From contig JBEWZL010000098.1 in the NCBI GenBank assembly GCA_045837725.1, forward strand, positions 1-64,000: DNA of 64,000 bases, in the 5' to 3' direction. Source of the DNA: Vermamoeba vermiformis (lineage: Eukaryota). The position numbers were made by a program, and so were the translations under genes. This document shows, piece after piece, positions 1-64,000 of this stretch. Below the pieces are notes generated by a model. It did no database searches, was not told the DNA's origin, and saw only the letters and a list, made by a program, of their open reading frames with translations. Within the stretch, counting starts at the first letter, position 1. Each line of letters begins with the position of its first letter.

Positions 1-345
1 ATTTCTTGGTTTCACATGCGAGAAGAAATGAGACAGACTTTGCAGTTGTTTGTTATCTAATGCATTGCTAATGCTTTGGTTTGACATTTAACGTTTTTTT
101 AAGTGTCTGATCTTGTATGAAATTGCTGAACTACTCTAGCTACCTTTACTTTACTACTTAACTTCGGATTGGATCTCGCCTTGTCGCGTAGCAGGAGCAA
201 CAAAAAAACAACAGTCTCGATGTGGGACTACAGGGACTTTATTAAGGTAAGGAACAATTATTTATAATAGAACAATTTAGTGGTGAATCTGACAAGTCAA
301 ACTATTCAGAACAAAGAGTTTGGTCGTATTCATCGACTAAGCAAT

Positions 346-1868
346 TTAGAAGGCCAAGGCAACGACAGCAAGAACAGAGCCGGCAACCAAGGTAACGGCG
401 CTGCTAGCCTTGGTGGTAGAGAAGTTGGAGTTGGCAGAAATAACTTCGTTGACCTTGGTCTCAACGGAAGTTTCATCAAAGCCGGCGGGAGGAGCGGACT
501 TGTCCCAAGAGACAGTGATGAGGAACGTGTTGTCACCAACTTTGTCAACACTGACGTACATGGCGTCAATGCCAAGCTTGTTGGAAATGAAGAACTTGAT
601 GTCTTCCTCGGTCAAGGTGAGACCCTTGACGGAGATCTCGATGGAGAGGGAGAAGCGATCGCTTTCAGGAACAGCCTCAGAGCAGTTCTCGCCGCGGTAG
701 AAGCCAGGGGCGCAGACAGGGCGGTCGAAGCCGTCGCAACGAGTGGTGGCAGTATCCTTGCAGACGGTACCGGCGCAGTAAGAGCAGCAAGCACCTTCCT
801 TTTGAACGTGATAGTCATCGTTCTGAGGGCAGTCACCAGTGAAGGCAGGGCAGACAACGGTGTTGCAGTAGTTGGCGTCACGGCACACGGGGCAGCAGTT
901 GTCTTCGACGCGAACAGAGACTTGACCATCAGCGCAAGTAAGAGCGGGACACACAACGTTGTCCCCGCACTCGCGCTCCTGCTTGCAGACAGGGCAGCAG
1001 TGGTTGTCATCGATTCTGGGGAAGGTACCGTTCTCGCAGGCAAGCTCGGGGCATACCACAGTGGAGCACTCAACCTTAGGAACGCACACCTTGCAGCAGC
1101 CGCTATCGACTTTTTGTTCACCGTCGCGGCACTCAACCGCAGGGCAGGCATCAGAGCTGCAGGAGTCAACAGGGCGGCAAGTAGCGCAGCAGTCATAAGG
1201 ACCTTTGAAGTCATGCTCACCTTCGGCGCAGTTGACTAAAGTAGTGGAGTGTAAGTGCAACGATTCATAAAACAACATCCGGATTCGAACTTACGTTGAG
1301 GGCACTCAACGTTCTCGCAGCTAGGAACGCAAACGGGGCAGCACTCGCCAGAAGGAACGACGGCACGCTCGTTGTCACCGCAGGTAACTTGGGAGCAGGT
1401 AGTGGAGGAGCAGGCAGGGCGTTCTTCGAAGGTACAGATTAGAATTGATTCCAAAAAGTAAGAGTTACTGATTTTCTTACCAGCGCACTCGCAAGAGGGG
1501 CAACCATTGCTGTTCTTCTTGAAACCGTAGGGGCAGTACAAAGTGCACGAAGGGCTGTCGCAAACTAGGGAAAATTAAATTAGTAATCCAAATCCGGTAG
1601 GTAAGTAGCAAAACAAGTCTTTACCAGGAGTTAAGTTTCTGCAGACCTCACGGCCTTCACCGTCCAAGTAGACGGCATTGCAACCGGCGTAACCGGTGCG
1701 GCAGGACTGGTAGACACAACCCACAGGAGCAGCGAGCGAGCAAGGATCAACGAAGCATTGATATCCGGAGGAGGGAGCGGCGACAGGAGCGGCGGAAGGA
1801 GCGGCGGGAGGTTCGCTAGCAAAGCAGGCAGTAATGAAGAGGCAGACAACAAGAGTCTTAAGCAACAT
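346..1868 (-). CDS. Cys-rich cell-surface protein (signal peptide, antistasin-like and VWC-like repeats, probable GPI signal); about 4 exons
   Basis: N-terminus MLLKTLVVCLFITACFA; CPYGFKKNSNGCPSCEC; repeated C-x4-C...CCPVC units; Ser-rich then hydrophobic C-terminus (SSAVTLVAGSVLAVVALAF*); GT-AG introns near 1566-1624, 1435-1480 and 1240-1294. Confidence 0.75.
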
Positions 1869-2578
1869 TTTCTCGTGTGATTGTTGATAAGAGGCTTGAA
1901 AAACTTGAATGAAAAGAGCCGTTGAGACAATTAAATCGGTTATTCTCCACGTGGGTTGTCATGGGTAAGAAAAAAACAAGATTTCAATTCATTACCGTAA
2001 ATATTGCAGGACTTTACAATTGTTACGGCCACCCGAAATATCCCAAAAATGGTCGAAGATCTCAATCAAATCACGTGGTTACTTAAGCATCGGTATCCCT
2101 TCTAAATTCGCTTACTATCCTCTGCAGTTGTACCGGAGTGATAGCCTAACTCAAACCACTCGAACGACTCAAGATGTCTGTTCGGTAAAGATTCGAAATT
2201 CATATTGGATTGAGAAATCTGCATGCTAATTAGAAGCTTTGCGATGTAATTGCGTCGTGGCACGAGGCAGGCGACATTTCAAATGAAAACTTGGTGATTC
2301 CTTACTGTCATTTTTCTTTCGCTTGACAGTAAACTCAACATCTGTGCTATTGTAGTTATTGTATCTGCACCTACGTCACGACCACGAGGTATGACCCATT
2401 TTGTAAACTTTACGCAGAGGAATATGCGTAGTAAAGGCATTAACGGTACAGAAGTCCTTCTAAATACATTGTATGTATACTAACATCGTTTGAATTATTC
2501 AATATAAGCTGCTTAGTAAAATTTTAAGAAGGTTTTCCTCACGAAACTACTTGAGACAATCGTGTTTTATTTACAAAT

Positions 2579-5500
2579 TTATAGCGTGATACCGTTCGCA
2601 CTGCAATATTGATCAATATGTTGACAGATTGATTCAAAATCAGGACGTTCATCTGCATTCATCTTCAAACACATTGATACGAGTTGTGACAGCAGTGGAT
2701 GCATGTCATTGGGAAGTGCTGGAATCAATCCTTGATCTCTGATCTTTGCTCCAATGGCGAGAACGTCTTCGTTAATGTGAGGTTCAGTTTGCGTGATGAT
2801 TTCAGTCAGAACGATGCCGTACATCCAGACATCCTAAAAAGGTGTTACATGTTTAGCATGAAGTGTCGTTAATGTCTAGGCACTTACGCTCTTTGGAGTA
2901 TTGATACGGGCACTCAGGGACTCAGGTGCCATCCATCTGATTGGTCCAATGTTGCTGTAAGTCTTTGACTCTTGGTTCACTTGCAACAAACGAGACATGC
3001 CGAAGTCCGACACTTTCGGCGTTCCTTTCTGCAACAAAACATTGCGTGCAGCCAAATCACGATGAACAATGTTATGCTTGTGAAGATGAAGCATGCCTCG
3101 GGCGATACCTTTTTGAGCGAGGGTTAGGGTTTGGCTTATGAGTTGTGGAAAATCATACCTGCAGCAATACGAATCTTCTCATGGTCGCTAATAGGCTCGC
3201 TTGTTTCAAAAAGCAAGTTATCAAGTGATCCACCGTTACAATACTCCAGAACAATGACAGGTTCAGGTCCGTCGATACTAATCGCAAGAAGTTGAACAAC
3301 GTTTGGATGAGGTGTCAGTTTCATCATCAGTGCTGCCTCACGCAAGAACTCATCCATCTTGCTTGGAACATTGCAGAACTTGAACGCAACTTGTGTTTGT
3401 TGCCATTTGCCGACATAAACTTTGCCAAAACTGCCAGAACCAAGTTCACGATCGAGTTTGAGTGATGATGAAGGAGTCAAGAATGATTTGTCAGCCAATG
3501 AGGTCATGATGTCCATGGACACTTGTTGACGAATGTTTCTTCTGAATCGACCCTTGCGCCATAGTACTACAACCACGATGAGCGCTACTATCAGAGGCAG
3601 ACCAATGCCGAGAGTAAAAGCCAACGCAAACACTGTTGCCTCGCTCAAGTCAGAACAGCTCGCAATGTCAGTTGCTGTGACTTCTACAACAAGCTGCCCA
3701 GCTGTGAAGTTAGTGCTCGACACTTGACTCTTCGTTGCAGTGTACTCGCGACACTTCTCTTCTCGTGCCACTGCCATTGAACCACTCATGAGGTCGCTGT
3801 AAGAATAAATGAACGATATCGGTGTGACCGACAATTGGTCTTGCACATTGGCACCTTGCGTAGATGTGACGGACAGTCCGATATCACCATTCACTCGAAG
3901 ACATTGCGTCCGAATGTCACTTGTCAAGTCAACGAACAACGTTGATCCTGAAGAGACCTCTAAGTCTATTATGCATAGTTAGTAACGCTTAAATGCGCTA
4001 CATTTACTCACATTGATACTGCAGAAACGATGAGATGGTTTCGTTTTGAGTGATAATCTTTCGAGTTCCTGAGCCTGACAGGCGAGACAGAGTCAGTTGT
4101 GCACGTTGTAACTAAGAGCAAGCTTCGAAATAGACTTACAAGGAGGGCTAGATTGACAGATGCTGACAGTCTGATCGCCGCAGCACAAGTTGTTTCCTGC
4201 CACGTTGCACTCCAACATTTGCACGGTCGGCTCAAAGAGACCGATCAGCTGGTTATTGGCCAGATTTCTACGATCGTTAGAAGAGGCCAGTTAACTGATA
4301 AAGTAATTATACTTACAACTGTTTGAGACTTATCATCGTATTGAATGAGTTGGGGATAACGCCGCTCAAGCGATTGTTCTGGAGCGTTCTGAAGGTTGAC
4401 ATGTTAAGAAGTTAAGTGACACGTGTCAAACTTTTTTCACGGTGACACTTACAAGGACGCCAAGCTTTGGAAGTTCTCAAACGTCGAAGGAATAGTGCCC
4501 TCGAGTTGATTGTTCTCCAATGACAGTTGAGTCAAAGTGCCGATAGATCCGAGCTCATCTGGGATCGTCCCCGAGAACGCATTGCTGTCAAGTTGCAGCA
4601 CCTGCAATGATATCATATTCGATATTGATTGTGGTATCACGCCTTGGAAATTATTAGAATTCAATTTCCTGTCCAAACGCAAAGTTAGAGCCACATTTCC
4701 TAATTTGGAAGTACGTACAAAGTGGTGAGATACTGCAGCGAAGTCAATGACGGAGGCAATGTGCCAGAGAGCTCGTTGAATTGAAGGTCGATCTCATTGA
4801 TTGAAGTCAGCGATTCAAAGAAGTCCGGTAGATCTCCTTCAAGTCTGTTGTTGGCAGCAGATCTGTCAAAGAGATATTATTTTTCCGCTTGTAGGGCACT
4901 TTGAATTATATATTGACGTACAGCTTAGCCATATGTTCCAACAGAGACAAAGACGATGGAATCGACCCTTCAAAATTATTGTTGCTCAGATCCCTGTAGA
5001 TGAGACGACGTTAGAAAAGCTCGAAAAGTGAGTAGACTTACAATTCTTGAATTAATCTCGATTTGGTGATATTCGGAATTACTCCGCTGAATCGATTGCC
5101 TTGAAGCTTTCTATATTAAGAATTATTAGTGCTTCGTAAATCTCGTTATTGTACTTACAATGTTCGAAGATTGAGAAATATCTCCAGAGCACTATCAGGA
5201 ATGGGCCCAGAAAAATGATTGAACGATAGGTCCCTAGACGAAATAGCCATAAAATTAGTCTCGTGATGTTTCAAAAACGAGTACGTACAAGGTGTTCAGA
5301 GAAGATCCAGAACCAATTTCAAACTTGGGAAATGCCCCTTCAATACTATTTCGACCAAGCAGCCTATGATAGCTGTTGGTTAGCTAGGAAGAATCGATTA
5401 AGTACAACAATAGCACGCACAAAGTATTGATCGCCCAAGCTGGATTCGGATTGAAAACTCCTGAAAATAAGTTTGACGAGACATCGCTAATAGAAAATAT

Positions 5501-7375
5501 TAATAACACCTATTAGGTATACTGGTTACTAAAGTCTCTTACACAAGTGTTAGTGACGTTATGTTGTAGAGCGGATCTAAAGTCCCGTTCAATCTGTTGA
5601 ACGCCAAGGTCCTTCAAATAGCATATATTGTATTAATATATCGCATTGTACCATGGAGATACTTACAAGGACAGCAAATTGCTCAGTTTCTGGAACGACG
5701 AAAGAGATCCGGTCAGTCGGTTGTTCGCCGCGGAAATCCTATGCAGAAAGGGAGTTAAATCCAGCAAAGCAAATTTAGTTTGCATCTTACATCGTAACAG
5801 AAGGAGATTCTAGCTCTGGAACCGTGCCATCTAACAGATTACCGGAAACATCGCTAATAAAAAATTAACTCGGATGTAAGAAAAATATTCATATCAAGCT
5901 TCGGTATTGCTAGGAGGTTTAATAATATTCCATAGAAAAACGATATCCTCCTTAATAACTTACATCACTTGCAAGTTCGAATTATTGAGGCGCGGAAAAT
6001 CTCCTGTGAGCCGATTGCCAGACAGCTCTCTTCCGATAATAATAAATCAGCTTACGTTCAGTTAAAAAAACAACTTATAAGCGTTACGTACAAATTTGAG
6101 CATACCATCTCTGGTAAAATTGGCGGAATTGTTCCTGTCAATTTGTTGTTCGATAGATCGCTACGCCAACAAGTAATGAGTATCGTAATATTAAAGAATA
6201 CGTGCTTACATAGCAGTTGATATGCTCGAATTTGAAAAAGAAGCTGGAATTGTTCCGCTAAGTTGATTGGCAATCAGGTATCTACCAGAAAATTAGTTAC
6301 TAGTGCATACATATTCGAACAATTCAACTCTGTTGGTATACATACAATGCAAAGAGCTTTTTGTATGAGAAAAGCTCCTCAGGAATCGTTCCAGTTAATG
6401 AGTTGTACGCAAGATCCAAATTTTGCAAGTTAGGCGACCAAGTTGCAGGAATGCTTCCCGTCAGCTTGTTGTTTCTTAAGTATAATTGTACTAAATCAGG
6501 ACTGTTTGCGAAGTTCTCGGGCACAGATCCGGAGAGCAAGTTGTTCGCAATTGTTCTGGCGCCAACAATTAATTATTTGGAAAAGACCAAATTATTATTC
6601 CTACATGTAATTCACCGTGTGGATGATATTTGGCAGTGTTCCTGTCAGTCTATTTCCGGTTAGCTCGCTAGAAAAAGATTAGTTACGAGATGTGCTAAAG
6701 TAAGGCCAACGACTTACACAAAAGCGCGCTTCGGATTAGAAAATACGCCAACGGGGATTGTCCCTTCTAAAAAGTTGCTTGATAAAACTCTGGCATTCAA
6801 AATGAATTAGATCACACCCGATATATGTCCAGATTTTGTTTTATCAACTTATATCGCAGTTGCGTTGCATTGGTCGAAAGAGGTGGGGATAGTACCACCC
6901 AACTGAGTATAGCTTATCTCCCTTAACGGAACGTTAATCCAATTTAATACACTCGTGGATCGACTTACAATCGCTGTAATTTAGGCAATAAAACTCCAAC
7001 AGAATTCGGTAATGAACCATCAACAGGTCTTCGCCTAATATATCTACAATTATAGCAAAATTAATTTTATTTTGATTGCGTAATCAAAATATTCTGATCT
7101 TGGTTAACTTACATTGCAATTAGCTCTCCCCCAGGATTGCATTGAAAATTAGTGCTGTAAACAGTGCAGACATCATCTAAAGGAAACAAAGAAGCAAATC
7201 CAGGCGAAGTCGATCTAAAATCTTCTATAAACTGATTACTTTCTGCGCTGAGTTGGCATTGCACGATTGATAATAAGTTGCATATATATAATAATATGCC
7301 CAACTTCTTGAACAGACAATGTGTGTTGCCATACTGCGAAAAATTATTTACACGCGCAAACAACGAGAGACGCAT
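2579..7375 (-). CDS. LRR receptor kinase 1 (plant-type extracellular LRRs, TM helix, tyrosine-kinase-like domain); many exons, start codon approximate
   Basis: LxxNxLSGxIP repeats in ~72-nt exons; TM FALAFTLGIGLPLIVALIVVVVLW; kinase motifs LGSGSFG, VAFK, HRDLAARN, DFG, GPIRWMAPE, DVWMYG. Confidence 0.9.
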
Positions 7376-7618
7376 TTGTGTCTTCTACGACTGGTATCAA
7401 ATTCTTCGTATTACTAACCGCCATAGGCAATAAAAACCATCGATGACATATTCGTCAGTGTGATTTTCGAAACTTCGTGGTGGATTTAGTTCTTTCATAA
7501 TTTCGTAATCGCACAATTGTGGTGATTGACATAGGGACCACAAGTGAATTACTTCACAATAAAATTTTAAGAAGGTCCGCACGAAACTACTTGAGACAAT
7601 CGTGTTTTATTTACAAAT

Positions 7619-10600
7619 TTATATCGTTATTCCATTCGCACTGCAATATTGATCAATATGTTGACAGATTGATTCAAAATCAGGACGTTCATCTGCATTC
7701 ATCTTCAAGCACATTGACACGAGCTGTGACAGCAGTGGATGCATGTCATTGGGAAGCGCTGGAATCAATCCTTGATCTCTGATCTTTGCGCCAATCTCGA
7801 GAGGGTCTTCGCTGACGTGCGGCTCTGCTTGCGAGATGATTTCAGTCAGAACGATGCCGTACATCCAAACATCCTGAAGGCACATCGTCAGTACACTACT
7901 AATAAGCGCTCAATAGTTCCAAACATACCGTCTTGGTGCTGTGCACTCGATTTTTGAGAGACTCAGGCGCCATCCATCGAATGGGACCGATGTTGCTGTA
8001 AGTCTTTGACTCGTTGTTGACCTGGAGCAGTCGTGACATGCCAAAGTCTGACACTTTAGGACTGCCTTTCTGAATCAACACGTTTCGTGCAGCCAAGTCA
8101 CGATGAACGATGTTATGCTTGTGAAGATGAAGCATGCCTCGGGCAATACCTGAACGAATGTTATTAGTACCGGGAATGACACGTGTCACAAAGTGTCATC
8201 TTACCTGCTGCGTAACGAATCTTCTCTTCGTATGAGATCGCCTTCGTTGAGTCGAACAAAATATTGTCAAGCGATCCACCATCACAGTACTCCAGAACAA
8301 TGACAGGTTCAGGTCCGTCGATACTGATTGCAAGAAGTTGAACAACGTTTGGATGAGGTGTCAGTTTCATCATCAGTGCTGCCTCACGCAAGAACTCATC
8401 CATCTTGCTCGGAACATTGCAGAACTTGAACGCAACTTGTGTTTGTTGCCACTTGCCGACATAAACTTTGCCAAAACTGCCAGAACCAAGTTCACGATCG
8501 AGTTTGAGTGATGATGAAGGAGTCAAGAATGATTTGTCAGCCAATGAGGTCATGATGTCCATGGACACTTGTTGACGAATGTTTCTTCTGAATCGACCTT
8601 TGCGCCACAGCACAATCACCACGATTAGAGCGATGATCAGCGGCAGACCAAGGCCGAGAGAAAAAGCGAGAGCAAACACTGTTGCCTCGCTCAAGTTCGA
8701 GCAACCAGCAACTGCAGACGCTGTGAGTGCGATGGTCAACGAACCCGTCGTTGTGTCCGTGGCAGGCGTGACTGACAGTTGAGCTGCAAAGTTGGTGCAC
8801 TTGTCGTTCGAAACAACGTTCAAATCACCAGTGGGAAGGGTGGTGAACGCGTGCGAATAAGAAATTGGCATGAACGTAGTGTCTTGTGAAGGCGTGCTTG
8901 ATACTAAGAGCTGGATATCGCCACTCAAACTGAGGCATTGAGTCTGAATGTTCGTGTTTGGATCAACAAGCAGCACAACTCCTGCGGGCACATCGAGCGC
9001 TAGAAAATACATGGTGAGTTCATTAATAACTCCTTTTGCATCGTAGTGCTTACATTGGAATTGCTGCGACATAGTGATGGTCTCATTTTGAGCAACGATC
9101 TTGCGAGTTCCCGAGCCTTAATGTAGACGTTAGGTACACGTAGAAATATGTGGAAGTAACTTACATGGAGAGCTAGCGCGACAAGCACCTGAGGTTAGAT
9201 CACCGCAACAAAAGTTGTTTCCTCCCAGATTGCACTCGACCAGGGCCATTGTTGGCTCGAAGAATCCCGTCAACTGATTACCGGCCAAGTTCCTGTTGCA
9301 GTGTTAGAGGTACTCATCGATAAACAGAGCACTTACAATTGCTTCAATCCTGTATTCGAGCTCAACGATGATGGAACAGTGCCACTCAGTTGATTGTTCT
9401 GAAGCGTTCTGAAAGCGAAAGTGTCAGATTAAAATGACACGTGTCACTCAAAGTGTCAACAATCGAAGAACTTACAATGAAGCCAGTGCACTGAGGTTCA
9501 GCAAGTTTGAAGGAATCGTGCCGTCCAAAGCGTTGTTCTCGAGTGCCAGCTGTGTCAATGAATTGAGTTGACCGATCTCTGCGGGGATCGTTCCTACGAA
9601 CTTGTTGCTACCCAATTTCCTGCATAGTATTGGTATCACTCGTACCAATAACGAAGTAATATTGCTTACAGTATCTGCGTCGACTTCATAGAACCAATAG
9701 CCGAGGGTATTGTCCCAGTCAGCTCGTTCGACGTTAACACCCTGAAATCAGGCCGGTTAGTTTCTGTTGAAAAAATTGTCTAATTTGTAGTCTTACAATG
9801 ACGTAAGGAATCGGAGGGTGGTAATTGAGGGCGGGAATGGTCCAGAGAACTTGTTGAACTCCAAATTGAGAGTCGATAGACGCGAGATTGTTTCGAAGAT
9901 ATCAGGAATCGTGCCTTCGAACTGATTGTTTGCTACGCTCCTAAATTTATTGAGTTAGTGCTGCGGATGTATAAATTGATGCGTCATTAGCTAACTCACA
10001 AGTCGGTTAGTTGCACCAACTGGCCAATACTTTCTGGCAATGTGCCGACGAACTTGTTGTTGCTCAAGTCGCTGTAAAAATTGTTTAGTAACTATAACAC
10101 GAGTTAGATCGCTGTACGTACAGTGATCCGAGCACGAAAGTGTTCGTAAAATTCGGGAAAGTCCCTGAGAACTGATTGCCTTGTATCTTCCTGCAAAGCG
10201 GGTTAATAACAATATAATTAATACTCTGGAGTACTTACAGCGACAGTAACGTAGTCAGACTGTTCAATCTATCTGCAGGAATAGATCCGCTGAATTGATT
10301 GAACGAGATATCACTTTTGAGGAACGTTAGAATATAGGAGTCATTATATAGTTCGGGAGCTTACAGGTAACGCAATGACGTGCCACTGACAATACCAAAA
10401 AGTGGAAACGATCCGACAAACTGGTTTGAATGAACGTAACTAAGGAGCCGTAAGTTAGATTTTTCGATTGTTGCTATTAATCCTTACATTTCCTGAACGG
10501 AGCCCCAAGCTGGATTAGGAACGAATTCTCCGGTAAAAGCATTTGATGATAAGTCCCTAAAAGTGTTAGCTATTTTCGGTTAGAGTGATATCACATACAG

Positions 10601-12373
10601 TTTAATCAGTTGAGTCAGCACTGACAGCTCATCCAAAGGGCCGCTAAAGCTATTAAGACTCAAATCCCTATTGAACAAGCAAAGTTGCGTTAATCCAGAA
10701 ATTCTCGAGATCCGACGACTTACAAAAAGGTGGCGCGGAACGCATTTTTGAACGACGGTAGTGGTCCAGATAACATATTGTTTGATATAGTACTGTTTTT
10801 AAACATTAACTTCTAACATATTGGTAACGATGAACTTACAGATCCGTAAGTGAAGTACAGTTCAAAGCATCATAAGGAATGGTTCCGGACAAGCGATTGT
10901 TCGGTAATTGCCTTTCATACATTATTGTCAATACGTTTAGCGCAATCAGCAATGGAATTTGACTTACAGAGCGGTAATTGACGAACCAACCAATGGGAAC
11001 TGGCCTGTGAGAAAGTTACTGCCCAAATTACTAATGAAATGTTAAAATGATTAAAATAAAGCGATGGATGAGATCATACAGATAACTGATCTGGCTTCTC
11101 GTGAGATCCGGAATCGTTCCGCTTAGTTGGTTGTTCGAAAGGTATCTAAAACATTCACAATTAATACTTAGTTCGAGCTAGACTCGATATACTTACACTG
11201 AACCAATTTTAGTTGTGGCGAACTCGGGTGGAAGAGTGCCGCTTAGCTTGTTACCAGAGAGGTCCCTGTCAGATTCGTTAACAACAAGATTTCAGATCTT
11301 GCTCCACGGTACATACAGTCTATATGTTATCGAGTTAAATAGACTTCCGGGGATAGTTCCGGTTAGACCATTCTGCCATAGGTGCCTATTTCATAGAAAT
11401 GAGTAACAGTTCGATCGCAGTTGGGTACAAACTTACAGCTCACTGAAACTTGATAGGAGCTCTGGAAGTGTACCCGTGAACAGGTTTGTGCTCGCGTATA
11501 CATTTTTTAGTCGAGGAAGTTGAAAGAGCGAAGGAGGTATGGATCCAGTTAAGAAATTGTTTGAAATCATACTTCAAGAGGAGGTCAAAACGATTTTGGA
11601 CAAAAAATAAAATCACTTACAATGTCGTTACATTTGGAAGGTTGAATTCCGGTAGGGTACCAGAGAGTTGATTGGATTGTAGGGAACTGTTCAAAAGTAA
11701 TTCGTAAGTTAACGCATCCGGACGGGACCCGGCACTGGACTCACATGGACAAAAGCCCTTCCATTCTGAACAAACTCGCGGGTATTGACCCTTCTAAGAA
11801 ATTTTGAGAAAGATCCCTACGATAATCATTGATTAGTACGAACAATGAAATAGTTTTTGATTGACCCACAAATATGCCAGGGATAGGTTTGCAATGCTCG
11901 GTGGAATAGTGCCAGTCAAAGCGCTTCTAGATATGAGTCTAAAAGAATAAGATGATTGAGCTTATTGACAAAGAAGCGCTTCTGGTTTGCCTTACAACGA
12001 CGTTAACATCGGAAGTGAGCCGAGAGAGTCTGGTATCGAACCGCCGAGTGTTTGTTGCAGATTTCTGGATGCATGGTTAGAGGATTAATCATGATTGCAA
12101 CGTTCATATTTAGGTGTTCCAAGAAAATTTGGATGTAATCCAGATCCCAACTTACATGCGCATTAAATGGCCGTTGATGTCACAAATAAACTTTGGTGTT
12201 AATGAACAAATATCTTTGCTTGCAAAACTGGCCGCGAATCCAGGAGAACTTGCAATAAAATCAGCAATAAATTGCGCATCTTCGGCTGCTAATTGAGCCT
12301 GTGTTCTGTCGTTGAATACAACCAACAAATAAATAAATAAAATCCACTTTGTGGATGCAAAAGGTAAACGCAT
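7619..12373 (-). CDS. LRR receptor kinase 2, tandem paralog of 2579-7375
   Basis: Signal peptide MRLPFASTKWILFIYLLVVF; same LRR/TM/kinase layout; near-identical juxtamembrane and kinase N-lobe. Confidence 0.9.
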
Positions 12374-13261
12374 TGTTTTGGATAATTAAATCGTTAGGTT
12401 AAAACTAAAATCGAGGATCGTTTTATGGGTCGTGAAAGCAAAATTGACCGATAAAATAATATCTCGCTCTTAGTATGAAAGTTACTTGTTATTGAATTAA
12501 AAACGAAAAAATATCATTTAATTTATGCAGATACCGTGTCATGTGTCACACATCACGTGACAACCCACGTGGTAGGCTTAATTTTTCGCGGAAGTGTCGT
12601 AACCACGTGAGGTTAGCGTGTGCGGGAGCACATTTCTTGCTATTTTACCAAAAAGTCTTGCTCCCATCTTCGTACAATGCGTACGCTTGAAGATCGGCCG
12701 ATCGCTAGATCCACTTAACAGGAAACACACTGCGTGGTCAAAACAATAAGATCTATAATGGCGTATTGTCCGTCAAGCTTACTACGTAGTGTCTACGAGC
12801 CACATCGACACAGTTTGTATGCTAACCTGTCATCCACGAACTGGCCCGAATCTGGATCTGCCAAACTACCGTAATTTCCTTCCGACAATTATAAGTATAA
12901 ACCTTATTCTGTCAATAATGACAAGTTACTCAGCGTAATTCTCTGCGAAGTGTCGAAACGTCATCGCCAATCAGTTTTCGTGAAAGGACAAATTCTGAGT
13001 TTTATCGTGTTCTGATCGAAGCTTCTGAAATTGAATCAAGAAGAAGTTTCGATTCTGATTAGCAATACTGATATATATAACGACCCTATCACCGGAAAGA
13101 TCAAGTTATGTTAATCGCGGATTGTTATTTATTATTTAAACCTAGTACGGTTTGTGCCTGATAGAGTTATCATCCTAAACATAAAATGCAAATGCGTCAA
13201 AAATACTGCTTTAATAACACATTAAGGCAAATACGGACCATTCTAAACTTTGCATCCGTTG

Positions 13262-14940
13262 TTATTTTACCTTTTTGTCTTTTAGAACTCTTGAACTCTT
13301 AATAGCTGTAGTTTCAGTCTGTTCGCTCGGCTGTGTGCTCCAGAAGCACAGTCTGCTGTCCTCACCTGCAGTAAGCAGTACGTTGTTCTATATTTAAGTC
13401 GTTAGTGGATGCAGCGAAAAACACAACCTCGATCTTACATTAACGTTCCACAAGAACGATCTGATTGTAGAAACATGTCCGCTAGTATTATCCTCCGTAA
13501 TGGCTACAGGTACGAAGGCATTATCTTTCCAAGCGAACACCATCAAGCGGCCGCTAAAAAGATCTTAAGTACTTGGATGTCGATCCAGAGATAATGTCAA
13601 ATAACTTACTCGTGGTTTCCTGTGACCAAATATAGTTCCTGCGTATTGTGGTTGTATTTGCAGTCGATAATGTATTGAACAGGCACTCCAATCAACTCTG
13701 ACAGTTTGTCGCGCAGATCAAAGCCAAACTCAATAATTTTGTTGTCCTGTATAACCGATCAGTATTACGAAGATATGAAAAATACTATGTAGGTCTCGGG
13801 GCTATTTTAAACCCCAATATATGAAGAGATTCTTACATCACCCAAGTTCCAGAAAGACAACATTTCAGTGCTAGTCACGCCATACAAAAATTCATTTGAA
13901 GGACCAAAGAAACCAATCTTATTGATCGGCTGCTCGACATTGTACACTACAGATATTAAACATTAGAATGCATTGAAGTGAACGCTCTTATCATCATATT
14001 TACCGTTCAGTAGGGCGTCGTCTTCGGAGTACTTTCCGTCGACATATTCAAAGGCACACATTAATCCGTCCATGCCACCAGAATACAATCTGTTGTGTAC
14101 TGTCGGGTGGAATCGGACCTACGCCATAATTGAGCAATGCAAGCAAAGTTAAGTGACCGGACATACCTGCGAGATCTCATTTGTATGCGAGTCTTCATAG
14201 ACTGCCATTTGCTTGTTACCAGTTACATCCCTATAATAATATTGTAAGTGCCGGCGCAAGCACTAGAGTATTAAAAGGACGTACCAGAGCACCATATAAT
14301 CTTCAGAACCCAAGGCCAATACCTTGTCATCGTGGCTCAAGCTGAGACTGTACAACTCTTTCCTCTTTGCTGTAAATTAAAAAATATTAATAATAAAACT
14401 CACGTAGTATAGGATAATATTTTAAGCGTACAAGGAATGTATTGAGCGACTTTTGTGGATGTTCGAAGATCCCAAACAGCAGCCGTTGTGTCAGAAGAGC
14501 ATGTGATAAGAAGATGAGGGCTTGCTGTAGCATATTGAATATCTGTAATTGTTCCTTGATGTCCGGCAAGTTGAGAAGTCAATTTGTAACTGCAAAACGG
14601 ATCCGATCAGATTGCTTTCAGGTTGAAATAGAGAATGCTTCTACTTACGTGGCAACGTCGTATAATTTAACTAAATTATTCGAGGCAGAGCAAGCAACTT
14701 GAGTACCGTCAGCAGAACCTGAACAGAGTTGCGATCAGATTTCGAAAATAAAAAACCAAACAAAATTAGAAAATTGCTTGGACTAATATTATATATTTGC
14801 AAGTTTGTAATTTATTTGTACATACCTCTAATATCAAAAATATACACCTCTTCCGTTGCCAGATCGTTTACGATCGTTTTTGAGTGATAAAACTGTTGTA
14901 ATTGCGGTTGAGGCGCTGTAGGTTCGGTGTTTATTTCCAT
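13262..14940 (-). CDS. WD40-repeat protein, WDR89-like; multi-exon, 3' end approximate
   Basis: GHQGTITDIQY...LITCSSDTTAAVWDLR; YEDSHTNEISQVRFHP; LYSGGMDGL; LLTAGEDSRLCFW. Confidence 0.75.
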
Positions 14941-15081
14941 TACTATACGGTGTATATTTACAATAAATAATATTAACACGGGTGTGCGTGACGTTTGCAC
15001 GATCCAAAAATGAGTTGAAGTGTCGCGTGGCTCAAACTTTTATCGTGTAGCTCCGCCTGTACCACAATAGCACTACTAAAC

Positions 15082-16449
15082 ATGAATATTTTAACTACTG
15101 TACTAGTACGAGCGTCCACGCGCCGTATTGGATCGCGCCATCTATCAGCCACGTGCACACGAATCCTTTCACAACAAACACGGAACTTCACTACTGCAAA
15201 GAAAAAATCAAATAATAATATTAAAATTACTGCTAGTAATAGTGGTCTATTTAAATCAGCCTTTGGTGCCAGTTCAACAACCACAAAACTTTCGAACAAA
15301 TTTGAAATTCGTCAATCAAATAGTAGAAGTGTTTTCATTCAAGTAGAATCTACTCCCAACCCCGAGACATTAAAATTCGTTCCTGGTAAGTTTTAATGAT
15401 TTTTAGGGCGGATGTATTCCGTAATGGCCCGTTGTTGACGTTTGATAACTCACTTAGGCACTGTCGTGCTCGAGAGTGGAACATTTGATTTTCCAACTGC
15501 CAAGGATGCCTCTATTAGTCCATTGGCTAAACTTCTGTTCAAAGAAGAAGGTACGAGTAGATGTCGTTCTAGACCACTGTTAGCGCCATTCTAATCGCCG
15601 AAATACTATGTACAGGTGTCCAACGTGTATTTTTGGGTCCAGATTTTATCTCCGTAACAAAAACAGGCGACATTGAATGGGAATTCTTGAAGCCTGCTGT
15701 CTTCGCAACTTTGATGGAGTTCTTCAACAGCGGAGTAAGCCATAAGAAGTCTTATAATGTTCGATAATACATATTTAACCACCTTATATTACAGGAGAAA
15801 GTAATTGACGCCGACAGCGTTCCAAAAGATACCCAAGTCCGACCCGAGGATGACGAAGTCGTACAAATGATCAAAGAGCTTTTGGATACTAGAATTAGGT
15901 ATGAGCTTATAGAAGGTGCTGTCCATGATCTATAGATCTCATTTATATAATTTAGACCTTCAGTACAAGATGACGGTGGTGACATCCAGTACATGGGTTA
16001 CGTCGAAGGTGTAGTTTTCGTGAAGATGCAAGGTTCGTGCTCTGGATGCCCTAGCTCGAGTGCCACATTAAAGGGAGGTATCGAGAGAATGTTCAAGCAT
16101 TGGATACCCGAGATCCAGGTACGTTTTGGGGAATCTGATTAAAACTTTTCAAAATACGCAATTAACGGTTTTTAAGGGTGTTGTTGCTGTCGACGATGAA
16201 GCAGCTTTTGCTAATATGATCGGTGATAGACTTGAAGGTGCAGATCTCGTAAGTAATCTAAATTTAATCGGCGCCTAGAATGTGAATTGAATTTGAACAA
16301 ATCTTTATTGAATCGATTGAATGACTGAATACTGATTCGGAATATCTCAATAGACTGCCAAGGAGAACTACGAGCGAGGCAAAGCTAGTGCCGCAGCGTT
16401 GAAGAAGACGGAAGAAGGCAAGACCAACTTGGATCCGTCGCCCTCTTAA
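15082..16449 (+). CDS. NFU1: Mitochondrial Fe-S cluster scaffold NFU1 (NifU-like)
   Basis: Arg/Ser-rich presequence; [29 protein letters not shown]...[12 protein letters not shown] (CxxC); spliced to TAA at 16447-16449. Confidence 0.92.
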
Positions 16450-16660
16450 TTTTCTCAATACTTAAATTAATGAGGCTAGCAAATATTTAGTAAAGCAATG
16501 TACATAATAAATCACCTTCTATATGCAGTCAAATCAATCCAATTCTTGTTCGCCGCCCGGCGGGAGTACTTCTCGTGTTCACGAATTGTGCAATTCATTA
16601 TTTTTTTCTCCGCCAAACAAAGTAAGAGCAAGAACCATGCGATATAGTCTATAATACATC

Positions 16661-18001
16661 ATGAGCAAAGTTAGAAGGGACGAACGCATGACTGTAGGTC
16701 AGGTAAGACTGTGGATCTTTGTTGGATCCCTTTTGTATATTCTGCAATAATTTGTAATATTATTTTTTCAATATTTGAGCAGCTTTAATACGCGTATTCT
16801 CAGTAATAGGTCTTCTGGCTTTTCAAAATAATTTTTGCTAAAGATGAGCTCACTTAGTTTTATTAATAGAATGAATTACCTAATTATGCTACTATTCAAT
16901 ATATTTATATTTGTTGTAAAATTGGTACTACGCACTTCGGCGGATGTCCAAGTGTCGTACGCCGTCGCGAGCTGTATCTTTGCTTTGTAGCAAAATGTTG
17001 ACTTCTCACTAACAAAATAATACTCTACTCAGAGCTTTTTGGCTGGTGGCATTGCTGGCGTAGCTTCACGGACAATAACTTCGCCGCTGGATGTCGTCAA
17101 GATCTTGGCGCAAGTCGGAACAAAAGAGACGAAGAACGGCTTTATTAAATCATTCGTAAATATTAATCAACGAGAAGGCACTAAGGCTTTTTGGAAAGGA
17201 AACCTCGTGGCGTGCTACAGACTCTTTCCTTACAACGCGATCCAATTCGCTACTTATTATAGACTGAAGAGCTCATTTGCAGACGCACGAGGCAATATTA
17301 GTTCGTTCAACGCACTGGCAGCGGGTTCCTTAGCAGGAGTATTCGCAACAATAATGACGTACCCGCTCGACATGGTCAAAACACGACTGACGGTGGCGCA
17401 CGCAGATAAGAACATCTCAAAGTACAGCGGCATTAAAGACTGCTTCCTGAAAATATACAAAGAAGAAGGACCCAAAGCATTCTTCAAAGGCATGAACACT
17501 TCCATAATTGGCGTTATTCCTTTCGCTGGTGGCACTTTCATGGCGTACGAGTTCTTGGACAAAGCTTGGGCCAAGCCACGTGACAAGATGACACCGCTGG
17601 AAAACTTCGTTAACGGCTGCTTGGCTGCTGCTTTTGCACAAACGTTTTCATTCCCGTTTGACACAATTAGGAAGAAATTGCAAGCCCAATCAGCTGCTGT
17701 CTTCGAGGACATGAAACCCGACGTAGCATTCAACGGAATGTTGGACGCGTTCAAACAAACCATTAGAAAGCACGGAGTGCTCGGTCTGTGGCGAGGAACT
17801 ACAGCGAACTTGGCTAAAGTAGTCCCGTACGCGGGCATTATGTTCGCTGTCTTCGAGCAGTCCAGAAGAATGTTCATGTGGTGGAACGGATACACTTCTT
17901 CGCCGTTTGTGGACAGACCGATCCCTGGTGTTGATCAGAACATGACTGTAAGCGAATTGAAGCACTGGCAGGAAGAAAAGAGGAGAAGAGAAAGCTCGTA
18001 A
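16661..18001 (+). CDS. Mitochondrial carrier, SLC25A43-like; 2 exons (intron about 16703-17032)
   Basis: Three Px[DE]xx[KR] signatures (PLDVVK, PLDMVK, PFDTIR); N-terminus MSKVRRDERMTVGQ resembles SLC25A43. Confidence 0.88.
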
Positions 18002-18204
18002 GATCCACCTTGTAAATAAAGCAACTTATTTATCAGCAAGCCAATTAGTTCTAGAATGTATCATATGCTCCTCCTTCACGTACGCTGATGAGCACGTGAT
18101 ATTTTTGCATCCCTACCAGGAGCCGGGAGGCACAAAATTCCAGGAATTGCCTATCGGCGACAAGCAGAATTTTGGCCTGTCATTGCTCTTCCAAGGCCAC
18201 CACA

Positions 18205-20209
18205 ATGAACAAAGAAGAAGCGATCGCAGTACATAACGCCATTCACGACGGCGATGCGTCTGTTACTATTCGTGGCAAGAAATACCCGATCACCAGCCGT
18301 GGGGCTTGCCGATCGGTAAGATATCAACCCAAACAATTAAATAATTAATTTTAAATTTAGGCAAATGTACTCGGATATCAATTTATGGAGCAAAATAAAA
18401 CTAAATCATCAAACTACGCAAATTTAGCAAAAAAAGGACATCGATTGACTTGGATCTTAACCCAGCCAAAATGGGGACTCATAGCGTAAGCGATTTTATG
18501 TCAATTGTATTTTATTTTATATTTATTAATTATTTAGCAACGGCAAAATTGAGATCGATTGTCCTGCCATAGTGTCAGATGTAGCCGCTCAACCAACGAG
18601 CAAGAAGAGAAAGGCAGAAGACGATGAAGATGTTATAGAAGTGCAATCGCCTCCAAAGAAACAAAAAATAGAACCAGTGGCACCGAAGTTGCAATTGCCT
18701 GTTGTCAAATCCACTATCGCCTCAGTGCCAGCCAGTCAACCGTCTGCCTCTGGTAGAGAACTGCTGCTATTAGTCGATTATAAAGGGGCGAGGAAGAAAA
18801 TGCAACTTACCGCCTCTAATGTGCAAGACCTAGCTGAGTCAGTGCGGAAAAATCTCAATACGAACAATAACATTCGCATTGAATACGAAGATGAAGACTT
18901 TAGTGAATTCATTGCAGTCGATGACCTCACTACATTACCCGACAAGGTAACTCTACTAAACGAATTCTTGTCGTCCTTCGCGCTTACCTAACGTATCCTC
19001 AATAGGCCAAAGTGCGTGTCGTCGAGATAAATCCGAACAACTCTGCAGAGAATGACGTGCTCCCGTGGACATTCTCTAAAGACTTTCTTGAGTTACCTGG
19101 CTGGCAGGAAAAAGGTAAGAATGTCCCTTTAAACCTTGAATCTTATCTGGCCGTATCTCCGACAAGCCCAACTTCCCTCTTTGGCTACGTTAGTAACTTG
19201 CTATTCTCGTTAGGTTACGCCTCTACGAAGTATAGGTCCTTTAAAATCAAGGAAAATGATTCAATTTACAACCAAAGTGAATTTGACAAGCTCAAGAAAC
19301 TGTTCAATCTCCACTTACACGGAGCCAAGTTCACCATCACTAAGGCCTATGCAGTGCATAACCCATGTAAGCAAACCGCGCTTGAACCACTGCGCATGTA
19401 CTAATCCGTATTGATTAGCACTGGAGCACATGTTCGAGCACTACGGTGACAAGCTGTACAATCAGTGGCGAGTGAATCCGCAACTCTTTCGAAAAGAAGA
19501 CTGGAAGTTGAATAAGAAAGAATGGCGCCAATGGATGCTCAATCACCTTGAGAACTACGAGCAAACATTTCCACACAACACAACGAAGCCCGTGCCTATC
19601 GTGCCAATGATCCACGGTACTTCGGACAAAGCGGTCTGGCAGATCATTCAAACAGGCTTCACAACAGTGTCAACACTCGATGAAGGGTGGTACGGCAAAG
19701 GTAATTTCGCTATTGTGCCTAATATCAAGCTATTAATATTGGGTCATTCGCGTCATCAAAAGTCTTTGTGACACGCGTACTTACACGTCATATTTTCCAA
19801 TAGGAATGTACTTTACGAGCTATTCAGAGTATGCAGCTAACTACTACTGCCGAGCCAATGACGAAGGCGAAAAGATTTTGATAGTCACTTACGTCACACC
19901 GGGCAACGTCTATCCAGTTGTGGAGGATCCAGATAACGAGCAAGAATCGCTGAAAGGAAAGCCATTTAAGAACGGCTACCAGTCACACTACGTACTAGGT
20001 AAGTAGCATATGGAAATAATATAACGAAAGGTAGCAACAAAAATCCTGAACGTTGTGGCTTATTCTGGATTCGATCGCGCTAACCTTTTTCTTTAGTCAA
20101 TAATCAAGGCAAACCATCCACCATAGTGACTGATGGAAAGATTTACGATGAGTTAGTTGTATTTCAAGAAGCTCAAGTGATCCCGAAATACGTTCTCCAC
20201 ATCAAATAA
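18205..20209 (+). CDS. PARP-like ADP-ribosyltransferase with unknown N-terminal domain and PB1/ubiquitin-like domain; multi-exon
   Basis: Spliced reading gives MIHGT...GWYGKG|MYFT..SEYAANY...YDELVVFQEAQVIPKY, an H-Y-E ART fold. Confidence 0.75.
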
Positions 20210-20917
20210 GAAAATTGTCAGAAATAGCCTTGTTTGGCCAAAATAAATGTACATTATTTTTATATGTAAATTAGAGTGCATAACAATGCAATTGATGAAG
20301 GACAAGTTAATCTGGTTAATTTAAAAAAAAAATCGTAATTCGGAATGCACCAAAATAAGCTAAAGAAATGGATATAGTAGCTGCAATATTACAATGGAAT
20401 ATATTATCGTGCACAATTATTTTTACGTCGATTGTAGCAAGCTCAAAATGAGATTCGAAAGTTACCGTTACCACGGCGTATTCGCTTATGAATTTGCTGA
20501 GCAAGATATGCGATGTGGCGCAATATCGACAAGTACCTGTGTTGGTACATTAATGAACTCTATTGGATAAGCGCGAGTTGTACGAAGATCACGCGTGGTT
20601 GGATCGTCCTCGCGATGTGTCGTAAGATGTGGTAAGTACGAACCGAAGTAACGTTGACCTACAATATCGAAATATTGAGAAACCTCGTGGTGTTGCCGTC
20701 TTTAGTAAAACTGAGAAAATTATTCGAAACCACGCGCTGGCATAAAAACTCAATTTTTGATTTTTTTCATTTTCAAACTCGCGAAAAGAAGACACACCAA
20801 ACCTCTTCTTTTTATTTCTTATTTGTTATTTTTTACTTATTTTTTTTACCCTATTCCAAAATAGAGTCTACCAGTCTTACAACTTCCGATTGACTCGGCC
20901 GATCCTGGCAAGCAATC

Positions 20918-23900
20918 ATGTTTTTCGACCAATACATCTACAACGCTTCCACAGCCGAAGTTAGTAACGACACCCACAGCGAAAATTTTATGTTTACACC
21001 CCCTTCAACGCCCTCTATCAATGGCGACAGTTCTAGGTCCCTCCCGGGACAATCTAATATTGGAATATTGAAACTCGCGAATCAACTCAACGCGCGATTT
21101 GCAAAGCCAAACCCAGCTAATTTTGAACTACCCAAACAAGAAAACAGCTTCCTTTCTCAAAATATCAAGCAATCAGATTATTCATCATCGTTCTTGTTCA
21201 AATCTCAACAACCAAATCTATTCCAGCAAGAGAAGAAGGCACTTCTAGAGCTAAAGCCCGTGGCGGGCTTATTTAATAATGACTTAAACGCGAAGATTCA
21301 AGAGAATTTATTGAAAGCAAAATTAAAACGAGCCGCAGAAGAAGAGCTCGAGAATCCAAGCCCCGCCAAGAAGTTCAAGGCAGAAGACAGAACACCTATT
21401 AAGATTAGTATTCAACCCGTTAATTTCTTGCCTCAATCACCCAAGCCTTCACCATTCTCAGTTCCTGCATCTCCTGCACCAATGGAGTTTTCGATCGACG
21501 ATCAAATGAACGTGGAAATCGAAAAGTTGATGCAAGATTCGTCAGTATTCGAGAATGCGCCATCGATCTACGACATTTCTCAAGCCCCCCGCGGGGCACA
21601 ACAACAGCAACAACAGAATATCAATGTCAACAACGGTTTGAATTCCTCTCAAGATCAAGTCGTCAACGATGCGCACATCGAGAAGCTGCTCGAGAGTCTT
21701 AGAAGAGCTAGTGAACAGGTGCTTTTGGAACAAGAGCCCAGTCCCTTGCTTATCACGACGATGAGATCGTATCAAAAACAGGCTCTCGCTTGGATGATCC
21801 ACCGCGAGCAGTCTGAGAACAACTCAATGTTCAATTACGACCCCTCATTGGTAAGAGCACCTAGTTTTCTCACTTTCAATCGAAAACAAGTCTTTACTTA
21901 CATTTTGAATTTTTTCTCAGATCGATGCCGATCAACATCACTGTCGTTCCTTGCCTGTACATTGGAAGGAAATGACGACCAGCCAAGGCAAAAAGTATTA
22001 CTACAACGAGGTCACGAAGCAAACGACGTGGAAGTTCCCTTACGACGCCGTCGCTGCTCAACTGGATGAGAACAACAACCAGGCCAAGGCAGTCGTTCGT
22101 GGTGGTATTCTTGCGGATGAGATGGGCATGGGCAAGACGCTGGAAATGTTATCTCTTGTGGTCTCCAACCCTCTCAACCTGGAAGATATTTCTCAACGAT
22201 CCGGCTCCTACATCCCTTCAAAGACGACACTTATCGTCTGTCCTCTCAGTGTTCTTCATCAATGGTACTCTGAAATCAAGCGACACACGCAAAAAGACTC
22301 CATCTCCGTCTATATTTATCACGGTGCCAACCGCCGTGGTGACCTCAACTATCTTACGCAGTTCGACATTGTTCTCACGACGTACGCAACGCTCGCAACG
22401 GAATTTCCCAGTCAAGGCAAGCAAGCTAAAGGCAAGAAAGCAGATCTCGAAGCTCCTATTCCTCACGAGAAGAAAGGCCCTATTCTTCAAGTTCCCTGGT
22501 ACCGAGTTATTTTGGACGAGGCACAAACGATCAAGGACCGAACGACGCGCACGGCCCGCGCAGCTTTTTGTTTGCAAGCTGAGCGGCACTGGTGCGTTAC
22601 CGGGACTCCTATCCAAAACAAATTGGACGATTTATTCAGCTTGCTGCATTTCTTGCGCGTGCGACCGTATGGAGAACATAATTGGTGGAATCAAATCATC
22701 ATGAAGCCCATTCGCAACAGAGACGAGCGTGGTTTTACTCGTTTGCAAACCATCTTGCAGACCATCATGTTGCGACGGACCAAGGACCAACAAATCAACA
22801 ACCAGCCCATCGTTGCTTTGCCTCCTCGTAATGTCACAATGCACGTTTGTGACTTCAGCGAACAAGAACGTGAATTCTACAAGCAGTTGTGGGATTCATC
22901 GAAGAGCAAATTTGACGAGCTCTTCACCAATGGAACAGTTCTGAACAACTATGCACACATCTTGGAGATTTTGCTTCGCCTTCGTCAAGCTTGTGATCAC
23001 CCGCAGTTGGTTGTCGAGAGTCGTCTTAAGACTAAACGAAGACTCGAACAAGCCTCTGAGGACTCCGAGCTGTCAGCCCCCGTTGAAGCACAACAAGAAT
23101 CGACCGAAGCCGCCGTTGCTCCTGCTCAAGACGCTGCCTTTGAGGACGTGCTCTCTTACTTTGACTTGGATATGCCACTTGGTTTGGAGGAAGAGAACGC
23201 CGTTCTTAACAACGAAAACAACGTGCTCCAGAACGATAACGTCTTGAACCATGATAACGTCCTTAACAACGAACACGTCCTTCAGAATGAATCAAGTATC
23301 ATTCAAGCTGAGGGACGTGGCTCACGGTCGACAAAGATCGAAGCATTGATGTCACAACTGAAGGAACTCTACTACGGCGCCAATGCCCAGCCTGGCGATA
23401 AATGTATCATCTTCTCTCAATGGACGTCTATGTTGGACATGCTGGAAGAGCCTCTTGCCCAACTTGGCCTCAAGTTCTGTAGACTAGACGGTGCCATGGC
23501 CCAACACCAACGAGAACAAGCCGTCAAGGACTTCAACAACAAGCCTGAGATCCAATTGTTCTTGATCTCTATGAAGGCCGGTGGTTTAGGTTTGAATCTT
23601 GTTTCTGCCAACCGCGTCTTCTTGCTTGACCCGTGGTGGAATCCTTCTACCGAGGAACAAGCCATCGATCGTGTCCACCGTATTGGCCAGACAAAGACAG
23701 TCTATGTCACAAGATTCGTAGTGAAGGTAAGTCTCGACACTAGCAAAAAAATAATTATAGTCAACGATGAAATTCGATCCACCGTGCGCGGAGCGATTGG
23801 TCAAAACCTTGCCGCCTGCGCTGATTGGTCAATTTTTTTTGTTTTTCGAAATTCGAAAGAAGTCGTCAAAAAGAAAAACCGAGCCTAACGATCTGTTTAA

Positions 23901-24038
23901 TAGGATACTATTGAAGAAAGAATCTTGGAGTTGCAAGAGAAGAAGAAGATGTTGTCCCAAGGTGCCTTGGGCATGAAGAAGAACGAGCTCAGACAGATCC
24001 GCATCGATGAGCTCAAACTTCTTTTCCGCGACAACTAA
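20918..24038 (+). CDS. SNF2-family RAD5/RAD16-like ATPase with WW domain; 3 exons
   Basis: GGILADEMGMGKT, LDEAQ, TGTPIQN, LRRTK, FSQW, AGGLGLNL, QAIDRVHRIGQ; WW LPVHWKEMTTSQGKKYYYNEVTKQTTWKFP; introns about 21851-21920 and 23727-23903. Confidence 0.92.
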
Positions 24039-24249
24039 GCTGTATTTCAGTTAGCTGATTGGCTTGTGTACAGACCAACCTGCCTACTGTAATATATGTA
24101 CATAGCCACTTTATTATATATACACTATTTGGATCCTCATAGCCATTATACTACGCAGCCGCCGTGTAATTTTTTGTTAATAAACTTTTTATAATCTAAA
24201 AAAACTCTCGCTTCTTTACAATGTAATTACAATCGATTATTAATCTTGC

Positions 24250-26262
24250 TTAATGATGTCCTTCTTTGAGTGGTGTTGGTCGTTTGACCGTAAATGTGAC
24301 GATCATAACTAATATGGACATTGCTGAGAGCCAAGTTGCAGGCAAATAAATAAATCCTTCGCGTAATCTGTTCTGCACCAAGAAGACGTCCAATACTTCA
24401 CCAATAGCAAGCGACAAAACTGCAGCGGTGAGGGAGAAAAGAGTGTACAAAAATCCAATCACTGCCGGCAATTTGTTGTTTTGTGGGTTTTCTTCGTCTT
24501 CAGGGAACGAGTTTTGAATGTAACTGAGAATTGAAATATCGCTCGATGACCAGCCTGCGTTCAAACAAGCAATCGGGGCAATCATCGCAAGTGCGAATGT
24601 CAACGGCGCGTCAGTGTAAATGAACGGGAAGAACCAAAAGATGTTCAAAAAGAGCGCGTAGACGCGAGTCCACCAAAAGAATTCTTTGACGCGAGGGCCA
24701 AGAGTGAAATGGAAAACAGCTCCAATCATTTCACCAACGTTAGCACTTCCCAAGAAGACACCGGGAAGAGAGTAGTCCATTAACACGTCGTTAGCGTAGA
24801 CCGAGAAAAAGACTGACTCGAGCAAGTAGTAAATGATCTGCGGCAACGTGTAGCAAACTACGATCCACCAATAGCCTTTCGTGAAAATGATTTGTGCACC
24901 AGTCTTGATCATCAAGAAGTAATCCTTCGCGCCGTTTCTGAATCCAACCAAGGAGGCAATACAGTTCTCTCTGGCAGTGTAATAAATGACCTTGTTCTTG
25001 TCTAAAAAAGAAGTGTCAGTCCATCGTGTCAAAGTGTCGAAACAAGTGACTCATCGTACTTTTCTTTGGAGGCTCGTGCTTCACTAACAAGATAAAGGTG
25101 ATGCCAATGCCGAGTACTACTGGGATATGAATCATTGCGTAGACATAGCTAAGTGCAGAGACCATAGGCATTGATGTAAAAGCACCGATAGCGCCAAAAA
25201 CTTTAAAACGTTAAAAATCATCGTGAGGCTACTACTTTGACGAATGAGACTTACGACCCCAAGCAATATGGATGGCTGAATTTAACTTTTCTAACTGCTC
25301 CTCGCCGCCTGATACTATGAGAGGTGAAATAACCTTTCGTACGATTATTAGCAAGTTGAAAAAAGATAGCGGATCTGACTCACTCTGCGGGCTAATTCTG
25401 TTGCACCTTCGCATAAACCCATAACAATACCTAAAGGGAACATCCATACAGGATCCCATGATGCCGAGTCTTGAAACGTTCCACCATAAGCAGCTTCAAT
25501 AACAAGAATAATGACCACTAAAAAATATGGGACGTAAGTAACCAAATCAGGATCCCAATCGTTAGGAACTTTGAAAAAGGTGCACATACCGTCTATTGCT
25601 ACTACAAACATGGCTGCAGCTAATACACGATTAGCTCTATATTTCTTAACGAGTTGACCAGCAAAAACAGATCCGAACGATTGGGCAAATCCGTAGGCAA
25701 TCAACAAGATGGATAAATACGTAATCAGGTAAAATCGCTGCAAGAAAAATGTAACGACAGCCACGTGGAGTGTCTCCCAGGTCATTTTAAGTGTTCCTGT
25801 GCCCTACAAGAAAGTCAGATCCAGTAATTCCATTTCAAAAGCCTTAATAAGCATATCGATCGCTTAAGTAGTTTTAGAAATTTGATCTAGTGCGAATTAA
25901 TATTATTTCGATTTTCTGATTTTTTTAGGAGGTCCAGATCTATTTTCAGTTCGAAAATATAAACTGTAATTCCTCTTATCGCCTTTATAATCTATAAATT
26001 TAAACTAAGGAGATCATATTTCGCGATCGCAAGTTAGTGGAATTGGTAGGTAGCTTTTTTTTTTGCGATCCGAGTATTATTTAACGTTAAACAGCAAGAC
26101 TTACGATGATCATAAACCAATAATTCCTCTTTTCATTGGTTTCTTTCATCTCCTTGTAATATTGCTTGATTTCAGCATCTTCGTCTGTCACTAAACTCAT
26201 CGAATCTCGTTGCGACTCGTCCAGCAACGGCGCGGCGAGCGAAGTAGAAGCTGATGGATCCA
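24250..26262 (-). CDS. Multi-pass membrane transporter, MFS-like; multi-exon
   Basis: About 12 hydrophobic segments across exons; GSVFAGQLVKKYRANR resembles MFS motif A; N-terminal PLL sorting-like motif. Confidence 0.6.
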
Positions 26263-26838
26263 TGGTGTATATGAATATGTACACCTAGTATACTATGGAC
26301 TTCTGAAACACGAGGAGACCCGCAAAATCAAGATGAAAGATACACTTGACGTTTGTGACACACTCGAAAATTGCCTGTGAAATTCGTAAAATCGAACGTT
26401 CTAGGCTCTTAAGCACAAAATTATCGTTAATAAAATACAAATATGTTGATAATTGAAGATACTCAACGCTATATCTTGCGCCGGATTACAAAGTACTGTT
26501 GTAATAATTATTAATATTATTAAAATCAAAGGATGTATTGCAATAAATACGCAAAGAATCGCAAAATAAGTGGATAACAGCAAATTAGTTTTGTGAAAAG
26601 ACATCATTCGCGATCCACTAGGAGGATCGACGACGCGGTCAGCCGGCCGGTTGTATGTACTGTACTAGTGCGGGTATCGTCAGTATATTTGTTGCAGTGT
26701 GCGCGTGTTATGGAAATTTGACAGCACTCGCGTGATGTTTGCCGCAGAAAAGATTTTTTCGGTCGTTTTGTCATTTCGTCTTTTCTTTCGGTGGATCTAA
26801 CCACATTTGTAATATATAGCAGTATATTATATTAATCT

Positions 26839-29639
26839 ATGGGAAAGAACGTTATATTCGCCTTTCTGGCGTTCGCTGTTTTGATCGTGTGCATCCAAGG
26901 TAACTTTGTGATCCTTAAATGCACTTGAATCAATCAATTATAATTAAATGCTTTTTATCATAGAAATTTATTTATTAGGATATTATACTGTGCTATAGAT
27001 AATATCAACGACGGATCTGAAAATATTTTGGATCTTTTTACCTTTCTCACATTTAGCAATATTATACATTAGTTAATATAATACTAATCTATTACTATTT
27101 TTTAGCACGCAGTTTTAATGCTAAACAAGCACCTCGATGCCGTTTCGCGAACGACTTCACTCAAGATCAATTATTGCACTCCAGTGACGCGCGACAAAAG
27201 TAAGATTATAATCATTTGCATAATATATCTTATTAAAGTCAAGAAATATAATTGTTATTCAAAAATATTGTGGCCTAACAGATCAAATTTTTGACAGATT
27301 TGTTGAAGCGATTATGTATTGGGAAGGACAGTTCCATCAACCGTATGTCGGTTACAATCCCGTATTCGGATTGACTTACGACGGTATCGCTATTAACTAC
27401 ACTACTGGTACGTCTTTTTAACTGATCGTTTCAATTTTCATTGTAATTTTCTTCCAAGCCAAAAAATCTTATTCCAAACAATATCTTAATACTATGAAAT
27501 ATAAATATGGTCCTAATATCTTATTTAAGGCGGTCCTATTCAATCTGGCTTGCACTTTTGGACTGCAGCTTCAAAAGAGTCCGTTCATTTGATGCTTTTA
27601 GCGCAAGTAATCAACGGCAACAAACTCGCCAACGTAAGGCTATATAATTATATATAATTAAGACGAATCAAAATTTTATCAAATCGGATCTGCGATCCGT
27701 GCTCTCGTGTACATTTTGAGGGTCTTATAATAACTCGTTTAATTATAGATTTTCATCAATCCTTCTGACCCCAGCAACGCGTTCAACAAAGCAGTTGAAT
27801 TGTTGACGACGAAGATGGCTGGACTCGAGTACTTCAATCGAAAGTACCCTGGATACGGAGGTAAATTTATTTACTAGCAATAATATATAAGGAGCTGCAT
27901 ATCATATGGCAATAAGTGCCATAGTATAATACACCATTTTATAATAGTTTAGAAGTAACTTGGGGTTTTGAGTTTTGTTTTTTGTTTCTGATCTGGATGT
28001 AGGTTATCTTCCATGGATCTACCTCAATGACACTGATATTATCCCCGCTAATGGCTGGTGGAACTCAGTTCCCGCCCTCGACAACGGAGAAATGATGTGG
28101 GGAATCTACGCCGTGTATCACGTGCTCGACAAAAGTGCCAACAACTACCGCACTCAAAACAACATGGAAATGTACGAGAAACTTTCTGATTTGGCTGCTC
28201 GTTACAAGAAGTGGTGGGATCTTATGGCTAAAGTAAGTACCTAGCTTTGTTAATATAATCCTAGTCCTTAGCATTTTTTCACGGTTGTCAACAATTGGTA
28301 CAAGATATAATTTGGACTCGTTGATGACACGTGTCAAAGTGTCATTTGGATACGAAGGCCGCCGCTACATTCATATAAAATAAGGGTGCTAATGTTGTTT
28401 CTAGACTGGTCAAATGATCTTCTACGCTGGTTACGGCTGGGTTCGTGACGTTGCCACAATTAAAGACATCACTGTCCAACCTTATCCTGGTAAGTCTTTC
28501 ACTCAATTTCACGGCATTATTCTCAGTTAAATATTGCGCTTGTCGATAGTTGCCTTCGAGCACGTGTTACGATTATGCTAACTTTCCTTTTTAGGTAACT
28601 ACGGTACTGCCGGTGGTTTCTTGGATGACCCCTATGAAGGCGAGTTGTTCGCATTCTTCCTCGACATGTACACTGAATGGGCTAAGCCGTCTGACCGTGA
28701 ATTCTTGTGGTTGGTCAAGCGGGCTAAATTGCAACGTGCCGAGTACCCTTCGAGCCAAGGACCCATCTCTGTTCAACGTGGCTGGTGGTTCTCTTCGCAC
28801 GAGCAATGGAAGTACCTCGAATTGCCTTACTTGAGCGTCCCTATTAACAAGAGGTAAGTTCTCAATACTGGCGATTAAAATATTAACTGATGCGTGGTCG
28901 TAGAGTGTTCATGAACGGCGAAAGAGCACGTGTCTGGAACTCCAACCAAAAGAACATTCCTGGTTTGTTCGCGTCAGTCACAAACGTCTCTAAGAACAAC
29001 AACGACAACACTGGTTACATATCCGCTATTGGTGTTCCTGAGATTGCTTGGCAACCCGTCGACTACCAACACGTGAGTACCAGTCAAATTACGCCTCATT
29101 TGCACGATATGATGACTAATAAGATATTCTATTCCAGATGGTTACTCCTTACGGTGCCTTCCCAGTCATTTTGGCTAATGAATCGATTGGTTTGGCTTGG
29201 TACCACAATATGCTGAAGGGTGCCAAGATGCAAGGTCAGTGCGATGACATTTGGACAGTGTCACGTCACATTTTTTGACACTTTATAGGTCCTCTTGGCT
29301 CTACTGAAGGTATTAACAATATTGGCACTGAAATTGCACCTGTCACTACTTGGGACACCAAGATCACAACTGTTGCAACCCTCGTAAGTTACACAGGACC
29401 TGTCTCCGCGCTGACATCAGTACACGTACTAACGATATGATGAATATAAGGTGGGCGGCATTGCTGACATTATTGAAGAACGTTTGAAGATTGACGGTAC
29501 TTACCAACGATTCTACGATGTTGTGAACCGAGAGTGGAGCCGCGTGTTCAAAGATCCGCTCAACGGCGAGAACTTACCTTTCGTGCCTCCTACTACTGCT
29601 GTTCCTCAAAAAATGGAGGATTTTACTGCTTGCAATTAA
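26839..29639 (+). CDS. Secreted endo-beta-1,2-glucanase-like protein (GH162, fungal SGL type); many exons
   Basis: Signal peptide MGKNVIFAFLAFAVLIVC; CRFAN..TQ; WEGQFHQ; TYDG; AASKES; PGYGG.LPW; VPALDNGE; DDPYEGELF; GWWFSSHEQWK; TWDHKITT match recalled GH162 motifs. Confidence 0.8.
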
Positions 29640-29749
29640 CGAGTGCAACTTTTGCCAAAATTGGAACGTAGAAAAAAGTAGGAAATTCGAATAAAGTTGA
29701 CAAATTTTTCCTTATTGCCGGTACATAATTTCACCAAGAAAGGAGCAGC

Positions 29750-30560
29750 ATGGGAAATTCGTAAGTTTGATAAATACAATAATTATCTAATAGTATTATT
29801 TAGCCAGGCTCGAAATTTTGATTTGCAAAGAGAAGGATTTTTCAGCGCCTTACCTGAAGATATTTTGATCTTACTGATAGACACCTTATCTACACATGAT
29901 TTTGTGCAACTAATTATTACATGTAAATACTATTACCACGATTTGCTTGGCGGCGTAAGTCAAATCTGTAATTGATGAATTTGAAATTTAATTTAACGGC
30001 CTTATTAGAATAACGCACTTTGGGCTAGAGTTTGCCGGTCATTAGGAGGAGCGGACACAATATTAAACGAGCTTAAACAAGTTCGTGAAGGACCTAATCC
30101 GCAATTGCATGATCTCGATCTGACAGACAAGCGTGTACTGGCCTCGATCGACTTTAAGAAAGAACTTGTTGCATATTGCGTACTATTAGTCAATAATCAA
30201 CGCCTGAAAAGAAAGCTCGATGGATTTTTCAGCGAACTCGAAAGTCCCAAAGTCGTTATCAAAGTTCATCCTTATCGATGGACTTTTTTCTCTCAATATT
30301 GGACAAGAGCTGATTTAAAAAACAACAAATATCCGAGAGATTACTATTACGAAGTGGATTTGACTTACGATCCACTCTCGGTTGAAGAAATTTTTGAGGA
30401 GCCACGAGAACTCCCTCATGAAATAGGGGGTCGATTAATTGTTTACAAGAAGTCTCGGCGAAAGGCACTTAAATATGGAGCATTGCTTCTGAAAATTCAA
30501 TTAGATGCAGACGCAAAGGAAATTCAGCGAGTGCTGGATGGTATGTCAACGCAAGAGTAA
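29750..30560 (+). CDS. F-box-like protein with predicted N-myristoylation start; 3 exons
   Basis: Spliced start MGNSQARN; FSALPEDILILLIDTLSTHDFVQLIITCK fits the F-box consensus. Confidence 0.65.
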
Positions 30561-30589
30561 GAATTGTAGAATATCCGTCGGAATAATAA

Positions 30590-32382
30590 CTTCCCCACCC
30601 CGGACCTCCACCCCGGACCTCCACCCCGGTCTTAAAAATTCATCATTTATTTATATATATTATAGTGATTCTATATCAAACAACTGGCAACAAGGCCTTG
30701 GATAGTGCCTTTGTCCACTCTCCTAGAGTAAAATGGTTAACTCCCTCTTGGGAGTTGTACAGGACCATCGCATTGATAACAGCAATGTGTAGCAGAGCAT
30801 CAAACAGAACACCTTTGATGGTGTGGGCTCGATGAGGCATATCAAAAGTATAGAACCTCCGGTCAAATAAGTCTATGTAGTTGAAATGTGCCTTATAAGC
30901 ATCAGATAGAGGGCATCGAGTGAGTGTCTGGTTCATCAGGTTCACTTTTCTGTAAGCGGTGCTGGTACATGAGTGTACTGATGTGTCGTGAAACACGCTG
31001 GCAAGCACTCCAGTGGTATCATTGTAGAACTGTCGCCATGTATTTGGAAGCAGACCTGTCTTGGCCCACTCCCAAAAGTTCTTGTCTCGATTTGAATGAG
31101 CACCTAATGTATAAAAATGGCCTGTTGAGTTGATGTACTCTTTGACTCCAGCACTGTCGAACCAAGAATCCATCACAAAATTAATCTTGTGAGGGACATT
31201 AATGGGAGAAACCAACTTCTCTACTATCTGTTGGGTTGTCCAGTCTACAAAGTCTTCAGTCTTTGGAACTACACGCACAACAAAGGGAGTGTTGCATGGA
31301 AGTTTGACACCAGCACCCCAAAGAATGACACCTTTTGAGTGGGGCTTTCGAGGGACAACTGAAACTGCAGGGCTATCAAGGCTTGATTCAGCAATTATCT
31401 CATCAATAGAGACATGGGACCCTATGTTCACAGCAGCAGTGAAAGAGTCACTCAATAGCTGGGCAAGGTTGTATGGGTCGATGGAACCCCGTGCTGTGTG
31501 AAGGCCTTCATAGACATCGTGGTTCCGGAGGACTTGAAGTGCATTGAAATTGGCTCTTATTGAAGGTGCAGGTGCTGCTATGAGGTTGAGATGGAATCCT
31601 ATGTAGAACCAACCAGTATTGTGTATTGCAGCAGGCTGAAGCACTTGAAAGTTATGTTGAATGTTTGCACGTGCTGCACTGATCCACGCGTCATGAATGG
31701 CATCGGTCCAAAGAATGCGAAAGCACTGAAGTGGTGATAGTGGGTTGACAGTGTTTAGAGTGACCTTAGATATCACTTCCATCTCTCGGAATCGAATAGG
31801 GCACTTATCGAGCTGTGTCCAACCCTCAGCTTTGAGCTGATCCGCAATAGTCGCTCTAATAGGAAATTTCATAAGTAGCCGTTACAACTGAATCAAGAAC
31901 GGAGCAGGCCTAATATAATGTTACTTACACTGTCTTTAATCGTTTCTGCTTTTTGGATAATTTGCGCGTGCGTTTTCGCTTTCGTGGGTTTGATTTTTTC
32001 TCCGGAGCCTAAATCCAGCAACCAAAAAATTAAATTCTGCTTTCTAATTCAAAGACGAACAAAAAAGTACCAGTCTTCCGGTCAAATATCTCTATTACTT
32101 ACATTTGTATTGTTTTCCATTGCTGGTGTGGTGTTAATGGCTCGTGGGTTGTTAAAAATAAACGGAAAACCGAAATTTTTGGATCGGGTAAATTTTTTTG
32201 AATTTTGGCGCGTAAATTATTAAATCGTTATCAATACCAACTCTTTAATTATCAATATAATATAATCCATTAATATTAATATAATTAAAATTAATCAGCC
32301 CTTTACCTAAATTAATACGCTTTTAATCGTTAATTAATTAGTCCGGGGCGGAGGTCCGGGGTGGAGGTCTGGGGTGGGGAAG
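30590..32382 (-). mobile_element. piggyBac-superfamily DNA transposon, 1793 bp, 43-bp TIRs, 4-bp TSD ATAA
   Basis: TIRs 30590-30632 and 32340-32382 (40/43 match; CTTCCCCACCCC start; internal CCACCCCGGACCT repeats); ATAA at 30586-30589 and 32383-32386. Confidence 0.9.
30676..32120 (-). CDS. piggyBac-like DDD transposase; predicted exons 32120-32103, 32008-31929, 31855-30676
   Basis: SIDE, PRKPHSKG, MDSWF, YIDLFD correspond to the piggyBac D-D-D core; the upstream exons splice in frame and add an NLS-like basic tract. Confidence 0.85.
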
Positions 32383-32539
32383 ATAACGGTAAGTTGTGTT
32401 TATTGATATAAGAGTAAAGCGTACAATAAATAACGATACAAAGTGTTTTTATCTCGCGAGATTATCGCGAGATTTCAGGCGATATGTCGCCTAGCGCGAA
32501 CTCTTTTCGCGCGTGGTGTTACATTCCTCCCCCCATCTT

Positions 32540-35500
32540 TTAAAGACGCGACGCTCCGTTGTCGCGAATGACTTCAGAAATAAATTTCTTCAATTCTTCG
32601 GCATTGTCCGTTGCTTTGATTTGCTTGTCGTACTGTTGTTCTAATCTGCTGGAGGAAATGAAAGGCGATCCTTTGCCGAGCAATTGAAGAACCAATTTCT
32701 TGTTGGAGGAAAAATTCGGTTCTGACAAGCTGTCTTTGATTCTTGTTAAATCTTTGAGAAGAGTTGGCTCTCGTGTTTTCTTCTTGCGCACAATCTCGCT
32801 GGTAGGCGGCTCAGCTGATTGCAATATCTCTTTGTTATCCACATGAGACTCGTGGTTCTGTTGAGAGTCGGTAGAAGAGCTCTCTCCGTTGTTGTTAATT
32901 CTAGTTGGTGTGTGTCGTAGTTGACTGACGTTGACTCGTCTAACATCGCGTTTGTTTTCTAAATGTTGAATGTCACAGACTAAACCTTTCACATGTGTGA
33001 CTTTGAAAGGCCCTTCGTTCTTGTACGAAAGTTTTGATCCAACTATCAAATCCAAATAAACTTTGTCTCCAACCTTAATGCTTTCTTTGATCCTTATGCG
33101 ATCGTATTGCTTCTTTTGACGTTGTTTTGCTAATAGATTGTTGTCGCGTACATCGCTGTAGGTTATGTTCAACTTACGCAACAAGTCGCGTGCATACTCG
33201 TCAATGTCTGGTTGTGACTCATCCACTCTTTCGAATTGATCTAAGTTACTGGGCATTCGTGCTTGTCGCCCATATAACAAGAAGAACGGAGAGTACTTAG
33301 TAGAGTGATGCACTGCAATGCGATAAGCAAATAGGACATAATTGATATAGTCGTCCCAGTCATCTTCAAACTCGTTGACATAATGAGTCAGCATGGTAGC
33401 AAGCGTGTGGTTGAACTTTTCTGTTAAGCCATCCGTCTGTGGATGGTAGGCTGTTGTGCGCACCTTCTTTGAATTCAACACACGGTAGATGTCTTGAGCC
33501 AGTGCTGACGAGAAGTTGCTTCCTTGATCAGTGAGGATACGACGAGGAGCACCATGTCGGCATATAACTTCTTCAACTAATTTCTTTGCAATCTCCATTG
33601 TTGATTGATCTGGAAGTGCGAACGCTTCAACCCACTTAGTGAAGTAGTCGACAATGACGATAATGTAGCGATTGCCATTGCGTGTAGGGTTGAAGGGGCC
33701 TAATATGTCCATTCCTATTGTTTCGAATGGTGCGGAAGAGTGTATGGGTTGTAGTAGCCCAGTTAACTTTGTTCGCTTACGACGGATGCACTGCTCGCAG
33801 GTCGAGACCCAAGTAGCGATGTCTTGAAGCATATGATCCCAGAAATAGCGTTCACGGATTCGTTCATATGTCTTGAAGAAACCAAGGTGTCCAGCAATGC
33901 TTGAGTCGTGATGCTCTTCAATAACTTTGGCGTATAAAGTCAACGGAACGACAAGTTGAGATCTTGGTTCGCTGTTACGACGGCCTTGAGGATACCAGAT
34001 TCTAAATAGCAGTCCATCGATCACTGACAGTTCGCGACATGCCTTGATAATGTCTTGTCGCAGAAGTTCATCAGGTGGAAGAGTCTTCTTTGTCAAGTAT
34101 TCAATGTAGCTACGCAGCATTGGATCTCGCATTTGCTCATCACGGAAGTCACTGATTGTGCTGACCATATTGACAACTTCTCCAGTAAGTCGTGAGAGGG
34201 CATCGCTGTTGGCGTGCTGTTTACCAGGACGATAAGAGACGTCGTAATCAAACTCTTGTAGCTGTAAACTCCAACGAGCCAAGCGCTGTGAATTGTCTCC
34301 GACTGTCTTCAACCATCGAAGGCTGTGATGGTCCACCACTACTTCAAATCGACGACCAATTAGGTAGTAGCGGAAGTTCTTGACGGCGTCAACTATTGCC
34401 AGGCATTCTCGTTCCGTAGTAGAATAGTTTCGTTCAGCAGCGTTTAGGGTTCGAGAGAAGTAACAGATTACCACCTCTTTGCCATCTTGAACTTGAGAGA
34501 GCACCGCACCAATGCCGTGATTTGATGCATCTGTGAACAGTACGAAGGGCAGATTGAAGTCAGGGAACGCCAGTATAGGTGCTTCTGTTAGTCTCCTCTT
34601 CAACTCGTCAACTGCTTGTTGCTGTGGAGTGTCCCATTGCCACTCTCCTTCTTTACGCAGTAGCTTATTTAAGGGTTCGGCAATTGTGGCGTAATTCTTA
34701 ATGAACTTTCTGTAATACCCAGTGAGGCCAGTGAATATTCTCACTTCATGAGCATTGCGTGGCGCTGGCATGTCCTTGATCTTGTTCACCTTCTCTGGGT
34801 CTGTTGCAACTCCTGCTGAAGACACGACATGTCCAAGGAATTGAATCTCCTCGCAGAACAATTTACATTTTGATGGCTTGAGAGTGATGTTGGCAGCTCG
34901 AAGGGCGTCAAGTACTAGGGTCAAATTGTCGAGATGCTCGTCGAAACTGCGACCAAATACGATGATATCATCCATATAGACCAGGCAATTCTTCCATAGG
35001 AGGCCTGAAAGGACGACATCCATCAAACGTTGAAATGTAGCAGGTGCATTACACAGCCCAATGGGCATCCTATTGAACTCGAATAGCCCAAAGGGACTAG
35101 TGAACGCAGTCTTTGCACGGTCCTCTGGTCGGATAGATATTTGCCAGAAGCCACTGTCAGCATCGAATGTAGAGAAGAAGATATTGCCAGAGAGTTTGGC
35201 CAAGATGTCATCGATACGGGGCAGTGGGTAGACGTCCTTCTGAGTGATCGCATTGAGTTTGCGATAATCCACACAGAACCGTAGCGTGCCATCTTTCTTC
35301 TTCACCAAGACAATAGGAGCTGACATGGGCGACTTCGAGGGACTAATGATTCCTAGATTCAGCATACGGTCTATCTCGCCTTGCACCACCTTCAAATGAG
35401 CCTCTGGTATTCGATATCCGTGTGCTTTCGGTGTAGTGTCGGTTGTGAGATCGATCCGGTGTTCAGCTGCATTGGTGTTGCCTAACACTTGACTGAATCT

Positions 35501-36598
35501 GTCTCGATTGCGCCACACTAATAGCTTGATTTCATGCAATTGGGCTGCACTCAGCTTAGTGTTCGTGAATTTGAAGCGCGCATCAACCCATTCCTCATCC
35601 ATAGGACTGTCATCTACGGAGTTGACTTCGTCAGAGGTCTGGATGAGTTCATAAGTCTCTAAGTGAGCGATGCGCCGTAATGGAGGGATGATGACCTCTC
35701 GCTCACTAGCATTGATGATACGGATTGGAACATTCCCGTTCTTGATGCTAACTACAGCTAGAGCCAATTGTACTCCATACTGGTGGTAAAAGTTGGTTGC
35801 TGGCACAACTAGAGCAGAGCGATAGTGCACAGGTGTTGGTAGCAAGAACAGTGTCTCTGATCGCGCAGGTATACTAAGGTGGCCATGTGTGATAACTGGC
35901 ACTCGAGCAGTATCCTCGGAGGGGTCGACCGGTAAGTCACTGATTGAATAGCCAGTAACAGAGTTGATAAATTCACGTTGCTCTGCGCGCAGCTCTCTGC
36001 GCCTCTGTCGCGTTGACTTGGGCTTTGTGCGCTTACGCTTCAAGGGTAGCTGTGGGTAGTCAGGGGTTGACTCGTGGAACCACACATTCTCAGAGCCAAA
36101 GTCCATGCACGGCTTTGTCAACCTGATGAAGTCCATGCCCAACACTACGAGGTGATTGATCTCTGGAGACAGGGCAAACTTCACGTCATAGCTGAGGCCA
36201 TTTGCAAACCTGATAGGTAGAATAGCAGTACCTTCAATCTTGAGTTTGCTGTCGTTGATGGCAGAAGCCTGACGTGGCTGTAGGTTGACTCGAATGTCCT
36301 GCTTCTGGTCAAGTAGGCGTTTGACAAGTCGTGATGAGATTAGATTGCACGAGGCTCCAGTGTCCAACAAAGCTTGGATCTGTCTGTTGAACAGCTGAAT
36401 AGGCGCATAGAGCACTGTCTTAGTGTCTAATTTGATGGGTTCAACCACCCCAGATGGCCTGGTTTCTGTGGGTGGGTCAGTCCTCGAGATTGACGCTGGC
36501 ACCACTGACGAGATGTCAGCGACATTATTGACTAGGTCCTGCCCTGGTAGGGAAGTCGGAGGTGGAGAGCAGGAGCCACTCCGACTTAGGCGTTTTCC
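32540..36598 (-). CDS. pol: Retrotransposon Pol (protease, RT, RNase H, integrase), probably expressed by -1 frameshift
   Basis: LLDTGAS; RFCVDYRKLN; YMDDI; TDAS; HH-CC and D,D(35)E integrase; GPF motif; the frame is open from about 36601. Confidence 0.95.
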   Translation of the reverse strand, partial: GKRLSRSGSCSPPPTSLPGQDLVNNVADISSVVPASISRTDPPTETRPSGVVEPIKLDTKTVLYAPIQLFNRQIQALLDTGASCNLISSRLVKRLLDQKQDIRVNLQPRQASAINDSKLKIEGTAILPIRFANGLSYDVKFALSPEINHLVVLGMDFIRLTKPCMDFGSENVWFHESTPDYPQLPLKRKRTKPKSTRQRRRELRAEQREFINSVTGYSISDLPVDPSEDTARVPVITHGHLSIPARSETLFLLPTPVHYRSALVVPATNFYHQYGVQLALAVVSIKNGNVPIRIINASEREVIIPPLRRIAHLETYELIQTSDEVNSVDDSPMDEEWVDARFKFTNTKLSAAQLHEIKLLVWRNRDRFSQVLGNTNAAEHRIDLTTDTTPKAHGYRIPEAHLKVVQGEIDRMLNLGIISPSKSPMSAPIVLVKKKDGTLRFCVDYRKLNAITQKDVYPLPRIDDILAKLSGNIFFSTFDADSGFWQISIRPEDRAKTAFTSPFGLFEFNRMPIGLCNAPATFQRLMDVVLSGLLWKNCLVYMDDIIVFGRSFDEHLDNLTLVLDALRAANITLKPSKCKLFCEEIQFLGHVVSSAGVATDPEKVNKIKDMPAPRNAHEVRIFTGLTGYYRKFIKNYATIAEPLNKLLRKEGEWQWDTPQQQAVDELKRRLTEAPILAFPDFNLPFVLFTDASNHGIGAVLSQVQDGKEVVICYFSRTLNAAERNYSTTERECLAIVDAVKNFRYYLIGRRFEVVVDHHSLRWLKTVGDNSQRLARWSLQLQEFDYDVSYRPGKQHANSDALSRLTGEVVNMVSTISDFRDEQMRDPMLRSYIEYLTKKTLPPDELLRQDIIKACRELSVIDGLLFRIWYPQGRRNSEPRSQLVVPLTLYAKVIEEHHDSSIAGHLGFFKTYERIRERYFWDHMLQDIATWVSTCEQCIRRKRTKLTGLLQPIHSSAPFETIGMDILGPFNPTRNGNRYIIVIVDYFTKWVEAFALPDQSTMEIAKKLVEEVICRHGAPRRILTDQGSNFSSALAQDIYRVLNSKKVRTTAYHPQTDGLTEKFNHTLATMLTHYVNEFEDDWDDYINYVLFAYRIAVHHSTKYSPFFLLYGRQARMPSNLDQFERVDESQPDIDEYARDLLRKLNITYSDVRDNNLLAKQRQKKQYDRIRIKESIKVGDKVYLDLIVGSKLSYKNEGPFKVTHVKGLVCDIQHLENKRDVRRVNVSQLRHTPTRINNNGESSSTDSQQNHESHVDNKEILQSAEPPTSEIVRKKKTREPTLLKDLTRIKDSLSEPNFSSNKKLVLQLLGKGSPFISSSRLEQQYDKQIKATDNAEELKKFISEVIRDNGASRL
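36537..36598 (-). promoter_or_regulatory. -1 programmed ribosomal frameshift signal (G_GAA_AAC plus H-type pseudoknot)
   Basis: Heptamer 36598-36592; 5-nt spacer; stem 1 AGTCGGAG/CTCCGACT; stem 2 TCCTGCTCT/AGGGCAGGA; pol is in the -1 frame. Confidence 0.75.
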
Positions 36599-38538
36599 TG
36601 ATCAATGTCCTCCTCAGCCAGTTCCTCTGAGGGTGGTTCTTCAAGGGCTGCGCTCACTCGTGGATTGTTATTCATAGAGCGTTGGAAGCTTGAGCCATTC
36701 GCGGCAGCAAGGGACTGGGTCTAGGTTGCCCAGAGGTTGAGGTCTGATTTGTTCTGTCCTTGGAACCGGTAGAATGGCAGGGAGAGATGGATGGACCGTG
36801 TCAGCAATTCATCTCAGTGTTGGCGAAGAGCGGAACAGGAATGTGGCGAGCTGTAACAGGCGTGTTGCCTTTACATGTGGCTGACACATGCGCATTCAGC
36901 AGCATGGCGGCAAGGGCCATGATGCTCGGACGCTCTTAGGCCTTTAATGTACGTGATCAGCTTGCGCGACTCGTCAATGTCTCCCACTTGAGCCAGAGTC
37001 TTCATGAAGCGTGCATTGTAGTCGCTGACACCCTCATTGGTCTGCATGTGAATGCTATCCAAAGTGAGTGAAAGCGAGAGCTCCGTTGCAGTGTTTGAGA
37101 AATTAGCACTGAACATTTCGAACAGGTCCTCCGGAGTTGTAGCTGGGCCAATGACATCTCCTCTCTCGATGTAGGTTGCAGCTTCTCCGCGAACTCTGAG
37201 GCACATGCATTGCAGAGTCTGCCGATCACTCCAGTCGAGGATGGCTTGCCAAAGCAAGATCTTGGTATACCAGCGTTGTAAGCTGACCTCGCTGTTCATG
37301 CCGGTATAAAAGAGAACGTCGCTCGGAATCTCTTTCTCATTGAGAGGCTTTTGGTGGCTAGGTACTTCAGAGCCTTTGCGAGTGTAGCGCTTGGCAACTG
37401 CTGAGCCATGAACAGGAATAACACGCTTAGGAGCTGCACCACGAGTCTCTTCCGCGCCTGAATTGGGCTCAGACAAGAATTGCAACTGACGGACAGTGTC
37501 CTGCTGGTGTTCCTCGATCTTGTGTACGAGGTTGGTCAGTTGTCTCTTGATATCAGACAGGGATTCCCCAAGTAGCTGTATGTGCTTTGCGTTGTCCTTG
37601 GTCTCGAGTTGAAGCTGCTTGATTGAATCGATTGTCATGTGACGGAACTCTTCGTACTCCTGAACTTCTTGCGCGAACTGCGCGTCTTGAGCGGTTTGGT
37701 CGGGGCGGGACCAATTGTTGTCAGAAGGGCTGTCTTGAGTCCCCCTGTTGTCAATTCGTTCGCGAGGTGGAGGTTGTTGAGTTGTGTCACGAGTTGTCTC
37801 ATTCTCAGTAACGGTTATCACGGCACCTTGCTGAGCTACATCGCGTTGACGCGAGTGTCTGGTGCCTTCCTCACGCGTGCGCGTCTGCTTGCGGGACTTA
37901 GAGCTTGTTCTCTTAGATTTTTCTCTCCGAGATCGGCGACGATCGCGAGAAGCACTTCTTGAGCGGCTTCTTGAAGAGCTGTCATAGCTTGCTGAGCGAG
38001 AGCGGGAACGAGAACGAGACTTAGAATGGCGAGCGCGGCGGTGCTTTTGGCGATCAGATCTGTGATCACGAGAACGGGACCTTGATTGGCGACTTCTGCG
38101 CCGGTCTCTACGTTCGGATCGACGTCTGTGCCTTCGCGAGCTTCGGTCACGGCGCTTGGGAGAGGGGCTCGAGCTCCTGGGGCTAGGGGAGCGGCCATTG
38201 TCATCCCTTTGGTCAGATTGGCGAGATCTTGACCTTTTGCGCGGACTAGCTTGATTGCCGGGCTCTGCCTGGGAGGCGTGCGACTTAGGAGCAGCTGCAG
38301 AGGCGTGAGAACTAGCTCTCGACTGTGAACTCTCGCGGGAGTCTTTCATCCCTGAGTTGGTCCGCGTCCCCTCTGAGCTCGGTGCTAGGGGAGCGGCCGT
38401 CGAGGTAGTCCCAGGCGCTGAGCTGTCCGCTCTAGCGTTTGAGCTAGGCTGCTGGCTGGGCGGGGCTTCTCCCCCTTGAGATGCGAGCAGGTCTCGCTGC
38501 GATTGAGAGCGCGTACGGATGCGATTGTCTGACGACAT
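36586..38538 (-). CDS. gag: Retrotransposon Gag with RS-rich N-terminus; three in-frame stops in the 3' part
   Basis: Capsid-like QTNEGVSDYNARF...YIKGLR; the same frame ends QENA* at 36586; stops at 36871, 36814 and 36721. Confidence 0.8.
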
Positions 38539-38668
38539 AGGTGGCTTGTAATATAATTATTGGAATTATTGGCGATGTTATTACAATTTTCATACAACGT
38601 TTTGCCAACTCCGAATCAATTTCCACAACCGAATCTACAACAACGGTTCACGCAAAATCGGAACCAAA

Positions 38669-38830
38669 TGTAGAATATCCGTCGGAATAATAACGGTAAG
38701 TTGTGTTTATTGATATAAGAGTAAAGCGTACAATAAATAACGATACAAAGTGTTTTTATCTCGCGAGATTATCGCGAGATTTCAGGCGATATGTCGCCTA
38801 GCGCGAACTCTTTTCGCGCGTGGTGTTACA
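38669..38830 (-). repeat. 5' LTR (intact, 162 bp)
   Basis: tgtagaatat...ggtgttaca; identical by eye to 30565-30589 joined to 32387-32523. Confidence 0.95.
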
Positions 38831-39276
38831 AGAATACGTATTGTTCATTAGTATAAATAAATGTTCGCTGGAGTCAAAGTGATTTCTTGCTTGATCTTAA
38901 AATGGTCCAGGGTTACGTTACAAGCTTGTTTTTGGTTCGAAAACATTTTAATTTGATATGATTAATTGTACAACTTACCATTGTAACTTGTGCTGGACAA
39001 AAGGAGTCACAGAGTAAGACGATCCAGATTGACCGGTCAACAGAGATCCGACTGTGAACTCACTGCTAGTTTATATATTTATAACTTTGATATTTTATAT
39101 TATTTTGTAACCATAAGGTAAGGCTTCCTATTGACAATGCATGCTATTTAGTAGATCTATGGATCTGGATCTGCTTCCCATTTATTTTATTTATTTGAAA
39201 AAAAATCGAATATTATTCTATAATAAATGCCATTAATTAATGACACGAAGAAAATGCTAATATATTTTTTCCAAGC

Positions 39277-40966
39277 ATGCGGGGATTTTGGCAATTTGTT
39301 AAACGGCCAGTATTTGTTTTAGCGCCATTAGCCAACGTAACCGACTGCGCTTTTCGAAAAGTTATTGCCAAATATGGAAAGCCTGATGTAACATGGACCG
39401 GTGAGTTTTGACTTAAATGGATCGCTTTACTAATTTCATTTCTTTGGTAGAGTTTGTTTCCGTTGAGGGCTTACTACATTCACCAGATTCATATAAGAGA
39501 CTCAGTATTGATTTAAAATACAGCGAAGCAGAGCGACCAATCGTTGCACAAGTTTTCGGATCGGATCCGAAGAAGTTCAAGGACATTGTACCATTAATTA
39601 AGAGTCTTGGATTCGATGGGTAATACAAAAATGCATTTTACATACTAATTTAGTATTTATACAGATTTAAACGGAGTTCAAAGCGAAATTACCTTTGCAT
39701 CCGGAAATAGATTCGTTGATTCGTTTGACTAACTCGATTATTCTTAGAATGGATATTAATATGGGATGTCCTGACCAAACAGTATTGAAGCAAGGCTGCG
39801 GTGCGAGTCTTATAAACAATCCTAAGATAGCGCAAGAAGTAAGCGCATCCACATCCGTTACAAATCCTTTATTGGTCCAATATTTATAATTTCCTTATTT
39901 AGATATTAAGAGAGTCTATTAAAGCGGGCGGAGATGATTTTCCGATCAGTGTAAAGACTCGAATTGGCTACAATACAATTGATTTCGAGTACTGGCTTAA
40001 ATCGTTATTAGAAGTGCAACCAGATGGTAAATATCGCTTATATAATACTATGTAGTACCTTATATACCATTATTAATTCTTATTGTATGGCAGCAATAAC
40101 GCTACATTTACGTACAAAGAAAGAAATGTCTCAAGTTCCTGCGCATTGGACTGATGACGTTGTAGGTACGTAAATACCACTTAATATTAATATAAATATC
40201 AATATATATAATATTCATCGACCTCTAACAAATCAAAGCTTATGATGCTGAGATCAGATCCCGATCCGTTACGCGATTTTATTTTTAGCTTTTATTGTGG
40301 TTGGTAGTCGATTCTTAATAACAATTTTCTTATTAGGCAAGGCAGTGCGCATAGTCAAAGAAGAAATGAAAGCCAAGACGTTGTTGATTGGAAACGGCGA
40401 TGTACCGAACTTAGAGCAAGCGAGGCAGAAAGTCGCGCAATTTGGCGTCGATGGCGTAATGATAGGTATATTATTTACTACTATATTCATTACTGATATT
40501 ATTTTTCGACTCCTTTTAACCAAAGTAATTTCGCATCTGGTCCAACAAAAAAAGATCCGCTAATTAAATTTCTTTGATTACCTTAAAAACTTACCTAAGT
40601 TCATTATTATAGGACGAGGCATATTCGGCAATCCATGGCTATTTTCAGAGTATACACCGACGATGAAAGAGAAAATCGAAGTTATGCTTGAACATACAAA
40701 ACTATTCGATGAAATGCTAGGCGAGCATAAGAACTTTCATATTATGAAGAAGCACTATAAGGGTAAGTATTTCTATAAGATCTTTCGTCGAAATTACGGC
40801 GGATCTGACTGTTTTTTTTTTTCTAGCGTACGTCCAATCCAAGCCTTGGCGCATGAAATTAATGGAAGCGAAAGATTATAACGAAGTCGAACAATTAACG
40901 AGGCAGTTACTCGATGAGATTGTAGAATACGAAAAGAACCAAAACAGAATAAACAACGAAATGTAA
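39277..40966 (+). CDS. tRNA-dihydrouridine synthase (bacterial-type Dus); multi-exon
   Basis: VLAPLANVTD..FR; TEFVS; DINMGCP; GASLI; SVKTRIG; LHLRTKKEMS; IGNGDV; DGVMIGRGIFGNPW. Confidence 0.9.
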
Positions 40967-41230
40967 CAGAGTGAGATCCGGTGCTAAAGAGTCGATTTCG
41001 ATTGTAGAGAGCAGTATATTTGAGATTTAATACCATAATTACGAGTGCTCCGTCGAAAGTGAGTCATTCATCATTGAATCCAACACAAGAAAACTTGATC
41101 TCTATTCTTCAGACTCCTCACATTCGGAAAGTGCTGACAAATTACAATACGGATATGTATAGTTGCTTTAAAATAATGAAGTCATTCTTTTCTTCGATAC
41201 GGAAGATTCAGGTGTTATTTATTTGTAGCG

Positions 41231-41923
41231 TCATTTTTTGGTAGTAACGCTGGTGTTTTGCACTAATACCATGTAAAGCGTTGATTCGTTCTGTATTTTA
41301 TAATCGGATAGTGTGCGATATTCTTCTAATGATCTGCCAGCGAATATAAGTCTCGGATATTTTCCTGCAATTTCTTGGATCCGATATTTGAGTTGCTCTA
41401 CGGTGTCACTAGGTTCGACTTCAAGGGTAATGCTCTCGCCAGTTATAGTTTTAATAGTGATTTTCATGCCACCACGGAGTCTCAGAACCAAGTGGAGCGT
41501 GGATTCTTTTTGGATGTTGTAATCGTACAAGCTGAATCCGTCTTCAAGTTGTTTGCCGGCAAAAAATAATCGTTGGTGAGCAATAGGGATGCCTTCTTTA
41601 TCTAGAATTTTGTGCTTGACTTGTTCGATTTTGTCTGACAATTCAGCTCCAAGAGTAATTGTCTTGCCAGTCAGAGTCTTGACGAAGATCTGCATTCCCG
41701 CTCGTAAACCCAGAACGATATGAATAGTAGAATAGGCTTTGATATTATAGTCGGACAAAGTACGATCGTTAATCAGCGGTTGGCCACTAAATATTAGGCG
41801 CAGTTGATTTGCGGGAATGCCTTGTTTGTCTTGGATCTTCTGTTTGACGTGCAAAATTGTATCCATAGGTTCAACTTCTAGCGCAATTGGTGCACCAACG
41901 AGGAACTTGACGAAGATTTGCAT
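41231..41923 (-). CDS. Divergent tri-ubiquitin-like protein; an upstream exon is possible
   Basis: Three ubiquitin-like units of about 76 aa ending LRAG, LRGG and [12 protein letters not shown]. Confidence 0.85.
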
Positions 41924-42192
41924 TTTATCGGCCTTCAAAGGGCAAGGTTGCGTTACCTATTAATCAAAATTATTATAATGTTAGTTATGTATTTGTATAT
42001 CAACATTAATAATACCTTTGTATACATTGGCTCAAATAACATTGCAATAAAGTTTGGCAGCGACGGGCTGTCAAACCAAAATCTGACATATTTCTTACTT
42101 TCCAGCGACTTGAAACAGATCTGGCAATCAAAGGTTAGCAATATATATTAAATAATTATGGATACTTCAATAATCGCATCGATAGCTTATTC

Positions 42193-42595
42193 CGGCCATG
42201 TACCGAACTTTGAGCAAGCGAGGCAGAAAGTCGCGCAATTTGGCGTTGATGGCGTAATGATAGGTATATTATTTACTACCATATTATTTACTGATATTAT
42301 TTTTCGACCTCTTTTAACCAAAGTTATTTCGCATCTGGTCCAACAAAAATAAATCTGCTAATTAAATTTAAGTTTCTTTGGTTGCCTTTAAAAAAAGCTT
42401 ACCTAATTTCATTATTATAGGGCGAGGCATGTTCGGCAATCCATGGCTATTTTCAGCGTACATGGCGGATCTGACTGTTTTTTTGTTCAGGCGTACATCC
42501 AATGCAAGCCTTGGCGCATGAAGTTTATGGAGGCGAAAGATTATAACGAAGTCGAACAATTATCGAGAAAGTTACTCGATGAGTTGTGGAATACA
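42193..42595 (+). pseudogene. Partial duplicate of the 3' part of the Dus gene, introns included
   Basis: Matches about 40395-40655 and 40795-40930 with an internal deletion; no 5' exons. Confidence 0.85.
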
Positions 42596-42666
42596 AAGAA
42601 TTTATCAAAAGGAATAAAAATGTACGGCCGAAGAAACGCAGAGCAAGTGCAACACTAAAGAACATA

Positions 42667-43418
42667 ATGGAACAAACCGTTCAAAAGTTGTTACAAGATG
42701 TTCAAGGTCAATTAGCAGCACTGGAAAAGCGCAAAAAAGAATTTGAAGCTCAGATGAAGCACCGAGAAGAAGAATTCGAAAATTACAAGCAGAGAGAATG
42801 GCAAATGATGCTTGTCAATGCTGAAAGAATATTGACGGAAAAATTGTCCAACATAGAAGAGCGTGAACAAAAATTAATGGTGCAAGAAAAGTTCATCCGA
42901 GATCAGCAACTGAAAAATTCCAAAATTATTAAATTAAACGTTGGAGGCAAGCGATTCACCACCACTTTGACCACTTTAACAGCGGACAGGGATTCAATGC
43001 TTGCCGCCATGTTTTCTGGCAGATTCACTCTGGAAAAAGACGAGGACGGTTGCTATTTTATTGATAGAAACGGCAAGCATTTCTCTTACATTCTGGATTT
43101 CTTGCGTACTGGATCACTGCCTGCGAAGCTTACAAAAGAGCTACTTGAAGAGCTAGCCCAAGAAGCTTCAACTACCAATTGACTAGCTTGGTCCATGCAA
43201 CAAAACGAGGACAAGAAGGAGACAACGTAGGAGAGAGTCAGGAGAAGTACATCACTTGGTGGAATTATGATGGTTACTCTCTTTCGGAAACAAAGCCTGG
43301 TAATGTTGTTTTCTCTGAAATCACGGCGCTTGTGAAACAAGGATATCTTCCAATACAAAAAATTACGATCGATAGAATCAATGCCACGTACTTCATGATT
43401 ATCTTCCAAAAGCAATGA
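42667..43418 (+). pseudogene. KCTD-type BTB/POZ protein with N-terminal coiled coil; apparent frameshift near 43168
   Basis: IIKLNVGGKRFTTTLTTL...FIDRNGKHFSYILDFLR; the expected EAxxYQL continues in another frame (aac tac caa ttg act agc ttg). Confidence 0.7.
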
Positions 43419-43637
43419 TTCCCGCTAATGTTTCGAGCTCCCAAGTTGTATTTTATGGACCATAAAGTTTCGAAACTACAAAAAGAACAAATGTATTCTT
43501 TTTTGGATGCATTCCCGTATATATTAATCACGCTGACATAAGGAGGCGGTAGTCTACTAAGGCCTCGTTTAACTCCAAGATTTTTGCCCGTTTGATTTTT
43601 TTGATCTTCGTTTTATTGCCACCAAACTGATTACAAC

Positions 43638-45840
43638 ATGAGCGCAACTCAAGAAGTACCCACCTGGGTTAAATTGCACGACTTGGCTTCGGATCGCGTT
43701 GGCGGCAAAGTCCTCTACTGCACTGACGATTTCTTTGCGGAGAAAGAAAATCTCATCAAGCACGAGCCTGCCGTGTGGATCGCTGATAAATATACTGATA
43801 AGGGCAAATGGATGGACGGTAAGCAAATCAAGCCTAAGGAAAATAAAATAAAAAATATTTAATTATTTTTCAATTCAATAAATTATCAAACTCGTTTGCT
43901 TTGATGGGAAATTAATATGGATATTGAACGCTCTATATAATGAATTATTTTACGCACGAAGAATTTTCGTCTTGATAGAAAATTACCAAAGATTTTCAAA
44001 ATACGCGTGTGTCCTTTCGTCAATCAACTTTTACCCTGCTATCGTAATTCTCCTATTACTCGTAAATATACTACCAATAAGTATAAATCCATCTTAATTA
44101 TTATACCTCGAATGTCCTATTGCTGTCGATATTTTCTTTTTTTGGATGTACTACCTCGTTTTCTGTTGCTAATGACTTCGTTAAATATAGGCTGGGAATC
44201 TCGCCGCAAACGTGGTGAAGGACACGATTGGTGCCTCGTTAAGCTTGGCTTGCCTGGCACTATTGTTGGAGTGGATGTTGACACTTCATTTTTCAACGGA
44301 AACCATCCTCATGCTATTAAGATTGAGGGAGTCAATTTGTCGGCAGATAAGGTAAAAAAAAATTATATAGACAGATTATTGATAAATTCAGATTAGTTTT
44401 TCCATATTAGTCGTGGCTCTTGTTATGGCGAAAACGGATGTCGCCGAGCACGCGCTAATTCAAAATTCATAAATCTATTTAGTTTGCAAACCACTTTAAT
44501 ATTGATGAAATATATGGAATTACCATGGCTAATCTTACGGCTCTTTTTTTAGAACGAATCTGACGAAGTTGTCTTGAAGAAGTTGTTGGCAATGAAAGAT
44601 GATGAATGGTAAATTGGATTGACAAATAGGCGAGGGATATTATCCGCAAATGCTTAAAATAGCGAGTTGGATCATGATTACGCGTGGAAGAATGAAACCC
44701 CGTGCCCGATTCCAATTCGCGCTGATTACATCTTAAAATTAGAAATTTACGGGCAATTCTGATTACTAGTATCCTAGGACCACTGTCATTGCTATGACCG
44801 AGACCCATGCTACTTGCCACAATTACCGCGCAGTTCCCAATGACAAAGTTTTGCGCGAAACTGTCTTCACGCATCTGCGTTATCATATGTTCCCTGATGG
44901 CGGTACCGCGCGCTTAAGAATCTACGGTGAAGTTCATGTCGACTGGCACGCTAAGGCCTCCGCTAATGTACGTACACAAGATTGGCAGTTGTAACCGAGT
45001 GGATGCACAATACCGAAATTGCTTATTTTGGAATGAAATCCAGCGGTAAATGACCGCGCCTCTATTTTAAGGTTTACCATCTCCAATTACTAACATTGCG
45101 GAATTTCAGGCGTCAGGTTTGGTGGATCTTGCTGCTTTCGAGAACGGCGGTATTGGCGTGGCTTGCAGCGATGAACATTTTGGCAAAATGAAGAATTTGG
45201 GTACGTAACTTTCTTCCGTCGCTATATACCATACTTATAAGAGAATTAGTTATGCCTGGTCGCGGCATTAATATGGGCGATGGATGGGAGACGAGGTAAA
45301 ATTGAAACGCGTTAATTAAACTACTTTATAACCATTGCATATTCGGATAGACGTCGCCGCGGACCTGGCTTCGATTGGATTATCGTTAAGCTTGGTGTCC
45401 CTGGAAAGATCAAGAAGATCGAAGTTGATACCGCTCATTTTAAAGGTACCCTATATAACCTTTTAAGGCAAAATTGAAGTTTGATCCAATTTACGTCAAG
45501 CTTCACGTAAATGTAAATTGCGCGTGGCTTAATATGCTTATTTGCCTCAGGCAACTTCCCGCATCAATTCAGTCTTGAAGCGAACTACGTGCAAAAAGAT
45601 CTGAATCCAGTTGTTGCTCTTGGATGGAGCGAACTTTTGCCCAAGAACTTCTTGCAGGTAAGCGCTCTGATTACGTAAATGTGCTCTACTAGTACTCACC
45701 TTGCCTAGGCCGATCATATTCACGAGTTCACGTTGCCCGAATCTGCCAGCCAAACCGTGTACAATTACGTCAAGTTGTGTATCTACCCCGATGGAGGCGT
45801 GAGCCGTTTGCGCATTTGGGGAACGCCCGCCGATAAATAA
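43638..45840 (+). CDS. ALLC: Allantoicase; multi-exon
   Basis: [54 protein letters not shown]; second repeat [11 protein letters not shown]...[13 protein letters not shown]. Confidence 0.93.
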
Positions 45841-46039
45841 GCCATTAACTCGATCAATAAACTTGCTTATTTGCCTAACTCCGGTTATAGACGCGTTTAT
45901 CGTGCACGTGTTTCGGTTTAAAATTGCTTTATTTAGTATTGAATTGGCAAAAGATTGGCACAGACTCCATTGAGTGGCTGAATAGTAGAATCAAGGTACT
46001 ATAACACGTTTATATACATCATAAATAATATTTACAAGA

Positions 46040-46705
46040 CTAACAGAAGAACTCGTTCAATGAGAAGTATTGCCACGGATCTATTTCAACACGAGGTGAC
46101 AATTCGACCTCATAATAACTGCAGTAACGCGATGAGCTATCTTCGGACTCGCCCGACCAAGATTCTGAAACGCTTACTGCAGCAGATCCGACTGGTGATT
46201 GGGATTCTACGTCCACAATATCAGATTCGGACTCTGAACTTGAAATAGACTCGGGTGACTCGTCCAATTGATATCGTTGCACTAATTTGCTAACTTTCTC
46301 TTCAAACTCTCTCCATCCTTTCACTCGTGGCGAATTGTTTATGTATTGGCTAATTTTAGTTTGGCTAGCAAAACAGAATAAGCATCAATCAAAGCATCAA
46401 TCAATTCAATGATCGTACCTCGCGCCGATAAGTTTCGCTATTCGTTTCTGACTTAGTTTTCCTTTTTCTGTTAAGGCTCGAAGTTTCTTTAACAACACTG
46501 CATCCGGTGTCGATCGAAGTTGTGAGAATACGAAGACTTCTAGACAATGAGAGGCTCCCTCGCATCCCTTTCCATAATTTATCCTCTCTGTTTTTTCAAA
46601 CTTGAGCTTCTTGACAGGCTGGTAGTCGAAGTCTATCTCTGCTGCATCCGAACATCGCTTTCGCTTTGCTCCCGATACACTTAAATGCTCTTGTGTGGTC
46701 ATCAT
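46040..46705 (-). CDS. Small nuclear protein with Cro/C1 (XRE)-like HTH; 2 exons
   Basis: Spliced LSQKRIAKLIGAS|QTKISQYINN; NLS-like KRKR and KKLK; acidic Ser-rich tail. Confidence 0.6.
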
Positions 46706-46948
46706 CTTGATTGCGATATTATAATTGACAGCTTCATGTAAAAAAGATCGGTTTTATATCAATGCCGTGCTCTGATATGAAATTTCCGTACTAAACCTTC
46801 GCCTTTTAAGGGAATTTATTTGAGTGAACGAAACCCGTTGAAAGTTTGTTCCGTGACTTATTTCTGTTTGGATTTTTTTGGACTGTGATTTCGCCGATTT
46901 TTTCTTAGGCAATGCCGCGTCAGTTTTATTATGAAATCGGATCAGATC

Positions 46949-49155
46949 TCAAAAAGGGACGACTTTACGACCCTGAACATAAACTTCGCTGATGTTTCGA
47001 TCGTCTCCATTAAAGATGAACTTCTCAAAGATTTGTTCCATCGTATCAACGGAGAAAATATCAATTGGTGAGTCATTCACATACGGATCAACAACCAGGG
47101 CATCGAAATTCTTGCCGATCTTGAAGTTTCCGAGCTTATCTTCCATACCTACGACCTGGCTTCCACCTAATTAATTAAGACCGTTAATTTTCGTGTTTAC
47201 GCTGATTGCAATAAGCAAACATATTAGAGTCGCTAAAAATAGCAACTTGCCTGAAAAGTTTTACTTACCAACAGTAGCCAAATAAAACGCTTCCTTCCAC
47301 GTCAAAGTAGTGTTAGGCTTATTGGTACCGATAGCATCCGAGTTGACGTAGTGAATCGATGAGTTATGAATTGCACCACGAATGTTCGCTAAAATATACG
47401 GGCTATATCCTCCTGAAACGTCCGTACCGATACTAAACAAATAAACTGTTAGTATACCACCGTAGATGCGTCGATAGATTAAAAATCTATAAATAACAAT
47501 TTACGCTCTGATTCATGAACGAGCGAAAACTTACGACAACTTTACGCCTTCATTGATCACTTTACGGCTATCGAGGAAACCACTGCAAAGGGAGAAGTTC
47601 GATAATGGGCAATGAGAGATACCAGCTTTAAAAATGAATCAAATCCGTTAGTCAACACAGAAAAATCGGCCAAGTTTAGCAAAACAATTACCTCCTCGCT
47701 GCTTGAATAAGGCAAGCTCTTTATCGGATAAGTAAACAGCATGCGCCATAATAGTTCTTTCGTTAAGCAAGCCATAATGATCGTAGACATGGCTGTAAGT
47801 TTCGTGTTGTGGGAACAGCTCCTTAACCCAAGCAATTTCCCCTGCAATATCAAACAATAAATCTATATTTTTTATCTATAAACGACCAAATAGTCAATTT
47901 TAAAATTAAATCGGGTTCGATTGCGACAGCGTGGATCTCGGGGATTTTCGGTGATTAGAATTTCGCAGGCGTGCTAAAACGTACTTACCCTTGTTCTCGC
48001 TGATATGAGATTGAATAGGAATGTTGAATTCCTTCGCGATATTTCCCAAGTTCGTCATTAATTTGTCCGAGCATGTTGGGGCGAATCTGGGCGTAACGAT
48101 GGAAGTCACTAAAGAACCTGCTTTGCCCTCAGTAGTGAACTTAGCAAAATCTCTAGCTTCCTCAATCGATTGATCGGTTGGCGTTATGTAATGGGGAGGG
48201 CTATTTTGATCCATCGACACGAGACCAACATAGGCTCTAAAAAAACGCGACAATTTAGGAAACTTACTTAATGATAATAACAGATCATAAATTGGTTTAG
48301 ATTCAAGTCGTTTATCAATTTCGATTTCGATTTCAAGTTTCTTAATGCAAAAAAGCGGGTTTGATTCGATTACGGTTATAAATAGCCTTTGCTGTGTTTG
48401 TGTTACCTTTGTCCGTATTGCTGACACAAATTAGCCAATAATTTCGTAGCCTCCAAATGAATCGTTGCAAAATAGACCGTCATGGTGTTACCACAACGAA
48501 GAGATCTTTTGACAACTGGATGAAGTAATTCGTGTTAAATACAGAATATTGCCAATGGGATTAGTATATCCGACGCACCTTTAGTATAGACTTCACGAGC
48601 AAAATCCAAGCTGTTAAATTTCGATTCGTAATTGAAGGTGAACTTTTCAAGCCATTCAAGCAAAGGAATGCCAGTGGCGGTTCCTAAACAATATAATGAT
48701 TACATTACGTTTATATGGACGTATTAATGCCTTACCGGTGAATAAATACTGAGGAGCATGGCAGTGCGTGTCGATAAAGCCAGGAATCAAAAACTTCTTG
48801 CCCAAGTTGGTTACTTTTGACTCATCTGTTGAAGAAAAGTTAGTATTTTTAATTAATTCGATGACCAACATATTATAATTAATACGCTATTTATTATTTT
48901 AATTTTGGAAGGAATAAAATATCAAACTGCAATAAATTGCGCCAACGTTGAACCGCCTAATTTTAAAATATGCTTACCAAAATTATGTTGTTTAATAGCC
49001 TCGTTAAATTCTTCTTCAGTTTTGGCAGCAAATACAATCTCACCGGTTGAAGAGACGCCGATGCCACCGTTTCGAACAACTTCAATATCACCAAGGGTGA
49101 CAGCGTGAATATATGTTCCTTTGAATACTTTATCGAGACTTCCTTTGCCTTCCAT
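46949..49155 (-). CDS. GDA: Guanine deaminase; multi-exon
   Basis: PGFIDTHCHAPQY; VTPRFAPTCS; IQSHISEN; MAHAVYL; HCPLSNF; GTDVSGG; GDDRNISEVYVQG. Confidence 0.93.
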
Positions 49156-49296
49156 GGTGAAAAGATTCTTTCTCAAATAAAAATCACGAAAGAAAACTCG
49201 CCCATTACACAACGTTGTAAATTCAGCTCACTTCATGTAAAAGAACCACTAACCTACATGAAGTATAAATTAATATATAAGGACGATATCTTTGGG

Positions 49297-50749
49297 TTAG
49301 TCTTCTTTTTCCTCTTTCGAGGATCCGCCCTTTTTTATTTCGATAAGTTGCTGATCTGAGGCAGTCAATTTAACTGCCGCTTTACAAAACTTCGTCTTAC
49401 AGTCGATGCCAATAGCACTGAAGCCTAAATAATTCGCAACGGCCAAGACAGTTCCGTGGCCGCAGAACGGATCAACAATGGTAGCTTTGGCAGGCTGAGG
49501 ACAGTACTGCTTAATAAATTCTACGGCTATTAATGTCGAATGGTAACCCATGCCTCGTTTCCATACTGCTTTTCCTACCGAGTAAATTAAATTAGCTTTT
49601 TTCTAGATTTGGATGTGCCGCTTCGGAACTTACCCCGATGAGCTACGTCAGGCGATACTTTCAGAAGCTTATCATTCAAGTTCTTAGTAAAACAGAGCAA
49701 ATGGCTGTACGAAGGTCGTCCGTACGATACTTCAGGACCACCTTGCAACATTATTTTGTGCCATAATAATTTGCAGTTACTTTGTACAGCTGCTGTTTGA
49801 ATCAAAAAGCTCTTATCGACCCATTCCTATGCATATAAAATTAATACATAGGGCTTTTAGACTAGTCCACCAAAAAACTGTTAAAGTTTCACGAGGTAAT
49901 TGGTACGTGTTCCAAAGCGATAGTAAGAATTGCTTTAAAAGGTTTAAACTTACGATCACGTGCTCATTTTTGTCGGTTATTCTGCAATCAGTTTGATAAA
50001 ACAGTGCGAGTCCGTCATCGCTCAACTTCGACATGATAAGAGCTGCCGTTGACACGAACCAAGACTTCCACTATTCGATAAATATCATTAGTACGATATA
50101 TTCTAGCCATCATATGAGTATTATTGCATACCTGATCCAAGGTGAGCTTCATTTCTGAGTGATCCGGAAGTGATGTCACGACGTAATCAACACTCGTTTG
50201 CTCGTTGAGCCATCGAATAGAATCTATTATAAGGAGTTATAATACTATTTTTTAGAAGGTATTTAAGTAGGTACCCCTGCACAGGACCACACGGTTTGGA
50301 TGCATCTCGGATTTAAATGTTATTTGAGGGTCTGGCGTCTTTAATGTCGCTTGAATTGCTTTAACTGATAAGTGCTTTTGATTGGTAGTGGCGATAGTTG
50401 TCGTAGGTTGGTTTGAGTGAACAGCGTCACCCACATCTTCACTCGAGCTGTCGTCGTCTACCTGCTCAATTGTTTCCTTCTTCTCCGCCTTAAATAACCA
50501 GATATATAATACAAATGCTACATTCAACGCAATAGACTTGTAAGTAAGCGTCTGTTAAAATAACAGGGTCAAAAAAATATCTACCGGTGCAGTTACGACG
50601 TAATTTTCGTAAAATAACCACACAAAATATTGTACAATTTTTACCTCAATTTTTCCACACGACAGATCGTGGCATAAATAGCGATCGACATTGTTGGCGA
50701 AGAAAAACGCCAGATTCAGTCCAAGCAACAAATATATTTCTTTACGCAT
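49297..50749 (-). CDS. N6/N4 DNA-methyltransferase-like protein (beta order) with hydrophobic N-terminus; multi-exon
   Basis: VDYVVTSLPD (motif IV-like) precedes IVDPFCGHGTVLAVA...AIGID (motif I, SAM binding). Confidence 0.65.
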
Positions 50750-50947
50750 CACATATGGTGGTGTTGTGGTTATAGATACTTTGTTGAAGTACGGAATCAT
50801 GATTTCGGGGTCCCAGGAACGGGAACAAAAAAAAACCCGTCATTTATTTCGTGGAAGTGAATTTGAATTTTTTCGCGGTTTTGTCCTTTATTTTTTGAAC
50901 TAAGCGGCACAAGAGAAACCAGTACTCAACCTAAAATCTTGTTTATA

Positions 50948-53900
50948 ATGGCTTCATCGATTTTTGGTGGTTTTTCTTTTGCCGTTACGGATACGTCCTC
51001 AAAGCCAACCACTGAAATAATCAAATTAATTAAGCAGTATGGAGGCAGCGCCAGCTATATGCTCAATAAGAAGGTATTAATATTAGATAATTTTATTCAA
51101 TAGTAATTAACTTTTTGCTGCACTAGACAACGCATTTGGTAACAACTGCTGAGCAAGTGGCCAATAAATCCATCAAAGTGAAAACTGCTCTTGATTATGG
51201 TGCCAAAGTGCTATCAGACAAGTTTGTCCTCGATTGTATTGCAGAGAACCAGCTGGTAGACGACTCAAAATATCTATTGACTGCTAAAGAAAGCTTTGAA
51301 CAAAAGGTAAGGCGCATCCGTTAAATTGATGTTCGTTTCTATTGATTACATAATCATATTGCAAATTTCGTGACGCTTTCACCCATTCAAATATCAGATC
51401 ATTAACTATCTTTTTTTGTGATCTACAGCCCAAAGACTTTTTCAATTATCAGAAGGAGTTCATCACCGAGGCTGAAATGTTAGCCAAACAAGAGGAGCTT
51501 AAGAAAGCTGAAGAAGAACGAAGTAAGTCTTAGTTTTCCTTATGCCGCCAAAATTACAAATCCAACCTGAATTGAACTGATCTCAACCTCTTTTCTTTCG
51601 CAAATCCCTTAACTATGCACGTTATACTCATTAATATCGTTAAATGAAAGCAAAAGTCTTTATTTTGTTGACTGGATCTGTTGATAGTCTTTACTAACAC
51701 GTTGTTTTAACAGAGAAAAAAGAAGAAATTGAACAGAAGAGATCTCAAGCCCGATTGGCTGCATTAGCAACTCCTGATCCTCATGCAATCTCATTTGGAT
51801 CTACCCACGCCCCGGTCATCACAGCCGCACCCCAACAACAAGAGGCTGTGGATCCGAACAGAGTTATTCCTAACCAACGCAAGCCACGTCCTACTGTCGT
51901 GGGTCAGTTCGAGAAGGCTAAGGTCTGGAGAACTGACGACAAGAACCAACCTGCGTTCCCTGCCGAATACGACCTCATCTACTACGATACCCTGCAGGTA
52001 CGACCTTTTTTATTGCTTGTTTTCATACTAAGCCGAGACTAATGCCATTTCACCACTTAGTGGACTGATGTGCAAAGCAATCATAACAAGTACTACTGCT
52101 TGGAATATCACATCGGCAAAATCGACGGCAAGGAGAAATACAGATTGTACACTCACTACGGCCGAACGGATGACTTGATCACGAAGGGTAACAACTCTGG
52201 TCGACGAGAGTGCCGTTATTATGACTCTAATGACAAGGCTGAGGTAAAGGATCTGCGAGATCTTGCCACGTAATGCGCGTAGTACTAACGGTCCCATGTA
52301 GAACGGTTACGCTGCTCTGATTGAAGAGAAAACTCTCACAAAGGGCTACAGACGAGTCGATCTCCTCATCAGTAACATTGGTTCTGAAAAGCTTCGTGCT
52401 TGGTCGCAACAAAGCAAGGCTGCCGCACTCAACAACAACACTAACGCTGCCGCTGCTCCCAAAGCCCCCGTTGAGAACTTGCCTCGCGTTCCTCCCTCGC
52501 AATCTATCAAGGACTTGACTCGTTACATCTATGAGGAAGCAACCAACGCTTTGACCTCAACTTTGGGTAAAATCACTATCACTGCCAACGGTATCGAGAC
52601 TCCTCTCGGTGTTCTCAATGCACCACAAATTGAGAAGGCCGAAGCCTTGTTGAAGGAGCTGTATCAACTCTTCACTTTGGGTCAATCACAAGCGTCTACA
52701 AAGGCCAAGATTGAAAAGTTGTCCAACGATTTCTACACGATGATTCCTCACAACATTGGTCGTCAACGAGACAAGATTCAACAAGCCGTCATTAACTCGA
52801 TCTACTTGATCGAAGAGAAGCAAGAGCTTTTGCAGTTAATGAAGGATATGTTGCAAGTCGCTGCAGAAAATCCTTCCGATAATGCTTCGGATCTCGACAT
52901 GAAATACTTCGCCTTGAAGGTAAATATTTATTCTTTTGTTGGTTCTTGTTACTAACCAATATCCAGTGCAAAATTGACGAGGTCAAGAAGGGAACTGGCG
53001 ACTACATCCGCATTGAGAATCAAATTCAATCCACGTGCATCAAGGGCGAGCCCATCATTGTAGATAATATCTTTGCCATTTCTCGCCCCGCTGAAAAGGC
53101 TGCTTTCAAGAGCGAGATTATGGATCAACGCCTCTTGTTCCACGGCTCTCGTATTAGCAACTACGTCGGTCTTTTGTCCCGTGGTGTCTTGATGCCTAAA
53201 GTCGTTGTCGCTATGGGCGGCAAACGAAGAGACGGTACGTGCATTGTAAACATTCTTCAAGGAAGATCGATCTAACCCTTTATTTCAGCTGGTCTTTTGG
53301 GCAACGGTATCTATTTTGGTGATACTTCATCGACTAGCGCTGCATACACTACTGCTGGTGCCAAGGGCACTCGTATGATGTTGATGTGCAAGGTCGCTCT
53401 CGGCAACGTCAAGCACTACAACAAGGTCACTTTTGGCTTGACCGAGCCACCTGCTGGTTACAACAGTGTTCACGGTGTTCGTAGCACTCCCTCGCAACCT
53501 ACCGACTTTGTTGATGACGAGTACGTTATCTTCAATACCAACCAACAACAGCAAGAGTACTTGGTCGAGTTCCGATTCCAAGGCGAGACTTTAACTCCAT
53601 TGGCCCACAAAGAGGAAGTCAGAGCTATGAACCCCGCTGCCCCTGCACCCAAGGTCAACGACGCTCTTGCCTTTATGGAGAACCTCAAGAAGAGATTCCA
53701 TGACAAGCCTTTCGTTGTTAAGGAGTTTATGGAGATTATGAGCGGCTTTAAATCTGGAATGTAAGTCTTGCTCTAAGCCTGCACCTGCGTATCGTACAAA
53801 TCTAACCCTCTCCCTTAGTATGGATACAAGTGTCGTTGTATCACGTGCCAAAGAACTGTTCGGAAGCGAACCTGATTTGATACGTGACTTCGCCAACTTC

Positions 53901-56900
53901 TTGCCTCCTGGCGTGCTCGTTGTGGATGAAGCTCCTAAGAAGTCGTTCGCCGTAACAGAAGAAGATCTGTTGGGAATGAACGAAAACAAGCCCGAATCCT
54001 CTGGAGATCGATCGAGCTTGACTACTCTTGCGACTATCTCCGAGCCAAGCGCAGAATCGAACACCATGGGCTCTTCCAAGTTGAAGGGCATTGGTCTGCG
54101 CAAGTCTTTCAAGTCTGGCCCGACCTCTACTTTGTTGTCGTCCATCAAGTTCGACTCACCCTTGCAACTTAAGCCAACAGCCAAATTGTTTGGCCTAGAG
54201 AAGAAAGAACCGCAGTCCATCGACGAAGCAGACATTGATCCTCAAGATGTTGCTAAGGCCCTTGCTGGCAAGACTGACACCAAGGCAACTTTGCTCTCCG
54301 CCAAGACCGGCTTCGTCGACTTGGAGAACATGCGCCTTCAATCTGGTGTCAACAAACGCAAGCACTCCGTGTTCAGCGAGCATCACAACAAGGCCAAGTT
54401 AAAAGAGCTCCAAGAAGAGCAAGAACACCTTGCTAAATCGCTTCAACCTCGCAAGCGTCACGAGCACCCAATGAAGATCTCGAGCGACATGATCGCACAA
54501 TCTGCCAGCACTATTTTGGGCGGATCTACTTCCTCTGTTGGTGCTCCTGGCTCGACCTTTAACAACTTGACCACTTCGTTTGGTTTCAACAAGGCTCCTG
54601 CTTGGCGCAAGACTGTCAAGATGGCAGAGTCCACTATTGGTGCTGAAAACTTGAAGATTAAGCGCCAAGAAGACAAGCTCCGTGAAGTTTTTGCGCAAGA
54701 CAAGAAGAACTACAAGACCTCCGATCCTTATGTGCACCTTATTGACATCTTCAACAAGCGCGAATCTTTCTACTACCAGCAAGAAACCAAGGATGAGCTC
54801 GCCTTGCCCAAGCTCTTCAACAAGATCCGCACCCCCAGTAGCCAAGACTACGCCATTGTCACCAAGGATGAATTCAAGAAGAACTTCAAAGAAATCTGCA
54901 ACGGCGTTTTCAAGGGTCTTGATTGGAGCAACGTTTTCGTTGCCGGTGGTGCAGTTTTGGGCTCCGTGATGAACATTGCCGACAGAAGCGGTTTTAAGGA
55001 CTCGGACATTGACATGTTCTTGTACGGTCTTACTGAAGAAGAGGCCAACGAAAAGTTGAAGCACATCTACTTCATCGTGCAGTCCAACACCAAGGCCACG
55101 TGCGAAGTGATCAGAACCAAGAACGCAGTCACGATCTTGGGTCAATACCCGTACAGACACATCCAGATTGTGTTGAGATTGTACAAGAGCCCTGCTGAGA
55201 TCTTGATGGGCTTCGATATTGACGCTTGCACTGTCGGATTTGACGGCGACAGAGTCTGGGGCTTGCCACGTGCTCAACGCGCCTTGACCAAGCGTTACAA
55301 CTTGGTTGACATGAGCCGTCGCTCTTTGACTTACGAGGCTCGTCTCTACAAGTACGCCAAGCGTGGCTTCGCTGTTGCAGTTCCTGGCTTGGACAGACAA
55401 TTTGTCCGTGCTGATCTCTACCAAAAGAAACCTCACGAGGTTAAGGGCTTAGCCAAGCTTCTTTTGTTCGAGCACGAGGCTACTGGCGATATCCCTGCCT
55501 TCATTACTTGGAAACCTAAAGCTCAACGCTTCCAAGCTTACAGCAAGGACGACTTCACTGCTAACCGAATCAACGAGTTCGAGACCATTGAGCAGTTGAA
55601 GAAGATCAAGCCCGCCGCCCCTGCTGCTCCTACCATTCCTGGCTCCGCCGTGACAGTTGTCACCGCTCCTCAAGAACCTCAACCAGAGAAGCAAGTTGGA
55701 GACAAAGACCCTGACTCAGACTACAGCACCCTTTACGTGCCTTGGGGTCCTCAATGGTACACGCACCAAATCTTGAAGCACTTGGAGTTCCGTGACAAGA
55801 GACAATTCTTTGCTACGATCCACGAACAAAAGGCCAAGCCCAAGCACATTCTCTTCAGTGGCATTGAAGGCGTTATTGCTGGCCGTGCTGCCTGGGACAA
55901 GTACAACAATGAGCAACAACCCGCAACTGGTACTACTGAACAACAGAAGAACGAGTACATCGATGCTCATGTCGAAGGTCCTTTGAAATGGCTCACCGAG
56001 AACCCTGGTAGACAACTTCTCACTGGCAGTTTCCATCCCATTGACGATGACAACTGGTACAATGAGGCCTATGGTGCCTTCAACGACCTTGAAAGCGAGT
56101 TGCTCCAAGCCGTTTGCGATGCTTGCTTCAGCGGTCGCTCTGAAATCATTTCGATCTTGCTCCGAAAGGCTCGCAAGTTAGACTTGAACAAGGTTGATCC
56201 TCACACTGGCCGCAATGCTCTGATGCACGCCTGCTCTCAAGGCCACCTTGATGCGTTCAGACAGATCATTGACAAGGACGTTGATGCTAATATTCTTGAT
56301 GTCAAGACCGGCTTCAGACCCGTTCACTTCGCCGCATTCAAAGGCAGTGCTCTCATGACTGAGACTTTGTGCCGCAAGAACATTGACGTGAACGTTAAGA
56401 CCGAGATACAAGGCTTCACTCCTTTGCATATTGCCGCATACTACGGCAATGCTGATGTCGTCCGCGTGCTTGTAGACCACACTCAAATTGATTTGGCTGT
56501 CAAGGATAACAAGGGTCGCTCTATCATGCAATTGGCTGCTATGGGTGGCAACAATCGTGTCATTGAAATCCTCCTTAAGGCCAAGGCTCCTTTGATCATT
56601 GCCGATGAAAAGGGCGTCACACCAATTGTAAGTTTTATCACTAGTCCGTATTTAATACTTATTCTTACCGCTGCTATTAACAGAAAGCTGCTGCTGAGCG
56701 TGGACACTTGCGCGTTGTTGAAATGTTGGAGCACGCTTTGAAACTCCAAGCCAACACCGACCTCAATGGCGTTCCCATCGTTGAGAACACGACACAAGTC
56801 CCCGACAAGGAAGTTGAATTGTTGCAAGTGACTTCCACGGGCAATATTCCCAAGATCGAGCAAGTGTTGGAGAAGCCGAATGTATCAAGTGCCATCGCGT

Positions 56901-58497
56901 CTCAAAAGGACAAGTTCGGTATCACTCCTCTTCACATCTGCGCTCACCGCTCTTTTGCCTCGTCCCTTGTCGAGCTCTTCAGAAAGAAAGGCGTTGTGTT
57001 GAACGCAAAGGACAAGTACGGCCAGACTGCTCTGCACTATGCCGCTCGATACGCTAGTGTTCAGACTGTTAAGGCCCTCTTGGCGATCAACGAGGAACTT
57101 GCTGAAGAGGCTAGAAACACCAACTCGTTCTTGTAAGTTTGCTATTGTACCTTCTCGACAAAATTTTTCTAACCTCTCTGTAGTGCCAAGGACGAGAAGC
57201 CACGAATCTTCGTTGAACTTGAAGCTCAAAACATGTTTGGCCAGACTCCTTTGTACGTCGCTATGTTCCAATTAGCCAAGTGCCACTCGTTCAAGGACAA
57301 CTACGATGAATTGTCTGGCTTGCCTTTGGCTCAAGAGAAGCACGATTGGGAAGAAATTGCTCAGCTGCTCAAGAAGGCTGGCGCTAGATCCCCTGGCCTG
57401 TCGTTCTACTACAACTTGACTGGTGAATTGCCCTCGCCTTACTTGTCTAACGGCAAGGTCGTTAAGCTCAACAAGGCCACTACCCCACGCGAGACTTTGC
57501 GATCCGCCTTGAACGTAAGTAATACACTATGAAGCTTAATGTGTACTTACCATGTAACAGCTTGGCCTCTACGTGCCCGAGGTCGAAGAAGAGTTCGTGC
57601 CTTCGTACTTGAAGGGCAAGACTCAACCCAAGAAGCCAGTCTTCGAAGAGGAAGAGGATGATTTTGTTGCCATGCAACCTCCTCGCAAGAAGAAGTTCGA
57701 GTGGAGCGAGCCTGTCAGTGCCAGCCTGCCCAGATCACCTGTGCACGACAACACGCCAACCTTCAACTTCCCCATTCCTCAAGACAACCCGTTCACTGTT
57801 GGTGCTGTCGAGAAGAAGGCCACGGATGTAAGTACTCGTATTAAGATATATCAAGCAGTCCTAATTGTGCAACAGGCCAAGAGATCACCCATGAAGCACA
57901 GTCCATTCAAAAACGCAGAGCGAGAGCCTTCCTCGCCCGTTATGGCACGACGAGTATTGGACAATCAACCTGGCTTCTCGTTCGGTGAAACAACTCACTT
58001 TGCTTCAACTCCTTCCGAACCATTGCCCGCGTTCTCTCTTGCTCCTCAGCCAGGCCAACAAGCCGGTTCTTCTTTGTTCGTAAGCGACCCCGTGCCTGTT
58101 GGCGAGAAGCCTGCTTCAACCCAAGGCTTGGCTGCTTTGAAGGCTCGTGTCCTTTGTAAGTTCTTCCATCCTCTTGAGGTATACTAGCACGATACTAATC
58201 TTTCACAGCTCTCATCAAGCCAAATGATAAGCCAAAGACAGCTGCTGGCAAGGTGCTTTTAGGACTCAGTAAGCTCCATAAGAAGAGCTCTTTGTCCGCC
58301 GATGAAAAGTCACGCTTGAAGACCTTGGCCTTGCAAGACGACAAGAAGGTTGTTAGTGCCTTCCAAGCCTTTGAAGCTGATAAAGACGAGAATGAATTGC
58401 TCGACACTCTCAAGAGTAAGTTTTTAATTTGATGAATTCGAGTTACGGACACGAGACTAACTACTTTTCATTTGTAGTGATCATCACTCGTGCTTAA
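50948..58497 (+). CDS. Giant multidomain protein: BRCT, WGR, PARP regulatory and catalytic domains, PAH, nucleotidyltransferase-like domain, ankyrin repeats
   Basis: BRCT (GGSASYML..TTHLV); WGR-like (NKYYCLE...THYGR); LSNDFYTMIPH; LLFHGS, GIYF, DDEYVIF; PAH (ALAFMENLKKRF...FANFLP); NVFVAGGAV...SDIDMFLYGL; TPLHIAA repeats; exons joined by short GT-AG introns. Confidence 0.85.
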
Positions 58498-58568
58498 GCA
58501 ATTCAGCGCTTTTGTAAAAAAACTAGTGTTTTATATAAAATTATTTTGTTTTGACAAGCGACTTGCAC

Positions 58569-58576
58569 AAAAAAAA
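58569..58576 (-). terminator. RNA polymerase III terminator (T8)
   Basis: A8 on the plus strand, 28 nt downstream of the tRNA 5' half. Confidence 0.7.
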
Positions 58577-58604
58577 GAGAAGGGATGACAGCGTTGCGCG
58601 TCTA

Positions 58605-58713
58605 GGTGTGCTACCACTACACCACGTCGGCAGGCTGCTGTGACAAATGCAAAGCAAACCTTTGAATATTCCGACGGCAGGAATCGAACCTACGTCACCG
58701 GTGTGAAAGACCG
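58605..58713 (-). tRNA. Circularly permuted tRNA-Glu(TTC): 3' half 58713-58669, 37-nt spacer, 5' half 58631-58606/58605
   Basis: The halves join into a 71-nt cloverleaf: acceptor CCGACG/CGTCGG, D stem GTGT/GCAC, anticodon CCGGT-CTTTCAC-ACCGG, T arm GTAGG-TTCGATT-CCTGC. Confidence 0.8.
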
Positions 58714-58988
58714 AAGGAACGCGAGTGAACTATTTGGGCATCCCAAAAACATTGCGAGCGAGAGAAAACGGCACTTGTCTAGTGAACCAAATGCCGCGGT
58801 AGTGTACAGCCTCGAAATAAATTTAATCCCACGGGCGTTGGACGCAGAGGTACTGGATGATGTCGCTTTTGTCAACCTACATGCAAATCAAATCCTAGAT
58901 TTTTGATCGTCAAACTGCAAAGATTATTTATCGACGCGGTTTCGGTCCGAATCTTATCGCTTGAATTTATGTACGTGAGATTAAAATA

Positions 58989-59508
58989 TTACAAATCACC
59001 ACCGCCATCGTCCGCAGACTCCTGGCTTTTCTGGAGCCGTTTTAGTCTCATGGATTCAATATCCTCCAGAGTCGGAAGGTGAATCCGAACATTAGGCCAC
59101 GTATTTTTTTCTATTAGAATGTACAATCGGCAGTCTAACTGATGTATTTAGGAGCAGAGCGAACTGTAGCAAAAAATTGTACATTTCAGAATAAATAAAC
59201 ATAAAATAAACTCAACTTACTCCTGTTTCGGCGCATATCGCGAGATCATTTTGAATTCTAATTCGGAATAATGTTCTGCGGATCTCGCTCTCCAAAGACT
59301 GCCGCTTGTCTGCATCCGACTCTACCTCGCACTGCTTTTGCAACTGAGCTATGTGGTCCTTATACTCTTGTATCTTTGCAACAACCTCGTCTCTCTCCGC
59401 CTTATATTTATTCAGTTCAGCGATCTGACTCTGACTTAGCGGCTTCAGTCGCTTTTTCAAGTTCTTCGGCTTGTAAGTCTTTAAATGTTGAAGAGAGCCC
59501 TCATCCAT
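58989..59508 (-). CDS. Hypothetical coiled-coil protein; exon structure and ends uncertain
   Basis: Charged helical ORF MDEGSLQHLKTYKPKNL...AICAETG followed by a GTAAGT donor. Confidence 0.4.
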
Positions 59509-59686
59509 CCTAATATTGCTATTGTTTAATGCATATAGCCTCGTTACGTTTTTGGCGAGACAAAAGTAATGCGAGCTAAACTTACGTTTTTTCTCGGTTT
59601 CTGGAGGAATGCTAGCGATTGACTGATTCAAGAAGAAAAACTCAAAGCAAGAACTAGACAAAATGATGTATTTATTCGTTCCTTAC

Positions 59687-62600
59687 TTAATCCCTCTTTA
59701 CACCTTTATAGATCTTTCGAACAAAAATTTGAGTTCCCAAGAACCCAACTGCACCGCATAACAGCGCAATTCCGAAGCAGAACATAGCAGTATATCCAAA
59801 GTAATATACGGTCTGCAAGAAGCCGCTCATTTTGGTTTTGCCAAAGTAGTAGATGCCGTACAAGTAGATGTACAAACCAGTCGATGCAGCGCCTAAGAAT
59901 GACGTCCAATGCCACCTATCGATATAAAATATGATTAATATCGCGTTACTGAATCTTAAATGCTCTATTTAAAGAATTTTGATCGGATCGGATCCACGAA
60001 CTAAAAATAAACTTTACCTGTAGTCCTCGGAGTTGAGCAAGAAATATGTCATGACGATAGTGATGCATATAGTAACTGCTATTAAGATGACATAGACCAA
60101 TGCTAAGAATCCAAAGACATAATAGAATTTGTGTTGCCAGAGCGCTGAAAAGACGAAAAACATCTCGATGAAGATCGATGAGAAAGGCATAATACCACTC
60201 GCCAATATCAATACCCATCGATGTTGATACCTACATCATTATATAATCGTTAGATATCGGAAATAAAGCTCAATAAAATCTTCTAAAAAAGGAAATTTAA
60301 ATTTAATCTCGAGGCAAATTCGTTTTATATCGATAATATAGCTTGATTATAGTATTAATATAGCTTGTATATATAGTTACTTACCATTGCTTTTGCGATT
60401 CATCGATTGGTCTTGGCAACGGGTTGATTCTTCCAGGGAAATCCGGAGTTGAGCTCCATTCTTTCGCGGCTAGAGCACCGCCAAAGGTCAAAGGTAGTGC
60501 AATGAAGCCCCATATTAATATAATAACGACTACGGTACCAAACGGAACTGCAGTCAATGAATGGTAGCCGATCGCGACGAAATTCAAAAAGAAGCCTAAC
60601 AAGAAAATGAAGCCCGGGAACATTGTCGCTGTCACTACTACGTTTCTAAGCCACTTCCTAATAATATTACCATAATTAGTTATTGAAATTCATTCTTGGC
60701 GCATCCATTTGAAGATCCAGAGAGGGATCTGCCAAATAAAGCAAAAAATGCAATACTGTATGATACTTGGATAAAACCCGCGTAGTATAATTAATTTATG
60801 GGCCCTATTGTTACATAAACTGATGAATATTGAGTACTTACTTGCCGCCATGCTTCATGTAAAAGCTATTTGAAATGTATCCAGAAATAAATGCGGTAAA
60901 GGCGTAGCAAACGACAAAAGCAGATAATATAGATCCTCGACTATTGATATAATATATTAGCGTATATTCAATCTCCTCAGCTCGCCAAATACTGAAAATT
61001 ATTGTTCGAGATCCCGATCGTAAATATTAAAATGGTTATAATGCTTGCATTAAGCGAATAATTTGTATAAAGGACATCCTATAGATACTTACTTGCGATA
61101 GAAACCAATCGAAAACAAAATTGAAGCAGCGAACAAAATGGCGAGTTGCGATCCAGTGCCGATCAATGCAGAAAACAAAGTTAACTTTGCAGGAGCTCTA
61201 AAATATCATGTATACGATTAATTAGATATATTATTACTAAATTTACCAAAATTAACGTACCTGAATACGTCTCCATGGATTTGCTTCCAACCGGTTTCAT
61301 CGATCACATCCAAACCTTCTTCTTCATCGTCAAAGTCGCGTGCAATCTTAATGAAGTCCTTCTTCAATGTTCGGAATAGAATTAATGCCACGAGACCGAT
61401 CAAAAAGACCAACATCACGAAAGAATTAAAGATCGAGAACCAATGGATCTGCATTGCGATAAAAAAAGTTAGAAATGATTAAATAGCATATAAAATCGTA
61501 TATATATGTACCTGGTGCTCGAAGAAGTTATTGTCCAAGTACCGATCGAAGCGATGTTCGTAGCTGATCTTGGATGGCAACCACTTCACGGCGTAAGTCA
61601 TAGCCAATTGCACATCAGTCTTAGTCACGTCTACTAAAGTAGGACTAGTAGTCTCCAACTTCACTTCGATGACCTATATAATTAATAAGCATGAGTAACC
61701 TCGTGTAACGGCTCGTAGATCCAGATCTAGCTAATATGAAAAATACACTTTGATTTCGTAACACTGCTCTATAAAAATTGAATATATCATCTCATTTGAT
61801 GATATTATACGTACCCTATCCTTATTATAGGTCAAAGTGAACATGTAGTGCGTGTAAATATAAGCCTTCTTATTCTTAAACTCGCCGAGCATTCCCCACA
61901 CGGGCAAATCATCTAATCATATTGTAATATTAGCTATATATCACATGGTATTATAATAACGCCATTTTGAGCTCAAAGTGTTCTACGGTTATATTGTGGA
62001 TCTCGTACCAATGAAATACTCGAACCAGTACTCGCGCTTAACAGCATCAACGAAGGTCTCTAAGGTATCTTTATCGAGCTTAAGACTGCACCATTGTTTG
62101 CTCTCTTGGTCTCCTATAATTGCAACAAATGCGAGTTAATACAAGATCTGCCAGTACATTACAACAAGGCCAACGCTAATTTCATATTTTTGCGTAAATC
62201 TTGTCATAATATAGCTCGTAGAGTATAATACAGTATTTTACGATGATTGAAGTAATTCTCTCGTTACGTACTTTTGAAGGCAAGCTTAAAAGGTCCAGAA
62301 ACTAATTCATAGCCAATTAACGCTTCACCAAGGCCCTCACTGCGCTCTTTGACCTCATTAGGCTTGCAGAATGGCAAAGAATAATATTCGTATTTTTCCT
62401 GCGTAAATTCAAGTCAAAACTCGGCTGACGTTGACAGATCGATATGAAACAAAAATAATATCAAATAATTGTAAAATACAATAAATAATGTTCATATTTA
62501 TACGCATTAATCGTAACTTACTTGAGGGTTGTGATAGGGACCAATTTTATTTACCCACAACACGAGATCTTCGTCCTCTTTATACTAAACCGATAACAAA

Positions 62601-62802
62601 AATTAGCACAATATATTCTACATCTTATTCTCGATAATCAATAATTTTAATATCGAAATGGAGCAGATTTGATATTTTTGAATTATTACAATTTCACTTG
62701 TTTGCATACCTTATGCGTTCTTTCATCGGCCAGAGCTCCAATAAGCAACGACAATAGGCAATTCGTTGCTAATATTAATATACAAAGTTGTCTGAGCCTC
62801 AT
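59687..62802 (-). CDS. Nonaspanin TM9SF/EMP70-family protein; many exons
   Basis: Signal peptide; [69 protein letters not shown]-terminal IYKGVKRD. Confidence 0.93.
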
Positions 62803-63053
62803 AGTTGTCGACAAACGGAAAAATTACAAATAATCGTTTGATTTCTTGCTTTGCTCGTACGAGCCAGATCCACTTAGTTCAATAGTTCACTGCAACAAAC
62901 AAGCTTACATAAAACAATATCCTAATATCATATAAAATATATCTCGAGTTGAAGGCCACGCGATCTAGATTTACCAGATTGTAACGAGCGCGAACCCGAG
63001 CAAATATTACAGAAGAATTATTTGAACCGTGGCTTTATTTTTTAATAACATAT

Positions 63054-64000
63054 TTAAGCGTCCAAGCGGCCCTTGTTGGCAACAACCTTGACGTAAGAAC
63101 CGTCAGGGACGATCTTGCCTTGAGATTTAAGTTCGAGGTACTCCTTGGGAGTGTACTTGGTGAAACCCCACTTTCTGGAGACAACAATGCGTTGTTGACC
63201 AGGGAACTTGAACTTGGAGCGGCGAAGAGCCTCCATAGCGGCAGGGACGGCCTTTTCAGTGCAACGGACGGAGATCAAGATTTGACCGATGTTAACACGG
63301 GCGCTGACACCAGTGGGCTTACCGAAGGCACCGCGCATACCGGTTTGCAATCTATATAATACAAATAATGAGTCACGCTGAATCCTTTCCTCGACAAATC
63401 CGCAAAAATAGCGCATCCACAAATACTCGACTCAATTACGTCTTGTAAATGCCAACTTTCGTCAAATCCCATTCTCCAATTATTGCTAATTAAATACGCG
63501 TAATTGTAAGAATAATTACCTATCAGCACCGGCGCACGAAAGCATCTTGTTGATGCGGAGAACGTGGAAGGGGTGAACACGAATACGGCAGTGGAAAGAA
63601 TCCTTTTGGCCAACCTTGGTCATGTACTTGTTGACGCAAACACGGGCGGCTTCAAGAGCTTCAGAGGAGAGCTGCAGAAAAACGAATCGGTGAATAAATT
63701 ATTCATAACGCCATAAATTCATTTTAATAATCGTATTTGCCTAAAATTATTATTGCTCGTGCATCGCACGAATATATATTAAAATAATAATTATTTTCTG
63801 TAATATTATAAAAAAGGAAAATCATGAGAAAATAAATTAACAATAATCGATCCAATAATTACCTGTTCGCGTTCCAAAGAAATCATGTGAACACATTGAG
63901 GGAACTCATCAACTGTGGCCTTCTTCTTGCCCAAATCGAAGATTCTAATACGAGAATCAGGGACACCACGGTTGTAGCGGGATTTGGGGTAAGGCTTGCC
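63054..64000 (-). CDS. RPL10: 60S ribosomal protein L10 (uL16), 5' end outside the window
   Basis: [62 protein letters not shown]. Confidence 0.97.

Follow-up and report, generated by a model that had tools for sequence, protein, structure and literature searches.

The gene considered here appears to place two enzymes, a PARP4-like ADP-ribosyltransferase (ART) and a nucleotidyltransferase (NTase), in one polypeptide, raising the question of whether the two belong together and what they might do in common. It lies in the window, by which we mean the whole 64,000-nt stretch of Vermamoeba vermiformis DNA analysed. The gene model (Table 1) gives a spliced coding sequence of 6588 nt that opens with the ATG at 50948 and closes with the TAA at 58497, its single stop; these limits coincide exactly with those proposed in an earlier note on this DNA. 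All 14 introns are bounded by GT..AG, range from 46 to 191 nt and mostly contain CTAAC-like branch sites. The model is colinear over its full length with P0271, a complete ORF of 2180 aa taken from a Vermamoeba vermiformis transcript (93.9% identity, indels of 1-5 aa only). RNA joints confirm 12 of the 14 introns, in reads from a strain about 90-95% identical in DNA, from which the splicing of the present genome is extrapolated; intron 12 is visible in RNA through loose ends and intron 5 is absent from the joint list. Three low-count joints between opposite strands were considered artefacts. No tRNA adjoining the gene was found by ARAGORN, nor by Rfam at E<=0.1. The domains follow one another in the order BRCT, WGR, PARP regulatory, PARP catalytic, PAH, NTase, ankyrin repeats and tail.

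Table 1. Positions in the window of the gene, its exons, domains and motifs.
Feature	Position	Strand	Remarks
Whole gene	50948..58497	+	15 exons, 2195 aa
Exons 1-5	50948-51073, 51127-51306, 51429-51522, 51714-51997, 52061-52243	+	joined model
Exons 6-10	52302-52919, 52967-53234, 53289-53760, 53819-56627, 56684-57132	+	joined model
Exons 11-15	57184-57514, 57561-57827, 57876-58155, 58209-58415, 58478-58497	+	joined model
BRCT	50948..51306	+	exons 1-2, weak partial Pfam matches on both
WGR	51989..52355	+	split over exons 4-6; limits approximate, mapped from P0271
PARP regulatory (helical, autoinhibitory)	52500..52865	+	PF02877, E 1.8e-18
PARP catalytic (ART)	53000..53578	+	interrupted by intron 7 (53235-53288)
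H-Y-E triad	H 53141-53143, Y 53312-53314, E 53519-53521	+	H554, Y593, E662 of the protein; aligned to human PARP4
Sin3-type PAH (peptide-binding module)	53660..53903	+	cut by intron 8
Intron 8	53761-53818	+	58 nt, GT..AG, phase 2; junction of PARP half and remainder
Linker	53904..54713	+	~270 aa; no Pfam match in that part of exon 9
Predicted pol-beta-type NTase, Gad2 family (PF26128)	54714..56081	+	456 aa; confident core 54714-55493 (residues ~1041-1300 of the protein)
AGGAV	54942-54956	+	GG 54945-54950
DSDIDMF	54999-55019	+	DxD (D98, D100 of domain; D1138, D1140 of the protein) 55005-55013
D168, D170 of NTase domain (D1208, D1210 of the protein)	55215-55223	+	invariant
Ankyrin repeat array	56088..57270	+	exons 9-11, limits approximate
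Tail, no recognised family	57271..58208	+	no Pfam match, exons 11-13
Conserved C-terminal helical module	58209..58494	+	alignment by eye

The PARP half was characterized by Pfam searches of the single exons and of P0271, on which every domain found on the exons (BRCT, WGR, PARP_reg, PARP, PAH, ankyrin) passes its cut-off. BRCT covers residues 3-80 of P0271 (39.6 bits; cut-off 21.3). Because it is split over several exons, WGR scores only 17.8 bits on exon 5 alone, under its cut-off of 22, and reaches 27.4 bits at residues 224-305 of P0271. Both ART exons match PF00644 (E 1.1e-10 and 7.4e-16), which together with the H-Y-E triad places the protein in the PARP superfamily. Human PARP4 (8swy, 8sx1, 11jf) is by far the closest solved ART, with E values of 7e-26 and 6e-13, where PARP1-3 give about 1e-6 to 1e-7. 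These matches and the aligned triad bear out the PARP4-like enzyme with BRCT-WGR-regulatory-catalytic order described previously; the solved entries name human PARP4 a mono-ADP-ribosyltransferase although it has H-Y-E as well. The N-terminal BRCT, the PARP4-closest ART and its position in mid-protein (residues ~500-680 of 2195) are those of Clade 5 (PARP4/vPARP). VIT and vWA domains, which follow the ART in the animal-type Clade 5A, were found neither on any exon (Pfam, E<=0.01) nor on P0271 (E<=0.001), and the protein falls outside that clade. Its long VIT/vWA-free extension and its orthology to Dictyostelium Q54HY5, along with the BRCT and the PARP4-like ART, assign it to Clade 5B.

The extension contains the predicted NTase. 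Its two motifs, AGGAV and DSDIDMF, both lie within the interval of about 54930-55030 given for them earlier. A model of the domain core (pLDDT 95.1, pTM 0.91) matches best the class II enzyme 3wfo_A (VIA Z 11.4, rmsd 4.1, 181 residues aligned), followed by other class II enzymes (Z 10.4 for 3aql_A, then 9.6, 9.5, 9.4 and 8.4) and TENT5B (8.3). Class II enzymes and TENT5 together span Z 7.2-11.4; the next fold classes reach at most 5.3. Nearly all of the 50 VIA rows listed are NTase-fold proteins, judged by description, and Foldseek against the PDB gave 12 matches at E<=1e-3, each of them to TENT5 or a class II enzyme. The two methods thus agree with the earlier placing of this domain near CCA-adding enzymes and poly(A) polymerases. 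By sequence, the domain gave only chance antibody and binding-protein matches among solved structures. The structural match extends over residues 7-259 of the model, head and neck only. No Pfam match to the CCA-adding/poly(A) polymerase head family was obtained at E<=0.01, nor was a tRNA-binding body or tail domain seen; lacking the head sequence and these domains, the protein stands outside the class II family proper. The hG[GS]...DxD signature on the canonical fold is that of the pol-beta NTase superfamily. Altogether, the model indicates that the middle domain is a pol-beta-type NTase, nearest to class II CCA-adding enzymes, bacterial poly(A) polymerase and TENT5. Lower VIA scores (Z 2.9-4.6) were returned for aminoglycoside/lincosamide NTases, MenT toxins and CD-NTases; since antibiotic, protein and cyclic-nucleotide NTases share the fold, the fold alone fixes no substrate.

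The domain is likely to be active, because its motif positions are conserved among 40 PARP-fused sequences: G78 is present in all 40, D98 in 38, an acidic residue at position 100 in all, and D168, D170, R186, Y207 and E208 in 40/40 each. D168 and D170 are candidates for the third catalytic carboxylate, which pol-beta NTases carry on a later strand.

Sequence comparison further assigns the NTase to Pfam family PF26128, that of Gad2, a phage anti-Gabija protein. The assignment was made by proxy, through precomputed matches on P0271 and on homologues: P0271 and 24 other PARP-bearing proteins among the 120 homologues listed carry PF26128.2, as do most of the homologues listed, and the Atlas clusters nearest to the domain are 92-94% PF26128. 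When the domain profile was aligned by hhalign to a profile of 24 Gad2 homologues, the motifs fell in register over 148 columns (E 5.7e-5, probability 66%), a homology that is modest taken alone. Similarity of the single sequence to phage Gad2 is weak (E 4.6e-3); phrog_4400 and phrog_1614 are matched by both, and a tblastn search of 50,697 phage records with the domain gave no match. Gabija is a bacterial defence system, and the anti-Gabija function is therefore not applicable as such in an amoeba. The mechanism of Gad2 was still called unelucidated in February 2026, in the relevant passage of PMC12904381.

The sequence C-terminal to the NTase is of two kinds. The ankyrin repeats reported earlier are clearly recognized (Ank_2, E 4e-25 and 1.6e-12), and the start of exon 11 aligns weakly to DARPin ankyrin repeats. 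Beyond them, the last ~70 residues align by eye in most of 22 amoebozoan orthologues, with P0019 as a clear exception. Against solved structures at E<=10, the C-terminal exons gave a chance match and weak ankyrin matches only, and the C-terminal exon no match to PARP4. An EF-hand-like identity of the terminal module, with a best Atlas score of 0.78, was kept as a lead only and not adopted.

The earlier note did not know this architecture. Database annotations indicate that the pairing of a PARP4-like enzyme with a Gad2-type NTase is conserved in Amoebozoa and already catalogued: it occurs in many amoebozoans, including the Clade 5B protein Q54HY5 (P0285 in our set, which has the same domain set and groups among the PARP-fused NTase sequences in the tree), and its NTase is listed as PF26128. 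The text on Clade 5B in Citarelli et al. 2010 (PMC2964712) left the C-terminal extension of Q54HY5 undescribed. No paper describing an NTase in these PARPs was found in a literature search that did not extend to the supplements of the Gad2/fungal-PARP preprints. Among 24 long homologues scanned, six (P0029, P0041, P0046, P0052, P0056, P0095) end in PNK3P and/or AAA_33 and one begins with Alba. The six comprise three diplonemid sequences, one from Apiculatamorpha and two ENA records; the diplonemid relatives thus have a polynucleotide kinase/phosphatase (PNKP) module where the ankyrins stand in amoebae.

A FastTree phylogeny was built from 242 NTase cores and rooted at the midpoint, 5 of 247 rows having been dropped for less than 80% core coverage. 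Forty-three PARP-bearing sequences fall inside one 81-tip subtree (support 0.62), mixed with 38 that have no PARP. The latter are mostly 300-900 aa long with the NTase at the N-terminus; as they may be stand-alone genes or cut models, a single fusion event is not claimed. Outside this clade, the smallest to hold all PARP-fused sequences, lie 161 tips whose median length is 1780 aa and whose NTase lies near residue 22.

We lean, by a modest balance of probability, towards a two-enzyme protein in which a PARP4-like ART and a Gad2-family NTase are both active and are coupled at nucleic-acid ends. In such a protein, BRCT and WGR would target broken or free ends and thereby release the PARP domain, which would then ADP-ribosylate the protein itself or nearby targets; the NTase would extend the 3' end at the same site, more probably of RNA than of DNA, while PAH and ankyrins would recruit partners. 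ADP-ribosylation and nucleotidylation may thus be coupled at the same ends. A role in end repair or antiviral signalling, as put forward in the earlier note, would draw some support from the diplonemid PNKP fusions. Vault-linked RNA is one candidate substrate, because proximity labelling places the Dictyostelium orthologue close to vault particles: Q54HY5 is enriched in MVPA-TurboID, according to the account of the PARPs in bioRxiv 10.64898/2025.12.12.693869. In the same account four PARPs passed the filter and two more fell short; with several PARPs in the set, the vault link is not specific.

Alternatively, the NTase could modify proteins or small molecules, or make a nucleotide signal, finding its targets through ankyrins and PAH while the PARP acts independently. 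The lower-scoring structural neighbours include enzymes of these kinds, phage Gad2 neutralises a protein complex, and the family is often joined to protein-binding repeats (ankyrin, BTB or vWA in giant viruses, ankyrin in fungi). However, RNA 3'-end transferases are nearest by a clear margin in Z, and PNKP and Alba occur as fusion partners in relatives; we give this alternative a minor though appreciable share of the probability. It is improbable that the NTase-like domain lacks catalysis and serves as a scaffold, in which case the protein would function only as a PARP extended by a large adaptor region. This reading would fit with the fact that no family member has demonstrated activity, and with a six-member subgroup of PARP-fused proteins in which changes affect the second glycine along with several further conserved positions. 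Against it, GG, DxD, D168, D170, R186, Y207 and E208 are kept in the window protein and in most of the 40, a pattern not easily accounted for unless the domain catalyses a reaction or binds a ligand.

The PAH domain bears on whether there is one gene at all. Residues 121-155 of exon 8 match PAH domains from Pst1 and SIN3 (E 4e-5 to 1e-3), the start of exon 9 corresponds to positions 18-45 of PF02671 (E 9e-6), and residues 724-767 of P0271 to positions 2-45 of 45 (44.5 bits). The Sin3-type module noticed earlier is thereby recovered on both sides of intron 8, whose start had been placed correctly at 53761 and whose end, given as 53819, is one base off. That two adjoining genes, one for the PARP and one for NTase and ankyrins, were wrongly fused across this intron is contradicted by these data and highly improbable: many family members do exist without a PARP half, and an unspliced intron would end the frame at the TAA at 53762-53764, but the PAH requires sequence from either side, the joint 53760->53819 is spanned by 2 reads (X22), 4 reads (X23) and one contig (X14), P0271 is unbroken and aligns gap-free across the junction, and PARP and PF26128 occur in one protein in 25 of the 120 homologues listed, which come from many amoebozoans. 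The single spliced frame proposed earlier therefore stands.

A wider reading, which we regard as tentative and rather unlikely, holds that the Gad2 family consists of nucleic-acid-end NTases, that amoebozoans have coupled the ancestral vault-type PARP to one, and that the same polypeptide marks breaks or free RNA ends with ADP-ribose and tails them, with vault-associated RNA and giant-virus infection as possible settings. If true, it would offer a mechanism both for phage Gad2, by masking or altering DNA ends sensed by Gabija, and for the PARP4 lineage. PARP4 and the vault particle have been without a clear function for decades. Outside animals, this lineage is joined to a Gad2-type transferase whose catalytic residues are conserved, and in diplonemids the PARP-NTase pair is joined to a polynucleotide kinase/phosphatase; the fusions suggest that nucleic-acid ends are the substrate they have in common. 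Dictyostelium and Vermamoeba would be tractable systems for this idea.

The NTase-ankyrin module also occurs, without a PARP half, in fungal and giant-virus 'ankyrin repeat proteins', where PF26128 is N-terminal. Structurally, the head and the helices after it are closest to class II CCA-adding enzymes, bacterial poly(A) polymerase and TENT5/FAM46, at 8-15% sequence identity; the amoeba domain lacks RNA-binding body and tail domains. Gad2 of Bacillus phage SPbetaL7 is placed in the same Pfam family through precomputed matches on orthologues and shares the AGG, DxD, FD.D.C and R..KY..+G[FY] helix motifs in line, but is a stand-alone phage protein of 400 aa. Human PARP4, which also has an MVP-binding domain, resembles the amoeba protein in its N-terminal BRCT, its helical regulatory domain and its H-Y-E triad; in the amoeba protein WGR is also present, and PAH, NTase and ankyrins replace the C-terminal domains. 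PARP4 continues after the ART with VIT and vWA, as stated in the portion of PMC2964712 on this clade. The Clade 5B proteins of Dictyostelium (Q54HY5, Q55GU8) are there likewise described with a BRCT before a mid-protein PARP4-like ART and a long C-terminal extension without VIT/vWA. Q54HY5 shares BRCT, WGR, PARP_reg, PARP, PF26128 and ankyrin repeats with the Vermamoeba protein, at about 42% identity in the NTase; the latter is ~400 residues longer and adds the PAH, PF02671 being listed only for P0271 among the 120 homologues listed.

Read directly from the DNA, the plus strand between 50.9 and 58.5 kb carries a chain of stop-to-stop open frames in which 14 GT..AG introns (46-191 nt long, CTAAC-like branch sites being present in most) link 15 exons. 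The spliced coding sequence measures 6588 nt (2195 codons plus a single terminal stop), and its ATG and TAA agree exactly with the limits assigned to the gene in the earlier note. The homologues found include P0271, a complete ORF (2180 aa) from a transcript assembly that its source labels Vermamoeba vermiformis. This protein is 93.9% identical to that of the window across residues 1 to 2195; the alignment contains ten indels of 1-5 residues and only one of them, a single codon at junction 10, falls at an exon junction.

Coordinates and evidence for the features of the PARP-NTase gene and its surroundings
Feature	Position	Strand	Evidence or remark
Upstream open frame	49297-49602	-	contains DPFCGHGT
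PARP-NTase gene	50948-58497	+	ATG at 50948, TAA ending at 58497
BRCT	exons 1 and 2	+	partial Pfam matches on each
WGR	exon 5 alone	+	Pfam, 17.8 bits
PARP_reg	within gene	+	Pfam, E 1.8e-18
PARP catalytic	two exons	+	Pfam, E 1.1e-10 and 7.4e-16
Intron 8	53761-53818	+	RNA joint 53760->53819
PAH	exon 9 start	+	Pfam, E 9e-6
NTase region	54714-56081	+	456 aa
Ankyrin repeats	within gene	+	Pfam, E 4e-25
C-terminal helical module	58209-58494	+	last ~70 residues
T-run	about 58576-58569		follows the tRNA candidate
Candidate permuted tRNA-Glu(UUC)-like gene	58600-58712	-	by eye
Anticodon arm, T arm, 3' acceptor strand of candidate	about 58712-58666	-	come first
5' acceptor strand and D arm of candidate	about 58641-58600	-	come second

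Three RNA-seq runs labelled as the same species (raw reads) and a fourth RNA run (contigs) supplied the RNA evidence, covering 29-30 and 20 of 30 bins, respectively. Most raw reads are just 90-95% like the window and therefore derive from a diverged strain, so that they report the splicing of the orthologue and not that of the window genome. The joints listed match introns 1, 2, 3, 4, 6, 7, 8, 9, 10, 11, 13 and 14, with a few replaced letters at introns 9 and 10; intron 12 was seen as loose ends reading across, and intron 5 was absent among the joints listed. The same reads carry an in-frame 3-nt deletion at 57645 (66/85, 47/59 and 151/197 reads), another at 57191, a 6-nt deletion past the stop codon (58528) and many third-position differences, all of which look like strain or species divergence rather than editing.

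Intron 8 would be the boundary if a PARP gene and a separate NTase-ankyrin gene were involved. Reads (2 + 4) and one contig span its joint, spliced as modelled, in this RNA from the diverged strain. The PAH domain straddles the intron: in a search of solved structures the end of exon 8 matches the first helices of the PAH in Pst1 and SIN3 (E 4e-5 to 1e-3), and the start of exon 9 matches positions 18-45 of the Pfam profile PF02671. Together with the end-to-end colinearity of P0271, these data agree on a single gene, as the earlier note had it.

The gene stop lies ~72 bp from the T-run of the tRNA candidate, close to the 70 bp noted previously. The first acceptor pair of this candidate would be a G-A mismatch, and neither ARAGORN nor Rfam found a tRNA in the interval, as expected for a permuted gene. 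In the upstream open frame, DPFCGHGT is similar to the SAM-binding motif found in DNA/RNA methyltransferases.

Scanned exon by exon, the gene gave Pfam matches for every module named in the earlier note outside the NTase, and all of them pass the cut-offs on P0271 (PAH: 44.5 bits, positions 2-45 of 45). In this single-exon scan, ~450 residues in the middle of exon 9 (936 codons) had no Pfam match. The C-terminal helical module aligns by eye in most of 22 amoebozoan orthologues, the homologue P0019 being a clear exception; it had no family match, and its best Atlas scores (0.75-0.78, EF-hand-like clusters) are only a lead.

The first model of the middle domain (456 residues, 28-row alignment) had a pLDDT of 77.4, the initial 260 residues being confident; a core-only model (260 residues, 40 rows) reached pLDDT 95.1 and pTM 0.91. 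When the core was compared to 48,161 chains with VIA-align, class II NTases came out on top: 3wfo_A (Z 11.4, rmsd 4.1, 181 aligned), 3aql_A (10.4), 9kma_A (9.6), 3h37_A (9.5), 4wby_A (9.4), 1miv_A (8.4), TENT5B (8.3) and two more CCA-enzyme entries (7.9 and 7.2), with the remaining NTase classes at Z 5.3 and below. Foldseek, which was also run with the first model, agrees: the 12 matches of the core at E<=1e-3 are without exception TENT5 or class II enzymes. The predicted fold supports the proposed pol-beta-type NTase near CCA-adding enzymes and poly(A) polymerases. Overall, the original observation is confirmed and its structural reading supported.

Of 1.84 billion representatives searched with HMMER, 5225 are related to the domain at E<=1e-3, of which 2954 pass E<=1e-10, and the nearest clusters in the language-model Atlas are 92-94% PF26128 'Gad2'. 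One preprint describes Gad2 as a 400-aa phage anti-Gabija protein that AlphaFold predicts to be an NTase (bioRxiv 10.1101/2023.05.01.538930), and its mechanism is still termed unknown in a 2026 article (PMC12904381). In PHROGs, the middle domain weakly matches phrog_4400 and phrog_1614 'nucleotidyltransferase'. Gad2 of phage SPbetaL7 matches these two as well, and aligns with the profile of the eukaryotic domain at E 4.6e-3. Profile against profile (24 Gad2 homologues), the match has E 5.7e-5 and a probability of 66% over 148 columns, with the AGG, DxD, FD.D.C and R..KY motifs in register. Since nearly all Gad2 homologues listed, P0271 and most eukaryotic homologues bear the precomputed PF26128.2 tag, membership in this family is settled at the level of sequence. 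Among viral models, the fold search gave 105 matches at E<=1e-3, topped by giant-virus ankyrin, BTB and vWA proteins; the best include Fadolivirus (E 1.6e-34), Yasminevirus and Clandestinovirus, giant viruses isolated on Vermamoeba. Several viral members couple the NTase domain to vWA, which in animal PARP4 comes after the catalytic part.

A PARP catalytic domain precedes the NTase domain in 20 of 24 long homologues scanned. PF00644 and PF26128 occur together in 25 of the 120 homologues listed, and six more have PARP but do not bear the PF26128 tag. Where a source is named, it is an amoebozoan (Arcella, Pyxidicula, Physarum, Pelomyxa, Flabellula, Clydonella and five dictyostelid genera). Six of the 24 (three diplonemid, one Apiculatamorpha, two ENA records) have PNK3P and/or AAA_33, which combined resemble polynucleotide kinase/phosphatase, in place of the ankyrins; one begins with an Alba domain and another has ubiquitin between both enzymes.

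Two enzyme domains whose active-site residues are conserved stand on one polypeptide with end-sensing (BRCT, WGR) and protein-binding (PAH, ankyrin) modules. By analogy with PARP1-3, where this is established, the WGR and helical domain would free the catalytic domain once a nucleic-acid break is bound. The fold and the PNKP and Alba fusions suggest that the NTase would act on a nucleic-acid 3' end; alternatively, it may target a protein or small molecule, or serve signalling. That it is a dead scaffold has to be weighed against the 40 PARP-fused sequences, in which G78 (40/40), G79 (34/40), D98 (38/40), position 100 (D in 34, E in 6) and D168, D170, R186, Y207 and E208 (40/40 each) are conserved. 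Six of the 40 share a change of the second glycine to D/E, F167R, R202L, S204H and Y214W; we assume that these are the six homologues that lack the tag and form one clade in a quick tree of NTase domains (P0283, P0289, P0291, P0299, P0101, P0305), which may be a diverged or inactivated NTase branch.

The architecture, unfamiliar when first noted, is not new in databases, since sequences of this gene family are public and carry automatic domain tags. A literature search, preprint supplements excluded, found no paper naming an NTase in PARPs of the Clade 5B type; a 2026 fungal PARP preprint does not mention Gad2, nucleotidyltransferase or PAH, nor Perina 2014 nucleotidyltransferase, PNK or PAH. 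Homologue tables of the Gad2 preprint may list eukaryotic or giant-virus members.

Human PARP4 is by far the best solved relative of both catalytic exons (N-terminal half, E 6.4e-13 against 8.9e-8 for PARP2; C-terminal half, 7.1e-26 against 2.3e-6 for PARP1), and the H, Y and E residues are kept in these alignments, which bears out the PARP4-like assignment with an intact triad. Whereas animal PARP4 has VIT and vWA and no WGR, the window protein has WGR, and Pfam found neither VIT nor vWA in the window exons or P0271. Citarelli et al. (PMC2964712) set up Clade 5B for a pair of Dictyostelium proteins, Q54HY5 and Q55GU8, which combine BRCT and a PARP4-like catalytic domain with a long C-terminal extension lacking VIT and vWA. 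Because Q54HY5 is our homologue P0285, with the same domain set, the window gene is an orthologue of the Dictyostelium Clade 5B PARPs. Both Dictyostelium proteins were enriched, along with other PARPs, by MVPA-TurboID, according to a preprint (bioRxiv 10.64898/2025.12.12.693869); a vault connection of the PARP-NTase protein is possible.

Follow-up and report, generated by a model that had tools for sequence, protein, structure and literature searches.

On the minus strand of the 64-kb stretch of DNA analysed here (the window), the two halves of a tRNA-Glu gene stand in swapped order: a 45-nt 3' half comes first, followed by a 37-nt spacer and a 26-nt 5' half. The locus matches a permuted tRNA gene in layout but lacks the BHB motif. 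We tentatively regard it as a genuine circularly permuted tRNA-Glu(UUC) gene, functional now or until recently, an explanation that its sequence suggests and that falls just short of probable.

Two tRNA halves in swapped order

The locus consists of the following features, in the order in which the minus strand is read.

58745..58749, minus strand: T5 run upstream of the leader (runs of T5 or longer occur about 2 per kb on the minus strand)
58714..58744, minus strand: leader, 31 nt, with three blocks that pair with the trailer
58669..58713, minus strand: tRNA-Glu 3' half, nt 28-73 (from ARAGORN, Rfam and the sequence)
58680..58690, minus strand: T-loop/B-box sequence, where the B-box pattern has its sole exact match in the window
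58632..58668, minus strand: intervening spacer, 37 nt, without a T4 run
58606..58631, minus strand: tRNA-Glu 5' half, nt 1-27 (from ARAGORN and the sequence)
58577..58605, minus strand: trailer, 29 nt, of which 58602-58597, 58592-58588 and 58587-58582 pair with the leader
58569..58576, minus strand: T8 run, Pol III terminator-like, about 28 nt past the 5' half

The 3' half holds the last four pairs of the anticodon stem, the anticodon loop with TTC (58707-58705), a 4-nt variable loop, the T arm, the 3' strand of the acceptor stem and the discriminator A; CCA is not encoded in it. The 5' half holds the acceptor 5' strand from G1, U8, the D arm with G18G19, A26 and C27, and an A-box sequence lies within its D arm (58624-58614, minus strand). 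C58605 fits either half, i.e., it can be tRNA nt 28 or part of the trailer, so the joint is at 27/28 or 28/29. Within the spacer, a small hairpin is predicted that closes the acceptor stem. The whole locus lies in a 650-bp gap separating convergent genes, and its T8 run is just beyond the 3' end of the convergent plus-strand mRNA.

An earlier sequence-only reading had proposed these coordinates and strings (halves, spacer, T8 run, and leader and trailer hexamers), all of which are present in the window, as is the proposed 37-nt spacer without a T4 run (58668-58632). It had also placed the B box ahead of the A box, and the sequence of the locus has that order. The B-box pattern has 14 matches in the window at no more than one mismatch, one of them exact, namely the T loop of the 3' half. 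The other 13 sites in the 64-kb window have no tRNA context, so the tRNA-Glu site is the only one that does.

When the halves are joined by their coordinates, ARAGORN reports a tRNA-Glu(ttc) of 71 nt with a score of 122.6, and every cut register tried gave tRNA-Glu(ttc) on joining. Random joins of the same geometry, drawn from the window as controls, gave no tRNA of any kind (0/3985). Set against these controls, a score of 122.6 places the observation of swapped halves far beyond chance. Apart from 1 nt that could belong to either, each half supplies exactly what the other lacks, with no gap or overlap, and the joined tRNA has the consensus elements U8, G15:C48, G18G19, U33, the T-loop sequence and a 4-nt variable loop (as drawn by ARAGORN). 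All four arms are intact, and every stem is paired except at 1-72. The sequence-only reading had described a complete 71-nt cloverleaf; it was right about the identity, tRNA-Glu(TTC), and the length but overlooked the mismatch of the first acceptor pair.

At that acceptor end, G1 lies opposite A72, and ARAGORN draws an acceptor stem of eight positions with T58632-A73 above the G.A mismatch. Eukaryotic cytosolic tRNA-Glu usually has U1-A72. Judged from the bases, the acceptor end looks like the result of a T-to-G change or of a G inserted after T58632, and this mismatch or extra G is the only possible disabling change in the joined tRNA.

In the native order, ARAGORN finds 0 tRNA genes in the window, and Rfam at its gathering score finds no tRNA, i.e., no colinear member of RF00005. 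Rfam in E-value mode reports a partial tRNA match at 58732-58677, with 19.9 bits against a gathering score of 29, which recognises the anticodon and T arms only.

Misassembly had been named in advance as a check on the claim. In a wastewater metagenome produced by a different study, a 151-nt unitig has 0 differences from the window over 58614-58764. It begins 51 nt before the 3' half, in sequence upstream of the leader, continues through that half and the spacer, and ends 18 nt into the 5' half, short of the boundary with the trailer. Because this unitig is independent and shows the swapped order, an assembly artefact is very unlikely as the cause of the order. Two DNA runs also contain most of the sampled words (0.98 and 0.89); they are probably from the source sample and are therefore no independent witnesses of the order. 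That lack of independence is what can be said for an artefact or a chance resemblance, an explanation which the identical sequence in an unrelated metagenome and the empty control joins make highly improbable.

Leader, trailer and junction

The leader and trailer pair over 17 bp in three blocks with an energy of -20.0 kcal/mol: 58744-58739 with 58587-58582, 58733-58729 with 58592-58588, and 58723-58718 with 58602-58597. The last of these is the pairing of leader CGCGTT with trailer GACGCG that the sequence-only reading had noticed, and the helix is longer than it had stated. Shuffled leader-trailer pairs reach -10.0 +/- 2.9 kcal/mol, with 4/1000 as good as the real duplex, and 0.9% of segment pairs of the same geometry from the window (n=3000) reach its energy; both figures are somewhat generous, since the leader and trailer boundaries were set after the fold had been viewed. 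An unconstrained fold of the 169-nt unit contains the same leader-trailer helices as well as all four tRNA arms (anticodon, T, acceptor and D), and the stability of the whole unit is not significant against shuffles (z = -1.26).

The T runs frame this helix. There is no T4 run in the 109-nt core, and only 0.3% of random minus-strand positions have a T4-free core with runs of T5 or longer within 40 nt on both sides. A run of T5 or longer lies within 40 nt downstream of 7% of random minus-strand points, and runs of T8 or longer number 5 on the minus strand in 64 kb. The outermost leader-trailer block starts directly after the T5 run and ends five bases short of the T8 run. With no internal T4 run, a T8 run downstream and the leader-trailer helix, the locus looks from its sequence as if built as a transcribable unit. 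The T5 run at 58749-58745, absent from the sequence-only reading, would stop Pol III transcripts begun further upstream, so the leader would be at most 31 nt long.

Promoter signals are less regular. Inspection by eye of the 50 nt upstream (58763-58714) revealed no TATA-like element; promoter rules in this lineage may differ. An A-box-like string lies in the leader (58732-58722, minus strand), 43 nt before the B box, and agrees with the A-box consensus at 6/9 specified positions; Rfam aligns it to model positions 8-10. As its spacing to the B box is normal, TFIIIC might use it to start transcription at about 58744, and it could also be there by chance.

In two mRNA-type RNA runs with the same species label, 58564-59000 is empty except for one read. 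From the depth bins, this read lies at about 58669-58721, i.e., it covers the 3' half and eight bases of the leader. No read crosses the 27/28 joint in these two runs, a type of library in which tRNAs are not expected. The RNA reads are 90-99% like the window (about 5% diverged), with six fixed or near-fixed differences within about 80 nt (58312-58392), which indicates that the runs come from a diverged strain or a sibling species. Coverage is similar on both strands, so the library gives no strand information.

The same reads outline the neighbouring convergent gene on the plus strand. Its last exons lie at 58300-58567 with an intron at 58416-58477 (GT..AG), and coverage ends at about 58563. 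A contig with another organism label matches at about 98% identity up to 58567, where it stops just short of the A8 complementary to the T8 run. The plus-strand mRNA end at about 58563-58567 could be real or an artefact of oligo-dT priming.

For the junction, we enumerated canonical BHB topologies at both joints in three cut registers each, with each bulge 3' of its central-helix strand, as in the canonical topology that follows from the anticodon-intron pair at nt 32. By the definition in PMC3978253, a BHB has two 3-nt bulges, a 4-bp helix between them and helices on the flanks. In all six canonical cut registers, at most 2/4 positions of the central helix are paired, and the locus has neither a strict nor a relaxed BHB; the sequence-only reading had likewise been unable to draw a canonical one. 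With the joint inside one strand of the anticodon stem, the exons cannot form a flanking helix with each other, and a three-way junction results. An internal loop of 3 x 4 nt, made of trailer CUA and leader CCUU, parts the anticodon stem from the leader-trailer helix. On this predicted structure, the junction at best resembles the 'no H' class of PMC3978253.

One non-canonical BHB was considered and rejected. Trailer AGAC pairs 4/4 with GUCU at the start of the 3' half; the bulges are on the wrong sides of this central helix, and one such match is expected by chance in 12 trials.

The start of the 5' half carries a possible scar. The 10-nt sequence CCTGCCG(A/T)CG occurs as a direct repeat with one mismatch at 58634-58625 and 58681-58672: where the 5' half starts, CCGACG is preceded by CCTG (three spacer bases and G1), just as CCGTCG in the 3' half is preceded by CCTG of the T stem. 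The near-palindromic acceptor stem accounts for part of this repeat. For the four matches beyond it, the chance is about 1 in 256, judged post hoc, and the CCTG repeat may be a recombination scar.

A working gene or a relic

If the gene works, its RNA would be made and matured as follows. Pol III or another polymerase would start just downstream of the T5 run and transcribe the leader, both halves with the 37-nt spacer between them, and the trailer into a single RNA of about 170 nt, stopping in the T8 run. The tRNA arms would fold, and the leader and trailer would zip into the interrupted 17-bp helix, which would hold nt 27 and nt 28 together across the CUA/CCUU internal loop. An endonuclease would then cut both flaps and a tRNA ligase would seal nt 27 to nt 28, leaving an intermediate that is either circular or nicked, from which RNase P and tRNase Z would excise the spacer before CCA is added. 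For this, the cutting enzyme would have to be able to work at 27/28 on a joint of 'no H'-like or non-BHB form. Such a BHB-less route would require an endonuclease of new specificity followed by ligation, or else a two-piece tRNA that is never ligated.

Several observations count against a working gene: the absent BHB, the G1.A72 mismatch or extra G, the missing TATA-like element, the CCTG repeat, the B box standing before the A box, and an ordinary fold stability. The missing BHB and the flaw at 1-72, in particular, mean that a working gene needs special pleading. Amoebozoan genomes usually carry many tRNA genes, so a lone odd copy need not be used. Amoebozoans also use 3'-5' polymerases (Thg1-like proteins) for tRNA 5' editing, and such enzymes might repair G1.A72. 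Taken as a whole, the specific proposal that an amoebozoan makes working tRNA-Glu(UUC) from a permuted gene broken at 27/28, using a leader-trailer helix and no BHB, is possible but less likely than not.

The reading that the locus is a neutral relic has a good deal in its favour and is quite possible, if clearly below an even chance. Here a tRNA-plus-spacer repeat unit, or a reverse-copied circularised pre-tRNA, would have been opened at 27/28 and inserted, leaving a young, silent and decaying copy. Circle and repeat-unit reinsertion are among the models of origin in PMC3978253 (Fig. 5B,C), and any one-step event of that type gives an exact permutation. Read as a 3' trailer that ends in TTT, followed by a 5' leader of 13 nt, the spacer would suit a circularised primary transcript, and the CCTGCCG(A/T)CG repeat suggests microhomology-mediated joining. 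The acceptor flaw, the lack of a BHB and of a recognisable upstream promoter, and the single read in the RNA runs (mRNA-type libraries from a diverged strain) also agree with a relic. The leader-trailer pairing and T8 run would then be coincidental, the latter deriving from the AT-rich 3' end of the convergent gene, whose mRNA ends 2-13 nt before it. Yet the helix (about 0.01) and a run of T5 or longer within 40 nt downstream (0.07) have a joint chance below 0.001 if independent, and all four arms are still intact. Nor is there, by eye, a target-site duplication or poly(A) tail flanking the unit, and a repeat/MITE test found no second copy of 58300-59100 in the window.

How much the intact arms mean depends on the origin. 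The tandem-duplication/pseudogene model (PMC3978253, Fig. 5A) can give the same order of halves, and the acceptor flaw and direct-repeat scar here are in keeping with it; the locus differs in that no remains of outer halves accompany it and in that it carries a helix and T runs, for which a relic has no use. Aligned locally to the halves, the flanks do no better than shuffled sequence. Gap-free in-register identity is 11/26 between leader and 5' half, a level reached by 3.1% of registers and too weak to use, and 8/45 between trailer and 3' half. If the origin was tandem duplication and loss, the missing trace of outer halves means that the loss is old, and inner halves that outlived the outer ones imply selection. 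If it was a one-step event from a repeat unit or a circularised pre-tRNA, the locus may be young and its intactness is uninformative.

It is improbable that the locus serves some other use, such as a TFIIIC-binding B-box landmark, a short RNA of 5' half plus trailer made from the A box, or an unligated two-piece tRNA whose halves are held by the acceptor stem and the leader-trailer helix. The perfect B box and the A box, the position in the 650-bp gap between convergent genes and the strong helix without a BHB would all suit such roles. Nothing in the data calls for them, however, and they leave the exact complementarity of the halves and the intact arms unexplained. We know of no two-piece tRNA in the eukaryotic cytosol, which counts against that variant.

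Comparison with known permuted genes

The window is nuclear eukaryotic DNA, as seen from a Ty3/gypsy-type polyprotein, kinases, ankyrin repeats, polyubiquitin, a mitochondrial carrier and a WW-SNF2 RAD5-like protein. The retroelement (32540-38556, minus strand) has a 1353-aa frame with protease, RT, RNase H and integrase, and the 561-aa frame upstream of it, without a Pfam match, is possibly gag. Two pieces of tyrosine-kinase-like kinase genes (3136-3978 and 8164-9117, minus strand) are surrounded by nearly the same DNA (around 3260 and 8306), which indicates a recent local duplication. The WW-domain and SNF2/RAD5-like helicase (21909-23888, plus strand) has close relatives of 90-98% in public assemblies. 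Among the best matches to this SNF2 protein, six bear an NCBI name, of which four are amoebozoan, one is a conifer and one is incomplete; the amoebozoan matches are Planoprotostelium (45%), Pelomyxa (42%) and Balamuthia (43%), all three with lineage records that place them there, and Acanthamoeba (55% over 36% of the query). The proposal of an amoebozoan-like host fits these best named matches, which make it likely rather than proven. The nearest named match of the mitochondrial carrier is a jakobid (63%) and is uninformative on lineage.

Relatives of the locus were sought in metagenomes. A scan with a 33-nt stretch of the 3' half gave 0 matches. A second scan, with a pattern of the anticodon arm and T loop, gave 8 loci, all colinear tRNA-Glu genes; their setting, dense tRNA arrays on contigs of 58-66% G+C, marks them as bacterial or phage-like and no relatives.

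As compiled in PMC3978253, 34 permuted genes comprise 11 from Cyanidioschyzon, 19 from four prasinophytes, 2 from the Bigelowiella nucleomorph and 2 from Thermofilum. Their junctions are at 15/16, 20/21, 37/38, 50/51 and 59/60, none of the 34 is a Glu gene, their intervening sequences are 1-74 nt long, and the eukaryotic ones encode no CCA (PMC3978253). Position 27/28 appears in the available part of that study only as a predicted 'no H' intron site in Ser(TGA) of O. lucimarinus. A 2026 review, in the part available, still names algae and archaea only (PMC13578239). Among the literature matches listed, judged by title and start of abstract, there is no report of a permuted tRNA gene in a non-algal eukaryote. 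Matches listed for permuted tRNA with Amoebozoa or amoeba likewise show none, in line with the earlier claim that no amoebozoan case had been reported.

The locus is closest in its general design to the genes of Cyanidioschyzon merolae, as described in the available accounts (Soma et al. 2007; PMC3978253). Shared traits are a 3' half upstream on one strand, a short spacer (here 37 nt), no internal terminator, a T stretch downstream, no encoded CCA, complementary leader and trailer, inverted A and B boxes, and junctions not confined to 37/38. It differs from them, as far as those accounts go, in that its joint at 27/28 (or 28/29) is inside the anticodon stem with no BHB, no TATA-like element lies within 50 nt upstream, and 1-72 is mismatched. 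It also differs in isotype (Glu) and host (probably an amoebozoan, not an alga).

The prasinophyte and Bigelowiella nucleomorph genes (Maruyama et al. 2010, via PMC3978253 and PMC13578239) are eukaryotic and nuclear and have the same gene order. In these accounts, their junctions are almost all at 37/38, with an hBH motif suiting the eukaryotic endonuclease, whereas the locus here has 27/28 without a central helix. The 'no H' intron of O. lucimarinus is at the same tRNA position as our joint and has a relaxed motif. Thermofilum pendens (Chan et al. 2011, PMC3218864) shares the permuted order, and one of its junctions is classed 'no H' in PMC3978253, a further likeness. That archaeon differs in its 59/60 junction, encoded CCA, spacers of 1-7 nt and single-copy essential genes.

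Permuted tRNA genes reported so far, on the available parts of PMC3978253 and PMC13578239, are from a few unicellular algae, one nucleomorph and one archaeon, and all are tied to BHB splicing. If the locus is a relic, it would be a rare snapshot of the birth of a permuted gene and would support the one-step model in which a circle or repeat unit is reinserted. If it is functional, it would be the first permuted tRNA gene known from any host other than algae and Thermofilum, and its 27/28 junction would be new as well. A working gene of this kind in a heterotrophic amoebozoan would mean that the trait arises more widely than thought and that tRNA gene finders miss real genes in protist genomes. 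Working without a BHB, it would point to a route of joining tRNA ends that is independent of the known recognition motif.
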